Shown one piece after another: positions 1 to 45,655 of a DNA stretch of 45,655 nucleotides. Source of the DNA: an uncultured Bacilli bacterium. GTDB taxonomy: Bacteria > Bacillota_I > Bacilli_A > RFN20 > CAG-826. The stretch is taken from the NCBI GenBank assembly GCA_944363535.1, contig CALVUG010000004.1, positions 1 through 45,655 of the forward strand, in the 5' to 3' direction. The translations under genes were made by a program, and so were the position numbers. The notes under the pieces were generated by a model. That model saw only the letters and a program-made list of their open reading frames with translations. It had not been told where the DNA came from and ran no database searches. Numbering within the stretch: position 1 is the stretch's first letter; each line of letters opens with the position of its first letter.

Positions 1-255
1 GATGCATTGCATCTTTCTTATACATTATTTAATAAACACCTACGGAAAAATTCTTGTGTTGCTACGGAAAACGGGAGACTAATAATTGAGTGTCGTTCAT
101 ATTTCGTACCTACATTTTTTAAAAAGCTGTTTTAATAATACAAAAATAAGGCAAAACGAGGTGGAAATACCCATTTTTACCTATTTTTTTGTAATTTTAT
201 CGAAAATTAAAACAATCGCATTAAAAAACGGGGAACTCAAAGTAATGAAACGTCG

Positions 256-286
256 TTGACAAATATGAACGGGGGGGGGGTATTAT
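256..286 (+). promoter_or_regulatory. sigma70-type promoter with poly-G (G10) tract in the spacer
   Basis: TTGACA at 256-261, then AATATGAAC + G10 (271-280), then TATTAT at 281-286; spacer 19 bp; 36 bp upstream of the ATG at 323, with GAAAGGT at 304-310. Confidence 0.7.
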
Positions 287-322
287 ATTTATGATTTGTT
301 GATGAAAGGTCTTAATTAATAT

Positions 323-916
323 ATGTCCATAGAAGTTATTAAGTTGAATTGTCCTGGCTGTGGCGCGCCGGTATCAATTTCACAAAAAGAATGCGAATAT
401 TGTCATTCGCCTATTAATATTTCTACTTTTAATTCAGTCGCGGACATGTCTCTTTCTTTAATGAACAAATATGCCGGTAGTTATAAAAAAACTTTAGACG
501 CTCATCCGGATGATAAAGACGTGAATGCCTCGATGGGAATGATATATTTGAAACTTAAACTTTTTGATAAAGCTCTCGCCTGTTTTGAAATTGCTATGCA
601 AGATAATTTTGATAATGGAGATATTTTCTTCGCTGCCGCGATTGCGACTTTAAAAGGAAAAATTCCTTTCTTACATACGAAAGATGATATCGAAAAATGC
701 GAACAATATATTAATGCGGCGAATATGATTACTCCTAAAGGCATTTATTACGTTTTACTTAGTTATATAAAATACGATTATTACGAAAGAAAATATTTCG
801 ATACAGTTCCAAATTATTTGGAAACTTTATCGCAAGCAAAAGAATATGGCTACTCCGATATGGATGTAAATTCCTTGTTTGGCATGTTAGGAGTAGCGAG
901 ACCAAATTGGCTTTAA
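323..916 (+). CDS. Zinc-ribbon (CPGC...CEYC) plus TPR-repeat protein
   Basis: N-terminal CxxC-x12-CxxC; TPR-like helices MGMIYLKLKLFDKALACFEIAMQDNFDNGDIFFAAA; no TM segment. Confidence 0.75.
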   Translation: MSIEVIKLNCPGCGAPVSISQKECEYCHSPINISTFNSVADMSLSLMNKYAGSYKKTLDAHPDDKDVNASMGMIYLKLKLFDKALACFEIAMQDNFDNGDIFFAAAIATLKGKIPFLHTKDDIEKCEQYINAANMITPKGIYYVLLSYIKYDYYERKYFDTVPNYLETLSQAKEYGYSDMDVNSLFGMLGVARPNWL

Positions 917-952
917 AAGAGCAAAATCTTTTCTATATAGGAGGTATTATTT

Positions 953-1597
953 ATGGGCTTATTTGCTAGTCAAAAAGAAAAGAATTTAAAAGCTGGTCGC
1001 AGCAAAGAACAAAAACAAGTCATCGACTATTTCTTAGGAAAAGGTGGTTGTTTAGGTTTTGGAAAGCTTAACGACAAAAAATATGATGAACTTGTGAGCA
1101 AAGTCGTTCACGCGATCGACCACAAGAGTGAAGGTTTAAGAAAGATTGGTCTTGATCCAACACAAGTAAGTAAAGTAAAAGCTATTTCTTTTGAAGGTTA
1201 CAATTTTAGTGACAGAAATATTTTTACTAAACTTGGAAAAGATTTATTATGGCGTTCTTCTTCTTATCAAGTGACTTGGGTTTTCTTCACCGATGAAGAA
1301 TTATTCCTTTATCAATGGACGACGAATCTTGATGAAGATGGTAAGAAAGTTAGAACCGCTGAATATTTCTACAAAGATATCGTTAGCATCTACACTGAAA
1401 CTGGTTCAGAAGAACGTGAAGTTCTCAAGAGACGTGGTTTGACGACGAATATTTATCAAAGAATTCTTATGGATTACAATCAATTCATGATTGTTGTCCC
1501 AGGCGACAAATTAGCGATTTCTATCACTAATCCTGAAGCTTCTGAAAGATCGATTCAAGGTCTTAAGGCTTTAGTAAGAGAAAGAAAAGCTAAATAG
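953..1597 (+). CDS. Conserved hypothetical soluble protein, possibly PH-like beta fold in the C-terminal half
   Basis: Strong RBS AGGAGGT upstream; beta-rich segment YQVTWVFFTDEELFLYQW...EYFYKDIVSI ending in a helix (ERSIQGLKALVRERK); fold call is inference. Confidence 0.6.
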   Translation: MGLFASQKEKNLKAGRSKEQKQVIDYFLGKGGCLGFGKLNDKKYDELVSKVVHAIDHKSEGLRKIGLDPTQVSKVKAISFEGYNFSDRNIFTKLGKDLLWRSSSYQVTWVFFTDEELFLYQWTTNLDEDGKKVRTAEYFYKDIVSIYTETGSEEREVLKRRGLTTNIYQRILMDYNQFMIVVPGDKLAISITNPEASERSIQGLKALVRERKAK

Positions 1598-1603
1598 TTA
1601 GTT

Positions 1604-2077
1604 ATGAAGTTTGATAAGCAAGAACATGATTTTGTCTTCAAATATGTTTTAAATCATCCTCTAAGTAGACCTAACACTACACTTACTAAATGTATTTGTT
1701 ATATTATCTTGTTCTTGCTTTTTATCGTTTCATTAGGAGTGGGATTTTATTTCTTATTGAAGAACAGCAATTTTTTAAGTCCCGCTCTTAATGAGCTATT
1801 AAATGAAAATGTTGTCTTAAGCATTTTTATTATCACTCTTATTATCGGTAGTTATACTTTCTTGATTTTATCTCCGTCTATCATCACGGGGCTCGTCCAT
1901 CTTTATCAGCATTACGCTAAAACTGATCGGCGAAGAAAATGTAATTTTAAGCCAACTTGTTCGGAATATGCTTTATTAGCGATAAAAAAATATGGCGTTA
2001 TTCTCGCTTTAATAAAAATTATTCATCGTGTCTATTTCCGTTGTCGTGGTTCGATTTGTCGCATCGATTATCCTTAG
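1604..2077 (+). CDS. YidD-like (Haemolytic domain) protein with two N-terminal TM helices
   Basis: C-terminal HLYQHYA...CNFKPTCSEYALLAIKKYGV...RC matches the YidD CRFxPTCSxYA motif; two hydrophobic stretches at about aa 30-52 and 70-98. Confidence 0.75.
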   Translation: MKFDKQEHDFVFKYVLNHPLSRPNTTLTKCICYIILFLLFIVSLGVGFYFLLKNSNFLSPALNELLNENVVLSIFIITLIIGSYTFLILSPSIITGLVHLYQHYAKTDRRRKCNFKPTCSEYALLAIKKYGVILALIKIIHRVYFRCRGSICRIDYP

Positions 2078-2097
2078 AAAGGAAGGAGAAATAATTT

Positions 2098-3153
2098 ATG
2101 TCATTATTTAAACGTAGTGAAGTGAAAAAAACTTGGACTGAAGTCATTAAAAATGATTCTTCGCCTGATTATTTAATAAATTTGTATCCAAGCGAAGATT
2201 TCAATACGAATTCAACTTTAATTGTGCAGCCAGGCGAAGAAGCCATCTTCGTCGATGGAGGTATAATTAAGCAAGTATTCAGTAATGGCACTTATAAATT
2301 ATCGACGAAAAATTATCCTTTTATCACTAGTCTAAGAAACTTATTTTCTGGTGGTGTTTCCATTTTTAATTGCCGTGTCTACTTCGTTAGAACCACACAC
2401 AGTGTAGAAATTAAATGGGGAACGGATTCACCTATTCAAGTAAGAGATAAATTGTTAGGCATCGCGACGAAAATCAAATGTCGTGGAGCTTACAAAGTGC
2501 AAATAAAAAATCCTCAATTATTTTTGGAAAAATTAATTGGCAACAACATGGATTTTGAGTCTGAAGTTGGTCTAAATAAATACTTTATTAGTCAATTCCA
2601 ATCTAAGATTAAATCAGTTATCGCTCGCGCTTTACTAGAATCGAATATGGAACTTTTAGGAATCGATGCAAGACTCGATGAATTTAGTGAAATTATCGAA
2701 CCTTACATGGATGAAATTTTAAAAGAGTACGGCTTAACATGTACGCGTTTCGTCGTCAGCGCTTTAGATTTAGAAGATGATGAATTGCGACGTAAATATG
2801 ATGAGATTGGCATGGAAACAATTGCCAAGTTGAGACATGCACAGGCTGATAAAGCGGTCTTTGAGACGTTAGGTGATAATTGGCAAAGACAAAGACAAGC
2901 CGAAATTTTAAAAGCGGCAGCAGAAAATGAAGGTAGCGGTGGTGGAGCCGGTATCGGAGTGGGTTTAGGTGCAGGCTTAGGCATGTTTAATGCGATGCAA
3001 AATAATAACTCTAATAATATGGGTTTAGATAAGCCTAAAGGCAATGATGATGTCGCTACAAAACTTCAAACATTAAAAACTTTATTTGACCAAGGCTTGA
3101 TCGATAAAGATGAATATGACGCGAAAAGAAAGGAACTTTTAGCAAAATTATGA
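2098..3153 (+). CDS. SPFH/Band-7 protein of the YdjI (virion-core-like) type with C-terminal SHOCT domain
   Basis: STLIVQPGEEAIFV...GTYKLSTKNYP...VYFV...IKWGT pattern; Gly-rich linker GSGGGAGIGVGLGAGLGM; C-terminal KLQTLKTLFDQGLIDKDEYDAKRKELL (SHOCT). Confidence 0.85.
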   Translation: MSLFKRSEVKKTWTEVIKNDSSPDYLINLYPSEDFNTNSTLIVQPGEEAIFVDGGIIKQVFSNGTYKLSTKNYPFITSLRNLFSGGVSIFNCRVYFVRTTHSVEIKWGTDSPIQVRDKLLGIATKIKCRGAYKVQIKNPQLFLEKLIGNNMDFESEVGLNKYFISQFQSKIKSVIARALLESNMELLGIDARLDEFSEIIEPYMDEILKEYGLTCTRFVVSALDLEDDELRRKYDEIGMETIAKLRHAQADKAVFETLGDNWQRQRQAEILKAAAENEGSGGGAGIGVGLGAGLGMFNAMQNNNSNNMGLDKPKGNDDVATKLQTLKTLFDQGLIDKDEYDAKRKELLAKL

Positions 3154-3839
3154 AACTAAAAAATAAGATTTTAATTGCTACAATCGTATTAGATTTAGTG
3201 TTTATTGTTGTTTTTAATCTTTGTTTCTTTTTAATTGCAGGAACAATCCACACAGAGTCTACTTGGGTAGCGTATGCTTTTATTCATGTTTCTTACTTAT
3301 CTTTAATTTTAATTCCGCTATTAAAAACAAAAACGATGGGAAGTCATATTTATCAAATGACCTACTATGTTGTTGGTGTCATCTACTTTATTGCATCTTT
3401 TATCGCTAATATCGTGTTCTTATGTTTGGAATTAATTGATATCGTTCCTTCTATTACTACGAATGCAGTGCTATTTGGTTTATATTTAATCCTTTTCATA
3501 ACGTTTTACATCTTCAATGAAAAAAGTGCAGAGCAAGAAAGAATTGATCATAAAGAAGCAAGAGTTGTTAAAAATTATGCAGGTCGCATCGCTAGGCTCA
3601 TCGAAGTAGTGGAAGATAGAGACGTTAAAAGACAACTTCAAAATATTCACGATGAAATTCATTCTTTGCCTAGCCAAGAAGCACTTGGTACGCGTACGTA
3701 TGATATTAAAATTGATAATGCCATCGACGAATTAATGCTAGCGGTAAGTGAACAAAATAACGATGAAATCGTTAAACTTTGTAAGAAAATCCATCTTCTA
3801 TTAATTGAAAGAGATGCTTATAGGAAGGAAGAATATTAA
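3150..3839 (+). CDS. Membrane protein, about 4 TM plus C-terminal cytoplasmic helical domain
   Basis: Four hydrophobic segments in aa 1-122, then charged amphipathic helices; ATGA overlap with the SPFH stop codon (translational coupling). Confidence 0.7.
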   Translation: MKLKNKILIATIVLDLVFIVVFNLCFFLIAGTIHTESTWVAYAFIHVSYLSLILIPLLKTKTMGSHIYQMTYYVVGVIYFIASFIANIVFLCLELIDIVPSITTNAVLFGLYLILFITFYIFNEKSAEQERIDHKEARVVKNYAGRIARLIEVVEDRDVKRQLQNIHDEIHSLPSQEALGTRTYDIKIDNAIDELMLAVSEQNNDEIVKLCKKIHLLLIERDAYRKEEY

Positions 3840-3841
3840 TT

Positions 3842-4321
3842 ATGATTTCAGAACTTATTAGCACAATAATAGAAAATAAGAAAATCCATCTTTTATTATT
3901 TGGTTTATGGACAATAATCATATCATACTTTTGTAGGGGTGTTATTATTTCATCTAACTTTCATCTAGGTATAATAATTCTTCTTGCTGGATTCATTTTA
4001 GTTCTTCTGTTGACTGTTTTTTACATAATTAGATTTGGTCTTGAAAAGAAGTGGCTCGCTTTTGTTCTTGTCGGCTGTCTCATTAGCTTTTATCTCTCTA
4101 TGTTTTTAACTACTTTTTTATCCATCGATCCAGTTTATCTTCCACTTATTTCGCTAGGCGCGATGGGTATAGTTCTTATCTCTTACGTTGTGGTTAATCA
4201 CTTTTCTACACAAGAAAATTTGATTCCAACGTTCATTATTTTCTTCTTAACTGCCGCCATTTTTATTGGCCTTGCTTACTCATTATTATTTACTGTTGGT
4301 TTTCCATTACCGGTTTTTTAG
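3842..4321 (+). CDS. Small polytopic membrane protein (about 5 TM), paralog A
   Basis: Almost entirely hydrophobic; starts 2 nt after the upstream stop; shares MxSxLIxxIxENxK and YLPLI with the next gene. Confidence 0.65.
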   Translation: MISELISTIIENKKIHLLLFGLWTIIISYFCRGVIISSNFHLGIIILLAGFILVLLLTVFYIIRFGLEKKWLAFVLVGCLISFYLSMFLTTFLSIDPVYLPLISLGAMGIVLISYVVVNHFSTQENLIPTFIIFFLTAAIFIGLAYSLLFTVGFPLPVF

Positions 4322-4332
4322 ATGAATAAAAT

Positions 4333-4392
4333 TGTAAGAAAATTCATCTTCTTCTCGTGAAAAGAGATGCTTATAGAAAGAAAGGATATTAA
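4333..4392 (+). pseudogene. Duplicated relic of the 3' end of the 229-aa gene
   Basis: Reads CKKIHLLLVKRDAYRKKGY* versus CKKIHLLLIERDAYRKEEY* at 3780-3839; about 51 of 61 aligned bases identical by hand count. Confidence 0.8.
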
Positions 4393-4396
4393 ATTT

Positions 4397-4933
4397 ATGT
4401 TATCAGGACTTATTGGATCTATTTTAGAAAATAGAAAATTAAATATTATAATTGTTTTGTCACTTATCTCATTAATTTTTTATTTTATTTGGCCAGTCAT
4501 CTTTAATCTGATTTGGCCAGTCATCTTTAATTCGGCAAGTGAATTTATTTATTTATTGCTATTTCTTATTATTGTACCAGAAATCTTTGCGATTCCTGCT
4601 GGGATTTCTATTCATTTTTTAAAACGCTCCGGGGAAAATACGCTTTGGTATGTATATTTCGCTTTCGCTACTGTAATATTTTTTATTCCAGCGTTTATAG
4701 GCGCGACGTTATTTTATATGGTGCCTAATTTTCCAAATATGTATTTACCTTTAATTTATCTTGCTGGATACGTTGTAAATTTTTTACTTTATTTTGCGTT
4801 CAATATGGCTACTGATAGGGACCCTATGGGGCCAGTCATCGTTGTATTTGCGGGCCTCGTGGTCGTTTCTATGGTGGCAGCGTTTATCGCTTTATTTGCT
4901 TTTAATTACCCAGGTTTCTTTTTAGATGAATAA
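4397..4933 (+). CDS. Small polytopic membrane protein (about 5 TM), paralog B
   Basis: Start moved from 4367 to the ATG at 4397 because it aligns with the start of paralog A (MLSGLIGSILENRKL vs MISELISTIIENKKI). Confidence 0.65.
   Translation: MLSGLIGSILENRKLNIIIVLSLISLIFYFIWPVIFNLIWPVIFNSASEFIYLLLFLIIVPEIFAIPAGISIHFLKRSGENTLWYVYFAFATVIFFIPAFIGATLFYMVPNFPNMYLPLIYLAGYVVNFLLYFAFNMATDRDPMGPVIVVFAGLVVVSMVAAFIALFAFNYPGFFLDE
4487..4531 (+). repeat. In-frame tandem repeat, 24-bp period (21 bp perfect)
   Basis: ATTTGGCCAGTCATCTTTAAT at 4487-4507 and 4511-4531; encodes IWPVIFNL IWPVIFNS. Confidence 0.9.
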
Positions 4934-5912
4934 AAATGTAAGAATAATCGTATCTTCTGTTATCAGTCTAGTCGTCTTTGCTGTCGTCTTTGCTATCATA
5001 TTTTCTGTGTTTAATTCAAATGATTCACCTAAACCTCCCATCAATACACAATTGGGTGTAGTGGATAATATTGAATATGATAAAGATACGAACATCTTAT
5101 CGTGGGAAGAAATTGATTTTGCTGATTCATACAATGTAAGCATTAATGATAAAGTTGAAAGCGTAAATGAAACTTACTACACTGTTGATGTCGATCCAAG
5201 CATCACTTATTACATCGTAAAAATTCAAGCTTGTGATTCAACTGGAACATACTTATCATCTGAATGGTCAAAACCCTTTGAAATAACATTGACAAAGCAA
5301 GAAAGTCTTGTAAGTGCTGTTAATGAGTTTGCTGAAAGTATCCCTAGTGATGCCTATACAATGCATAATGTAGTAAGCATACACGCGGATGGAAGTCATC
5401 TATTTACTACTGCCGTCTATGAGAGAATGGGAAAAGACTATATTTTGACATATGATACAGACTGTGGAGAAACCATCACAAGTCTAGAAGAAGCACTTAA
5501 AACTCAGAACGTAAATGAAAAAACATACACAGATTCAAAAAATCTTGCAAAACACTATGACACTGCATCATCATTCTTGGCAAGAAGTGAATATAGCGAG
5601 CAAATTCAAGCGTTGGCAGATCAACAATATGATTTAAGTTTTGTAACAAGTCAGGCATATGAAATTACAAGTAATACAATAGGCTTAAAAGGAATATTAA
5701 AGGCTACAAAAGGAAATGAAAGCGATTATTATTCAATTGATTTAGAAATAGGCGTCGGAGATTTTACTAATGAAACTTATAAGTACACGAATGCCGTAGA
5801 GGATGTAATACAAAAAGGTATTATGGAGCACACTTTCGTTGAACTTACTGGGGATTTTAAAGAATATGCCCAACAAGTTGAGGAGATGCAAGCATCACAA
5901 AATAGCAATTAA
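4926..5912 (+). CDS. Membrane-anchored extracellular protein with fibronectin type III-like domain
   Basis: N-terminal TM/signal anchor; VDNIEYD..NILSWEEIDFADSYNVSIN...YYIVKIQACD...SSEWS is an FN3-like pattern; acidic composition. Confidence 0.6.
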   Translation: MNKNVRIIVSSVISLVVFAVVFAIIFSVFNSNDSPKPPINTQLGVVDNIEYDKDTNILSWEEIDFADSYNVSINDKVESVNETYYTVDVDPSITYYIVKIQACDSTGTYLSSEWSKPFEITLTKQESLVSAVNEFAESIPSDAYTMHNVVSIHADGSHLFTTAVYERMGKDYILTYDTDCGETITSLEEALKTQNVNEKTYTDSKNLAKHYDTASSFLARSEYSEQIQALADQQYDLSFVTSQAYEITSNTIGLKGILKATKGNESDYYSIDLEIGVGDFTNETYKYTNAVEDVIQKGIMEHTFVELTGDFKEYAQQVEEMQASQNSN

Positions 5913-6101
5913 TGCAACATTAAGTGCTTAGATTGCTTCAAAGAGATGAAAGAAAGTAGCAGTGTTTATACACCTTATTTTATGTTCATTTTCACAAATT
6001 GATATTTGATTTTAATTGGACTAACTCATAATCCTTATAATTTTTAATTAATTAAATAAAACGTTTATGTCATAATAATTATTACAAGGAGAACTATCCC
6101 C

Positions 6102-7331
6102 ATGAAAGATTATTTGAAAGAAGCGGAAGAGGCTTACACTCCTCTTTTAGCTATCGAAGAAGCAAGTAGGTGCTTGCTATGTTTAGACGCCCCATGCTCT
6201 AAGAATTGTCCCGCTGGAACAGACCCCGCTAGATTTATTCGTGCCTTACGTTTTTTAAATGAAAAAGGTGCAGCGGAAGTTATTCGTGAAAATAACGCTT
6301 TAGGGGCCATATGTGCAAGAGTGTGTCCACAAGAAAAATATTGTAAATTAGGTTGTTCAAGAAGTGGTATTGATAAACCAATTGAAATTGGCAAGATTCA
6401 ACGTTACATCACTGATTTTGAAGCTAATTTAAAGATGGAAATTTTAAGGAAGCCAGAAGTAGAATTAAAACAAAAGGTTGCCATCATTGGTTCTGGTCCT
6501 GGTGGTTTAGAACTTGCGGCTTTATTGCGTATGAAAGGTTATCAAGTGACAATCTTTGAAAAAGATGAAAAACTTGGTGGTTATCTAAGATATGGCATTC
6601 CTTCATATCGTTTACCAAATGATGTCTTAGATTTAGAAATTAAGCGTATCTTAGATTTAGGTGTTAAAAATTTAGTGAATCATCCAGTGGACGATGATGA
6701 ATTTAAGAAATTAAAAGAAGAATATGACGCGGTCGTCGTTGGAACTGGTTACGAATTAGCGAAAACATTGCCAATGTTTGAAGATGACCCACATGTCGAA
6801 CTTGCGACTCAATTTTTAAAAAGAGCGAAAAATGAAGGTGGCGATATCGATGTCTATAGCGATACATTAGTCATTGGCGGTGGGGACGTGGCCATGGATG
6901 TCGTTACAACTTTAAAGCGCATTGGAACACCGCGTGTCATCGATGTCGTCTATGAAGAATTTAATGAATTTAGAGCCAGTCAAAAAGAATTGAATGAAGC
7001 TAGAGCATTAAACGTATCCATCATTGATGGTTATGTTCCAATGAGTTACGATGGCAAAGTAGTAACATTTAAACATCGTCATTTACCAAGCGTTATATCG
7101 ATTGAACCTAAACATATCATCTTAGCGGTAGGACAAGTCGTTAGACCACAATTTGATTTAGATTACAATCTAGGTGAAGTAGTGACCAATAATTACCGCG
7201 TCGGTGACTCTAATGTGTTTGTCGTCGGTGATATCGCTAAAGGCGATAAAACAGTCGTTGGGGCAGTTAAAACTGCAAAAGAGGCGGCTTACTTTATCGA
7301 TTCATATTTAACGAAAGCGAGGGAAAAATAA
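6102..7331 (+). CDS. preT: Dihydropyrimidine dehydrogenase subunit A (FAD, 2x[4Fe-4S])
   Basis: [15 protein letters not shown]...[11 protein letters not shown] Fe-S domain; GSGPGG; GGGDVAMDV; overlaps the preA start codon. Confidence 0.88.
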
Positions 7332-8578
7332 TGATTAAGAAAGATTTAAGTATCGAATTCCTCGGTGTGAAATTTAAAAACCCTTTCATGCTTTCTTCTT
7401 CACCAGTCGGCAATTGTTACGATATGTGTGCGAAAGCTTTTAGATCTGGTTGGGGTGGAATTGTTTATAAAACCTTAATTAAAGATCCATGCGATGAATG
7501 TTCGCCACGTTACGATATGTTGACCAAGGAAGCTACTCCTTTCGTTGGTTTTAAGAACATGGAACAACTTACTGAACATCCTTTAGAAGATGATTTAAGA
7601 GATATTACACGCCTTAAAAAAGAATTCCCTGATTGCGTTTTAGTGGCTTCGATTATGGCGGGAAGCGATGAAGATTGGAAAATTTTAGCTAAACAAGTCG
7701 AAGATGCTGGAGCGGATATGATTGAACTTAATTTCTCTTGTCCTCAAATGACCGATACACATCTTGGTTCGGCAATTGGACAAAATCCTGATTTATGTCG
7801 TCAATACTGCAAAGCAGTAAAAAGCGCAACCAAACTTCCTGTTATCGCTAAGATGACACCAAATATTACCGATATGTGCGAAGTAGCACTAGCTAGCATG
7901 GAAGGTGGAGCGGATGCCATCTCTGCTATCAACACGATCAAATCTATTTTAAACGTCGACTTAGATAAAGAAGTAGGCTTACCTATCGTCAATGGCAAAT
8001 CCTCTATTTCCGGTTATTCAGGTAAAGCAGTTAAACCAGTTGCTCTAAGATTTATTCAGCAATTGAGAGATAATCCTAAAACAAGAAATATTCCTATCTC
8101 CGGTATCGGTGGGATTGAGACGTGGCGTGATGCAGCGGAATTTATTTTACTAGGTGCTTCTACTTTACAAGTGACGACCGCTATCATGCAATATGGTTAT
8201 CGTATCATCGATGATTTATGTAATGGTCTCATGCATTATATGGAAGAAAAAGGTGTCGATCATCTTTCTGACTTAGTAGGAAGAGCTAATAAGAATGTTA
8301 TTCCTGCGGAAGAACTTGATCGAGACTTCAAAATTTATCCAAAAATAGATGATGATAAATGTGTTGGTTGTGGAAGATGTTACATCTCTTGTTACGATGG
8401 TTCTCACCAAGCTATGGAATGGGATAAGAAGACGAGAAGACCAACTTGTAACACTGATAAGTGTGTCGGCTGTTTACTTTGTTCCCTAGTCTGTCCTGTT
8501 GGGGCAATATCTAAAGGCGAAGTTGTCTTCAAGCCAGGTCGTGGCAAAGGAAGAAAAACAAAAGACGTTATCATCTAA
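7331..8578 (+). CDS. preA: NAD-dependent dihydropyrimidine dehydrogenase subunit B
   Basis: [26 protein letters not shown]-terminal [11 protein letters not shown] and [12 protein letters not shown] ferredoxin motifs. Confidence 0.93.
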
Positions 8579-8604
8579 TATTTATCAATTATTAACTTTG
8601 AATT

Positions 8605-8629
8605 AAAAGCACCTTTATGGTGCTTTTTT
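8605..8629 (+). terminator. Intrinsic terminator after preA
   Basis: AAAAGCACC-TTTAT-GGTGCTTTT followed by TT. Confidence 0.8.
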
Positions 8630-8842
8630 GGTATGAACATTAATATTATTACCTATTATATTTATCTTCTTACCAGCATTTTATTCTTATACTTAAAGAA
8701 GAATTTTATATTATCAAGCAATAATCTTTATTTCATACATATCTTTAATCGTGTCAAGATTAAAACTGGTAGCTTACTTCTACAATTTTCTATGATAAAT
8801 AAAATTAGTGTCTTTTATTCTAATCTATTGCATAATTAAGTC

Positions 8843-10066
8843 ATGGCTAAGAAAAATAATCCTTTGATCGAAGATAATTATCAAGAAGAATTATTGGATT
8901 TAACTCAAATTCAAGCGGAGGCAAAAAGATGTCTCAATTGTAAAGCTCCGCGTTGTTCTTTGATGTGTCCAATGCAATGTGAACCACATCGTTTCATTGC
9001 TCTACTTAATAGTGGAAATATTGAAGAAGCAGCAAAATTTGTCTACGAGAAAAATCTTTTAAGTTATATATGCGGCCACATATGTCCAAGTGAAAAATAT
9101 TGTGAGAAAAATTGTTTAAGAGGTAGGATTGATCGCGTTATTAAAGTAAGAGAAATTCATCGATATCTTGCTTCATTAAATAGAAGAGACGAAGAAGAAT
9201 TTCAACCATTAAATAATAAACATGCTTTGATTATCGGCGGTGGGCCAGTGGGCTTAGTGATGGCTCATAAACTTGCAAAACGCGGGTTAAAATCCACTAT
9301 TTTAGAGAAAAGCTCATATTTAGGAGGAGCTTTAAGACAGCAAATTCCTGCTTTTAGATTACCTTCTAGCGTCATCGATCATGATTTAAATCCTTTGTTA
9401 AACGAACGCATCGAAATTAAATTGAAGATGACTTTTGGAAAAGATGTCACTTGCGATGATGTCAAGGACAAATACGATGCAATTATCTTTACGACTGGTT
9501 TAGATAAACCTAGAACTTACGATTTTATGTTGGATCATCCAAAAGTTATTTTGGCGCAGGATTTTTTAAAGATGTGCCGTCACGAAAGAGAAATTACCAC
9601 TTACGATAAAATAGTTGTCATCGGTGGGAGTGATACAGCGATGGATTGTCTCACTAGTGCGAAAAAAATCGCTAGAGAAGTCATCGGGGTGTATCGAAGA
9701 GAAAAAGAAAGATTAAGAGCCAATAAAGAATCTTTGGAGATGGGATTTAAGGCTGCGGATGATTTTATCTTTAATCGTACGCCTATTAGATTTGATGAAG
9801 CAGGGAATATGGTCTTTAAAAATTATTATGGTGAAGAGGAGGAAACTATTCCTGCAAGTTTATACGTTTTAGCTATTGGTGTTCTTATCGATGATAGTTA
9901 TTTAAAAGATTTCTTTGAAATTGAAGATGGTGTCATTAAAAATAAGAAAATATCTAACGTTTTTTACGCTGGCGATATGTCATCTAGTGATAAAACATTA
10001 GTAAGCGCACTTTCTACAGTGGAAGATGTCGTTGATAAAGTTTTGAATTATTTAAATTTAGATTAA
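8843..10066 (+). CDS. PreT/GltD-family FAD and Fe-S oxidoreductase (second paralog)
   Basis: RCLNCKAPRCSLMCP...CGHICPSEKYC; GGGPVG; GGSDTAMDC; VYRRE; same size and architecture as PreT. Confidence 0.85.
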   Translation: MAKKNNPLIEDNYQEELLDLTQIQAEAKRCLNCKAPRCSLMCPMQCEPHRFIALLNSGNIEEAAKFVYEKNLLSYICGHICPSEKYCEKNCLRGRIDRVIKVREIHRYLASLNRRDEEEFQPLNNKHALIIGGGPVGLVMAHKLAKRGLKSTILEKSSYLGGALRQQIPAFRLPSSVIDHDLNPLLNERIEIKLKMTFGKDVTCDDVKDKYDAIIFTTGLDKPRTYDFMLDHPKVILAQDFLKMCRHEREITTYDKIVVIGGSDTAMDCLTSAKKIAREVIGVYRREKERLRANKESLEMGFKAADDFIFNRTPIRFDEAGNMVFKNYYGEEEETIPASLYVLAIGVLIDDSYLKDFFEIEDGVIKNKKISNVFYAGDMSSSDKTLVSALSTVEDVVDKVLNYLNLD

Positions 10067-10090
10067 ATTATTAAACATTTTTTCTATTAG

Positions 10091-10120
10091 TAAAATACTT
10101 ATAAATACTTTATAATACTT
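10091..10120 (+). repeat. Three tandem 10-bp repeats (xxxAATACTT) containing a TATAAT box upstream of hydC
   Basis: TAAAATACTT ATAAATACTT TATAATACTT at 10091-10120. Confidence 0.7.
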
Positions 10121-10161
10121 TTTGTTTAAGAACTAATTTGTTTCTAGGAGGAAATAAGTAC

Positions 10162-10653
10162 ATGGCTTCTTTATCAGCCGGGGCGAAAAAACGCATTTTA
10201 GAAATATGTGCGGAATACAAAGATGAACCGACCCCATTAATTATGATTTTAAGTGAAGTACAAAATGAATTTGGCTACGTTCCACTTGAAGTGCAAGAAA
10301 TTATCGCTAACGAATTAGATATCCCAGTTTCGGATGTTTATGGTGTAGTAACTTTCTATGCTTTCTTCTCTTTAAAACCGAAAGGAAAATATGTCATTGG
10401 TGTCTGTCTAGGTACGGCCTGTTACGTCAAAGGTTCGCAACAAGTGATCGATAAGTTCGCTGAACTTTTAAATACGAAGCCAGGTGGAACTTCCGATGAT
10501 GGTTTATTTTCCCTTGATGCTCTGCGTTGCATTGGCGCGTGCGGTATTGCACCAGCGGTTAACGTAAACGGTAAGGTTTATCCAAAGGTAACTGTGGACC
10601 AAGTTCCCCACATCATCGAGGAATATCGTAAATTAGAAGGAGAAAATTTATGA
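10162..10653 (+). CDS. hydC: [FeFe]-hydrogenase gamma subunit (NuoE-like, [2Fe-2S])
   Basis: VCLGTAC...CIGACGIAP; AGGAGG RBS before the ATG at 10162 (the ORF track start at 10138 is probably too early). Confidence 0.9.
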   Translation: MASLSAGAKKRILEICAEYKDEPTPLIMILSEVQNEFGYVPLEVQEIIANELDIPVSDVYGVVTFYAFFSLKPKGKYVIGVCLGTACYVKGSQQVIDKFAELLNTKPGGTSDDGLFSLDALRCIGACGIAPAVNVNGKVYPKVTVDQVPHIIEEYRKLEGENL

Positions 10654-12515
10654 TCGATTCAACGAAATCATTAAATGAGAAAATCACTCATTGTTCGCAA
10701 TGTTTAAAAAATAAAGTCGAAGGCTTAGATGGAAAACGTGCCGTCGTCGTCTGCGGCGGGACGGGTTGTATGGCATCTCATTCCGAAGAAATTTTGGAAG
10801 AATTTAAAAAGCTCATCGAAGAATATGATTTGCAAGATAAAGTAACAGTGAATCACGTTGGTTGTTTCGGCTTTTGTTCGCAAGGTCCATTCGTCAAAAT
10901 TTTTCCTGAAGATACTTTATACCATGCCGTCAAAGTCGAAGACGTTAGAAAGATTGTCGAAGAGGATTTATTGAATAATCATGTCGTTTCTGAACTATTC
11001 TATGAAGATCCAGCAACGCATCAAAAAGTGCAAAGACAAGATGATATTAATTTCTACAAGAAACAAGTACGTCTAGCGTTACATGGCTGCGGCCATATCA
11101 ATCCTGAAAACATCGATGAGGCTTTAGGTTATGGTGCTTTCCAAGGTTTGGAAAAAGCTTTGAGTATGAAACCACAGGAAGTCATCGACTTAATCTTAAA
11201 GAGCGGTTTAAGAGGTCGTGGTGGAGCAGGCTTCCCTACCGGCCGCAAATGGCAATTTGCTTACGATCAAAAAAATGATACAAAATATGTCGTCTGTAAC
11301 GGCGATGAAGGTGATCCAGGTGCGTTCATGGATCGTTCCATCTTAGAAGGAAATCCCCTTAACGTCATCGAAGGGATGATGATTGCAGGCTACGCGATTG
11401 GAGCGAAGAATGGTTACTTCTACGTCCGTGCGGAATATCCTATCGCTGTGAAGCGCTTAAGAATCGCTATTAAAGAAGCGGAAGAATTAGGTCTAATTGG
11501 TGATCATATCTTAGGTACAGATTTCTCTTTCCACGTCCACATTAGATTAGGGGCTGGGGCTTTCGTCTGCGGTGAAGAAACCGCCTTACTTAATTCAATT
11601 GAAGGTAAAAGAGGTATGCCTCGTCCGCGTCCTCCCTTTCCCGCGATTAGTGGTCTATGGGGTAAACCGACGATCATCAATAACGTCGAAACTTTAGCTT
11701 GTGTTCCTTACATTTTAAGAGAAGGTTTAGAAAACTTTACGAAATATGGAACAGAGAAATCTAAAGGAACGAAAGTGTTTGCTTTAGGTGGAAAAATTAA
11801 TAACGTCGGCTTAGTGGAAGTTCCAATGGGCACGACTTTAAGAGAATTAATTTACGATATCGGTGGCGGTATCCCGAATGGGAAGAAATTTAAAGCTATC
11901 CAAACAGGTGGTCCATCTGGTGGTTGTTTAACTGAAAAAGATTTAGATACCCCAATCGATTTCGATAACCTAGTGGCCAAGGGCTCGATGATGGGCTCGG
12001 GTGGGGCTATCGTCATGGATGAAGATAACTGTATGGTCGACGTCGCTAAATTCTATATGGAATTTATTTGCGATGAATCGTGCGGAAAATGTTCACCTTG
12101 TCGTATCGGTACGAAACGTATCTTAGAAATTTTAAATAAGATTGTAAGAGGTAATGGTACGAGACAAGACCTAGATGATTTATTACATCTTTCTAAGACG
12201 ATCAAAGCTGGTTCGTTATGTGGCTTAGGTCAAACGGCCGCGAATCCAATACTATCGACGACAGCGAACTTCATGGACGAATATTTAGAACATATCGATG
12301 AGAAGAAATGTCGTGCGCACGTTTGTAAACATCTCATGCGTTACGTCATCGATGCGGAAAAATGTAAGAAGTGTTCTTTATGTGCAAGGAATTGTCCTGT
12401 TAACGCTATTAGCGGTGTGGTCGGTAAAGAACCATTCGTCATCGATCAAAATAAGTGTATCAAGTGTGGTATGTGCTTCAGCGCTTGTCGCTTCAAAGCC
12501 ATCAACAAGGAATAA
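10650..12515 (+). CDS. hydB: [FeFe]-hydrogenase beta subunit (NuoF-like, FMN/NADH)
   Basis: GLRGRGGAGFPTG, NGDEGDPGAFMDR, GAFVCGEETAL, GGPSG, CGKCSPCRIG, C-terminal 2x[4Fe-4S]. Confidence 0.92.
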   Translation: MIDSTKSLNEKITHCSQCLKNKVEGLDGKRAVVVCGGTGCMASHSEEILEEFKKLIEEYDLQDKVTVNHVGCFGFCSQGPFVKIFPEDTLYHAVKVEDVRKIVEEDLLNNHVVSELFYEDPATHQKVQRQDDINFYKKQVRLALHGCGHINPENIDEALGYGAFQGLEKALSMKPQEVIDLILKSGLRGRGGAGFPTGRKWQFAYDQKNDTKYVVCNGDEGDPGAFMDRSILEGNPLNVIEGMMIAGYAIGAKNGYFYVRAEYPIAVKRLRIAIKEAEELGLIGDHILGTDFSFHVHIRLGAGAFVCGEETALLNSIEGKRGMPRPRPPFPAISGLWGKPTIINNVETLACVPYILREGLENFTKYGTEKSKGTKVFALGGKINNVGLVEVPMGTTLRELIYDIGGGIPNGKKFKAIQTGGPSGGCLTEKDLDTPIDFDNLVAKGSMMGSGGAIVMDEDNCMVDVAKFYMEFICDESCGKCSPCRIGTKRILEILNKIVRGNGTRQDLDDLLHLSKTIKAGSLCGLGQTAANPILSTTANFMDEYLEHIDEKKCRAHVCKHLMRYVIDAEKCKKCSLCARNCPVNAISGVVGKEPFVIDQNKCIKCGMCFSACRFKAINKE

Positions 12516-12535
12516 GGTAGGAGGAAATAGTCTTT

Positions 12536-14317
12536 ATGGCGTTAGTGAATATTAAAATTGAAGGTCGTCCTTATCAAGTAGAAGAAGGGATGACTATCTT
12601 AGAAGCTTGCCGTTCGGTCGGCTATCGTATTCCTTCCTTATGTACGTTTAATAAAGGGCAATGTTCTAAAGCTTCTTGTAGAGTGTGTCTCGTCGCCGTG
12701 AAGGGGGCAAGAGGGCTCGTCGCATCTTGCGTCTATCCAGTTAACGAAGGCATGGAAATTTCTATTTCTAATATCGATGCCATCGAAGCAAGAAGAGCAA
12801 ACGTGGAATTACTTTTATCTAATCACAACATGAACTGCCAACAATGTGATAAAAATGGTCACTGTGAACTTTTAGAAGTGGCTAAAATTGTCGGGGCAAG
12901 AGAAGGAATGTATCAAGGTGAAAAGACACCGACGACGTTCGATAACCTTTCACCTTCACTAGTGAGAGATACATCTAAATGTATCTTATGTGGAAGATGT
13001 ATCGAAAGATGTAAAGACGCTCAAGGTATTGGTATCTTAGGTTTTGAAAATCGTGGTTTCAATACGATCGTCGCTCCGAGCGGTAATAGAAGTTTTGCGA
13101 CTTCACCTTGCATCCAATGCGGTCAATGCGTGAACGTCTGCCCAACTGGGGCCTTGATGGAACATAGTGAAATTGCCTTAGTGGATAAGGCTTTAAAAGA
13201 AGGTAAGAAAGTCATCGTTCAAACTGCCCCAGCGGTAAGAGCCGCTATCGCAGAAGAATTTGGCGCTAAGATAGGTACCGTCGGAACTGGTAAGATGGTC
13301 GCTGCCCTACATCGTCTTGGTTTCTACCGCGTCTTCGATACGAACTTCGCAGCGGATTTAACGATCATGGAAGAAGCTTACGAATTGTTAGGTAGAATAA
13401 AAAATGGTGGTGTTTTACCACAAATTACTTCTTGTTCGCCTGGTTGGATTAACTACTTAGAATATTATTATCCTGAAGTTATTCCGCACGTTTCATCTTG
13501 TAAATCTCCTCATGAAATGTTAGGGGCCATCATCAAATCTTATTATGCAAAAAATCATGATATCGATCCAAAAGATATCTTCGTCGTAAGCGTCATGCCT
13601 TGCGTCGCTAAAAAATATGAAAAAGATCGTCCCGCGAATCGAGCGGTCGATGGTTTAAAAGATGTAGACGCCGTCATCACGACAAGAGAACTTGCGAAGA
13701 TGATTAAACGTGCTGGTATCGATTGGTCTTATCTTCCTGAAGAAGAATTTGATGATGATTTACTTGGTGAATATACTGGCGCAGGCGTCATCTTTGGTGT
13801 CACTGGTGGCGTCATGGAAGCCGCACTTAGAACCGCTTACTTTGCTTTGACTGGAAAAGAATATCCTCTCATCGAATTTAAGGAAGTAAGAAACGTTTCT
13901 TTATTTAAAGAAGCGAGCATTGAAATCGATGGTAAAGTGATTAAGATTGCTGCTGTTTCAGGTATGAAAAACGCTAAACCATTATTAGAAGATGTCAAAA
14001 ACGGTAAGTCACCATATCACTTCATCGAAATTATGGGTTGTCCTGGTGGCTGCATCAATGGTGGTGGTCAACCTTACGTCCATCCGAATCTTCTTCCTAA
14101 CGAAGAGGCAAATATTTTAGATACTTACATCCAAAAACGCGCAAGAGTCCTCTATAGCGAAGATGAACGTTTAGTCGTAAGACAATCGCACAATAACCCA
14201 GATATCAAACGTCTTTATAAAGACTATCTTGGTGAACCATGTTCCCATTTAGCGCACGAATTATTACATACGCATTACGATGCGCATCGTGAGAAATATC
14301 CGCAGGTGAAAAAATAG
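12536..14317 (+). CDS. hydA: [FeFe]-hydrogenase catalytic subunit (group A, trimeric type)
   Basis: H-cluster motifs TSCSPGW, MPCVAKKYE, EIMGCPGGCINGGGQP; N-terminal [2Fe-2S], His-ligated [4Fe-4S] and 2x[4Fe-4S] motifs. Confidence 0.95.
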   Translation: MALVNIKIEGRPYQVEEGMTILEACRSVGYRIPSLCTFNKGQCSKASCRVCLVAVKGARGLVASCVYPVNEGMEISISNIDAIEARRANVELLLSNHNMNCQQCDKNGHCELLEVAKIVGAREGMYQGEKTPTTFDNLSPSLVRDTSKCILCGRCIERCKDAQGIGILGFENRGFNTIVAPSGNRSFATSPCIQCGQCVNVCPTGALMEHSEIALVDKALKEGKKVIVQTAPAVRAAIAEEFGAKIGTVGTGKMVAALHRLGFYRVFDTNFAADLTIMEEAYELLGRIKNGGVLPQITSCSPGWINYLEYYYPEVIPHVSSCKSPHEMLGAIIKSYYAKNHDIDPKDIFVVSVMPCVAKKYEKDRPANRAVDGLKDVDAVITTRELAKMIKRAGIDWSYLPEEEFDDDLLGEYTGAGVIFGVTGGVMEAALRTAYFALTGKEYPLIEFKEVRNVSLFKEASIEIDGKVIKIAAVSGMKNAKPLLEDVKNGKSPYHFIEIMGCPGGCINGGGQPYVHPNLLPNEEANILDTYIQKRARVLYSEDERLVVRQSHNNPDIKRLYKDYLGEPCSHLAHELLHTHYDAHREKYPQVKK

Positions 14318-14319
14318 TC

Positions 14320-15012
14320 ATGATTAAACACGTTATCTTCGATTTAGATGGCACGCTTCTTGATACGATGAGCGATATGCTTCTTGCGCTTAATTTGACT
14401 GCAAAGAGAGTGTTAAAGAAAAGAAGGGTGCACCGATTTAAAAAGTCCGATGGCGTGTTTTTATACGGTAATGGGCAAAATGTTTTAGTAAGTAGGGCAT
14501 TAGATGAACTTGGTGTGAAAGATTCTTCTATTAAAGAAGAATTTAGAAAAACTTTCTATCAAATTTATGAAGAAAAATCTAACACTTTAACTAAGCCTTA
14601 TCCTTACGTCATCGATACTTTACTAGAACTTAAAAGAAGGGGAATAAATTGTTTTATCCTCTCTAATAAACCCATCAAAATTTTATCAAGAGCGGTCAAT
14701 AAATATTTTAGTGATTCGCTCATCCTTGATTTTGTTGGTTACACCGGTGAAGAACATAAAAAGCCTGATCCACTTTGTTTCTTACCATTAAAAGAAAAAT
14801 ATTCTTTAAAAGAAGAAGAATGTCTTTACGTCGGTGATTCGCTCGTAGATTATATATTCGCTAATAACACGAATATGCACTTGTGCATGGTGATGTATGG
14901 TTACGAAAGTAAACAAAATTTAGATGCCTTAGATAATACTTTTTTCATCCATAGGATGAACGCTCTTACCAAGGTGATCGATTACATCGATTCTTTCGTG
15001 CGAGCAAAATAG
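14320..15012 (+). CDS. HAD-superfamily hydrolase (phosphoglycolate phosphatase-like)
   Basis: FDLDGTLLDT, LSNK, KKPDP, YVGDSLVD motifs. Confidence 0.85.
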   Translation: MIKHVIFDLDGTLLDTMSDMLLALNLTAKRVLKKRRVHRFKKSDGVFLYGNGQNVLVSRALDELGVKDSSIKEEFRKTFYQIYEEKSNTLTKPYPYVIDTLLELKRRGINCFILSNKPIKILSRAVNKYFSDSLILDFVGYTGEEHKKPDPLCFLPLKEKYSLKEEECLYVGDSLVDYIFANNTNMHLCMVMYGYESKQNLDALDNTFFIHRMNALTKVIDYIDSFVRAK

Positions 15013-15050
15013 ATTACATCGACGAATAATTTCGCTAAAATATAGGTGCT

Positions 15051-16400
15051 ATGAAAGATATTTATTTATACAATTCCATCTCTAACAATTTAGAAAAATT
15101 CGTTCCCTTAAAGGAAGGAAAAGTTTCTCTTTACGTCTGTGGCCCGACGGTCTATAACGAACCACACATCGGTAATTTAAGACCGCCTATCGTCTTCGAC
15201 GTCCTTTTTCGTTTCTTAACTTATCTTGGTAACGATGTCACTTACGTTTCTAATTATACGGACGTGGACGATAAAATCATTAACCGGGCGAAAGAATTAA
15301 ATGTCGAACCTTTAAAACTTTCTTCTTTTTACATCGAAGAATTTAAAAAGATGCGTGAGAAGATGAACATCTTACCTCCAACTTATACACCCAAGGTGAG
15401 CGAACATATTCCTGACATCATCGCTTACATCGAAAAATTGATTGAATTAGGTTATGCTTACGTTAACGACGGTGACGTCTATTTTTCCGTCGATAAAATT
15501 AAAGATTATCTTTTGCTTTCTAAGATGAGAAAAGAAGATTTAATCGCTGGGGCAAGAATCGAAGTGAACGAAAAGAAAAGATCACCTCTAGATTTTGCCT
15601 TATGGAAGAAGACGGATGAAAATTTTAATTGGGCTTCACCTTGGTCGAAGGGTAGACCTGGTTGGCACACGGAATGCGTCGTCTTCATCGATGAAATTTT
15701 TAAAGCCCAAGATGGTCTCATCGATATTCATGGTGGGGGCTTTGACTTAAAGTTTCCGCATCACGATAATGAGATGGCGCAAGCTCTAGCGATGCATGCG
15801 CATCATTTAGCGCATTATTGGATGCATAATGGTTTCATCACCTTTGGTAACGATGAAAAGATGTCTAAATCTTTAGGTAACGTCATCACTATTTCCGATG
15901 CATTAAAATTCTACGAGCCTAACGTATTAAGAACTTTTATCCTCTCTAGTTCATATCGTGCACCTATTAGTTACAATGAAATTAACTTGATTAATGCGAA
16001 GAACAATTTTGAAAAAATTGATCATACTTATCATGCTTTATCTTTAAGATTATTATTCTTAGATGATGATTTAAACTATGAAAAAAGTGACGCTATCGAA
16101 GATTTTATCGATGCTTTAAAAGATGATTTAAATACTCCGAATGCTTATAAAGCTATCTTCGATTTAACGAAAGAAATTAATACTTATCTTCATCGTGGTT
16201 TAGATGACGTTAATACTTTAAAAAATTACTACGCTAGGCTAAAGACGATGCTAGATATTTTAGGCTACGCCATGCATACACCGAATGTTTCAAATGAAGA
16301 TAAGTTATTATATAATAGTTATATAACGGCAAAAAAGAACAAAGATTTTGCTAGAAGCGATGCTTTAAGGAACGAACTTTTAAAGAAAGGTCTTTACTGA
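15051..16400 (+). CDS. cysS: Cysteine-tRNA ligase
   Basis: CGPTVY, HIGN, GRPGWHTEC, DIHGGGFDLKFPHH, KMSKS. Confidence 0.97.
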   Translation: MKDIYLYNSISNNLEKFVPLKEGKVSLYVCGPTVYNEPHIGNLRPPIVFDVLFRFLTYLGNDVTYVSNYTDVDDKIINRAKELNVEPLKLSSFYIEEFKKMREKMNILPPTYTPKVSEHIPDIIAYIEKLIELGYAYVNDGDVYFSVDKIKDYLLLSKMRKEDLIAGARIEVNEKKRSPLDFALWKKTDENFNWASPWSKGRPGWHTECVVFIDEIFKAQDGLIDIHGGGFDLKFPHHDNEMAQALAMHAHHLAHYWMHNGFITFGNDEKMSKSLGNVITISDALKFYEPNVLRTFILSSSYRAPISYNEINLINAKNNFEKIDHTYHALSLRLLFLDDDLNYEKSDAIEDFIDALKDDLNTPNAYKAIFDLTKEINTYLHRGLDDVNTLKNYYARLKTMLDILGYAMHTPNVSNEDKLLYNSYITAKKNKDFARSDALRNELLKKGLY

Positions 16401-16416
16401 CCAAGAGGTGGAGATT

Positions 16417-17178
16417 ATGAGCATTGATACAGTTGATAACATCATCGTCCAATGGTTCAATAGTACCTTCAATACAGGTGCGGCACCATGGATTGGAAAC
16501 TTAGTTTTATGTTTCCTATGCATTTTAATGACCATCATTCTTTCTGGCCTCATCGGTTTTGAAAGAGAATATAACGGTCACGCGGCTGGCTTAAGAACGC
16601 ACATTCTCGTCTCCCTTGGTTCATGCATCATCATGATCATCTCCATCTATGGCTTTAACGTCATGCCCGGGAATGAAGCATTCGCGAATAGAGATCCCGC
16701 TAGACTTGCCGCTCAAGTTATCGCCGGTATCGGTTTCTTAGGGGCGGGGACGATCATTCAAACCGGTATTAGTGTCAAAGGTTTAACGACTGCGACAACC
16801 TTATGGCTTTCGATGGCGGTTGGTCTTGCTTGCGGCAGTGGAAATTTAGTCATCGCTACTTTAGCGACTATCATCGCTTTAAGCGTCCTTACGATGCTAC
16901 GTAAATTTGAAAGATTCGCGGCGAGGAAAAATCCGATCATCACCTTAGTGGTTAATGCTGGTACACCATTCATTAAAGAACTTATTTCCATCGGTTCTAG
17001 ATTCGGCGTGAACATTCGTGACGTCGATTCACAAATCGTTCAAATCGATGGACAAGAAGCTTTGAGAGTGAACATTCGTTGTTCGAAAGTTTCTAAAGCT
17101 TCCATGACGGCGTTCGTCGACGAATTAAGACAAGCCATCAAACCTCTTGAATTACATATTTCTACTGGCTTAATTTAA
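16417..17178 (+). CDS. MgtC/SapB family membrane protein
   Basis: IGFERE...AGLRTH, DPARLAAQVIAGIGFLGAGTI, GLTTATTLW; start placed at ATG 16417 behind AGAGGTGG. Confidence 0.88.
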   Translation: MSIDTVDNIIVQWFNSTFNTGAAPWIGNLVLCFLCILMTIILSGLIGFEREYNGHAAGLRTHILVSLGSCIIMIISIYGFNVMPGNEAFANRDPARLAAQVIAGIGFLGAGTIIQTGISVKGLTTATTLWLSMAVGLACGSGNLVIATLATIIALSVLTMLRKFERFAARKNPIITLVVNAGTPFIKELISIGSRFGVNIRDVDSQIVQIDGQEALRVNIRCSKVSKASMTAFVDELRQAIKPLELHISTGLI

Positions 17179-17209
17179 ATAAAATTTGAGACCAAAAGGA
17201 CTTGATTTT

Positions 17210-17923
17210 ATGTCAATATATATCTATGGGAAAAAAGCTTGTGAAGAAGCTTTAAATAAGAAGGAACAAATCCTTGAAGTTTTTCTTACTAAGCGCGTTC
17301 TTAAATTATATGAAACTAAACTTGTTCATCTAAATTATCAAGTCGTGGATGATAAGGCTTTAGATCATTTGAGTGAAAATCACGTCCATCAAGGTATCGT
17401 CATCAAACTTAAAGAATATAACTTTTATCCACTTGATAAAATGCTCAAAGACTTAAAAGATGAAGAAACTTCTATCGTCCTCATCTTAGATGGTATTTTA
17501 GATCCTTATAATCTTGGCGCGATCTTTCGAAGTGCGGCCGCTTTCGATGTTAAATCTATCATCTTAAGAGCGGATAGACAAGCCCCGATTACAAGCGTCG
17601 TTTATAAGGTGAGCGCAGGGGCGATGGAACATCTTAAAATTTGCCAAGTAAAAAATATTAATCAAACGATAGATATATTAAAAGAAGCTGGGTTTTGGAT
17701 CTATGCTTCTAGCGATCATGGGGCTAAATCGATGTATGAAATCGATTACCCTAAAAAGGTGGCTTTAATCGTTGGAAACGAAGGTAAGGGTATAGCGCAT
17801 CTGACGATGCAAAAAGCCGATTTTAGCGTCAAAATCCCGTTAAATGGCCCGCTTCCTTGTTTAAATGTCGCTAGTGCGACGAGCGTCTTATTATCTTATA
17901 TTTCACACTTTCTTTCCCATTAG
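17210..17923 (+). CDS. rlmB: 23S rRNA (guanosine-2251-2'-O)-methyltransferase
   Basis: HQGIV, LDGILDPYNLGAIFRSA, GNEGKG, LNVASA; canonical position after cysS; start probably ATG 17210. Confidence 0.88.
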   Translation: MSIYIYGKKACEEALNKKEQILEVFLTKRVLKLYETKLVHLNYQVVDDKALDHLSENHVHQGIVIKLKEYNFYPLDKMLKDLKDEETSIVLILDGILDPYNLGAIFRSAAAFDVKSIILRADRQAPITSVVYKVSAGAMEHLKICQVKNINQTIDILKEAGFWIYASSDHGAKSMYEIDYPKKVALIVGNEGKGIAHLTMQKADFSVKIPLNGPLPCLNVASATSVLLSYISHFLSH

Positions 17924-17934
17924 AAAGAGGTTTT

Positions 17935-18543
17935 ATGTTCTTAAATGACGAATATTTGCTCTTCCTTTTAAGGAGGCAAAAACAAGAAGCTTTTCAAGTA
18001 CTTTACTTACGTTATATCGCTTATGCTTATAGTTACTTAAGACAAAATTTTAACGATTTAAATAACTTATTATCTTACGACGAACTAGCGTCTGCTTTAA
18101 GGCAAGCATTCTTCGTTTCGATCTCACGATTCGATTTTAATAGTGGTTATCTTTATCCTTACTTCATCAAAGTTTTAAGAAGTCATTTTTTCAATGCCTT
18201 AAGGACGAAGAAGTCCTCGAAAAGTGTCGAACATAGTTGCATCATGTTATCGCTCGATCAAAAGATTTTTGATGAATATGAGACGAAAACTTTTCACGAT
18301 TTAATTTATATCGACGATGAATTTAAAGATCATTTTAATAGCGTGAACATCTTAGATTTAACGCTAAATGAGAAAGGAGTTTTTACTCGCTTAGAAAAAG
18401 AGATTTTAATGTATTATTTAGATGGTTATAAAAGTGTTGAGATCGCTAGTGCGTTAAAGATGAGCGTTAAAAAAGTTCGCACTATCATTAAAAAGCTTAA
18501 AGAACGCTATAAAAAGTTAGAAGATATCGTTCAAATTGCTTAG
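17935..18543 (+). CDS. Sigma-70 family sigma factor, SigH/ComX-like
   Basis: Degenerate region 2 (AFQVLYLRY...AFFVSISRFD) and region 4 HTH (LEKEILMYYLDGYKSVEIASALKMSVKKV); occupies the sigH position between rlmB and rpmG. Confidence 0.7.
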   Translation: MFLNDEYLLFLLRRQKQEAFQVLYLRYIAYAYSYLRQNFNDLNNLLSYDELASALRQAFFVSISRFDFNSGYLYPYFIKVLRSHFFNALRTKKSSKSVEHSCIMLSLDQKIFDEYETKTFHDLIYIDDEFKDHFNSVNILDLTLNEKGVFTRLEKEILMYYLDGYKSVEIASALKMSVKKVRTIIKKLKERYKKLEDIVQIA

Positions 18544-18597
18544 CGATTTTTTCTTTCATTTTTTAACTTTAAATTAGCCTATAATTCAATTTATAAA

Positions 18598-18627
18598 TTG
18601 ACAATTAAATTTTTATTGTGGTATATT
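18598..18627 (+). promoter_or_regulatory. sigma70-type promoter of rpmG-secE-nusG
   Basis: TTGACA 18598-18603, 18-bp spacer, extended -10 TGgTATATT. Confidence 0.6.
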
Positions 18628-18648
18628 CTTGTAGCGAGTACATTTTAT

Positions 18649-18795
18649 ATGCGTGGAAAAGTGATGTTGATCTGTGAAGAATGCGGTAGCAGAAATTACT
18701 CCGTTCACAAATCCCAAAATGTAAAAGAAAGGCTCACGTTAAAAAAGTATTGTTCTCATTGTAATAAGATGACGATACATAAAGAAAGTCGATAG
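18649..18795 (+). CDS. rpmG: 50S ribosomal protein L33, Zn-binding (C+) form
   Basis: [17 protein letters not shown]...[18 protein letters not shown]; 48 aa from ATG 18649. Confidence 0.93.
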
Positions 18796-18806
18796 GAGTG
18801 AGAAAT

Positions 18807-19007
18807 ATGGGTGTAAGAAAATATTTCAAAGAAGTCGCAAGAGAAGGCAGAAGAGTCCGTTGGCCTAACCGCGAACAATTGTTACCGGCGCTTGGTGTCG
18901 TCCTTCTCATCGCTATCTTCACCGCCTTATTCTTGATGCTAGAAGATTTAGCGTCTGGCACGCTCATCCAACAACTTCACAATGCTTTTTCAAGTATAGG
19001 AGGTTAA
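18807..19007 (+). CDS. secE: Preprotein translocase subunit SecE
   Basis: YFKEVAREGRRVRWP followed by one TM helix; AGGAG RBS; lies between rpmG and nusG. Confidence 0.9.
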   Translation: MGVRKYFKEVAREGRRVRWPNREQLLPALGVVLLIAIFTALFLMLEDLASGTLIQQLHNAFSSIGG

Positions 19008-19011
19008 TTTG

Positions 19012-19572
19012 ATGGAAGAAGAAAAGAAATTAGGTGAAAAGGCGTGGTACGTCGTTTCTACTTATAGCGGAAACGAAGAAAAAGTCGCGGATGCGTTAGA
19101 GAAAAGAAGAGAATCTTTCAATCTTCAACCTTACATCTATCGTATCATCGTGGCGACGCAAGAAGAACCCGTCTTAAAAGATGGTGAACCTACCGACCAG
19201 ATGAAGAAGAAGAATTTATATCCATGTTACGTCTTCATCGAAATGATCATGACGGATGAAGCTTGGTACATGGTAAGAAATACGCCTGGTGTAACCGGCT
19301 TCGTCGGTTCTTCCGGCGGCGGGGCAAAGCCATTCCCAGTTCCACCTGAACAAATCGAACCAGTGCTCAAACGTATGGGTATGGTCGATAGTGCAATGTA
19401 TGATCGTTATAACGTCGGCGACAATGTGAAAGTTATCCATGGTGCCTTAGAAGGTACGGAAGGTAAGATTACGAGCATCGATCGTGAGACTGGTCAAGTA
19501 AGAGTGGAAACGATCTTCTTCGGGCGTGTGACGCCGGTGGACGTCGATTTCTCCGAAATTGAAAAAATTTAA
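19012..19572 (+). CDS. nusG: Transcription termination/antitermination factor NusG
   Basis: WYVVSTYSGNE, NLYPCYVFIEM, VRNTPGVTGFVG, KOW domain, FFGRVTPV. Confidence 0.96.
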   Translation: MEEEKKLGEKAWYVVSTYSGNEEKVADALEKRRESFNLQPYIYRIIVATQEEPVLKDGEPTDQMKKKNLYPCYVFIEMIMTDEAWYMVRNTPGVTGFVGSSGGGAKPFPVPPEQIEPVLKRMGMVDSAMYDRYNVGDNVKVIHGALEGTEGKITSIDRETGQVRVETIFFGRVTPVDVDFSEIEKI

Positions 19573-19584
19573 CAAAAAAGATAG

Positions 19585-19617
19585 ACCTTTAGGAAAAACA
19601 AACCTAAAGGTTTTTTC
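19585..19617 (+). terminator. Intrinsic terminator after nusG
   Basis: ACCTTTAGG-N9-CCTAAAGGT followed by TTTTT. Confidence 0.8.
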
Positions 19618-19632
19618 TTGCTTTAATATTAA

Positions 19633-19652
19633 ATATGAATAATCATTCATTT
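19633..19652. promoter_or_regulatory. SmtB/CzrA-type operator box 1
   Basis: ATATGAA-TAATCA-TTCATTT (TGAA-N6-TTCA core). Confidence 0.7.
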
Positions 19653-19657
19653 TTATG

Positions 19658-19687
19658 TTGACAAATATGAATATACGTTCATATAAT
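19658..19687 (+). promoter_or_regulatory. sigma70 promoter overlapped by SmtB/CzrA-type operator box 2
   Basis: TTGACA 19658-19663, N18, TATAAT 19682-19687; perfect 7-6-7 inverted repeat ATATGAA-TATACG-TTCATAT at 19665-19684. Confidence 0.82.
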
Positions 19688-19700
19688 ATTGGCGAGGTGA

Positions 19701-20027
19701 ATGAATATGGTCGATCAAATTATCGATGATGAAACGATTGAAGAAATGGAACAATTACTCAATGTTGCATCTGATTTCACTCGTCTAAAAATCTTACATG
19801 CTTTACTAAGTGGCGAAAAAAATGTCGGCGAGTTAATTGAAATAGTAGGGGCTTCGCAATCATTAGTGTCCCATCAATTACAAGTCTTAAGAAATAATAG
19901 ACTCGTGAGCGTTCGTAAAGATAAGACGAGAGTGTATTATCGTTTGGACGATGAACATATTAATATGTTATTTGAAGTCGTGTATGCGCACGTGATGGAA
20001 AAAAGGATGAAGAAAGAAGATTACTAA
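19701..20027 (+). CDS. ArsR/SmtB family metalloregulator with alpha5 Zn/Co site
   Basis: DFTRLKILHALL...SQSLVSHQLQVLR HTH; D-x-H-x10-H-x2-E (DEHINMLFEVVYAHVME). Confidence 0.9.
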   Translation: MNMVDQIIDDETIEEMEQLLNVASDFTRLKILHALLSGEKNVGELIEIVGASQSLVSHQLQVLRNNRLVSVRKDKTRVYYRLDDEHINMLFEVVYAHVMEKRMKKEDY

Positions 20028-20028
20028 T

Positions 20029-22161
20029 ATGGAAGAAATATTTATTTTGCGTGGCCTAGATAATAATTTAAAGGTCAATAATATCGAAGCTAGCTTTTTA
20101 AAATTAGATAACGTCAGTAATGCGCATTTTGATGAAGAAACAAGTCACCTTACTTTAAGTTACGAAGGTAAACTTATTAACATTAATAAGCTAAATAAAG
20201 TAATTAAAAAAACGTTAGGTAAAGACGTTTCAATCGAATATTTATCTAGCAAAGAATCGAAGAAAGAAAAAGTTATCGGTAAAGGTGAGATATTTTTAAT
20301 ATCTCGTATCTTCATTTCTTTAACGATCTTACTTCTTTCGATGTTTTGGCTTACCCCAACGTATGAAAACACGGATTTATATTTCATTCCTATCATCACT
20401 TACGTAGTCGGCTGGTTTATCATCAGCTACGACGTCCTATGGGAAATAGTGGAAAATATCATCCATAAAGAAAATTTCTTCGATGAGGCACTTCTCATGT
20501 CCATCGCTTCCATCGGGGCATTTGCCATTCAAGAATATTTTGAAGGGTGTCTCGTTATGATTCTTTCCCAAGTGGGCGAATTATTAGAGCACATTTCTTT
20601 ACATCGTTCTAAGAACGCGATCGTGGATGCGACCGATTTAAGACCGAAGACCGCGACCGTCTTAAAAAATAACAAATTAGTGACGATGCGCGCGGAAGAT
20701 GTAAAAGTCGGTGACATCATCTTAATTAAAGTTGGTGAAACGATCGCTTGCGATGGAGAAGTTGAAGAAGGTGAAGGAAGGGCTAATACTTCTTCTTTAA
20801 CAGGTGAATCATATCCTATCTTATTAAAGAAAGGTTCGAAAGCTTTAAGCGGTTACATTTTAGAAAGTGGCGAACTTCGCGTCAAAGTAAGTAAGGCTTA
20901 CGAAGATTCGACGATCGCAAAAGTGATCGAACTTGTTTCTAGTTCGCAAGAAAATAAATCGAAAACTGAAAGTTTTATTACTAAATTCGCAAAGTGGTAT
21001 ACGCCTTGCGTCGCCTTCCTTGCCGTCTTTGTTTTAATCGTCGGAGGTGCGGCAAGTGGAGATTGGTTAAAGTGGACTTATAACGCTTTAAATTTCTTAG
21101 TTATCTCTTGTCCTTGTGCCATCGTTATTTCCATTCCTTTATCTTATTTTACCGGGATTGGCTTAGCGTCAAAAAACGGTATCATCATCAAAGGTGGGAA
21201 CTATTTAGACGCTTTGAATTCGATGCAAAAATTATATTTTGATAAGACTGGTACGATCACGCAAGGCAAATTCTCCTTAGTTAGATTCGAAGCAGTGGAG
21301 ATGGAAGAAAAAGAATTCTTAGAGATGATTTATCGTATCGAAAAAAGATCTAACCATCCGATTGGTAAAGCCATCGTCGATTCATTAGATTTAAAGATTG
21401 ACGCAGATTTTAGAGGTAAGAGCGAAGATATTCCAGGCTATGGCTTAAAGGCTAATTATAAGAAAAAAGAAGTCTTAATTGGTTCAAGAAGGCTCATGGA
21501 AAAAGAAGGTGTGAACGTTCCTTTAATCGAAACGTATAGTACTTTAATTTACGTTGCGATCGATAAGGAATATAAAGGTTATCTCATCTTGGATGATAAG
21601 ATTAAAAATGATGCGCACGATTTCGTCTCCAATTTAAAAAATAACTACGTTAAAGGCGTGATGTTAACGGGTGATTTAAAAGGTAGCGCAGAACGGGCCG
21701 CTAAAGAACTTGGCATCGACGAATATCACGCAGAATTACTGCCAAGCGATAAATTAAACGTCTTAGAAAATGATTTGAAAGATGATCCAAAACGCGTCAT
21801 CGGATTCATGGGTGATGGGGTAAATGATGCACCTTGTATCGCTAGGGCGAACGTCGGTATCGCGATGGGTGGTTTAGGAAGTGATATCACTGTCGAAAAC
21901 GCGGACGTCGTCATCATGGATGATTCGCCTGACCGCGTGAACGATGCAATTAAAGTGGCAAGAGCGACTAGGGTAAGAACCATTGTCGATATAAGTGTGG
22001 CTTTATTAGTGAAAGTCATCATCATGATTTTATCCTTACTAAGCCTCGTTCCAATGTGGGTCGCAGTCCTAGCGGATTCAGGTCTTGCAGTGGTCTTAAT
22101 CATCTATAGTGTCTTACTCATCAAAAAGAAAATTCATAAGAAAAAAGAAATCACTTTATGA
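20029..22161 (+). CDS. Heavy-metal P1B-2 type ATPase (ZntA/CadA-like)
   Basis: TGES, ISCPCA, DKTGT, SNHP, GDGVNDAP, TM7 Lys (LLVKVI), TM8 LADSG. Confidence 0.92.
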   Translation: MEEIFILRGLDNNLKVNNIEASFLKLDNVSNAHFDEETSHLTLSYEGKLININKLNKVIKKTLGKDVSIEYLSSKESKKEKVIGKGEIFLISRIFISLTILLLSMFWLTPTYENTDLYFIPIITYVVGWFIISYDVLWEIVENIIHKENFFDEALLMSIASIGAFAIQEYFEGCLVMILSQVGELLEHISLHRSKNAIVDATDLRPKTATVLKNNKLVTMRAEDVKVGDIILIKVGETIACDGEVEEGEGRANTSSLTGESYPILLKKGSKALSGYILESGELRVKVSKAYEDSTIAKVIELVSSSQENKSKTESFITKFAKWYTPCVAFLAVFVLIVGGAASGDWLKWTYNALNFLVISCPCAIVISIPLSYFTGIGLASKNGIIIKGGNYLDALNSMQKLYFDKTGTITQGKFSLVRFEAVEMEEKEFLEMIYRIEKRSNHPIGKAIVDSLDLKIDADFRGKSEDIPGYGLKANYKKKEVLIGSRRLMEKEGVNVPLIETYSTLIYVAIDKEYKGYLILDDKIKNDAHDFVSNLKNNYVKGVMLTGDLKGSAERAAKELGIDEYHAELLPSDKLNVLENDLKDDPKRVIGFMGDGVNDAPCIARANVGIAMGGLGSDITVENADVVIMDDSPDRVNDAIKVARATRVRTIVDISVALLVKVIIMILSLLSLVPMWVAVLADSGLAVVLIIYSVLLIKKKIHKKKEITL

Positions 22162-22168
22162 AGGAAGG

Positions 22169-22197
22169 GCCGTTAGAAATCCTAACGGTTTTCTTTT
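22169..22197 (+). terminator. Intrinsic terminator after the P1B ATPase
   Basis: GCCGTTAG-AAATC-CTAACGGT followed by TTTCTTTT. Confidence 0.75.
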
Positions 22198-22434
22198 AAA
22201 TGAGCACATTTTTTAAAAAATATTTTCCCTCTAGTTTCACTCAGCAATTTTTAACTTTTCTTAAATTTGTTCAAAAATTAGATTTTAACGGCAAATTCAC
22301 TATATTTTGTTTAGCATTTTCCGATATAATCCGTGCATTTGTTAAAGGAATGAAAGACGAAAAACGATGAAAAAATTTATATCGTTTCACAATTATTAAT
22401 TAACGGACAAATTAAATTTTAATAAAAATTTCTT

Positions 22435-22463
22435 TTGCGTTCTTACGCCTATTTATATATAAT
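22435..22463 (+). promoter_or_regulatory. sigma70 promoter of rplK operon
   Basis: TTGCGT-N17-TATAAT. Confidence 0.6.
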
Positions 22464-22506
22464 GTGCAAAGCGTGTTTATTCACATACATGTATAAGCAC
22501 ATATGT

Positions 22507-22546
22507 TTGTGGGAGGATATAGCGAGTATCCAAGATTATACCACAA
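22507..22546 (+). ncRNA. Putative L1-binding ribosomal protein leader before rplK
   Basis: TTGTGGGAGG...ATACCACAA with outer TTGTGG/CCACAA stem and inner GATA/TATC stem. Confidence 0.6.
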
Positions 22547-22578
22547 CCACACAAAAATTACTTTAGGAGGTAAGTCAC

Positions 22579-22992
22579 GTGGCAAAGAAAATCGCAAAAG
22601 TCGTGAAGATGGAACTCGAAGGCGGGAACGCTAAACCGGGACCAAAACTTGCTTCAGCTGGTATCGTGATGCCAAAATTCTGTACTGATTTCAACGCTAA
22701 GACGGCTGACCGTCGTGGTGAAATTGTACCTGTCATCATCACCGCTTACGAAGACAAGTCATTCGATTTCGTCATCAAGACATCCCCAGTAGCGGGTCTA
22801 TTACTTAAGGCTGCTGGCATCGAAAAGGGTTCGGCTAACCCTAAGACCACTAAGGTTGGTCACATTAGCCGTGAACAATTGAAGAAGATTGCCGAGTACA
22901 AACTTGTCGATCTTAACTGCGACGATATCGAAGCAGCGATGCGCATCATCGAAGGCTCCGCCCGTAATATGGGTATCGTCGTGGATGATTAA
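22579..22992 (+). CDS. rplK: 50S ribosomal protein L11
   Basis: GTG start; PVIITAYEDKSFDFVIKT, IEGSARNMGI. Confidence 0.97.
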   Translation: MAKKIAKVVKMELEGGNAKPGPKLASAGIVMPKFCTDFNAKTADRRGEIVPVIITAYEDKSFDFVIKTSPVAGLLLKAAGIEKGSANPKTTKVGHISREQLKKIAEYKLVDLNCDDIEAAMRIIEGSARNMGIVVDD

Positions 22993-23024
22993 GTGGGAGA
23001 GTAGTTCCGCTCGATTGGACCACT
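22992..23024 (+). ncRNA. Putative L1-binding ribosomal protein leader before rplA
   Basis: AGTGGGAG...GACCACT with AGTGG/CCACT stem, directly before the GGGAGG RBS. Confidence 0.55.
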
Positions 23025-23034
23025 GGAGGAATTT

Positions 23035-23718
23035 ATGAAAAAAGGAAAGAAATACGTCAAGGCAGCGGCTCTTGTCGAAAGAGGTAAACTTTATAGCCTC
23101 GATGAAGCTGCCAAATTAGTGAAGGAAACTTCGACCACTAAGTTCGACGCAACGGTCGATATGTCCTTCCATCTCAACATCGACCCGAAGCAAGCTGATC
23201 AACAACTTCGTGGTACGATCAATTTGCCCCACGGTAATGGTAAAGTCGTTCGCGTCTTAGCAATTACTCACAAAGTGGATGAAGCTAAAGATGCTGGCGC
23301 TGATTTCGTCGGTGGCAAAGAAATGCTCGAAAAAATTCAAAAAGAAAACTGGTTCGATTACGATGTCATCGTCGCGACGCCTGATATGATGGGTGAACTT
23401 GGTCGACTCGGTCGTATCTTAGGTCCAAAAGGTTTGATGCCAAACCCCAAGACTGGTACGGTCACCCAAGATATCGCTAAGGCTGTCAGTGAAATCAAAG
23501 CTGGTAAGGTGCAATATCGTAACGACCGTGATGGTAACATGCACGTTTCCGTCGGCCGCGTCTCATTTGAAGATGCTAAACTCGTCGATAATATGCGTGC
23601 TGTCCTCGATCACATTCTTCGTATTAGACCAAGTGCCGTCAAAGGTACTTACGTCTTAACTTGCGTCGTCCATACGACCATGGGTCCTTCTATTCCATTA
23701 CTCGTTAGTGCGAAATAA
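23035..23718 (+). CDS. rplA: 50S ribosomal protein L1
   Basis: [38 protein letters not shown]. Confidence 0.97.
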
Positions 23719-23754
23719 AAGACCTTAAATTCCATTGTTGGCGAGCATTCAATA

Positions 23755-23840
23755 TACCTTAGACCGCAACGGCAAAGACGCTTAATCATGTTGCGTAGGG
23801 AAAGAATGTAAGACATTCATCTCACCTTGTGAGATTGACC
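23755..23840 (+). ncRNA. L10 ribosomal protein leader
   Basis: ACCTTAGACCGCAACGG...GCTTAATCATGTTGCGTAGG resembles the L10 leader kink-turn core; followed by GAATG/CATTC and ATCTCAC/GTGAGAT hairpins; canonical position before rplJ. Confidence 0.62.
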
Positions 23841-23904
23841 ACTAAAAGAAGTATATTGAAAGCCTCATATAAAAATTTTCAAAGAAGGAGGTGAACACTT
23901 AACG

Positions 23905-24390
23905 ATGAATCAGAACATATTGAAAGCTAAAGAAGAACTCGTCTCAAAGATTGCTGAAGATGTTAAATCACACCAAGCGATGACGATCGTCGAATATCGT
24001 GGTTTATCAGTCTCTGAGATTTCTGACCTTAGAAAGCAACTTAAGAAAGAAAACGCTTCCATGGTCGTCTTCAAAAATTCGCTCGTGGAAAGAGCGATGG
24101 CTAACCTAGGTTACGAAGGTTATGATGAATGGCTCACTGGCCCGAACGCTTACGTCTTCTTAGACGAAGTGACGAGCGGGGCAAAAGTCATCATGAAATA
24201 TTCACGTCGTAATCCGAAACTCGTCGTTAAAGGCGGTGTCGTCGAAGGCCAAAAAGTCGATGCTGCCAAATTGAAGGAACTTTCTAAAATCCCAGGCCGC
24301 GAAGGTCTCATCTCGATGTTCCTTTCCGTGCTACAAGCACCAGTCCGTCAATTTGCGTGTACTGTCAAAGCAATTGCGGAAAAACAATAA
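23905..24390 (+). CDS. rplJ: 50S ribosomal protein L10
   Basis: VEYRGLSV, VFKNSL, LTGPNA, LSKIPGREGLISM. Confidence 0.95.
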   Translation: MNQNILKAKEELVSKIAEDVKSHQAMTIVEYRGLSVSEISDLRKQLKKENASMVVFKNSLVERAMANLGYEGYDEWLTGPNAYVFLDEVTSGAKVIMKYSRRNPKLVVKGGVVEGQKVDAAKLKELSKIPGREGLISMFLSVLQAPVRQFACTVKAIAEKQ

Positions 24391-24423
24391 TCAATTAGCT
24401 GAATTTAGGAGGAAAAAATATTT

Positions 24424-24804
24424 ATGGCTAAATTAACCAAAGAAGAAATCGTCGAATCATTAAAGGAAATGACGGTTGTCGAACTCAATGATCTTGTCAA
24501 ATTATGTGAAGAAACATTCGGTGTGACCGCAGCTGCTCCAGTAACGGGTGTCGCAGTCGCGCATGAAGAAGAAGAAGGCCCAGCTCAAGGCCCAACCGAA
24601 GTCACTTTAACCTTAGTCAAACCTGGCCAAAGCAAAGTGGCTGTCATCAAAGCTGTCCAAGCGATCACTGGCTTAGGCTTAATGGATGCGAAGAAATTAG
24701 TGGACGCTGTCCCAGCTGTCATCAAAGAAAAGATTTCTCCAGTCGAAGCTGAAGAACATAAGAAAGCTCTCGTCGAAGCTGGCGCGGAAGTCGAAATTAA
24801 ATAA
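24424..24804 (+). CDS. rplL: 50S ribosomal protein L7/L12
   Basis: ELNDLVK..EETFGVTAAA, KVAVIKAV..ITGLGLMDAKKLV, EAGAEVEIK. Confidence 0.96.
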   Translation: MAKLTKEEIVESLKEMTVVELNDLVKLCEETFGVTAAAPVTGVAVAHEEEEGPAQGPTEVTLTLVKPGQSKVAVIKAVQAITGLGLMDAKKLVDAVPAVIKEKISPVEAEEHKKALVEAGAEVEIK

Positions 24805-24826
24805 GCAAAACATCATTTATCTCAAA

Positions 24827-24863
24827 GCTCTTCTAAGGGGTAGTATTGCCTTCTTAGAAGAGC
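24827..24863 (+). terminator. Long hairpin after rplL (terminator or stabilising stem)
   Basis: GCTCTTCTAAG...CTTAGAAGAGC 11-bp perfect arms; only a weak U-tract (GTTTCC). Confidence 0.5.
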
Positions 24864-24989
24864 GTTTCCATATTAAATTTGCTCGTTACACTATGTTAAT
24901 AGTGTGAACATAAATTAACCCATCATTGTTGGCTGACGCAGTCACATTAAAATAAATTGCGTAACTTCATGAAGTAAAGGAGCCATTAC

Positions 24990-27900
24990 ATGAAAAATAC
25001 AGTTGATAAACCATTGTTAAATAATGATCGTCTCGACTTCTCCAAGATTTCTGGTAAATTACCTTTACCTTACTTAGTGGAAATTCAAACTGATTCTTAT
25101 AAGCATTTGATGGATGAGGGGATCGATGAAGTATTCAATGACGTCTTTCCAATTTATAACAACTATTCGGAATCGATGCGTCTAGAATACGTCTCCCACG
25201 AATTTGAACCTGCGAAGTATAGTTTTCTTGAATGTAAGGAAAGAGATTTAAATTATAGCGCGCCTCTACGCGTTACCTTAAGGCTCGTCCTTCCATCCGG
25301 TGAATATAAGGAAGGGAAAGTGTTCATGGGTGAATTCCCTCTCATGACTGATTCTGGTACTTTCATTATCTCGGGTGTGGAAAGAGTCATCGTCTCGCAA
25401 ATCGTGCGTTCCCCAGGTGCTTATCTATCTAAGGATTTAGAGAAGACTGGCATCTATCGTTACGAAGCGGATTTAATTCCCGCTCGTGGGACGTGGCTAC
25501 AATTTGAAAGCGATAGCAAAAATCTTTTGAACGTCCGTATCGACCGTCAAAGAAAGATGTTTGCCACTATCTTACTTAAAGCTTTAGGGATGGAAAAGGA
25601 AGAAGATATCATCGAAATCTTCGGTGATCATCCGATGCTCATCAACACTTTATCTAAAGATAAGCAAACCGATTCTAAGATCAAAGCTCTCACGGAAATT
25701 TTCCAAAAGCTCAAACCCGGCGAACCAGTCACGGTCGATGGGGTGAAAAATTTCTTATTCCAAAAATTCTTCGATGAAAAACGTTACGATTTAGGTAACG
25801 CTGGTCGATTTAAATATAGTAAGAAACTTGGTATTTATAATCGCCTCGTCGGAAGAATCCTCGCCGAAAACTTAGTGGATGCGGATGGTGTCCTCACCTT
25901 CAAGGCTGGACATCTATTAACGTTACATGACGTCGATGAATTAAGAGCGAAACGTTTCTTTGAAACAGGGGCTCACCAATTCGTCTTACCTAATAACCCT
26001 GATCTAGATAAAAATAGTATCGTCAACATCGTCAAAGTCTACACGGATGAGACGAAAAAACGCGCCGTCAACATCGTCGGAACGGATTTAAATCTCGAGA
26101 CGAAACACGTGACGACTTCCGATATCTATGCGACGTTCTCCTATTTTATGAACGTCATCGAAGGATTCGGCGATACGGATGATATCGATCACTTATCGAA
26201 CCGTCGTGTCCGTTGCGTCGGTGAACTTATCCAACAACAAATTCGTATCGGTCTAACGAAGATGGCCAAAGCCGTCCAACAAAGAATGTCCATCGCGGAC
26301 GTGGATACGATTACGCCTGCATCCTTAATTAATATTAGACCTTTGACCGCGGCGATTAGAGAATTCTTCGCTTCGAGCCAATTATCGCAGTTCATGGATC
26401 AGACAAATCCATTAGCCGAACTCACGAACAAACGTCGTATTTCCGCTTTAGGTCCAGGGGGCTTAACCCGTGACCGCGCCTCGATGGAAGTGCGTGACGT
26501 TCACTACACTCATTACGGTCGAATTTGTCCAATCGAAACGCCAGAAGGACAAAATATCGGCTTAATCAATAACTTAGCGACTTATGCAAAAGTCAATAAA
26601 TACGGTTTCATCGAAACGCCTTATCGTCGCGTCGATAAGAAAAGACACGTCGTCACCGAAGAAAATGTCTACCTAGCAGCGGACCGTGAACGTAACGTCA
26701 TCATCGCTCAGGCTAACGTGCATCTAGATCCAGTGACGCACGAAATTTTAGATGAACTCGTCATCGCTCGTCATAACGGGGAAAATATCGTGGCAAGAAG
26801 AGAAGATGTCGATTTTATCGACGTCTCACCTAAACAAATCGTTTCGGTCGCTTCCGCTTGTATTCCGTTCCTCGAAAACGATGATACGATGCGTGCTCTT
26901 ATGGGGGCGAACATGCAACGCCAAGCTTTACCTTTACTTCGTCCACATGCACCTTACGTCGGCACGGGCTTAGAGCATCTCATCGCGCGTGACTCCGGCT
27001 TAGCGGTCGTCGCGACGGGGGACGGCAAAGTTACTTACGTCGATTGTAAGACGATTAAAGTAAAAGAACCGAAAGTCAAAGAACAACGTGTTTACACGTT
27101 ACAAAAATTTGATCGTTCCAACCAAGGTACTTGCATCAATCAAGTGCCAGTCGTCAAAGTGGGCGATGAAATTAAACGTGGCCAAATTATCGCGGACGGT
27201 CCCGCGATGGATCATGGTGATTTAGCTTTAGGGCAAAACGTTACCATCGCCTTCATGATGTGGAATGGTTACAATTACGAAGACGCGGTCATCATGAGCG
27301 AAAGATTAGTGAAAGATGATGCTTATACTTCCATTCACATCGAAAAATATGAGATCGAATGTCGTAGCACGAAGATTGGCGATGAAAGAATTACGCGTGA
27401 CCTTCCTAACGTCAACGAAGACGCAAAAGCGTTCTTAGATGAAAGAGGTATCATCATCCCTGGTTCGAAAGTAAAAGAAGGGGATATCTTAGTCGGTAAG
27501 ACGACACCGAAAGGCGCAAGTGATCCAACCCCAGAAGAAAAATTATTACAAGCCATCTTTGCTGATAAGACTAACGACCAACGTGAATCTTCTTTAAGAG
27601 TCCCACACGGTGGTGCCGGTATCGTCTTAGATGTGAAAATTTTCTCAAGAAAAAATAAAGACCAATTACCCGCTGGTGTCAACGAAGTCGTGCGCGTTTA
27701 CATCGCACAAAAACGTAAGATTTCCGAAGGTGATAAAATGTCAGGTAGACACGGTAATAAAGGTGTTATTTCCCGCATTTTACCGGTGGAAGATATGCCA
27801 TTCTTACCAGATGGTACCCCAGTTGATATCATGCTTAACCCACTCGGTGTTCCAAGCCGTATGAACATCGGTCAAATCTTAGAGATTCATCTTGGTATGG

Positions 27901-28574
27901 CTTGTAAGAAACTTTCAGAAAAATATGGTAAGCCATTTAAGATTGCCACGCCTGTCTTCGATGGTATTTCAAACGAAGAAATATTTAAGCTAATGGAAGA
28001 GGCTAATATCTCCAAAGATGGTAAGACCGTCCTCTACGATGGTCGCACCGGTGAAAGATTCGATGAAAGAATTTCCGTCGGTGTCATGTACATGATTAAA
28101 CTTGTCCACATGGTCGACGATAAGTTGCACGCTCGTGCGACTGGTCCATATTCCTTAGTCACGCAACAACCATTAGGAGGTAAAGCTCAAAATGGTGGTC
28201 AAAGATTTGGTGAGATGGAAGTTTGGGCGCTCGAAGCTTATGGGGCTGCGCATACATTACAAGAAATTCTTACCATCAAATCTGATGATCGCATCGGAAG
28301 AAGAAAAGCTTACGAAGCTATCATCACTAATAAAGAATTACCAGAACCTGGTATTCCTGAAGCTTTCAAAGTGCTCACAAAAGAACTGCAAGGCCTTGGT
28401 ATGGACGTCAAACTTCTCAACCATAACGGTGAAGAAATCGATCTAGAAGCCATTGCCCGCGAAGCGCAAAAAGAAGAAAGACACGCGAGAAGAAAAGCTA
28501 TGGAAGAAGAAGTGCAGGAAGAATACGTTCCTGACGAAGAACTTTCCATGCGTTCTGAGCGTGAACTTGATTAA
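24990..28574 (+). CDS. rpoB: RNA polymerase beta subunit
   Basis: [60 protein letters not shown]. Confidence 0.99.
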
Positions 28575-28597
28575 TAGAAGAGGAGGTTAACTAGATT

Positions 28598-31500
28598 ATG
28601 TTCGATGTCAATGATTTAGCCGCCATCAAGGTGGGACTTGCCTCGCCGGAAACGATTCGTTCCTGGTCACATGGCGAAGTGACGAAACCAGAAACGATCA
28701 ACTATCGTTCCCAAAAACCAGAACCAGATGGTTTATTCTGCGAAAAAATCTTTGGTCCAAGCAAAGACTACGAATGTCATTGTGGCAAATACAAAAAGAT
28801 TCGTTTCGCTGGTACGGTCTGCGAAAAATGTGGTGTTTTAGTTACTACTAAAGATGTCCGTCGTGAACGTATGGGCTCCATCACTCTCGCTAGTCCTTGT
28901 ACGCATATTTGGTATTTGAAAGGTGTGCCTAGCCGCATCGGCTTAATTTTAGATGTCTCGCCTAAACATCTAGAAGAAGTCGTCTACTTCGCCGCGCATA
29001 TCTGCTTATATCCTGGTAACTCTAAAATTTTATATAAAGCTCAATTCTTAGATGAAAGGACCGCAAGAGAAGTCTTCGTCTCCGTCATCGAAGAATTTAA
29101 AGATAGCTTAGATCCTAATTCTTACGATTTTGAACTAGCGGAAAATTATATTACGAAGATGCAAAATCGTTACGAATCTTTCGATTTCCAAACGATTTCG
29201 ACTTTCATTTCAAAACATACGATTGATCAGGATGGTCGTGGTGCGGAATTTGGAGAAGGAGCGGAAGCGATCAAACGTCTTCTTAGCGAAGTTGATTTAA
29301 ATTCTGAATTTAACGAAGTTAATCGTCGCATTAGAGAAGAAGCGAACAAAAATAAAAAGAACAATCAAGTGTTCGAAAAACTTAAAAAGAGACTCGAAGT
29401 CATCGAAGCCTTCAGACATTCTGGTAACAAGCCTGAATGGATGGTCTTAGATGTCATCCCTGTCATTCCACCTGACTTACGTCCGATGCTCCAACTCGAT
29501 GGTGGAAGGTTCGCTACTTCCGATTTAAATGATTTATATCGCCGTGTCATCACGCGTAATTCGCGTCTACGTCGTCTCATCGAAATGAATGCACCTTACG
29601 TCATCTTGATGAACGAAAAACGTATGTTACAAGAAGCGGTGGACGCTCTTATCGATAACGGAAGAAGAAATAAAGCGGTGACCGGTACTGGTCAACGTGC
29701 TTTAAAATCCTTATCTAGTGCACTTAAAGGTAAGCAAGGTCGTTTTAGACAAAACTTACTTGGTAAACGTGTCGACTTCTCCGGTCGTTCCGTCATCGCG
29801 GTCGGACCTGACCTTAAGATGTATCAATGTGGTCTTCCACGTGAGATGGCCATTCAACTTTTACGTCCTTTCATCGCTTCTAGACTTATTCGCGATGGTG
29901 TTTGCAATGCACATAAAATCGCTGATAAAATCATCGATCGAAGAGATGAAAAAGTCTTTGAAATCTTAGAAGAAATTATTTCTTCTCATCCAGTCTTACT
30001 TAACCGCGCTCCGACGTTACACCGTCTTGGTATCCAAGCTTTCCAACCAAAACTTGTCGACGGCCGTGCGATTAGATTACACCCCTTAGTCTGTACTGGT
30101 TTCAATGCGGACTTCGATGGTGACCAAATGGCGGTGCACGTCCCACTTGGTAAAGCTGCGCAAGAAGAAGCTTTAAACCTCATGCTTGCGAGCAATAACA
30201 TCCTTGGTCCAAAAGATGGTAAGCCAATCGTTACCCCATCGCAAGATATGGTTCTTGGTATCTATTATTTAACCTTGGAAGCAAGTAAAGAAGACTTCCT
30301 TAAAAAAGCTCAAAAGCTTCACGATTTAGGTGATGAAGAAGAAGCGGAAAAATATGAACTTTACGCTAAAGAAGAAGGGAAAGTCTTTGCGAGCGTGAAC
30401 GAAGTCTTACACGCTTATCAAACTAAAACTATTCATCTCCATAATCGTATTGCTTTACTTGGACGTTCATTACTTAAATCATCTTTTGATGAAAATATGA
30501 ATAGTTCCTATTTACTTACGAGTGTCGGAAAAGTGATTTTTAATCAAATTTTCCCCACAGATTTCCCTTATTTAAATGAACCGAGCAAAGAAAATCTTCT
30601 TACAAATGTCGATAAATATTTCGTCCCACGCGGTACGAACATCAAAGAAGAAATTGCTTCTCGCCCTCTAGTGGAACCATTTAAAAAATCTGATATTGGT
30701 AATATCATTAACCAAATTTTCAAGATGTATGGAACTTCTAAGACAAGTGCTGTTTTGGATAAGATTAAAGACTACGGTTTCCAATATTCGACCGTCGCTG
30801 GTATCACCATCTCCATCGATGACATCAAAGTCTTGAAGAATAAGAAAGATATCATCGCAGAAGGGGATGAACAAGTCGCTCAATTCGAACAACTTTACGA
30901 AGAAGGTCTTCTCACCGACGAAGAAAGACATAGAAAAGTCATCGAAGTGTGGGATAAGACTGGTAAGGTTATCCAATCTGAACTTTCAACGCAAATTGCG
31001 AGTGATAAACGTAACCCAATTTTCATGATGAAAGATAGCGGTGCGCGTGGATCTGATTCGAACTTCCGTCAGTTAGCAGGCTTCCGTGGCTTAATGTCTA
31101 ACCCGAAAGGTGAAGCGATCGAAATTCCAATTAAATCTTGTTTCCGTGAAGGTCTAACGGTATCCGAATTCTTCATCGCTACCCACGGCGCCCGTAAGGG
31201 TGGGGCTGATACGGCTTTGAAGACCGCGGACTCAGGTTATCTTACTCGTCGTCTCGTCGACGTCTCACAAGACGTCATCGTACGTGAAGAAGATTGCGGT
31301 ACGGACCATGGTTACATCGTCAAAGATATCATGGATACGTCACGTCAAAATATCATCGTTCCTTTAAAGGACCGTCTAGTGGGAAGATTCTCCTTACGTG
31401 CGATCGTTGATCCTACGACCGGCGAAGTCATCGTTCCACCTAATACCTTAATCGAAGAAGATATGGCGGATAGAGTCGTCAAAGCTGGCATTAAGGAAGT

Positions 31501-32473
31501 AGAAATTCGTTCCTTATTTGGTTGCGAGACCAAAAATGGTGTGTGCGTACATTGTTACGGCCTCAACTTAGCGACTGGTAAAGTCGTCGAAGTCGGTGAA
31601 GCTGTCGGCACTATGGCCGCTCAATCGATCGGTGAACCTGGTACGCAATTAACGATGCGTACATTCCACGAAGGTGGCGTTGCCGGTAGCGATATCACGC
31701 AAGGTTTACCCCGTGTCCAAGAACTATTCGAAGCGCGTAATCCGAAAGGTAAAGCTCTCATCTCCGAAATTAGCGGAACGGTGGAACTTAAAGATAAAGA
31801 TACGCACGCTATCGTCACTAACGATAAGGAATCGAAAACTTACGATATTCCTTTCGGTGCACGTCTACGTGTCAAAAATGGCGACTTTGTCAAAGCCGGT
31901 GGTAAGATTACTGAAGGGGCCATTTCACCGAAAGAATTACTCGAATGCGCTGGGGTAGTCTCAGTTGAAAATTACCTCATCAAAGAAGTACAGAAAGTCT
32001 ATCGTGCGCAAGGTATCGGTATTTCCGATAAACATATCGAAGTCATCGTCCGTCAAATGTTACGTAAAGTGGCGGTCATCGAAGGTGGGGATACTTACAT
32101 GCTTCCCGGCATGCGTGTTTCCGTCGAAGATTTCACCCGCGAGAATGAACGCGTGATGAAAGAAGGTAAACGTCCTGCCATGGCTTCACCTTTAATCTTA
32201 CGTATCACCGAAGCGGCCTTACAAACTGATTCCTTCTTATCTGCGGCTTCCTTCCAAGAGACGACACGTGTCTTAACTGATGCCGCTATCAAGGCGAAAA
32301 CTGATAGCCTCCACGGGCTAAAAGAAAACGTCATCACCGGTAAACTTATTCCGGCTGGAAGAGGTTTATTAAACCGTGAACAAGAAGCGGCCTTACTTAA
32401 AGATTTCGACGTTTTAAAACGTATGGATGAAGTGAAGGCGCAATACATTGAAGCGCATGATCGTAAAGATTAA
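28598..32473 (+). CDS. rpoC: RNA polymerase beta-prime subunit
   Basis: CHCGKYK Zn ribbon, [32 protein letters not shown]. Confidence 0.99.
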
Positions 32474-32507
32474 AATCGCTTAATTTACACTTTAAATATT
32501 ACTTACT

Positions 32508-32531
32508 AAGCCTACATTTTGTAGGCTTTTT
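32508..32531 (+). terminator. Intrinsic terminator after rpoC
   Basis: AAGCCTAC-ATTTT-GTAGGCTT followed by TTT. Confidence 0.85.
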
Positions 32532-32562
32532 AATTAATTTAACATTTCTTTAGATATTTTAT

Positions 32563-32590
32563 TTGACACTTTTTATCTCATGAATATAAT
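32563..32590 (+). promoter_or_regulatory. sigma70 promoter of the M6-like lipoprotein gene
   Basis: TTGACA-N16-TATAAT. Confidence 0.65.
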
Positions 32591-32648
32591 AAATGGCATA
32601 TCTAAATAGATATAAGTCAAATTTAAGAATTTGAAAGGAGAAAAACAT

Positions 32649-34367
32649 ATGGCAAAATTACGTTATGCGGCTCTTGCTTTATCGCTAACGGCGATGTTAC
32701 TTGTCGCTTGTGACACTGATCCTGTCGATCCGCCTGATGACGATGGTATCACTTACAACGATTTAAACATCGCTAGTAATTATATTTCCTCGAAAGATTT
32801 TTACATCAACGCGGATGGTCTTGAAACTTATTCTACGACCTACATCTCGGGTGATCCAGCGACGATTGGTGAAGTGGCAGTGTTCGTCTTACCAGTCGAA
32901 TTCGTCGATGCACCGGCGAGCGAACTTCCTGGTGGTGCTGAATATCAAATTCAGCAAATTGAAGAAGCCTTCTTTGGCGATCCTGAAACGAATCCCGCTC
33001 TTACTGAATCGCTTGCTTCATATTATGAAAAATCAAGTTATGGTCAAATGCACATCACCGGTGAAGTTAACGATTCCTGGTGGAACTGTGGCTTGACGGT
33101 CGATGAACTCGCTCAAATCTTCGAAGATGATTATAACAATGGTCAAAGTGGTTCCGCCCCATTTAGAATTTTACGTGACTTCTACCGTCAAAAAACTGGT
33201 ATTACCGATTATGGTTACATCACCGAAGAAGGTTACGAATGGGCGATGAAATACGATAAGAACCACGATGGTTTCATCGATTGTATCTCGATGATTTATT
33301 CTTGTCACTCTTATCCCAATATGGGTTCAAATCTTTCTGCAGCTTACCAAGAAACATTCTGGGCTTTCACCCATAGCGATTTCTATCAAGCTCCTTGGCT
33401 TGATACTGGTGCGGACGTCGAATACGATGGCTTACCAAGTAAATACGCACCCCAAAGATATCGTTTCGTTTGGATGAGCTGGGATCAAATCTATTATGAA
33501 GGTTATTATGATGATAATCATAATTTCACAGGTCTATCTTGGAATAATCCCGCTGAAGCTGCTGAGTTAAGTCGAATTATCGCAAGTGATGACGTAAGAT
33601 TAGATACGCACACTATCATCCACGAACACGGTCACGCATTATGCGCATACGAAGATTATTATACTTACGATAATGGGGACTGGTACGCTGCTGGTTGGCT
33701 CGATATGATGGATCATAACTTAGGTGATCATAATGCCTATTCTAAGATGCTTTCACAATGGATTAGTCCAACGGTCGTCGATGAACCAGGCACTTACACC
33801 TTAAATTCGATGCAAAGTGGTAAAGATGGCGTCGCAATCTTGGTGAAAGCGCGTGGTCAAGAATATCGTAACACCCCGCTTGATGAATATATCTTACTCG
33901 AACTTTATACACCAGATGGATTAAACGCCCTCGATTCTACTGAATCGTTAAACGGTATCTATCCTCTTCTTTACACGGAAGTAGGTGTCAAAGTTTATCA
34001 CATCGATTCAAGATTTGGTCTCTTCTCATATAATGATGCTTCAAGTAGTTACGTCTTTACGCGTTATACGACGGCCTTATCGATGGGCGACCGTCAACGT
34101 ACGCAAATCGTCGCTAGTAATACGGCTTCAAGAAGTGCGGCTGATCCTGAATTCAAACTTATTCACTTACTTGAATCCAGTGGTCAAAATTCGTTCGAAT
34201 ATGGTCAACACGCGACTAATGATACCTTATTCCAAGCTGGCGATAGTTTCGGTGTGAGAACGTTCCAAGACTTCACGATGAATAGCGGTGATGAATTCGG
34301 TTGGACCTTCACGATCGATTCGATCGAAAATGGTGTCGCTTCCATCACCTTCGCTTACGCTGAATAA
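32649..34367 (+). CDS. Lipoprotein, M6 (immune inhibitor A-like) metalloprotease with atypical Zn motif
   Basis: GAAAGGAG RBS; lipobox LVAC; ESLASYYEKSSYGQMHITG; HEHGHALCAYEDYY; Met-turn-like DMMDHNLGDHN; ELYTPDGLN. Confidence 0.78.
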   Translation: MAKLRYAALALSLTAMLLVACDTDPVDPPDDDGITYNDLNIASNYISSKDFYINADGLETYSTTYISGDPATIGEVAVFVLPVEFVDAPASELPGGAEYQIQQIEEAFFGDPETNPALTESLASYYEKSSYGQMHITGEVNDSWWNCGLTVDELAQIFEDDYNNGQSGSAPFRILRDFYRQKTGITDYGYITEEGYEWAMKYDKNHDGFIDCISMIYSCHSYPNMGSNLSAAYQETFWAFTHSDFYQAPWLDTGADVEYDGLPSKYAPQRYRFVWMSWDQIYYEGYYDDNHNFTGLSWNNPAEAAELSRIIASDDVRLDTHTIIHEHGHALCAYEDYYTYDNGDWYAAGWLDMMDHNLGDHNAYSKMLSQWISPTVVDEPGTYTLNSMQSGKDGVAILVKARGQEYRNTPLDEYILLELYTPDGLNALDSTESLNGIYPLLYTEVGVKVYHIDSRFGLFSYNDASSSYVFTRYTTALSMGDRQRTQIVASNTASRSAADPEFKLIHLLESSGQNSFEYGQHATNDTLFQAGDSFGVRTFQDFTMNSGDEFGWTFTIDSIENGVASITFAYAE

Positions 34368-34395
34368 TAATTCATTCATCGAAAATTTGTTTAAG

Positions 34396-34426
34396 AAGCT
34401 CTAGATTTAAGTCTAGGGCTTTTTTT
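34396..34426 (+). terminator. Intrinsic terminator
   Basis: AAGCTCTAGA-TTTAAG-TCTAGGGCTT followed by TTTTT. Confidence 0.85.
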
Positions 34427-34474
34427 ATCTAATTTTTCACTAAGTGAAAGATTAGGATGAAGTTAGTCCATATC

Positions 34475-34504
34475 TTGACAATAAATTTATCTATTCTATA
34501 TAAT
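34475..34504 (+). promoter_or_regulatory. sigma70 promoter, very short leader
   Basis: TTGACA-N18-TATAAT ending 10 nt before the ATG at 34515; no SD. Confidence 0.6.
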
Positions 34505-34514
34505 TAAGCCCGCT

Positions 34515-35642
34515 ATGAATTTGTTAAGTTTAGTTTCCGATAGCACTACCGATCCACTGAGTAGCAATGAATTGCTAGGCGCTTTCGGTATGCCCTTTTG
34601 GGCTTCTTGGCTTTTAATTGCCATCCTTTTAGTGTTTTCCGCTTTATTTTCAGCTTCTGAAAACGCTTTTTCAAATTGTAATAAATATCACTTTAAGGTT
34701 TTAGCGGACGAAGGAAAAATTACGCCAAAAATTATCGTTCGTCTCACCAAAAAATTTGAATCGACCTTAGTGAGCGTCCTCGTTGGTAACAATATCGTTC
34801 AAACCTTAATTTCTACTATCTCGGCGATTTTGTTCTATAACATTTGTAACGTGAATGGGTGGGGGGATTCTGTCGAAGTTGTCCTTTCTACGGTCGTCGT
34901 CGCTTTTGCGGTCTACATCATCGCTGATACTTGTCCAAAAATTTTATCGAAGGTGATCCCTAATAAGATGGTTTATATTTTAGCCTGGCCTGATTTCATT
35001 TTTTCTATCATCCTTTTCCCAGTCATCATCTTATTTAAAGGTATCTTAAAGCTCGTCCATAAGATGTTTAAGATTAAAGACGATAATGTGTTAACGAAAG
35101 AAGATTTTATCGAAAAAGCGGATGAAGCGGTGACGGATGAAAACGTCAATAACGAAGAAGAACAATTATTTAAGCCTGAAGAGATGAAGATGTTTGATAG
35201 AGCTTTCATCTTCGATCAAATTAAAGTGGAACAAGTGTTGACGCCGAAAGAAAAAATCGTTTCTTTTGACATTAATGATTTAACTAATACGACGCTTAAT
35301 AGTCTCATCATGTCTTCGAAATTTTCTCGTTTCCCCATCTACGATGAAGATAAAGATAACATCATCGGTATCCTAAGCGTGAACACATATTTTAAAGAAT
35401 ATAACGAAGACCCACATCTCGATATCCGTTCCATTTTATTACCGCCTATTTACTTTTCTAAAGATGCGAAGGTCAATGAAATTTTTGATAAGTTAAATGA
35501 AGAAAGATTACATATCGGTTTAGTCAAGGATGAACAAGGTACACTACTCGGTATGGTAACGATGGAAGACATCTTAGATGAATTAGTCGGCGAAACTTCA
35601 CATCTCGAATCGATCTATCAGATGAAGAAAGGAGTGAAGTAA
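34515..35642 (+). CDS. CNNM/CorB-family (DUF21 + CBS) Mg/Co transport protein, no CorC_HlyC domain
   Basis: FSALFSASENAFS, LVGNNIV, VLTP, FSRFPIY, GMVTMEDILDELVGE; ends soon after the CBS pair. Confidence 0.85.
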   Translation: MNLLSLVSDSTTDPLSSNELLGAFGMPFWASWLLIAILLVFSALFSASENAFSNCNKYHFKVLADEGKITPKIIVRLTKKFESTLVSVLVGNNIVQTLISTISAILFYNICNVNGWGDSVEVVLSTVVVAFAVYIIADTCPKILSKVIPNKMVYILAWPDFIFSIILFPVIILFKGILKLVHKMFKIKDDNVLTKEDFIEKADEAVTDENVNNEEEQLFKPEEMKMFDRAFIFDQIKVEQVLTPKEKIVSFDINDLTNTTLNSLIMSSKFSRFPIYDEDKDNIIGILSVNTYFKEYNEDPHLDIRSILLPPIYFSKDAKVNEIFDKLNEERLHIGLVKDEQGTLLGMVTMEDILDELVGETSHLESIYQMKKGVK

Positions 35643-35646
35643 GACT

Positions 35647-36948
35647 ATGGCTATCTTTTGGGTTTACATCGCTTTGATCTTCGTCTTACTTTTCTTATCT
35701 TTCATCTACTCGAGTGCGGATATGGCTTACGGTAGCGTCTCGCATGACCGCATTTTAAGAAGGCTTAATTCTCATCCTTCTAACAATTTAAGAAGAGCGG
35801 AAAAATTGACGAGAAATTACGATAAGACAATTTCCACTATCTTGCTTTTTAACGATACGATCAACGCGGCTTTAGATACGATTGCGACGATGTGTGGCGT
35901 CTTATTAGCGACGGAATTTATGGGGATTTATGATCCCGCCATCACTGATACTTTTGGTCTCGTTGCTTCTTTGATTGTCTTGGTGTTGAAAATTACAGTA
36001 GGGGAAATTATCGCTAAGTCGATCGGTAAAATTTATAACTATAAGTTCGCGAATTTCTATAGTGCGCTCATCACGATTTGTTATTACGTGACGATTCCTA
36101 TCACCTTCTTAGTGGGTGGCTTTGGAAGTTTGGTTACTTATCCTATCACCAAAAACGTCAAAGACATCAAGATTAGCGATGATGAATTACACGAGATGAT
36201 CGATGAAGGGGAAGAAGAAGGTTTAATCGATGAAGATAAAGCTGAACTTCTAAGAGGGACGGTCGATTATGCTTCGACTGAAACTTACGAAATTATGACC
36301 CCGAGAGCGAAAATTTACGCTATCGATAAAAACGATAGTTTAGATGACATCTTAGCGAGTCCTAAAACTTTCAATTATTCAAGAATTCCCGTCTACGATG
36401 AAACGATCGATAACATCATCGGTTACGTTCGTTCGAAAGCTTTGATTCGTTTGAAATTAGAAGGTCGAACGAACGATATAAGTGACGTCATCGAACATAT
36501 TCAATTTTTCCCACGTACGACAGAAATTAATGACGTTTTAAATTATTTTAAAAAAGAACACGAACATATCGCTATCATCCTAGATGAATATGGCGGTACG
36601 GAAGGTCTAATTACGAGGGAAGATATCGTCGAAGAAATAGTTGGCGAAATTTGGGATGAAACGGATGATAAAGATGAACCTTACATCGAAAGAAACGATG
36701 GTAGTTACATCGTCGATGGAGGGATGAATTTAGAAGATTTCTGTACATTATTTGATATAGATTACGAAGAACTTGATACGGAATACGTCACTATAGGTGG
36801 CTTCATCATCGAACTTTTAGATGATAAGTTTGCAAATAAGGGAGATGAAGTGATGTTCCAAGATGTGAAGATGAAAGTTCTTGCTTTAGGTAAACATCAT
36901 ACAGTGAAGAAAATCATCTGTCAAAAGGTGGAAAAAGAAGAAGAATAG
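35647..36948 (+). CDS. CNNM/CorB-family (DUF21 + CBS + CorC_HlyC) protein
   Basis: GEIIAKSIG, EIMTPR, YSRIPVY, DEYGGTEGLITREDIVEEIVGEIWDETD, YIVDGGMNLEDF, YVTIGGFI. Confidence 0.88.
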   Translation: MAIFWVYIALIFVLLFLSFIYSSADMAYGSVSHDRILRRLNSHPSNNLRRAEKLTRNYDKTISTILLFNDTINAALDTIATMCGVLLATEFMGIYDPAITDTFGLVASLIVLVLKITVGEIIAKSIGKIYNYKFANFYSALITICYYVTIPITFLVGGFGSLVTYPITKNVKDIKISDDELHEMIDEGEEEGLIDEDKAELLRGTVDYASTETYEIMTPRAKIYAIDKNDSLDDILASPKTFNYSRIPVYDETIDNIIGYVRSKALIRLKLEGRTNDISDVIEHIQFFPRTTEINDVLNYFKKEHEHIAIILDEYGGTEGLITREDIVEEIVGEIWDETDDKDEPYIERNDGSYIVDGGMNLEDFCTLFDIDYEELDTEYVTIGGFIIELLDDKFANKGDEVMFQDVKMKVLALGKHHTVKKIICQKVEKEEE

Positions 36949-37072
36949 TTCTTTTAAATTTATGAACTTTAAAGTTTTATTAACTCTTCTTTTTGTGAGC
37001 GCTTTTTAAAATTTAATTGATAATTAAAACCAAGTGTATATTATATTATTATTACGTCGGTAGGTGAAAATT

Positions 37073-38527
37073 ATGAAAGCAAAAACTCTAATCTTAGTTC
37101 CATTACTTAGCATCGCTCTACTCAGTGGTTGTGATTCAGAACCTGAAGATATCACCGGTAGCGAATTCAATTATACTTACAATGCGGATACGCAAACGTA
37201 TTCCTTCACCGCTTATGGTGGAGATGAAGAATCGATTACGATCGAAGGTGAATATGATGATGGTACGAACGGTCTACATCCTGTCACCATCATTGAAACG
37301 TTCTGTCTAGAAGGCAATTCCGCTGTTAAGCATGTGACGGTAGAAGAAGGGGTCATCGACATCATGAGCGATGCCTTTACCGGTTCTTCTATCGAATCGA
37401 TTTCTTTACCTGCTTCCTTACTTAACATCGAGATGAATGCTTTTGCAAATTGTGCTTCTTTAAACGAAGTTACTTTCGCTCCTAATTCTTCTATTACCAT
37501 CGGTGATGGAGCGTTCCTTAACTGTACTTCTTTAGAAGAATTTGTTTATCCGTTCGTGGTTAATATGGAGGCTGGTTTATATTACACATCCATTCCAGCG
37601 AATGCTTTCTCTGGTTGTACTTCGTTAACGAGCTTTACTTTTAGCGATGCGATTATCGAGATTGGTGAAGCCGCTTTCTACAATTGTTCATCTTTAACTA
37701 ATCTTATTGGATTTAACACCAATACAACTTTAGTGAGTGTCGGAGCGCGTAGTTTTTATAATTGTACGAGCTTAACGCAAATTAATTTTGCTCCTAACAT
37801 TCAAACGATTGGCGCTTATGCTTTCTACAATTGTAATTCCTTAAGTAGCGCCATCTTACCTACAGCGTTAGGTTCAATTGGTGATTACGCTTTCGCTAAT
37901 AACGATGCGTTAAGCGTAGTGACATTAAACGCTAGTTTGATGGATATTGCTTCGACTGCTTTCTTAAACTTAAATTCTTTAGAAGCTTTTAGCATCGATG
38001 AAAATAACGCTCATTTCGCTGTCGTAGATGGCATCCTATATAACAAAGATTTAACTTCTCTCATCGCTGTTCCAGCTGGTAAGACAAGTTTAGATTTAAC
38101 TTCGTTATCATCTAGTATTAGCCAAATCGAAGAATATGCATTCTATGGTTCTTCATTAGAAGAAGTGGATTTAAGTATGCTCACCATCGAAGAAATTCCT
38201 TCTTCTTGTTTCGTAGGTAGCGCTATTAAAGAAGTTCAACTTCCTACAACGTTAAAAGTTATTGAAGAATATGCTTTCTATGGTTCTAGTCTTACTTCGT
38301 TAGATGCAAGTGCGATAGATATCGATACGATCGGGGCTTACGCTTTCGCTAATTTAAGTGCGCTAACTTCTTTAGCATTTGCTTCACCTAACTACGTTGG
38401 AAGTTATGCTTTTAGCGGTTTAACTTCTAATGTCACGCTTAGTTTTAATTGCGAAGAAGCCGTGAGCGAAAATTGGAGTTTAGATTGGAATGCCAATTCA
38501 GCTGCTCAAACGACTTTTAATGCTTAA
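37073..38527 (+). CDS. Lipoprotein with BspA-type leucine-rich repeats (LRR_5)
   Basis: AGGTG RBS; lipobox LSGC; repeated IGxxAFxNCxSLxxIxF/P units. Confidence 0.88.
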   Translation: MKAKTLILVPLLSIALLSGCDSEPEDITGSEFNYTYNADTQTYSFTAYGGDEESITIEGEYDDGTNGLHPVTIIETFCLEGNSAVKHVTVEEGVIDIMSDAFTGSSIESISLPASLLNIEMNAFANCASLNEVTFAPNSSITIGDGAFLNCTSLEEFVYPFVVNMEAGLYYTSIPANAFSGCTSLTSFTFSDAIIEIGEAAFYNCSSLTNLIGFNTNTTLVSVGARSFYNCTSLTQINFAPNIQTIGAYAFYNCNSLSSAILPTALGSIGDYAFANNDALSVVTLNASLMDIASTAFLNLNSLEAFSIDENNAHFAVVDGILYNKDLTSLIAVPAGKTSLDLTSLSSSISQIEEYAFYGSSLEEVDLSMLTIEEIPSSCFVGSAIKEVQLPTTLKVIEEYAFYGSSLTSLDASAIDIDTIGAYAFANLSALTSLAFASPNYVGSYAFSGLTSNVTLSFNCEEAVSENWSLDWNANSAAQTTFNA

Positions 38528-38533
38528 TTAAAT

Positions 38534-40087
38534 ATGAAATATTCTCGTCTTGGTTTCCTTTCTCTATCAATTCTATTCATCGCTTCGAGTGGTTGTCACG
38601 TTTTAGGTTTGGAAAGATTCGTCCCTTACGTTCGTCTATATTTTGATGAAGATAATTACGAAGAAGTAAGGGGAGAAGGTTACTATAAACCAGCGAGTTA
38701 TAGTTCTTTACCATATTACGATTGCTATTCTAATTCTTGGAAAGAAATTACGACTTACGATGAAATGTTCACTACGCGCACAAGCGCTTATTGGAGAACA
38801 TCTTTAATTAGCACGAACGAAAGCGATCAATCGCGGACGATGTTAGTCATTCCTATCAATTTTAAAGATGTGACTTTTTCTCAGTCTGGTCTTAGCAATG
38901 CCAAAGTGAAAACGAACTTACAAAATGCTTTCTTTGGGAAGAGCGAAGCGACGAGTTGGGAAAGCGTCGCAAGTTTTTATAATCGAACGAGTTATGGTAA
39001 GTTTTCTTTGACGGGTAAAGTAGCGGATCCTTTCACTCCAAGTAAAACTTACGAACAATTAAAAAGTTCTTCGCGAGCGGAAACGTATAATATCGCTAAA
39101 GAAGCAGTGGAAGATTATTTTGAAGAATTTCCACAAGATAAAGCCTACTTTGATCAAAATAACGATGGAAGAGTCGATGCTTTATATTTAATTTATTCAG
39201 CGGATGTGATAAATCCTGAAGAAGATGATGATTCTATCTTCTGGGCTTTTACGACTTTCCAAAATAGCGGGGATTTGATAGGAAATTTTTCTTGGACTAG
39301 TTACTTCCAATTAAATGAAAATATCGGTTACACTGACACGCACGTGCTCGTCCACGAAACTGGTCACCTTTTTGGTTTACCTGATTATTACAATACGAAT
39401 GATGGAAAAACGACTCCGACTGGTCGACTTGAGATGATGGATTACTCCATTGGTGATCATAGTGCGCTTACGAAGATTTTATTAAATTGGACGAGACCTT
39501 ACGTCGTCACCGGGAATGCGACGATGAAAATTAGACCATTAACGCAAAGTGGAGACGTCATCTTAATTCCTCATCCACGTGGTTGGAATGGTTCGATGTT
39601 CGATGAATATTTGTTAATTGAATATTACGCTCCGACGGGATTTAATTATCCTTCTTCTTACATATCTTTTGCTACTCCAAATGGTCAAATTGAAACGGCT
39701 TCTATGCCTAGACTTCCTGGCATTAAAATTTATCATGTCGATGCTTCTTTAGCTTACTTTCACGTCACCGGTGCGGGTTCGATGAATTTATTACACGCTT
39801 TAGATGATTCTTACGTTCCAAGCGATAATGCTTATTGGCTCGATTTGATGTACGATAACAATTCTTCTTCGCATCCGTTCTACCTTCTTTTAGAACATAA
39901 CGAATCGAATCGTTTCTTAAATGGTGGGGGAACATTCGATAATTCATCCTTATTTATCGAAGGTGATGACTTCGGTATTTCGACTTACGAAGATTTTACA
40001 TTTTACGATGGAAGTGCTCTTAATTTTACAATTTCTATCGAAGACATCAATAATTTTGACGCGACGATAAAAATAATGACAAAATAA
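38534..40087 (+). CDS. M6-like metalloprotease, probable lipoprotein
   Basis: Signal ending SSGC; WESVASFYNRTSYGKFSLTG; HETGHLFGLPDYY; EMMDYSIGDH; EYLLIEYYAPTG. Confidence 0.82.
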   Translation: MKYSRLGFLSLSILFIASSGCHVLGLERFVPYVRLYFDEDNYEEVRGEGYYKPASYSSLPYYDCYSNSWKEITTYDEMFTTRTSAYWRTSLISTNESDQSRTMLVIPINFKDVTFSQSGLSNAKVKTNLQNAFFGKSEATSWESVASFYNRTSYGKFSLTGKVADPFTPSKTYEQLKSSSRAETYNIAKEAVEDYFEEFPQDKAYFDQNNDGRVDALYLIYSADVINPEEDDDSIFWAFTTFQNSGDLIGNFSWTSYFQLNENIGYTDTHVLVHETGHLFGLPDYYNTNDGKTTPTGRLEMMDYSIGDHSALTKILLNWTRPYVVTGNATMKIRPLTQSGDVILIPHPRGWNGSMFDEYLLIEYYAPTGFNYPSSYISFATPNGQIETASMPRLPGIKIYHVDASLAYFHVTGAGSMNLLHALDDSYVPSDNAYWLDLMYDNNSSSHPFYLLLEHNESNRFLNGGGTFDNSSLFIEGDDFGISTYEDFTFYDGSALNFTISIEDINNFDATIKIMTK

Positions 40088-40136
40088 AATATTATTTTGC
40101 TTGTATCTCGATAAAAAAACTTATAAAGTTTAAGGC

Positions 40137-40862
40137 ATGAAATTAGCCAAACTTGAACACGCAAATTATTCACTAGCCCAAGAACTCTGGAACTCGATTA
40201 GTCACGGTCTTGGGGCGCTTTTTGGTATCGTCGTCCTCATCTTAACTTTGCTTAAGATTAATGGGGTCTATCCTTATACGCCTTCCATTAGTTATGATAC
40301 GAGTTACATCGTCAAAACTATCACTTCTATTTTTTATAGCGTTTCCATCATCGTCTGCATGAGCATTTCTTGCGTCTATCACGCGCTTAAGAAAAATAAA
40401 GGTAAAAAAGTTATGCGCATCATCGATCATGCGATGATCTATCTACTTGTAGCGGGAAGTTATGCACCTTTTTGTTTGGTGGGGATGATCGAACATGAAG
40501 CAAAGTTATGGAATATTCCTAACACATGGTGGAGTGGTTATTTAATTTTTGCGATCAGTTACACTTGCCTTATCATCGGCGTTACGTTCTCTAGCATCAA
40601 CATGGTGAAATTTGAAATTTTATCGATGGTGATGTATCTCGTCGGTGGGGGAGCAATCATCTTAAACATTACTGGCATTTATCAAGCCCTAGGTTTAAAT
40701 GGTTTTCTTTTCTTAGTGTTCGGTGGAGTTTCTTTCTTCATCGGGGCGGCTTTATACGGCGTTGGGAAACGCCAATCGCTTTGGTGGCATACCGTCTTTC
40801 ATTTCTTCATCTTAGCGGGCATCATCTTACATTTTTTAAGCATCTATCTTTACGTCCTTTGA
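40137..40862 (+). CDS. Hemolysin-III/PAQR family membrane protein
   Basis: ELWNSISHG, SCVYHA, RIIDHAMIYLLVAGSYAPF, HTVFHFFILAG. Confidence 0.9.
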   Translation: MKLAKLEHANYSLAQELWNSISHGLGALFGIVVLILTLLKINGVYPYTPSISYDTSYIVKTITSIFYSVSIIVCMSISCVYHALKKNKGKKVMRIIDHAMIYLLVAGSYAPFCLVGMIEHEAKLWNIPNTWWSGYLIFAISYTCLIIGVTFSSINMVKFEILSMVMYLVGGGAIILNITGIYQALGLNGFLFLVFGGVSFFIGAALYGVGKRQSLWWHTVFHFFILAGIILHFLSIYLYVL

Positions 40863-41032
40863 TCGCTATTTATTTATAAATATATTTTGACAATTTTCTC
40901 TTGCAACATCTTTGACCTTAGTGTAACATAACAATCGGCGTGTCCGATAAGGGTGCGAACCTTTTTTAAAAGGGGTCATTGATACACCCGGTATTGTGTA
41001 CACGAAACGGAAAGGTTGAAAGGAAAAGAAAT

Positions 41033-41452
41033 ATGCCTACAATTAATCAATTAGTAAGACATTCCCGTAGCAAAGTCACCGGGAAGTCCAAAGCGCCGGC
41101 ATTGAATAAGCGTTGGAACTCGCTTAAGAAGAAAGAATTAAGTCAAAATGCGGCGCAGAAAAGAGGGGTTTGCACTCGTGTCGGTGTCATGACTCCGAAA
41201 AAACCGAACTCCGCTATGCGTAAGTACGCTCGTGTGAGATTATCGAATGGTTACGAAGTGACCGCTTACATCGGCGGCGAAGGTCATAACTTACAAGACC
41301 ACTCCACCGTCATGATTCGTGGCGGTCGTGTCAAAGATTTACCAGGTGTGCGTTATCACATCATTCGTGGTACCTTAGACTGCGCTGGTATCGAAGCCCG
41401 TCGTCAAGGTCGTAGTCTTTATGGCACGAAGAAACCAAAAGAGAATAATTAA
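41033..41452 (+). CDS. rpsL: 30S ribosomal protein S12
   Basis: MPTINQLVR start at 41033; [18 protein letters not shown]. Confidence 0.98.
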
Positions 41453-41472
41453 TGGGAAGGAGAATATGATTT

Positions 41473-41943
41473 ATGCCAAGAAAAGGTAGCGTATCTAAAA
41501 GGGATGTTTTACCAGATCCCGTATACCATTCAAAACTTGTGACTCGTCTCATCAATCGTCTCATGGTCGACGGTAAGAAAGGCACGGCTCAAACGATCTT
41601 ATACGAAGCATTTAAGAAAGTGGAAGAAAAAACTGGTAAGCCAGCGATGGACGTCTTTGCGACGGCTATCAATAACATCATGCCGACAGTAGAACTCAAG
41701 GCTAGACGTATCGGTGCGACGAATTATCAAGTTCCAATCGAAGTATCGAGCGAACGTAAAGTAACTTTAGGTCTTAGATGGCTCGTCTCTTATTCGCGTT
41801 TAAGAAATGAGAAGTCGATGGATGATCGCTTAGCGAACGAAATTATCGACGCCGCGAATGGTACAGGTGCTTCCGTCAAGAAAAGAGAAGATACGACGAG
41901 GATGGCTGAAGCGAACAAAGCTTACGCTCATTACCGTTGGTAA
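41473..41943 (+). CDS. rpsG: 30S ribosomal protein S7
   Basis: [29 protein letters not shown]. Confidence 0.98.
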
Positions 41944-41961
41944 GGCGCGGGAGTGTAATTT

Positions 41962-44040
41962 ATGGCTCGTGAATACGATTTAAAACATACGCGTAACATC
42001 GGTATCATGGCCCACATCGATGCCGGTAAGACGACGACGACCGAACGTATCTTATTCTACACTGGTAAGATTCATAAGATTGGCGAAGTCCACGAAGGCG
42101 AAGCGACGATGGACTGGATGGTCCAAGAGCAAGAAAGAGGTATCACTATTACCTCCGCGGCGACGACGACTTTCTGGAATGGCCATCGTATCAACATCAT
42201 CGACACGCCTGGGCACGTCGACTTCACGGTCGAAGTGGAAAGATCGCTTCGTGTCCTCGATGGTGCGGTGACGGTCTTAGATGGTAAAAATGGTGTCGAA
42301 CCTCAGACGGAAACCGTCTGGAGACAAGGTTCAAAATATGGGGTACCGCGTATCGTCTTCGTCAATAAATTAGATGCGACTGGGGCGGATTTCGACATGT
42401 GCGTCGAAACGCTTCACTCTCGTCTTGCGGCGAATGCTTGCGCCGTACAATACCCGATTGGTATCGAATCCAACTTCAAAGGGATCATCGATATCATCAA
42501 ACGTGAAGCTTGGTTATATAATTCAAAAGATATAACCGCTCTTCCGACAAAAATTGATATTCCTGAAGAATATAAGGATAAAGTCGAACAATTACATCAA
42601 AAGTTAATTGAGGCTTTAGCCGCCTTCGATGATGACTTCATGCTCAAAGTATTGGAGGGTGAAGATCCGAGCGTCGAAGAAATTAAATCGATCATCCGTA
42701 AAGCTGTTTTAACCGGTGAATTCTTCCCAGTCTTCTGCGGTTCAGCTTACAAAGATAAAGGTATTAGATTACTCATGGATGGTGTCATCGAATACCTTCC
42801 AAGCCCGCTTGACATCGCTCCTCAAAAAGGGACGGATGAAAAGGGTAATGAAGTGAGTTGTCCTCCGGACGATAACGCGCCTCTTGCGGCTCTAGCCTTC
42901 AAGATTGCGACCGATCCATTCGTCGGACGTCTTGCTTACGTAAGAATCTATAGCGGGATGATGAACAGTGGTTCTTACGTCTTAAATTCGACGCGTGGAG
43001 TCAAAGAAAGAGTTGGACGTCTCGTCCTAATGCATTCTAACCACCGTCAAGAAGTACCTTGTCTTTATAGCGGTGATATCGGCGCGGTCGTCGGCTTTAA
43101 AAATACGACGACTGGCGACACATTGTGCGATGAAAGAAAAATCATCGTCTTAGAACAGATGGTCTTCCCTGAACCTGTCATCGAAGAAGCGGTGGAACCG
43201 AAGACGAAAGCTGATCAAGAGAAGATGAACATCGCCTTATTAAAACTCGCCGAAGAAGATCCGACGTTCAAAGTTCACACCAATGCGGAAACAGGTCAAA
43301 TGATCATCGCTGGTGTCGGTGAATTACATCTCGACATCATCGTCGATCGTCTCCGCCGTGAATTTAACGTCCAAGTCAACGTCGGCGCCCCACAAGTGGG
43401 CTATAGAGAAACGATCAAAGCGAGTGGGGAGTGCGAAGGTAAATACATTCGTCAATCCGGTGGTCGTGGTCAATATGGCCACGTTTGGATTCGCTTTGAA
43501 CCTAACCCAGGCAAAGGCTTCGAATTCGTCGACGCCGTCGTCGGTGGCGCAGTGCCGAAAGAATATATCAAGCCGACGTGCGATGGCTTAAAGGATGCGT
43601 GCGAACGTGGTTTAGTCGCTGGCTATCCTGTCATCGACATCAAGGCGACTTTATTCGATGGTTCCTATCACGATGTCGACTCTTCGGAAGCTGCTTACAA
43701 AATCGCGGCATCGATGGCGCTTAAAGAAGCCGCTAAGAAATGTCAACCGGTCATCTTAGAACCGATCATGAAAGTGGAAGTGACGGTCCCCGAACAATAT
43801 TACGGTGACGTCATCGGCGACATCTCTCGTCGTCGTGGTCAGATGACAGGCGAATCTCAACGCGGTAACGCTAAGATCGTCGAAGCAGACGTACCACTAG
43901 CAGAAATGTTTGGCTACGTCACAGATTTACGTTCCTTCACGCAAGGACGTGGTAACTACACTATGCAATTTGATCACTATGGTGAATGCCCACGTCACGT
44001 CACTGAAGCGATCATCAAGAAAGCCACTGGTGGGAAGTAA
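41962..44040 (+). CDS. fusA: Elongation factor G
   Basis: [41 protein letters not shown]. Confidence 0.98.
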
Positions 44041-44051
44041 TATCTAGGATA

Positions 44052-44080
44052 TTGCTTTAAAACGAAAAATAGGCTACAAT
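44052..44080 (+). promoter_or_regulatory. Internal tuf promoter
   Basis: TTGCTT-N17-TACAAT in the fusA-tuf gap. Confidence 0.55.
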
Positions 44081-44130
44081 TTAGGAACTGGATTGTTTCT
44101 TAAAACTGAATTCAAGGAGGCTATACAAAA

Positions 44131-45315
44131 ATGGCAAAACAAAAATTTGAAAGAAATAAGACTCACGTTAACATTGGTACGATCGGTCACGTCGACCACG
44201 GTAAAACCACCCTTACCGCGGCTATCACGACCGTCTTAGCCAAACAAGGTGGGGCCAAGAAAACTGGTTACGACCAAATTGACGCTGCCCCAGAAGAAAA
44301 ACAACGCGGTATCACGATTAACACTGCGCACATCGAATACGAAACCGCGAAGCGTCACTACGCTCACGTCGACTGCCCAGGGCACGCTGACTATGTCAAA
44401 AACATGATTACCGGTGCGGCTCAAATGGATGGTGCAATCCTTGTCGTCGCTGGCACTGATGGCGTCATGCCACAAACTCGTGAACACATCTTACTTGCTC
44501 GTCAAGTTGGTGTTCCTTACATCGTCGTCTTCATCAACAAGACCGACTTAGTGGATGATCCTGAATTATTAGACATCGTCGAAATGGATGTCCGTGAATT
44601 ACTTACAAGCTACGGCTTCCCAGGCGATGAAGTACCTGTCATCCGTGGTTCCGCGCGTGATGCACTCGATGAAAAACCCGGTGCGGATAAAGCGATCCTC
44701 GAACTTATGGATGCTGTCGATAACTACATTCCTGATCCTGTCCGTGACCTCGATAAGCCTTTCTTACTTGCTATCGAAGACGTCCTCACCATCACTGGTC
44801 GTGGCACCGTCGTCACAGGCCGTGTCGAACGTGGTACGTTAAAACTTAATGACGAAGTCGAAATCGTCGGTATCAAACCAACCCAAAAGACTGTCGTTAC
44901 CGGTATCGAAATGTTCCGTAAACTTCTCGATTCCGCGATGAGTGGCGATAACGTCGGCTGCTTATTACGTGGTATCACCCGTGATCAAGTCGTCCGTGGC
45001 CAAGTTCTTGCTAAACCTGGTACCGTTACTCCACATACCAAATTCAAAGCTAGCGTCTACGTCTTAACGAAGGATGAAGGTGGCCGTCACACAGCATTCT
45101 TAAGCAACTACCGTCCACAATTTTACTTCCGTACGACTGACATCACCGGTGTCATCACTCTTCCACAAGGTGTCGACATGGTCATGCCAGGTGATAACGT
45201 CGAATTAACCGTCGAACTTATCCACCCAGTCGCTATCGAAAAAGGTACGAAATTCTCCATCCGTGAAGGTGGTCGTACCGTCGGTGCTGGTACCGTCAAC
45301 GAAATCTTAAAATAA
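44131..45315 (+). CDS. tuf: Elongation factor Tu
   Basis: [41 protein letters not shown]. Confidence 0.99.
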
Positions 45316-45338
45316 TTAAGATAATCTACGTTTAATGT

Positions 45339-45365
45339 AAGCTCTCCTTCGGGAGGGCTTTTTTT
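45339..45365 (+). terminator. Intrinsic terminator after tuf
   Basis: AAGCTCTCC-TTCG-GGAGGGCTT followed by TTTTT (C-UUCG-G tetraloop). Confidence 0.9.
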
Positions 45366-45413
45366 GATTTACTTCCTATCTATAAAGAAATACTTTATAA
45401 TAAGCAAAGAATT

Positions 45414-45655
45414 ATGAAGAAAAAAGTATCGAATACGAAAGAAAAATATGAGAAAGAAAACGTCTTTAGCGACGTCACTCAAGCGAAGACTTTGACGCGC
45501 TTTTTAGCGTTCGTTTCCGATTTCGTCATCTTGATCGTCTTCGGGGTCATCCTCTATACGATCGCTTTTCCTATCGCGGCTTCGATTACTAATCTCGATG
45601 GTAAAGAAATTGAAATTCAAGATAGACAAAGTGAGATGCTTCAAATTTCTAAAGA
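45414..45655 (+). CDS. Partial RDD-family membrane protein (runs off the window)
   Basis: Hand translation MKKKVSNTKEKYEKENVFSDVTQAKTLTRFLAFVSDFVILIVFGVILY...; AxxxxRxxAxxxD plus TM pattern; open to the window end. Confidence 0.6.
   Translation, partial: MKKKVSNTKEKYEKENVFSDVTQAKTLTRFLAFVSDFVILIVFGVILYTIAFPIAASITNLDGKEIEIQDRQSEMLQISK

Follow-up and report, generated by a model that had tools for sequence, protein, structure and literature searches.

The window analyzed here, a 45,655-nucleotide stretch of DNA from an uncultured member of the Bacilli, contains a probable promoter whose spacer is half made of an uninterrupted run of G's, and the length of that run differs between assemblies that are otherwise identical around it. 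We propose that this hypermutable tract lies in a sigma-A-type promoter driving an eight-gene operon (positions 323 to 5912) and that slipped-strand variation of the spacer tunes the operon's expression, a reading that, judged from DNA sequence, we hold to be correct with a probability of roughly three in four.

The poly-G tract and its length variation

The promoter lies on the forward strand directly before the first gene of the operon (ORF1). Its -35 hexamer, TTGACA (256-261), matches the consensus at all six positions and is the same in every aligned lineage, where it forms part of the block GTTGACAAA. The first half of the spacer, the A/T-rich AATATGAAC (262-270), varies between lineages (AATGTGAAC and AAATTAAAC in relatives, TAAATAAAC in a paralogous promoter described below) and is followed by the G tract itself (271-280), the hypervariable element, which is ten G's long in the window allele and 8 to 12 elsewhere within identical flanks. 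The -10 hexamer, TATTAT (281-286; five of six consensus positions), abuts the G run directly, which makes the distance between the two hexamers 19 bp; the G run plus TATTATATTT is a block that stays constant across lineages. A transcription start is predicted, from geometry only, at 292-294, about 7 nt past the -10 hexamer. The first gene opens with the ATG at 323, which lies 37 nt past the -10 hexamer and 13 nt past a ribosome-binding site, GAAAGG (304-309), that all lineages have.

This layout (TTGACA, spacer, G10, TATTAT, with a 19-bp spacer) had been described in a sequence-only reading of the same DNA and proved exact when the letters were read again. The accompanying remark that the window has no other long G run was also borne out: the poly-G tract is the only G or C run of 7 or more nucleotides in the 45.6 kb on either strand, and a search of both strands for G7 returned four overlapping matches, all inside 271-280, against a mean of 0.61 in shuffled sequences. 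We estimate that a G10 would be expected about 0.01 times in a window of this size with 39% G+C. The program used to scan for promoters accepts spacers of 16 to 18 bp only, and the 256-286 site is absent from its output because its 19-bp spacer exceeds that range. No Rfam family and no tRNA was found in positions 1 to 1000 of the window.

Tract lengths were read from assembled contigs (ENA, Logan, and NCBI assemblies), with loci located by way of the ORF1 protein itself and of the 23-member cluster that contains it at 90% identity; further Logan run contigs were compared with the window, and the source runs were mostly chicken or other bird gut metagenomes. Some 37 independent assemblies of the species group could be scored in this way. 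By far the most common allele was G10 (n = 24; the window, X1, X2, X7, X8, X23-25, L004, L015, L017-20, L023, L025, L026, L028, L030-34, and L036), followed by G9 (n = 7; L001, L002, L022, L024, L027, X3, and X6), G12 (n = 3; L021, L035, and X13), G11 (n = 2; X17, at a depth of 136, and L016, in which the contig begins within the run), and G8 (n = 1; L029). Direct comparisons come from four near-clonal groups, each sharing an identical ORF1, in which there were no differences in 1,500 nt downstream or in 250 nt upstream and yet the run length differed: G10 and G9 in L017 and L024; G9, G10, and G8 in L027, L028, and L029; G10 and G12 in L032 and L035; and G10 and G9 in the window and L002. The comparison of strains that the sequence-only reading had proposed thus shows a tract that is far from invariant, ranging from G8 to G12 between otherwise identical flanks.

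Sequencing or assembly error at a homopolymer is one rival explanation, under which the true tract never changes. The lengths come from consensus contigs only, Illumina accuracy drops at long G runs, and some of the contigs have low coverage (2.7x for L002, 8x for X3), so that some of the single-G differences could be consensus errors. Several observations speak against error as the general explanation, and we regard it as extremely improbable. Lengths differ among high-depth contigs as well (G11 in X17 at a depth of 136, G10 in X7 at 58, and G9 in X6 at 46), two-G differences occur (the G12 alleles of L021, L035, and X13), and the variation is not confined to one assembler or source but spans four. 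In three of the groups, all homopolymers of at least 6 nt served as an internal control (22, 31, and 28 sites; 175, 47, and 58 comparisons): the poly-G tracts varied, as did a single A6/A5 site, whereas the 22 to 31 other homopolymers of the same contigs were otherwise constant. That the run itself might be an assembly artifact, a possibility raised in the sequence-only reading, is ruled out by its presence at the same position in about 37 assemblies made with different assemblers.

In X4, X13, and L016, moreover, contig ends fall within the run. In X13, the left contig stops exactly after ten G's and the right contig has G12; in X4, the right contig starts with G9 plus flank. Such break points fall where a de Bruijn graph would branch, which suggests, at the level of assembled sequence, that tracts of different length may be mixed within one sample. 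Identical lengths appear as homoplasies in four or five lineages that have diverged, which argues for reversibility. Throughout, the tract is uninterrupted in all ~37 sequences. The P0036 contigs, which carry a distantly related version of the operon from human gut and serve as an outgroup, have no homopolymer, which indicates that the tract was gained, and then kept, in the bird-gut lineage. Long homopolymers of other kinds are scarce in these loci: in the 14-kb loci L017 to L036 and in positions 1 to 6000 of the window (33 to 36% G+C), A and T runs never exceed 8 nt, and T8 itself occurs just twice, each time in L032, so that long homopolymers seem, by sequence composition, to be avoided there except in poly-G promoters.

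The promoter region and the operon behind it

In the ancestral arrangement, glnA lies upstream of the operon in divergent orientation. Positions 242-322 are kept in three upstream contexts, namely, the divergent glnA, a multi-copy element (the window and L002), and an IS3-type element (L021). Because the upstream neighbor is divergent and the insertions leave only 14 nt (window) or about 45 nt (L021) before the -35 hexamer, the operon's promoter must sit within 242-322, and this segment contains no second promoter-like pair of boxes. When eight lineage representatives were aligned, the two invariant blocks were GTTGACAAA and the G run with TATTATATTT, while the upstream DNA and part of the spacer diverged. 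In L032 to L036, the first half of the spacer is AAATTAAAC and the upstream DNA is unrelated; TTGACA, an unbroken G10 or G12, and TATTAT are all retained. The central proposal of the sequence-only reading, a hypermutable tract inside a promoter spacer, is therefore strongly supported at the DNA level, with boxes and tract conserved while their neighbors diverge.

The multi-copy element, whose end occupies positions 1-241 of the window, stops 14 nt upstream of the -35 hexamer; it is not part of the switch and serves here to delimit the promoter. In X2 it is found on a 1.5-kb contig whose depth, ~86, exceeds that of the flanks (23), with branch points of the contig graph at 47-76 and 212-241. 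It contains repeats (CTACGGAAAA at 40-49 and 62-71; AAAACGGG(A/G)(G/A)ACT at 68-80 and 225-237). In L001, L004, and L017, the sequence as far as position 241 is unrelated to that of the window; these relatives have glnA upstream and no multi-copy element. The IS3-type element of L021 (rve domain), about 45 nt before the -35 hexamer, has no similarity to the element in the window. The presence of two different elements at the same place shows that the 50 nt upstream of the promoter have been struck by two insertions. A 24-nt imperfect inverted repeat (94-117/248-271) had raised the idea of an invertible promoter; its left arm lies in the insertion that relatives lack, and no inversion joints were present in the run contigs.

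Which promoter code applies depends on the host. The window includes nusG, rplK, rpoB/C, fusA, and tuf, and its EF-G is 83% identical to proteins labeled "MAG: Bacilli bacterium" and "Erysipelotrichaceae bacterium." With a member of the Bacilli as host, canonical sigma-A promoters should apply. We considered a Bacteroidota promoter code, which differs, in view of some ORF1 homologs (55% identity) labeled Bacteroides or Paludibacter; it was rejected on the basis of EF-G and of the consensus TTGACA/TATAAT promoters that precede other genes of the window. Recognition of the motif TGAAC by an ECF sigma factor was likewise discarded, as the motif varies, with TAAAC in both L032 and the paralogous promoter, and the site lacks a -10 element of the CGT type.

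The tract or its flank could also be viewed as mainly a protein-binding or structural element, with the tract length modulating the action of a regulator rather than the spacing seen by RNA polymerase; the ArsR-family repressor encoded at 19701-20027 is one candidate. What makes this worth considering is that an identical 15-mer, GTTGACAAATATGAA, occurs at 255-269 and in the arsR promoter at 19657-19671, with an inverted copy, CGTTCATATTT, at 94-104, and that AAATATGAAC is present three times against 0.35 expected. Conservation points the other way: the half-site is replaced by AATGTGAAC in L004 and by AAATTAAAC in L032 to L036, where the boxes and the G run nevertheless persist, the second half-site is missing at the poly-G promoter, and the inverted copy at 94-104 sits in the inserted element that relatives do not have. 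We consider a regulator of this kind very unlikely. As for the arsR-family gene itself, it is accompanied by a gene for a heavy-metal P-type ATPase (19701-22161) behind a promoter at 19657-19690 of the form TTGACA-18-TATAAT, whose first 15 nt (GTTGACAAATATGAA) equal positions 255-269 of the poly-G promoter; a palindrome in the spacer of this arsR promoter, ATATGAA-N6-TTCATAT, is likely its operator.

The operon comprises eight closely spaced genes on the forward strand, annotated from an ORF list, Pfam, NCBIfam, and hydropathy. Gene 1 (ORF1; 323-916) encodes a Zn-ribbon/TPR protein, gene 2 (953-1597) a 214-residue soluble protein of no family, gene 3 (1604-2077) a transmembrane protein with a C-terminal YidD-like domain, and gene 4 (2098-3153) an SPFH protein of the Band_7_1, or YdjI, type (PF13421, E = 2.9e-37) with a SHOCT tail (2.6e-08). 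Gene 5 (3150-3839) specifies a protein with four transmembrane segments and a helical cytoplasmic tail, genes 6 and 7 (3842-4321 and 4367-4933) polytopic membrane paralogs, and gene 8 (4926-5912) a 328-residue protein with a single N-terminal anchor and a large exposed domain. The order of genes 1 to 5 is fixed in all relatives, and the distal genes are replaced between lineages: the distal proteins have 159, 188, and 328 residues in the window; 163, 443 (with a double Zn-ribbon), and 153 in L027; 171, 444, and 168 (DUF6273) in L032; and 155 and 327 in L030. This exchange suggests, from gene content, that the exposed parts are under diversifying selection.

These annotations bear on what the operon may do. 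The sequence-only reading had offered two possibilities, a costly defense or a surface-exposed function. A PADLOC search of the operon proteins returned just two marginal matches (E = 0.003 and 0.002), neither of them credible, and so gives the defense idea no support. The gene content looks like an SPFH membrane module of the YdjI type whose membrane and surface-anchored proteins vary, a better fit to the surface-exposed alternative. None of the eight operon proteins matched PspA/IM30 in Pfam or NCBIfam. In some assemblies of one lineage, two genes are each called as a pair of shorter ORFs: a gene for a 250-residue protein (2942-3694) in L018 and L026 (3336-3694 in both), for which the L028 counterpart shows a lipoprotein signal peptide, and a PreT-like gene in L020 (11711-12902). 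Frameshifts, pseudogenes, or errors of assembly may lie behind these split ORFs.

Evidence that the operon is transcribed somewhere comes from metatranscriptome contigs of relatives, which cover 524-742, 848-1871, and 2550-3242, that is, operon-internal parts, at low depth. Three further runs (X23 to X25) labeled "METAGENOMIC RNA-Seq" were set aside as expression evidence; their contigs of 23 to 113 kb cross intergenic DNA at even depth, which marks them as DNA libraries.

A second promoter and the wider occurrence of the design

The same design appears a second time in some lineages only, 4.4 to 5 kb upstream of the ORF1 promoter. This paralogous promoter (L027, 2465-2520; L028, 1956-2293; L033, 125-190) reads TTGACA-TAAATAAAC-G9 or G10-TATAAT (TAAAAT in L033) and is followed by a ribosome-binding site and a gene for an 85-residue membrane protein with three helices. 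Its tract length, too, is not the same in L027 and L028. The second site of X6 has as its core the very 27-mer found in the ORF1 promoter, and the sharing of this 27-mer by both sites suggests duplication or conversion.

Among 185,579 species genomes, the exact cassette had one match, at positions 143-169 of L003 (CALXLV010000015.1), a metagenome-assembled genome labeled Spirochaetaceae with 50% G+C. There, a lipoprotein gene with its ATG at 209 follows the exact 27-mer, TTGACAAATATGAAC-G10-TA, in flanks unrelated to the window, and the start of a short divergent ORF upstream looks transposase-like. Either transfer of a promoter cassette or convergence could account for this match. It also raised the question of whether the window itself might come from a Treponema-like organism, which we rejected given that the closest relatives of its EF-G (83%) are Bacilli/Erysipelotrichaceae genomes and that L003 has 50% G+C and unrelated flanks. 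The exact cassette had no match in a scan of JGI metagenomes and none in a scan of viral contigs.

A looser search of metagenomes with the pattern TTGACA-N8-10-G>=9-TA gave a broader picture, with at least 124 sites in at least 120 contigs. Among the matches listed, the hexamer after the G run had T at its sixth position in 85% of cases, compared to 28% in the control, and matched TATAAT at five or more of six positions in 62%, compared to 9%. This enrichment of -10-like hexamers after G runs indicates that a poly-G tract abutting the -10 element is a genuine and common promoter design.

Taken further, these observations allow a bolder, and to our minds rather doubtful, suggestion: the locus could belong to a set of portable promoter cassettes with a poly-G tract (TTGACA, nine A/T-rich nucleotides, G8-12, TAtaAT) that act as a widespread and unrecognized contingency switch in uncultured gut bacteria. 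Such a cassette would have been conserved across species-level divergence and duplicated or converted between loci, and here it would make phase variable a membrane-organizing module of the SPFH/YdjI type with exchangeable exposed subunits, rather than a classical antigen. On this suggestion, the module is possibly a structure for phage contact or for envelope repair.

Predicted effects on expression and comparison with known systems

In the mechanism that we propose for the ORF1 promoter, replication slippage (slipped-strand mispairing), for which a homopolymer of about 8 nt or more is long enough, would add G's to the run or remove them. The number of G's would set both the distance between TTGACA and TATTAT and their rotational phasing (17 bp for G8, 18 for G9, 19 for G10, and 21 for G12), and promoter strength would shift in a manner that is heritable yet reversible. 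A population would then always be a mixture of cells with different levels of operon expression, and the products varied in this way would be the YdjI-type SPFH membrane module and its strain-variable membrane and surface-anchored proteins. From the DNA, we infer that the site is an active promoter, that tract length would act on transcription, that lengths would divide into high and low, and that switching would occur within clones.

The rank of the individual alleles is less straightforward. A 19-bp spacer would make a poor promoter in model organisms, and the sequence-only reading had taken G10 as a low or off state and G8 as the optimum. This assignment may not hold, G10 being the most common allele (24 of ~37) and local promoters mostly having 18-bp spacers. 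Directly upstream of other genes of the window are four near-consensus promoters (at least 11 of 12 positions), with spacers of 18, 18, 16, and 18 bp; since three of the four use 18 bp, G9 may be as good as G8. It may also be that G9 is fully active and G10 reduced. The predominance of G10 would mean either that a low state is favored in vivo or that a 19-bp spacer is tolerated here. A conserved operon that is mostly "low" would be odd unless one of these holds, and this counts against our preferred explanation.

The same predominance of a nominally poor 19-bp spacer also favors a neutral view, in which the tract is hypermutable with no regulatory effect, either because transcription starts elsewhere or because the promoter is insensitive to spacers of 17 to 21 bp, and its length is mere noise. 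Low-level RNA contigs of ORF1 in a study whose DNA has G11 can be read in the same sense. A G run free of function should decay by interruptions, however, and none of the ~37 sequences is interrupted, despite the inclusion of lineages with diverged flanks. Moreover, the run lies exactly between two conserved consensus boxes, here and at the paralogous locus; no alternative promoter is present in the 80 nt between the insertion and the operon; and G runs in metagenomes precede -10-like hexamers far above chance. We therefore think neutrality unlikely and prefer spacer variation that tunes expression.

Precedents for such tuning are well established. In Neisseria meningitidis, a poly-G tract fills the spacer between the -35 and -10 boxes of porA, and opc has a poly-C promoter; the gain or loss of a single G shifts the spacing, and expression of membrane proteins becomes graded or switches on and off. 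The window shares with porA a G homopolymer in the promoter spacer and differs in that the host is an uncultured gut Bacilli member rather than a Gram-negative pathogen and the target an eight-gene operon of the SPFH/YdjI type rather than a single porin; here, the tract abuts the -10 hexamer, the modal spacer is 19 bp, and the system is known from DNA alone. In Mycoplasma hyorhinis, a wall-less relative of the Bacilli, a poly-A tract in the vlp promoter spacer switches surface membrane proteins. A homopolymer in the promoter spacing and membrane proteins as the target are common to both, but the tract is poly-A there and poly-G here, and the vlp products are lipoprotein antigens of a multigene family, whereas the conserved core of our operon is cytoplasmic or membrane associated.

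A further precedent is found in Treponema pallidum, where tp0126, encoding an OmpW homolog, has a poly-G tract between -35 and -10 with optimal expression at 17 nt and where the poly-G of tprL ranges from 7 to 11 G's within isolates around one dominant length (PMC7864442). Poly-G promoters also belong to tprE, G, and J. The range and single mode of the tprL tract resemble G8 to G12 with a G10 mode in our data. Phylum and ecology differ, and in Treponema, variation within isolates and reporter activity have been shown, whereas the lengths compared here are between assemblies only.

For the operon's products, the nearest parallel is the membrane-stress operon pspA-ydjGHI (samGHI) of Bacillus subtilis, in which YdjI is recruited by the membrane proteins YdjG and YdjH and links PspA to the membrane (PMC8581546). 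Both systems encode a soluble SPFH protein together with membrane proteins, gene 4 of the window being the Band_7_1 match (2.9e-37). In the window, the partners are a Zn-ribbon/TPR protein, a YidD fusion, and a four-transmembrane protein, and there is no pspA gene, so that the operon resembles pspA-ydjGHI and does not belong to it. Regulation would differ as well, with induction by sigma-W in B. subtilis and a repeat switch as proposed here.

The mechanism is thus already known, and what is new is the host group, an uncultured lineage of Bacilli, and the target operon. Full-text literature searches, directed at this clade and at metagenomes of gut Firmicutes, returned no report of repeat variation in promoter spacers. 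To our knowledge, phase variation of this type is textbook material for a handful of pathogens and hardly documented in uncultured commensal Bacilli. The present case shows that public assemblies alone can yield its DNA-level signature at a conserved operon, the tract changing while kilobases of flank remain identical. The target is an unusual one, a membrane module of the SPFH/YdjI kind whose distal genes differ between strains. It offers a testable case of gut commensals with reduced genomes diversifying their membrane make-up stochastically, and, if expression follows tract length, it would open a route to the role of this operon family, which might, for instance, lie in phage adsorption, envelope stress, or host contact.

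Follow-up and report, generated by a model that had tools for sequence, protein, structure and literature searches.

A five-gene bacterial cassette encoding a candidate SPFH membrane platform with a YidD-domain partner

We report a five-gene membrane-scaffold cassette (g1 to g5), carried by more than 100 gut and environmental bacterial species, of which we found no description in the searchable literature. Our starting point was the window, by which we mean the whole 45,655-nt stretch of DNA analysed here (contig CALVUG010000004.1), from an uncultured Bacilli bacterium whose source is a chicken-gut metagenome. Overall, the best explanation (probability roughly 0.4) is that the cassette encodes an SPFH platform on the cytoplasmic face of the membrane that resembles the SamGHI system of Bacillus subtilis and probably serves protein insertion or export. 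Some relatives additionally carry an ATPase and swappable toxins, which hint at protein movement into or across the membrane.

Gene content and conservation

The forward strand of the window has eight ORFs, all co-directional. An initial annotation, made from the sequence alone, had described them as a single eight-gene membrane operon; its eight ORFs and three junctions proved exact when the coordinates were re-derived. The features are as follows.

256-286, + strand: putative sigma-70-type promoter (-35 TTGACA at 256-261, 19-nt spacer, -10 TATTAT at 281-286)
323-916, + strand: g1, 197 aa, soluble, Zn-ribbon and TPR-like helical; core gene
953-1597, + strand: g2, 214 aa, soluble, of a family without a Pfam model; core gene and scan marker
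1604-2077, + strand: g3, 157 aa, two TM helices and a C-terminal YidD domain; core gene
2098-3153, + strand: g4, 351 aa, soluble SPFH protein with Band_7_1, a Gly-rich low-complexity linker and a C-terminal SHOCT; core gene
3150-3839, + strand: g5, 229 aa, four TM segments and a cytoplasmic helical bundle; core gene
3842-4321, + strand: g6, 159 aa, small polytopic membrane protein; lineage-specific accessory gene
4367-4933, + strand: g7, 188 aa, small polytopic membrane protein; lineage-specific, fast-evolving accessory gene
4926-5912, + strand: g8, 328 aa, N-terminal membrane anchor and extracytoplasmic body; co-located, outside the cassette

The g4 and g5 genes share a 4-nt ATGA overlap (3150-3153), g5 and g6 are separated by 2 nt (3840-3841), and g7 and g8 overlap by 8 nt (4926-4933). 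As initially noted, no enzyme is recognisable, and the Pfam and NCBIfam domain calls for g1-g8 include none. TM segments number two in g3, four in g5, about five in each of g6 and g7, and one, N-terminal, in g8, with none in g1, g2 or g4.

A genome scan seeded with g2 alone found relatives in 113 species genomes. Iterated HMM searches for the companion genes (80 loci fetched, 88 with earlier ones) recovered g1 79 times, g3 82 times and g4 79 times. In 42 loci the sequence reaches at least 0.8 kb upstream and at least 7.5 kb downstream of g2; of these, g1 was present in 42, g3 in 41, g4 in 39 and g5 in 35, the g5 count including the divergent proteins that lie between g4 and g1 in Bacteroidota loci and share the g5 architecture. 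All five genes occurred together in 34/42. The order is g1-g2-g3-g4-g5 in Clostridia, Spirochaetes and the window, and g2-g3-g4-g5-g1 in Bacteroidota, with g1 first in the former groups and last in the latter. Distribution is patchy and crosses phyla, with most occurrences in Bacteroidota, Clostridia and Spirochaetes; the flanks are not conserved except for small XRE-type HTH genes and occasional integrases.

The conserved unit is g1-g5 only. Homologues of these five do co-occur in other genomes, as the initial annotation supposed, clustering tightly across Bacillota, Bacteroidota and Spirochaetota. It is extremely improbable that the eight genes are a chance run of small co-directional genes with no functional unit: g6-g8, which are not conserved alongside g1-g5, would suit such a run, but g1-g5 occur together in a fixed order across five or more phyla, in loci recovered by a scan seeded with g2 only, and for these five genes the conservation data already refute it. 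That the combination is unnamed also held up, in that no PADLOC model was matched by the cassette and the searchable literature does not mention YidD together with SPFH or Band-7.

Accessory genes and promoter

The remaining three genes of the proposed eight-gene unit did not prove part of it. The g6 gene was found in 5 of the 88 loci, all in the window's own clade; it is a weak paralogue of g7 (22% identity, E 2e-5), and the order of g6 and the g7-type gene is swapped in one locus (L089). The g7 gene is likewise confined to the window's own clade; its identity among close relatives is 57-67%, compared with 95-96% for g2. Homologues of g8 (n = 66) include some of 46-49% identity in unrelated neighbourhoods with SPFH genes absent nearby, and the gene is missing from a 95% relative (L006/L010); since its homologues live without the cassette, g8 is at least not a dependent client. 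Pfam finds no domain in g8, and the FN3 domain once assigned to it is unsupported by Pfam or by PDB sequence search. Lineage-specific and reshuffled among close relatives, g6-g8 are not core components; they are co-located with the cassette and probably co-transcribed with it.

The initial annotation had placed one strong promoter upstream and seen no internal terminator. The promoter hexamers are present, but their spacer contains a G10 run (271-280), the only homopolymer of G or C in the 45.6-kb window that reaches 8 nt, which makes the spacer too long for a consensus scan and lengthens it such that the promoter counts as strong at shorter tract lengths only. Relatives that are ~95% identical keep the hexamers and the tract though flanks diverge. 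The tract, which is slippage-prone, differs in length between assemblies and samples, being G10 in the window, L002, L009 and runs X1 and X2, and G9 in L001, L006/L010 and run X3. Terminator-like hairpins do exist on the + strand inside the cluster, at 2745, 4629 and 4691, but all three are weak, with stems of only 5-6 bp and poor T tails.

Core proteins and their proposed assembly

The description of g1 as a Zn-ribbon and TPR protein stands in part: its Pfam matches to both are all under cutoff, but C10, C13, C24 and C27 are 97-100% conserved in 80 homologues. The g2 protein has no match in Pfam, NCBIfam, PADLOC or PHROG; its family comprises 1,223 cluster representatives at 50% identity (E<=1e-3). 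Its AF2 model (pLDDT 81, pTM 0.79; all AF2 models here are of monomers) predicts four N-terminal helices, an antiparallel sheet of about nine strands and a C-terminal helix, for which Foldseek returned nothing at E<=1e-3 from PDB or BFVD; some homologues have an N-terminal TM helix or a Zn-ribbon and TM fusion.

YidD is recognised in g3 by both Pfam (PF01809, E 1e-13, 51 bits against a cutoff of 27) and NCBIfam (TIGR00278, 47.5 bits against 40). Among 83 homologues, R110, C113, P117, C119, S120 and C147 are invariant, and the N-terminal region, with TM segments at about 34-52 and 65-90, has a conserved Y/R/P motif. Pfam matches g4 to Band_7_1 (E 3e-37) and SHOCT (E 3e-8), the latter replaced by GYF_2 in Bacteroidota homologues; the Gly run at 287-293 is conserved. 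For g5, which belongs to no Pfam family and matches no PDB entry in sequence or fold, the AF2 model (pLDDT 88) predicts that the fourth helix runs on into a cytoplasmic helical bundle.

The even numbers of TM segments put both ends of g3, and likewise of g5, on one side of the membrane, and K/R-rich N-termini suggest that this is the cytoplasmic side; in that orientation, both the YidD domain and the helical bundle of g5 would point towards the soluble proteins. We infer from conservation and predicted topology that the g1-g5 proteins probably form one self-contained complex on the membrane's cytoplasmic face. In this complex g4, as a soluble SPFH protein like YdjI/SamI, would form a ring or patch held at the membrane by its integral partners g3 and g5, with g1 and g2 (which has no recognised fold) as soluble adaptors. 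More tentatively, the whole could act as a fenced membrane station that inserts or exports proteins, in which the YidD module would assist insertion. The window carries the minimal, ATPase-less form under the poly-G promoter, followed by add-on genes for polytopic membrane proteins (g6 and g7) and a membrane-anchored protein (g8).

Relatives with an ATPase and polymorphic toxins

In a subfamily of loci, an insertion between g3 and g4 comprises a HerA/FtsK-like ATPase, a highly acidic polymorphic toxin and a small ORF that co-varies with it. The ATPase, of ~890 aa, lies there in 13 of the 88 loci; it has one recognisable P-loop domain, of the DUF87/HerA type (E 1e-9; FtsK_SpoIIIE E 6e-5), and no TM segment. 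In a metagenome scan seeded with the ATPase, 30 loci extended 7 kb or more downstream of it, and all 30 had g4 there. A few Bacteroidota also carry the variant. These relatives are the most informative context for the cassette, and the initial annotation, with the window alone, could not reveal them.

The ORF that follows the ATPase is always 24-43% Asp plus Glu and has no hydrophobic signal sequence at its start. In 68 loci it falls into 23 C-terminal clusters; two are not the acidic protein, one being a membrane ORF (L080) and the other the small ORF (L062), counted instead of the toxin because N-masking hides the latter. One N-terminus is shared by different C-termini. The C-terminal domains that could be recognised include a DNase of the WHH/colicin type, Papain fold toxin 1 (a glutamine deamidase) and metallopeptidases of the DUF6782/SprT-like type. 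The small ORF downstream co-varies with the toxin C-terminus (L080 with L081, L012 with L062), which suggests immunity.

In the extended subfamily the ATPase would drive export of these signal-less toxins. Several points weigh against export. The toxin module could exploit a scaffold of other function; 75 of the 88 g2-scan loci (~85%), the window included, have neither ATPase nor toxin, so the core has a function that needs neither, and in the minimal form neither a channel-forming component nor an energy source is obvious. None of the cassette's components would cross the outer membrane of the Bacteroidota and Spirochaetes, which are diderms. As for insertion, the biochemical role of YidD is weakly defined.

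Comparison with known systems

The B. subtilis protein YdjI/SamI is a soluble SPFH protein that needs membrane partners, including a Zn-finger protein (PMC8581546, PMC13713150, PMC11237479), and SPFH proteins form ring-like megacomplexes (PMC13713150). The likeness to pspA-ydjGHI (pspA-samGHI) drawn initially is borne out in architecture: both systems have a soluble SPFH protein of the Band_7_1 type, in which a low-complexity linker leads to a small C-terminal domain, and both encode a Zn-ribbon or Zn-finger protein in the operon as well as membrane anchors. In B. subtilis, integral membrane proteins from the same operon bring the SPFH protein to the membrane. The likeness does not extend to YdjG- and YdjH-type domains. 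Soluble, TPR-like g1 differs from YdjG, with its two Zn ribbons, NTF2-like domain and TM segment; the SPFH tail is SHOCT or GYF_2 instead of a Zn finger; no YdjH-like TPM-domain protein is present and, as the initial annotation had it, no PspA gene; and the cassette adds the TM-YidD protein, the 4TM-helical protein and the g2 family. Its main hosts, given above, also set it apart from the B. subtilis operon. The SHOCT domain had been called an established oligomerisation tail, whereas the paper that defined it tested oligomerisation and found none (PMC3581485).

The shared architecture would also suit a SamGHI-like scaffold for membrane homeostasis or envelope stress with no trafficking role. 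Its SPFH ring, anchored by g3 and g5, would organise or stabilise membrane regions and tune the activity of a membrane partner, much as SamH is held in check by SamI in B. subtilis, and the ATPase and toxin genes of some relatives would be unrelated cargo in a permissive landing spot. The many loci free of both genes speak for this, as does the tie of Band-7 and SHOCT-like domains to inner-leaflet complex assembly (PMC11237479). We nevertheless consider it somewhat unlikely. Besides the absence of PspA, TPM and YdjG-type components, the neighbourhood offers no other effector or stress regulator that recurs; one would not usually expect a phase-variable promoter and XRE-type regulators in a housekeeping homeostasis system; and an ATPase-toxin module at the same site between g3 and g4, with g4 next in 30/30 loci, makes chance landing hard to credit.

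Other known systems show partial parallels. SPFH cages with membrane partners include HflK/C-FtsH and stomatin-NfeD pairs, such as QmcA-YbbJ and YqiJK. The cassette likewise places an SPFH gene beside those of small integral membrane partners, and its ring would be expected to fence a membrane patch; unlike these systems, g4 lacks its own TM anchor, Pfam detects no NfeD domain or protease in the cassette, and the partners are YidD-type and 4TM-helical proteins. YidD itself is an accessory factor for YidC-dependent insertion, usually encoded beside rnpA and yidC. Like it, g3 passes the family cutoffs and keeps the Cys/Pro/Ser motif, but it is about twice the canonical length, has the two N-terminal TM helices and the Y/R/P motif, and sits in an SPFH cassette.

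The extended relatives alone recall type VIIb secretion in Bacillota, where an FtsK/SpoIIIE ATPase (EssC) serves LXG toxins: they too pair an FtsK/HerA-class P-loop ATPase with signal-less toxins that have swappable C-terminal domains and downstream immunity-like genes. They differ in that the ATPase has a single recognisable P-loop domain and no TM segment; the toxin N-terminus is a long polyacidic region, with Pfam finding neither an LXG nor a WXG100 domain in those toxins that were scanned whole; SPFH, YidD, TPR, g2 and 4TM proteins take the place of EsaA, EssA and EssB as partners; and the hosts include Bacteroidota.

The pairing of a HerA-type ATPase with variable nucleases or proteases is also compatible with an abortive-infection design, a further point against export. 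On that account the membrane complex would sense envelope perturbation caused by phage; in the extended form, the infected cell would then be killed by a variable effector (nuclease, protease or deamidase) that the ATPase switches on. As in Sir2-HerA, DUF4297-HerA and MADS (mad8) systems, the ATPase matches PADLOC HerA and mad8 models (E 1e-6 to 5e-18, the best being mad8). The setting is suggestive as well: XRE or control-protein-like HTH genes lie upstream in Treponema and Bacteroidota loci, integrases adjoin several loci, L055 has a remnant of g1-g3 with an AbiE pair and a type I restriction-modification system after it, the window's promoter has its variable poly-G tract, and distribution is patchy across phyla. 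We still judge an anti-phage role, which the initial annotation had offered as a candidate, to be improbable, having found nothing that points to it specifically. The window has no ATPase; g1-g8 have no convincing PADLOC match (best E 0.002-0.02, on g7 and g8) and no PHROG match beyond the SHOCT tail; and the HerA matches span the generic P-loop core only, with none for the partner proteins. The toxins, moreover, are of classic polymorphic type, with a conserved N-terminus, swapped C-termini and an immunity-like downstream ORF, which suggests inter-bacterial conflict rather than suicide.

A five-gene SPFH cassette and its distribution

The initial annotation treated eight co-directional genes at window 323-5912 as one unit. 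Our ORF listing reproduces all eight with exactly the same coordinates, and their junctions are likewise exact: an ATGA overlap at 3150-3153, a 2-nt gap at 3840-3841 and an 8-nt overlap at 4926-4933. The real unit is nevertheless smaller than the eight genes proposed. It is a five-gene SPFH cassette (g1-g5) of wide distribution, for which we found no description in the literature searched; g6 and g7 are confined to the window's clade, and g8 has homologues in unrelated contexts. The organism is an uncultured chicken-gut bacterium, and the region is found in metagenome DNA contigs only.

Products of the eight ORFs, all on the + strand (transmembrane, TM, segments from a hydropathy scan and AF2 model)
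g1: Zn-ribbon/TPR protein, no TM segment
g2: protein with no family assignment, no TM segment
g3: YidD-domain protein, 2 TM segments
g4: Band_7_1 SPFH-SHOCT protein, no TM segment
g5: membrane protein with a helical bundle, 4 TM segments
g6 and g7: small polytopic membrane proteins, ~5 TM segments each
g8: membrane-anchored protein, 1 TM segment, the N-terminal anchor

We scanned species-representative genomes using the g2 alignment as the only seed, and found relatives in 113 genomes, with 80 loci returned. As labelled, these comprise ~44 from Bacteroidota, 22 from Clostridia, 6 from Spirochaetota and 5 unlabelled, plus one metagenome-assembled genome (MAG) each of Acidobacteria, Alphaproteobacteria and Melainabacteria; the Clostridia carriers include Ruminococcus albus AR67, Faecalibacterium prausnitzii and Roseburia. 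In the contexts of three g2 relatives, genes for g2, YidD, Band_7_1, a ~200-aa protein and a TPR protein adjoin. Iterated phmmer/hmmsearch over all ORFs of 88 loci detected g1 in 79, g3 in 82, g4 in 79 and g5 in 44. Where Bacteroidota loci have no g5 match, the gap between g4 and g1 encodes a protein built like g5, with 4 TM segments and a C-terminal helical region, and several of these gap proteins are weakly related to the g5 profile. Among the 42 loci with enough flanking sequence, g1 is present in 42, g3 in 41, g4 in 39, g5 in 35 and all five in 34, two misses being extended loci (described below) that run off the fetched stretch. The cassette occurs in two gene orders, with g1 first in Clostridia, Spirochaetes and the window, and g1 last in Bacteroidota. 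The five genes co-occur strongly across phyla, with a predicted cytoplasmic-face topology.

No recurrent flanking family was found across the 80 loci beyond HTH, integrase and ABC genes; the recurrent neighbours are small XRE-type HTH genes and occasional tyrosine recombinases, and the flanks are otherwise unrelated. Directly upstream, 8 Bacteroidota loci (e.g. L037:7563-7856) have an XRE or Cro/C1-type HTH gene on the cassette strand, and 5 Spirochaete loci (e.g. L030:1390-1743, - strand) have a divergent one, the orientation seen in Treponema; these are candidate dedicated regulators. At one further locus (L055:9930-14807), only g1-g3 remain, and after them an AbiEi/AbiEii pair and restriction-modification genes of type I (HsdM, HsdS) stand in place of g4-g5; the cassette there appears to have been broken by a defence-island insertion.

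The variable tail

The genes that follow g5 are reshuffled among close relatives whose g2 is 95-96% identical. The membrane proteins g6 and g7 are weak paralogues of each other, and the g7 type shows only 57-67% identity among the window and its close relatives. The membrane-anchored g8 has 66 homologues, of which those at 46-49% identity sit in unrelated neighbourhoods. The FN3 domain assigned to it initially found no support in Pfam or PDB sequence searches.

Order of the tail genes in the window and close relatives
Window: g6-g7-g8
L010: g6-g7
L009 (g2 96% identical): g7-type gene, then a 444-aa double-Zn-ribbon protein (L009:11510-12841) at g8's place
L089: g7 type, then g6 type, then g8

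The core proteins

Two of the assignments made from sequence are upheld by profile searches: the YidD domain of g3 (PF01809, E 1e-13, 51.3 bits against a cutoff of 27; TIGR00278, 47.5 bits against a cutoff of 40) and the SPFH domain of g4 (Band_7_1, PF13421, E 3e-37, 128.8 bits against a cutoff of 24), the latter with a SHOCT match at E 3e-8. The Zn-ribbon/TPR reading of g1 fares less evenly, as each match is sub-threshold but the four Cys of its one ribbon are 97-100% conserved in 80 homologues. NCBIfam gave only YidD and weak TPR matches over the eight proteins, and in PHROGs the SHOCT tail was the only match for g1-g8.

The 157-aa g3 carries two TM helices and a conserved motif, both towards its N-terminus, and the Cys/Pro/Ser motif of its YidD domain is invariant in homologues (Cys being C113, C119 and C147). 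In g4, a soluble SPFH domain is joined through a Gly-rich run (residues 287-293) serving as linker to a small C-terminal domain, which is SHOCT here and GYF_2 in Bacteroidota. Band_7_1 with SHOCT is the commonest SHOCT architecture, and the sole test of SHOCT oligomerisation was negative (PMC3581485), contrary to the oligomerisation role first assigned to this tail; SHOCT-like domains have instead been proposed, from comparative work, to anchor proteins at the inner leaflet (PMC11237479).

For g2, a word-indexed database yielded 17 relatives and an exhaustive profile search 1,223 cluster representatives at 50% identity, the closest labelled relatives being Clostridia at 46-48% identity. Its AF2 model (pLDDT 81, pTM 0.79) starts with four helices, continues into a long antiparallel sheet and ends in a C-terminal helix, and that of g5 (pLDDT 88) is a 4-TM bundle whose last helix is prolonged into a cytoplasmic helical bundle. 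With Foldseek, the g2 model matched nothing in the PDB or BFVD, and the g5 model nothing in the PDB, at E<=1e-3 (TM-scores mostly ~0.2-0.3, top 0.42); profile searches of PDB sequences with both proteins gave nothing below E 0.02, and Pfam over 31 g5 homologues gave scattered chance matches only, leaving g5 with no structural or family match. These are two confidently predicted structures without a PDB match, g2 being also without a match in the viral structure library. Some g2 homologues add an N-terminal TM helix, or a Zn ribbon with a TM segment, and these fusions fit a g2 domain that works at the inner membrane face.

Two loci recovered through their ATPase gene (see below) encode the g2 domain fused to an N-terminal Zn ribbon and TM segment (L128:2811-3779 and L133:5563-6534), and a separate YidD gene was not detected in ATPase loci of this fused type.

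Relation to known systems

The closest characterised system is the pspA-ydjGHI envelope-stress module of Bacillus subtilis (YdjGHI, also SamGHI). Like YdjI, g4 is a soluble Band_7_1 protein with no TM segment and a Gly-rich run (PMC8581546), with SHOCT replacing the Zn finger. YdjG combines a pair of Zn ribbons with an NTF2-like domain and a TM segment (PMC11237479), whereas g1 has one four-Cys ribbon followed by TPR-like helices, has no TM segment and is not of the YdjG type. A YdjH-type TPM protein is also missing, TPM_phosphatase being absent at E<=0.1 from the eight proteins. Only one of the four defining features, the SPFH type, is shared, and the cluster is therefore SamGHI-like in architecture, not a member. 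The suggestion that it lacks PspA holds for the relatives as well, with no PspA Pfam family in the gene tables of seven related loci (L001-L007).

SPFH-NfeD operons differ in that Pfam finds no NfeD match in g1-g8. Canonical YidD is a protein of ~85 aa encoded beside rnpA and yidC; g3 is longer, has 2 TM segments and sits in an SPFH cassette. We found no paper in the searchable literature that brings YidD together with SPFH or Band-7 proteins. The cassette is a defined, widespread five-protein SPFH module with an unusual membrane-anchored YidD.

Extended loci with an ATPase and acidic toxins

In 13 of the 88 loci a 4-6 kb insert separates g3 from g4 (in the g2-seeded set, L012, L013, L018, L020, L029, L032, L046, L062, L076, L080, L081, L083 and L087). 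Its first gene encodes a highly conserved P-loop ATPase of ~890 aa without TM segments (DUF87/HerA, E 1e-9; FtsK_SpoIIIE, E 6e-5), and the second a protein whose residues are 24-43% Asp+Glu, with long acidic repeats and a C-terminus that varies. Several loci (5 among the first 9 inspected) have a third gene, a small ORF of ~160 aa. With the ATPase as seed, a metagenome scan added 80 loci (L092-L171). In all 30 loci where the downstream sequence extends for at least 7 kb, the ATPase is followed by g4; homologues of g1-g3 lie upstream in 32 of 48, and several others carry different Zn-ribbon proteins there. In one subfamily, g4 and g5 are obligately associated with an ATPase and polymorphic-toxin module.

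The first ORFs after the ATPase in 68 loci fall into 23 C-terminal clusters, with one N-terminus joined to differing C-termini. Two of the 23 clusters do not represent the acidic protein: one is a small membrane ORF (L080), and the other a downstream small ORF (L062) that was picked because 894 masked bases hide the toxin gene. Several C-termini hold recognised domains.

Toxin C-termini in extended loci
L083: WHH/colicin DNase
L020, L122, L167: Papain fold toxin 1 (Gln_amidase, a glutamine deamidase)
L087, L163: DUF6782/SprT-like metallopeptidases
L099: C39-like peptidase, weak, just below cutoff

In one further case, a Pfam match between a toxin C-terminus and a metalloprotease family (E 0.006, below cutoff) was set aside as generic HExxH similarity. 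The small ORF 3' of the toxin co-varies with the toxin C-terminus (L080 with L081; L012 with L062); such co-variation is a hallmark of polymorphic toxins paired with immunity genes, and the ORF resembles an immunity gene. The window itself has no polymorphic toxin gene with an immunity partner by ORF listing and Pfam.

In the acidic toxins of L081, L080, L020 and L062, tandem copies of a ~45-aa motif (consensus roughly SEYMNxHNYGxDDFATYSQDPEWQxL) separate the acidic region from the toxin domain. Pfam gave no match for this motif, which may act as a pre-toxin or recognition repeat.

These loci may also differ from T7SSb, which has a multi-domain FtsK/SpoIIIE ATPase of EssC type and WXG100 or LXG substrates: their ATPase shows a single DUF87/HerA P-loop region, and among the whole toxins that were scanned Pfam reported neither LXG nor WXG100. 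A comprehensive 2012 survey of polymorphic toxin trafficking includes no SPFH-associated route and mentions FtsK/HerA ATPases only with T7SS (PMC3482391), and our searches for literature on polymorphic toxins with HerA or SPFH found none describing such an arrangement.

Promoter and poly-G tract

The strong promoter proposed upstream of g1 is borne out in its hexamers, TTGACA and TATTAT, but their 19-nt spacer exceeds the 16-18 nt of a consensus scan. Within the spacer lies a run of ten G (window 271-280), the sole G or C run of at least 8 nt in the window, and the tract persists, together with both hexamers, in relatives of ~95% identity whose flanks differ. As read from contigs, the tract is G10 in the window, two related loci (L002 and L009) and two sequencing runs covering the same region (X1 and X2), and G9 in L001, L006/L010 and a third run (X3). 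The tract is also the exact point at which one contig breaks. The lengths fit slipped-strand variation giving a spacer of 19, 18 or 17 nt, on the basis of contigs, not of single-population reads.

Possible function

SPFH proteins are present in every domain of life and, to our knowledge, the clients of the bacterial ones are mostly unknown; the ATPase/toxin subfamily offers a concrete hypothesis for the purpose of an SPFH scaffold. By analogy with SamGHI (PMC8581546, PMC13713150) and with SPFH rings generally, the five proteins may form an SPFH-scaffolded membrane complex, which would serve protein insertion or export. We consider export because a YidD domain is present, because the toxin module sits inside the cassette and because the toxins lack signal sequences, and this evidence is suggestive of a link between the cassette and protein or toxin trafficking. 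In the extended form, a HerA/FtsK-like ATPase, whose class normally acts as a DNA pump, would thread the toxin's long polyacidic, DNA-like leader through an SPFH-fenced membrane site, and in the window's organism a minimal, phase-variable version would insert or export other clients. We give about one chance in five to the full proposal that gut Clostridia, Bacteroidota and Spirochaetes have a hitherto unrecognised pathway of protein export with the cassette as its membrane core, toxins being threaded by the ATPase in the extended form and the window holding the minimal phase-variable version.

The main point against export is the ~85% of g2-seeded loci, the window included, that have neither ATPase nor toxin, and no obvious channel or motor is encoded in the minimal form. 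Its principal rival is a membrane-homeostasis scaffold with no trafficking role, which would still extend the SamGHI concept beyond Bacilli and beyond PspA. An anti-phage role, raised in the initial annotation, is possible, but it has no specific support: the cluster is not a PADLOC system (PADLOC-DB 2.0 has no match for g1-g6, core proteins included, and only chance-level matches for g7 and g8, E 0.002-0.02), and the similarity of the ATPase to HerA is of a generic kind only. The export reading, if true, would amount to a new toxin secretion system, and the cassette may reveal a new route of inter-bacterial toxin delivery in the gut microbiome. Carriers are in culture (Ruminococcus albus, Faecalibacterium prausnitzii, relatives of Bacteroides/Prevotella, and Paludibacter), and the cassette is therefore testable.

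Flanking regions

The window starts inside a multi-copy repeat (1-241), which stops ~15 bp short of the -35 box. A 1,502-bp contig holds the bases up to ~241 in both X1 and X3, and its depth is 4-5x that of the operon contig (86 versus 23; 42 versus 8); both ends of this contig match the window start, in opposite orientation, which suggests a repeat with IS-like inverted ends. Three close relatives (L006, L010 and L089) have glnA as the gene upstream of the cassette. The stretch that lies 5' of the -35 box is unlike the window's in L006, L009 and L010.

Directly 3' of the cluster (window 6102-12376 and beyond), preT and preA-like genes are accompanied by a second PreT/GltD paralogue and by a cluster for an NADH-dependent [FeFe]-hydrogenase. 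None of these appears to be related to the cassette, and the arrangement 3' of the cluster is the same in L006 and L089 as in the window.

What the first reader, a model, noticed from the sequence alone, without database searches (positions are those of the whole stretch)
8843..10066. Orphan second PreT/GltD paralog with switched cofactor signature between preTA and hydCBA
Seen: it has the same length and Fe-S motif (CPxEKYC) as PreT. After the second Rossmann strand PreT reads VYEEFNEF (acidic, 6948-6959) while this copy reads VYRREKER (basic, 9689-9703); its Gly motif is GGSDTAMD. No NfnA or GltB partner is adjacent. Established: Arg-Arg at this position favours NADPH in GltD/NfnB, and E. 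coli PreT is acidic here and NADH-linked. Inference: an exchangeable NADPH subunit for PreA, or an extra diaphorase linking NADPH to the hydrogenase, giving a possible H2/NADH/NADPH/pyrimidine redox module.
Basis: partly seen in the sequence, partly recalled or inferred. Interest (0 to 1): 0.6.

Follow-up and report, generated by a model that had tools for sequence, protein, structure and literature searches.

The report
Orphan NADPH-type PreT-like iron-sulfur flavoprotein
A wall-less chicken-gut bacterium carries a second, fast-evolving copy-like relative of the pyrimidine-reductase subunit PreT that keeps the family's usual NADPH-binding signature and has its own promoter, so it most likely works alone as a ferredoxin-to-NADP(H) electron shuttle rather than as a built-in part of the neighbouring hydrogenase; it is a modest, genus-restricted curiosity.

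Summary
ORF 8843-10066 encodes a 407-aa GltD/PreT-like protein (X) with all eight cluster cysteines, an FAD loop, GGSDTAMD and VYRREKER; the resident PreT reads GGGDVAMD and VYEEFNEF. However, YRR is the superfamily norm, so PreT is the switched copy, not X. X orthologs occur only in this genus, and the next database hit has 33% identity. The genome has no NfnA or GltB. X most likely branches with PreT-type proteins, but its placement is unstable. Every sampled PreT-type relative is followed by preA; X is not. It lies after a terminator-like hairpin and has a conserved leaderless-type promoter box. It evolves 3-10 times faster than PreT, PreA and HydABC (dN/dS 0.15-0.28). None of 40 hydCBA loci in related genomes has a GltD-like neighbour, and the preA-hydC gap holds unrelated genes in sister genera. 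My best reading (0.4) is a stand-alone ferredoxin:NADP(H) oxidoreductase that works like the Cac_0764-type Fnor. An alternative PreA partner (0.25) and a hydrogenase add-on (0.1) remain open. One caveat: I found no NAD kinase in any of the four genomes of the genus. An earlier first-reader note recorded the same arrangement on another genome.

The parts
6102..7331 (+). preT, the NADH-type small subunit of dihydropyrimidine dehydrogenase (409 aa; [17 protein letters not shown], Gln at the non-Cys cluster-ligand position)
   Evidence: Pfam Fer4_20 plus Pyr_redox_2. It overlaps preA by one base.
7331..8578 (+). preA, the FMN and 2x[4Fe-4S] subunit of dihydropyrimidine dehydrogenase; the only preA seen in the stretches examined
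   Evidence: NCBIfam NF006183 PreA, 628 bits against a cut-off of 335.
8605..8627 (+). Terminator-like hairpin 27 nt after the preA stop: a 9-bp stem, a 5-nt loop and a U-run
   Evidence: MFE -12.2 kcal/mol, z = -3.56 against shuffles. A similar hairpin follows preA in congener L024.
8831..8836 (+). CATAAT, a -10-like box ending exactly 6 nt before the ATG of X, with no Shine-Dalgarno sequence: a leaderless-type promoter (inferred)
   Evidence: The box and its spacing are conserved in all five orthologous loci, including the 54%-identical one.
8843..10066 (+). Gene X: a 407-aa GltD/PreT-like Fe-S flavoprotein, the subject of the finding
   Evidence: AF2 model pLDDT 91.5. Best structural match is NfnI-L 5jca_L, TM 0.89.
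8930..8968 (+). First cluster motif, C30-x2-C33-x4-C38-x3-C42-P
   Evidence: Conserved in all orthologs.
9071..9115 (+). Second cluster motif, C77-x3-C81-P-SEKY-C87-x3-C91
   Evidence: Conserved in all orthologs.
9158..9160 (+). His106 at the position of the non-Cys [4Fe-4S] ligand (Glu126 in P. furiosus NfnI-L; Gln in PreT, as in DPD according to the review read)
   Evidence: The alignment to 5jca_L and the column table show His in all four X representatives.
9236..9253 (+). FAD-binding GGGPVG loop (G132-G137)
   Evidence: invariant G132, G134, P135.
9623..9646 (+). NAD(P)H-domain loop GGSDTAMD, with Ser where nearly all relatives have the second Gly of GxGxxA
9689..9724 (+). VYRREKERLRAN: the Arg-Arg NADPH-type signature (R285/R286 = Pf R324/R325), with Asn294 at the position of the NfnB-specific Arg333
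   Evidence: The stretch GVYRREKERLRAN is fully identical between the 54%-identical orthologs.
10067..10161 (+). X-hydC spacer: no terminator-like structure, a conserved TATAAT at 10111-10116 and AGGAGG at 10146-10151
   Evidence: Fold MFE -6.1 kcal/mol, weaker than shuffles. Conservation is shown.
10162..10653 (+). hydC (NuoE-like 2Fe-2S subunit). The likely start is ATG 10162, not the TTG at 10138
   Evidence: Pfam PF01257.
10650..12515 (+). hydB (NuoF-like FMN/NADH subunit)
12536..14317 (+). hydA, the [FeFe] hydrogenase catalytic subunit with an H-cluster domain
   Evidence: NCBIfam NF040763 (group A6), 821 bits against a cut-off of 765. PF02906, 323 bits.

Best explanation
X is a functional, genus-restricted member of the GltD-like Fe-S flavoprotein superfamily. 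It probably split from the PreT/DPD-type branch and no longer has a preA of its own. It is probably made from its own leaderless transcript. It probably works alone: electrons pass between ferredoxin (reduced by the genome's PFOR) and its two [4Fe-4S] clusters, on to FAD, and from FAD as a hydride to or from NADP(H) bound at the conserved Arg-Arg site. In other words it would be a non-bifurcating ferredoxin:NADP(H) oxidoreductase that works like the Cac_0764-type Fnor without belonging to that clade. Shown here: the fold, the cofactor motifs, purifying selection, orphan status, absence of NfnA and GltB, and the gene layout. Inferred: the promoter, ferredoxin as partner, the nucleotide specificity and the direction of the reaction.
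For: X has Fer4_20 plus Pyr_redox_2, all eight Cys, the FAD loop and YRR, all conserved across orthologs. The confident model matches NfnI-L with TM 0.89. X R172, R285 and R286 align with Pf R201, R324 and R325. The NfnB-specific Arg333 is Asn in X, as in non-bifurcating Fnors. No nfnA or gltB was found in the genome. Stand-alone NfnB-like proteins are proven NADP-specific Fnors and are expressed from single-gene transcripts (PMC9365771; PMC12221290). X has its own conserved -10 box 6 nt before the ATG and lies after a terminator-like hairpin. In congeners, unrelated genes separate it from preA. dN/dS is 0.15-0.28, so the gene is under purifying selection, but 3-10 times looser than PreT, PreA and HydABC; this fits a soluble enzyme better than an obligate subunit. 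The NAD(P)H domain is its best-conserved part, at 66% against 54% overall. PFOR is present. Distant stand-alone relatives at 32% identity sit in unrelated contexts.
Against: No NAD kinase was detected in any of the four genomes of the genus, although a family profile scores E 1e-101 to 1e-109 in sister genera. The thioredoxin-reductase-like gene lacks the HRR NADPH motif. It is therefore unclear whether NADP(H) is made at all. X does not group with the stand-alone 413-417-aa proteins in any tree. Its N-terminus (first Cys at 30) is longer than theirs (12-22). Its nearest kin by tree and ligand type are PreA partners. The Ser in the GxGxxA loop is unusual and its effect is unknown. There are no expression or biochemical data.
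Confidence: 0.4

Rival explanations
1. X is an alternative, NADP(H)-type electron-input subunit that pairs with the single resident PreA. The cell could then run uracil/thymine reduction, or its reverse, with either nicotinamide pool.
For: A careful 35-row tree joins X to the PreT clade with support 95/96. With wider sampling, the constrained X+PreT-type tree has the higher likelihood. X has PreT's length and aligns with PreT to its C-terminus, whereas matches to NfnB stop near residue 320. X shares EKYC and RA[SN] with PreT. Other PreT-like proteins with His or Gln ligand plus YRR (P0035, P0126, P0114) all sit directly upstream of a preA-like gene. X lies 265 nt downstream of the only preA found.
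Against: Every true preT seen here abuts or overlaps its preA. X follows preA, behind a terminator-like hairpin, with its own promoter box. In two congeneric lineages, 1.3-2.3 kb of unrelated genes lie between preA and X. X is 54% identical between species whose PreA is 93% and PreT 88% identical. X keeps only 6-7 of 35 PreT-specific invariant positions, no more than some unrelated proteins do (that test was not discriminating).
Confidence: 0.25
2. X is a fourth, peripheral subunit or dedicated redox partner of the HydABC [FeFe] hydrogenase and couples NADP(H) to H2. This would be analogous to group A2 HydA-GltD pairs or to the fused GltD-like domain of Stn/NfnABC.
For: X stays directly upstream of hydC on the same strand in all four species of the genus, even where other genes were inserted upstream of it. 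The 95-nt spacer has no terminator-like structure, so read-through is possible. GltD-like modules are wired to HydA-like Fe-S domains in known enzymes (PMC5037454; PMC12018979; PDB 8oh5, 9n5u).
Against: None of 40 hydCBA loci across the class has a GltD-like neighbour. The preA-hydC gap is a variable slot holding unrelated genes in sister genera. hydC has its own conserved TATAAT and a strong Shine-Dalgarno sequence. HydC, HydB and HydA in this genus are 64-76% identical to their sister-genus orthologs and of near-equal length, and they evolve 5-15 times more slowly than X. All four species belong to one genus, so the adjacency counts as one evolutionary event.
Confidence: 0.1
3. X is a relaxed leftover of a duplicated or imported preT-type gene. 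Its present role is either minor or uses a different acceptor or donor at the former nucleotide site; it is neither NADP(H)-linked nor ferredoxin-linked.
For: X has the highest dN/dS in the region and a long stem branch of about 1.5 substitutions per site. The nucleotide loop carries a Gly-to-Ser change. No NAD kinase was found in the genus. There is no Shine-Dalgarno sequence.
Against: The frame is intact in all orthologs although dS exceeds 1.3, and dN/dS is well below 1. All cofactor ligands and the Arg-Arg segment are strictly conserved, and the nucleotide domain is the best-conserved part. The promoter box is conserved. In a 0.9-Mb genome, useless genes are usually lost quickly.
Confidence: 0.15

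Closest known systems
PreT, small subunit of bacterial NAD-dependent dihydropyrimidine dehydrogenase (E. coli PreTA), and the N-terminal GltD-like half of mammalian DPD
   Same: Same length and domain order; aligns end to end at 34% identity. Shares the EKYC and RA[SN] motifs. It is X's most likely sister group in trees.
   Different: No preA follows X. X has Arg-Arg instead of Glu-Glu after strand beta-2, His instead of Gln at the non-Cys cluster ligand, and Ser in the glycine loop. It has its own promoter and evolves much faster.
Cac_0764-type ferredoxin:NADP+ oxidoreductase (stand-alone NfnB-like Fnor; PMC9365771, PMC12221290)
   Same: One polypeptide with FAD and two [4Fe-4S] clusters. NADP(H)-contacting arginines are kept, the NfnB-specific Arg333 is lost, there is no nfnA, and the gene stands on its own transcript.
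   Different: X does not cluster with stand-alone relatives in trees. Its N-terminus is longer than theirs. It has His rather than Glu as cluster ligand. Activity is untested.
NfnB / NfnI-L, large subunit of the bifurcating NADH-dependent ferredoxin:NADP+ oxidoreductase (PDB 5jca, 4ylf)
   Same: Best structural match (TM 0.89); same cofactor set and the same YRR site.
   Different: No NfnA in the genome, Asn at Arg333, His at Glu126, an N-terminus 12 residues shorter, and a shorter C-terminal part.
GltD-like modules attached to hydrogenase-type subunits: HydDB [FeFe] group A2 (hydA followed by a GltD-like gene) and Stn/NfnABC (GltD-like domain fused to a HydA-like subunit; PDB 8oh5, 9n5u, 9bov)
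   Same: A GltD-like NADP(H) module encoded next to HydA/B/C-type genes; sequence matches of E 1e-35 to 1e-45.
   Different: X is a separate gene upstream of hydC in a complete NuoF-containing hydCBA operon with a true H-cluster domain. It is neither downstream of hydA nor fused.

Membership tests
GltD-like Fe-S flavoprotein superfamily | N-terminal Fer4_20 domain with two [4Fe-4S] motifs, followed by an FAD/NAD(P)H Pyr_redox_2 domain | tested here: met
   PF14691 at 7.9e-26 and PF07992 at 6.4e-20. Eight Cys conserved. The fold matches NfnI-L, DPD and GltD.
PreT (DPD small subunit) | The gene immediately precedes or overlaps a preA gene (DHO_dh plus a 2x[4Fe-4S] tail) | tested here: not met
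   X is followed by hydC. The only preA lies upstream, behind a hairpin, and in congeners behind 1.3-2.3 kb of other genes. All 13 PreT loci and P0035, P0114 and P0126 do have a preA directly downstream.
PreT (DPD small subunit) | Placement inside the PreT/DPD-type clade | tested here: inconclusive
   X is sister to the PreT clade at 95/96 in a careful 35-row tree. It falls outside a 99* PreT-type clade in a quick 42-row tree, yet the constrained tree has lnL 2.74 higher, p-AU 0.58. Nesting inside the family's own PreTs has p-AU 0.063.
PreT (DPD small subunit) | Gln as the non-Cys ligand of the second N-terminal cluster (as in DPD) | tested here: not met
   X has His106 in all representatives; all 8 PreTs have Gln. 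His variants that do pair with preA exist (P0035, P0126).
NfnB (bifurcating Nfn large subunit) | An nfnA gene directly upstream | tested here: not met
   No PF10418 match anywhere in the genome. Relatives' nfnB genes do have a 264-285-aa nfnA beside them.
NfnB (bifurcating Nfn large subunit) | Conserved Arg333 near the bifurcating FAD, and an extended N-terminus (first Cys near 40-45) | tested here: not met
   X has Asn294 at that position and its first Cys is at residue 30. The criteria come from PMC12221290.
Cac_0764-type Fnor | Stand-alone gene with Fer4_20 plus Pyr_redox_2, no nfnA nearby, Arg333 not conserved, NADP(H)-contacting Arg kept | tested here: met
Cac_0764-type Fnor | N-terminus 25-31 residues shorter than NfnB, and membership of the stand-alone phylogenetic cluster | tested here: not met
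   X is only about 12 residues shorter (first Cys 30, against 12-22 in stand-alone relatives). It never groups with the 413-417-aa stand-alone proteins. The reference Cac_0764 sequence itself was not available to include.
Cac_0764-type Fnor | Strictly NADP(H)-dependent ferredoxin oxidoreductase activity without NAD+ reduction | not testable with these tools
   Needs the purified protein.
[FeFe] hydrogenase group A2 (glutamate-synthase-linked) | A GltD-like gene immediately downstream of hydA and no NuoF-type gene there (HydDB rule, PMC5037454) | tested here: not met
   X is upstream of hydC. hydB is NuoF-type. A HAD hydrolase follows hydA.
Stn / NfnABC (Bfu-type transhydrogenase) | GltD-like domain fused to a HydA-like subunit that lacks the H-cluster | tested here: not met
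   X is a separate 407-aa protein. HydA carries Fe_hyd_lg_C at 323 bits.

The most novel reading that the evidence does not exclude
X is a newly recruited fourth component of a bifurcating-type HydABC [FeFe] hydrogenase. It docks its two [4Fe-4S] clusters onto the complex so that NADP(H), as well as NADH and ferredoxin, is coupled to H2. This would be a split, H-cluster-retaining counterpart of the Stn/NfnABC architecture that arose within a single genus.
Probability: 0.1. Interest if true: 0.7.

Novelty: new variant of a known kind. Interest (0 to 1): 0.33.

Why it matters
If X is a stand-alone ferredoxin:NADP(H) oxidoreductase that arose from the PreT/DPD branch, the recently recognised Fe-S/FAD Fnor function has evolved more than once from different GltD-like lineages. 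Orphan 'glutamate synthase small subunit' annotations in gut genomes would then deserve re-reading. If it pairs with PreA instead, gut bacteria could tune which nicotinamide pool drives pyrimidine (and fluoropyrimidine drug) reduction. The apparent lack of NAD kinase in the same genus makes the protein a useful probe of how a minimal, wall-less gut bacterium handles NADP(H). None of this is a major surprise for specialists.

Tried and rejected
Complex prediction of X with HydA, using my own alignments A3 and A2, gave 'no answer' with score 0.00. I count it neither for nor against binding.

I counted how many of 35 positions that are invariant in PreT and rare elsewhere X retains. X keeps 6-7, known PreA-partnered distant relatives keep 8-11, and unrelated proteins keep 0-7. 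The test does not discriminate.

Net charge and pI of the Fe-S domain gave no clear separation between partnered and stand-alone proteins.

An Rfam scan of 8400-10300 found nothing near any gathering score.

The generic promoter/terminator scanner missed the preA hairpin, and its promoter hits were no more than chance. I found the hairpin and the boxes by reading and by comparing orthologs.

Recent duplication of the resident preT could not be settled. The careful tree places X outside the E. coli plus family PreT clade, yet the constrained alternative is only marginally disfavoured (p-AU 0.063).

I considered group A2 and Stn/NfnABC membership and rejected both on architecture.

Full report
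**What is there**

The window is contig C4 of a 906-kb, 96.6%-complete genome. The organism is a wall-less bacterium: no MurB was found, and earlier notes on this genome describe a Mollicute-type division cluster and a chicken-gut origin.

On the + strand lie, in order:
- preT (6102-7331).
- preA (7331-8578; NF006183, 628 bits).
- A 264-nt gap.
- The ORF in question, X (8843-10066, 407 aa).
- A 95-nt spacer.
- hydC, whose likely start is ATG 10162.
- hydB.
- hydA (NF040763, 821 bits).
- A HAD hydrolase.
- cysS.

**Check of the observation**

- X carries Fer4_20 plus Pyr_redox_2 and is 34% identical to PreT over residues 26-405.
- X has both four-Cys motifs, including CPSEKYC, and the FAD loop GGGPVG.
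- X reads GGSDTAMD and VYRREKER from nt 9689. PreT reads GGGDVAMD and VYEEFNEF from nt 6948.
- These motifs are invariant in all seven database orthologs.
- The assembly has no NfnA-type protein (PF10418) and no GltB (PF01645). X and PreT are its only GltD-like genes.

One correction matters. A motif table of about 80 relatives shows that YRR after strand beta-2 is the near-universal state of the superfamily. The acidic motif of PreT, including E. coli PreT (VAREELDEF), is the derived one. X did not switch; PreT did.

**Is it a working gene?**

An AlphaFold2 model is confident (pLDDT 91.5). Its best structural match is the NfnI large subunit (5jca_L, TM 0.89), followed by Xfn, NfnABC, DPD and GltD.

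Mapping onto P. furiosus NfnI-L gives these equivalences:
- X R172 = R201, the Arg near FAD.
- X R285/R286 = R324/R325; R325 contacts NADP(H) according to PMC12221290.
- X N294 = R333, the Arg proposed to be specific to bifurcating NfnB.
- X H106 = E126, the non-Cys ligand of one [4Fe-4S] cluster.

That ligand position is Glu in NfnB, GltD and stand-alone relatives. It is Gln in all eight PreTs, as in DPD (review PMC8097209). It is His in all X orthologs.

Between species of the genus, X has dN/dS of 0.15-0.28. The values for PreT, PreA, HydC, HydB and HydA are 0.013-0.08. X is 54% identical between two species whose PreA and HydABC are 93-94% identical. So X is under purifying selection, but much looser than its putative partners. 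Its NAD(P)H domain is the best-conserved part (66%), and GVYRREKERLRAN is fully identical between those two orthologs.

**Distribution and ancestry**

Orthologs at 54% identity or more occur only in the four genomes of this genus among 41 relatives. A word-indexed search of 5.8 billion proteins found seven clusters of them, then dropped to 32% identity. An exhaustive HMMER scan of 1.84 billion representatives found one X cluster and then a 33%-identical hit (187 against 880 bits).

The trees give an unstable answer:
- A quick 70-row tree and a careful 35-row tree place the X clade, on a stem of about 1.5 substitutions per site, as sister to a PreT clade that includes E. coli PreT. Support is SH-aLRT 87 in the quick tree and 95/96 (bootstrap/SH-aLRT) in the careful tree.
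- Nesting X inside the family's own PreTs is only marginally disfavoured (p-AU 0.063).
- With more PreT-like diversity, a quick tree put X outside a 99-supported PreT-type clade. However, the tree that forces X together with that clade has the higher likelihood (p-AU 0.58).

I therefore call X a probable, long-branch offshoot of the PreT/DPD-type branch, not a proven one. Shared EKYC and RA[SN] motifs, and the shared length, fit that reading.

All other members of that branch whose context I read are followed directly by a preA-like gene. This holds for 13 PreTs, for the His+YRR proteins P0035 and P0126, and for the Gln+YRR protein P0114. X is the exception.

**Context**

In sister genera the order preTA ... 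hydCBA-cysS recurs, but the gap between preA and hydC varies:
- One genus has a flavin-reductase-like protein, a polysaccharide deacetylase and an unknown ORF there.
- Another has a nucleotidyltransferase.
- A third has about 8 kb of other genes.

So the proximity of preTA to hydCBA is inherited synteny with a variable slot, and X occupies that slot in one genus only.

Within the genus, extra unknown genes (436 aa, or 564 plus 198 aa) were inserted between preA and X, while X stays next to hydC. This comes from only two insertions within one genus, so it is weak evidence.

Across the class, none of 40 hydCBA loci examined with 7-kb flanks has a GltD-like gene beside hydC. One has nfnAB 4 kb away on the other strand. 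HydC, HydB and HydA of this genus have the same lengths as their sister-genus orthologs.

**Transcription signals (read from sequence, hence inference)**

- A 9-bp hairpin with a U-run lies 27 nt after preA (-12.2 kcal/mol, z = -3.6).
- X has no Shine-Dalgarno sequence. A CATAAT box ends exactly 6 nt before its ATG in all five orthologous loci, including the most divergent one. That is the geometry of a leaderless mRNA.
- The X-hydC spacer has no terminator-like fold. It does have a conserved TATAAT and a strong AGGAGG for hydC.

X therefore looks like its own transcription unit, with possible read-through into hydCBA.

**Comparison with known systems**

GltD-like modules pass NAD(P)H electrons through FAD and two low-potential clusters to a partner (PMC8097209).

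Stand-alone NfnB-like proteins were shown to be strictly NADP(H)-dependent, non-bifurcating ferredoxin:NADP+ oxidoreductases. The first was C. acetobutylicum CA_C0764, expressed from a single-gene transcript (PMC9365771). They were then defined as a family by three traits: a short N-terminus, loss of Arg333 and absence of nfnA (PMC12221290).

X meets the last two criteria and keeps the NADP(H) arginines. However, its N-terminus is intermediate in length and it does not cluster with stand-alone relatives. So it would work like this family without being a member.

HydDB group A2 is defined by a GltD-like gene downstream of hydA without NuoF. Stn/NfnABC have the module fused to an H-cluster-less HydA-like subunit. 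X fits neither.

**Weighing the explanations**

- Stand-alone ferredoxin:NADP(H) oxidoreductase: 0.4.
- Alternative NADP(H)-type partner of the resident PreA: 0.25. Ancestry favours this; gene layout and evolutionary rate argue against it.
- Add-on to HydABC: 0.1.
- Relaxed relic, or a protein with some other substrate: 0.15.

**A caveat that cuts across all NADPH readings**

NAD kinase was not found in this genome by any of four methods:
- Pfam PF01513.
- Pfam PF20143.
- tblastn with 11 sister-genus NadK proteins.
- A profile built from those 11 proteins, which gave a best E of 0.31.

The same profile finds nothing in the three congeners either, yet it scores E 1e-101 and 1e-109 in two family genomes that were not used to build it. 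Four other genera of the family also show only DAGK-like weak hits.

Other observations point the same way. No G6PD or malic enzyme was found. The thioredoxin-reductase-like gene lacks the HRR NADPH motif.

Either an unrecognised kinase makes NADP, or X's strictly conserved Arg-Arg site serves something else. I could not resolve this.

**What did not work**

The one complex prediction (X with HydA) returned no verdict. Two sequence-based attempts to detect a retained PreA interface were uninformative.

An earlier first-reader note of this scan described the same arrangement in another genome. It is the same idea rather than independent evidence.

Noticed in passing
whole genome G000 (not in the window); congeners G001-G003: No NAD kinase is detectable in any of the four genomes of the genus (97-99% complete). 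Pfam N- and C-domain models, tblastn and a family profile all fail, yet the profile scores E 1e-101 to 1e-109 in sister genera. G010, G012, G019 and G024 also show only DAGK-like weak hits, although G019 encodes nfnAB.
   Followed up: partly
G000:C7:3010-3930 (minus strand; partly in L067:711-1101): A 307-aa thioredoxin-reductase-like protein has the CATC redox motif but a degenerate glycine loop and no HRR NADPH motif. From memory, this pattern resembles ferredoxin/flavodoxin-dependent flavin thioredoxin reductases.
   Followed up: no
L066:320-1213 (G000:C13): A 297-aa DAGK_cat protein (PF00781, 2.9e-20) is the only NAD-kinase-fold relative found in the genome. It is a candidate to test for non-orthologous NAD kinase activity.
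   Followed up: partly
window 5912-16400; L043, L050, L051: The order preTA ... hydCBA-(HAD)-cysS is conserved in several genera of the family. The slot between preA and hydC is variable and holds unrelated genes in each genus.
   Followed up: yes
window 10138-10164: The mechanical ORF for hydC starts at TTG 10138. The AGGAGG at 10146-10151 and the ortholog lengths (162-164 aa) indicate ATG 10162 as the real start.
   Followed up: yes
L037:3187-7195 (also L038, L039, L040, L041): Relatives encode 946-983-aa proteins (a shorter one in L041) with ferredoxin-like clusters plus a GltD-like module, flanked by HypB/CobW-like and HypA genes. Their GltD-like part has an acidic 'LE[DET]' motif instead of YRR. 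I found no name for this unit.
   Followed up: no
L105 (G031:C50:1-13516), L052: In one genome of the same order, hydCBA-cysS lies within about 4 kb of a NAD kinase gene and an nfnAB pair. Hydrogenase and NADP-related redox genes can therefore cluster in this group.
   Followed up: no
L004:5658-7938 and L003:6628-7938: The genes inserted between preA and X in congeners (564 + 198 aa, and 436 aa) have no Pfam match.
   Followed up: partly
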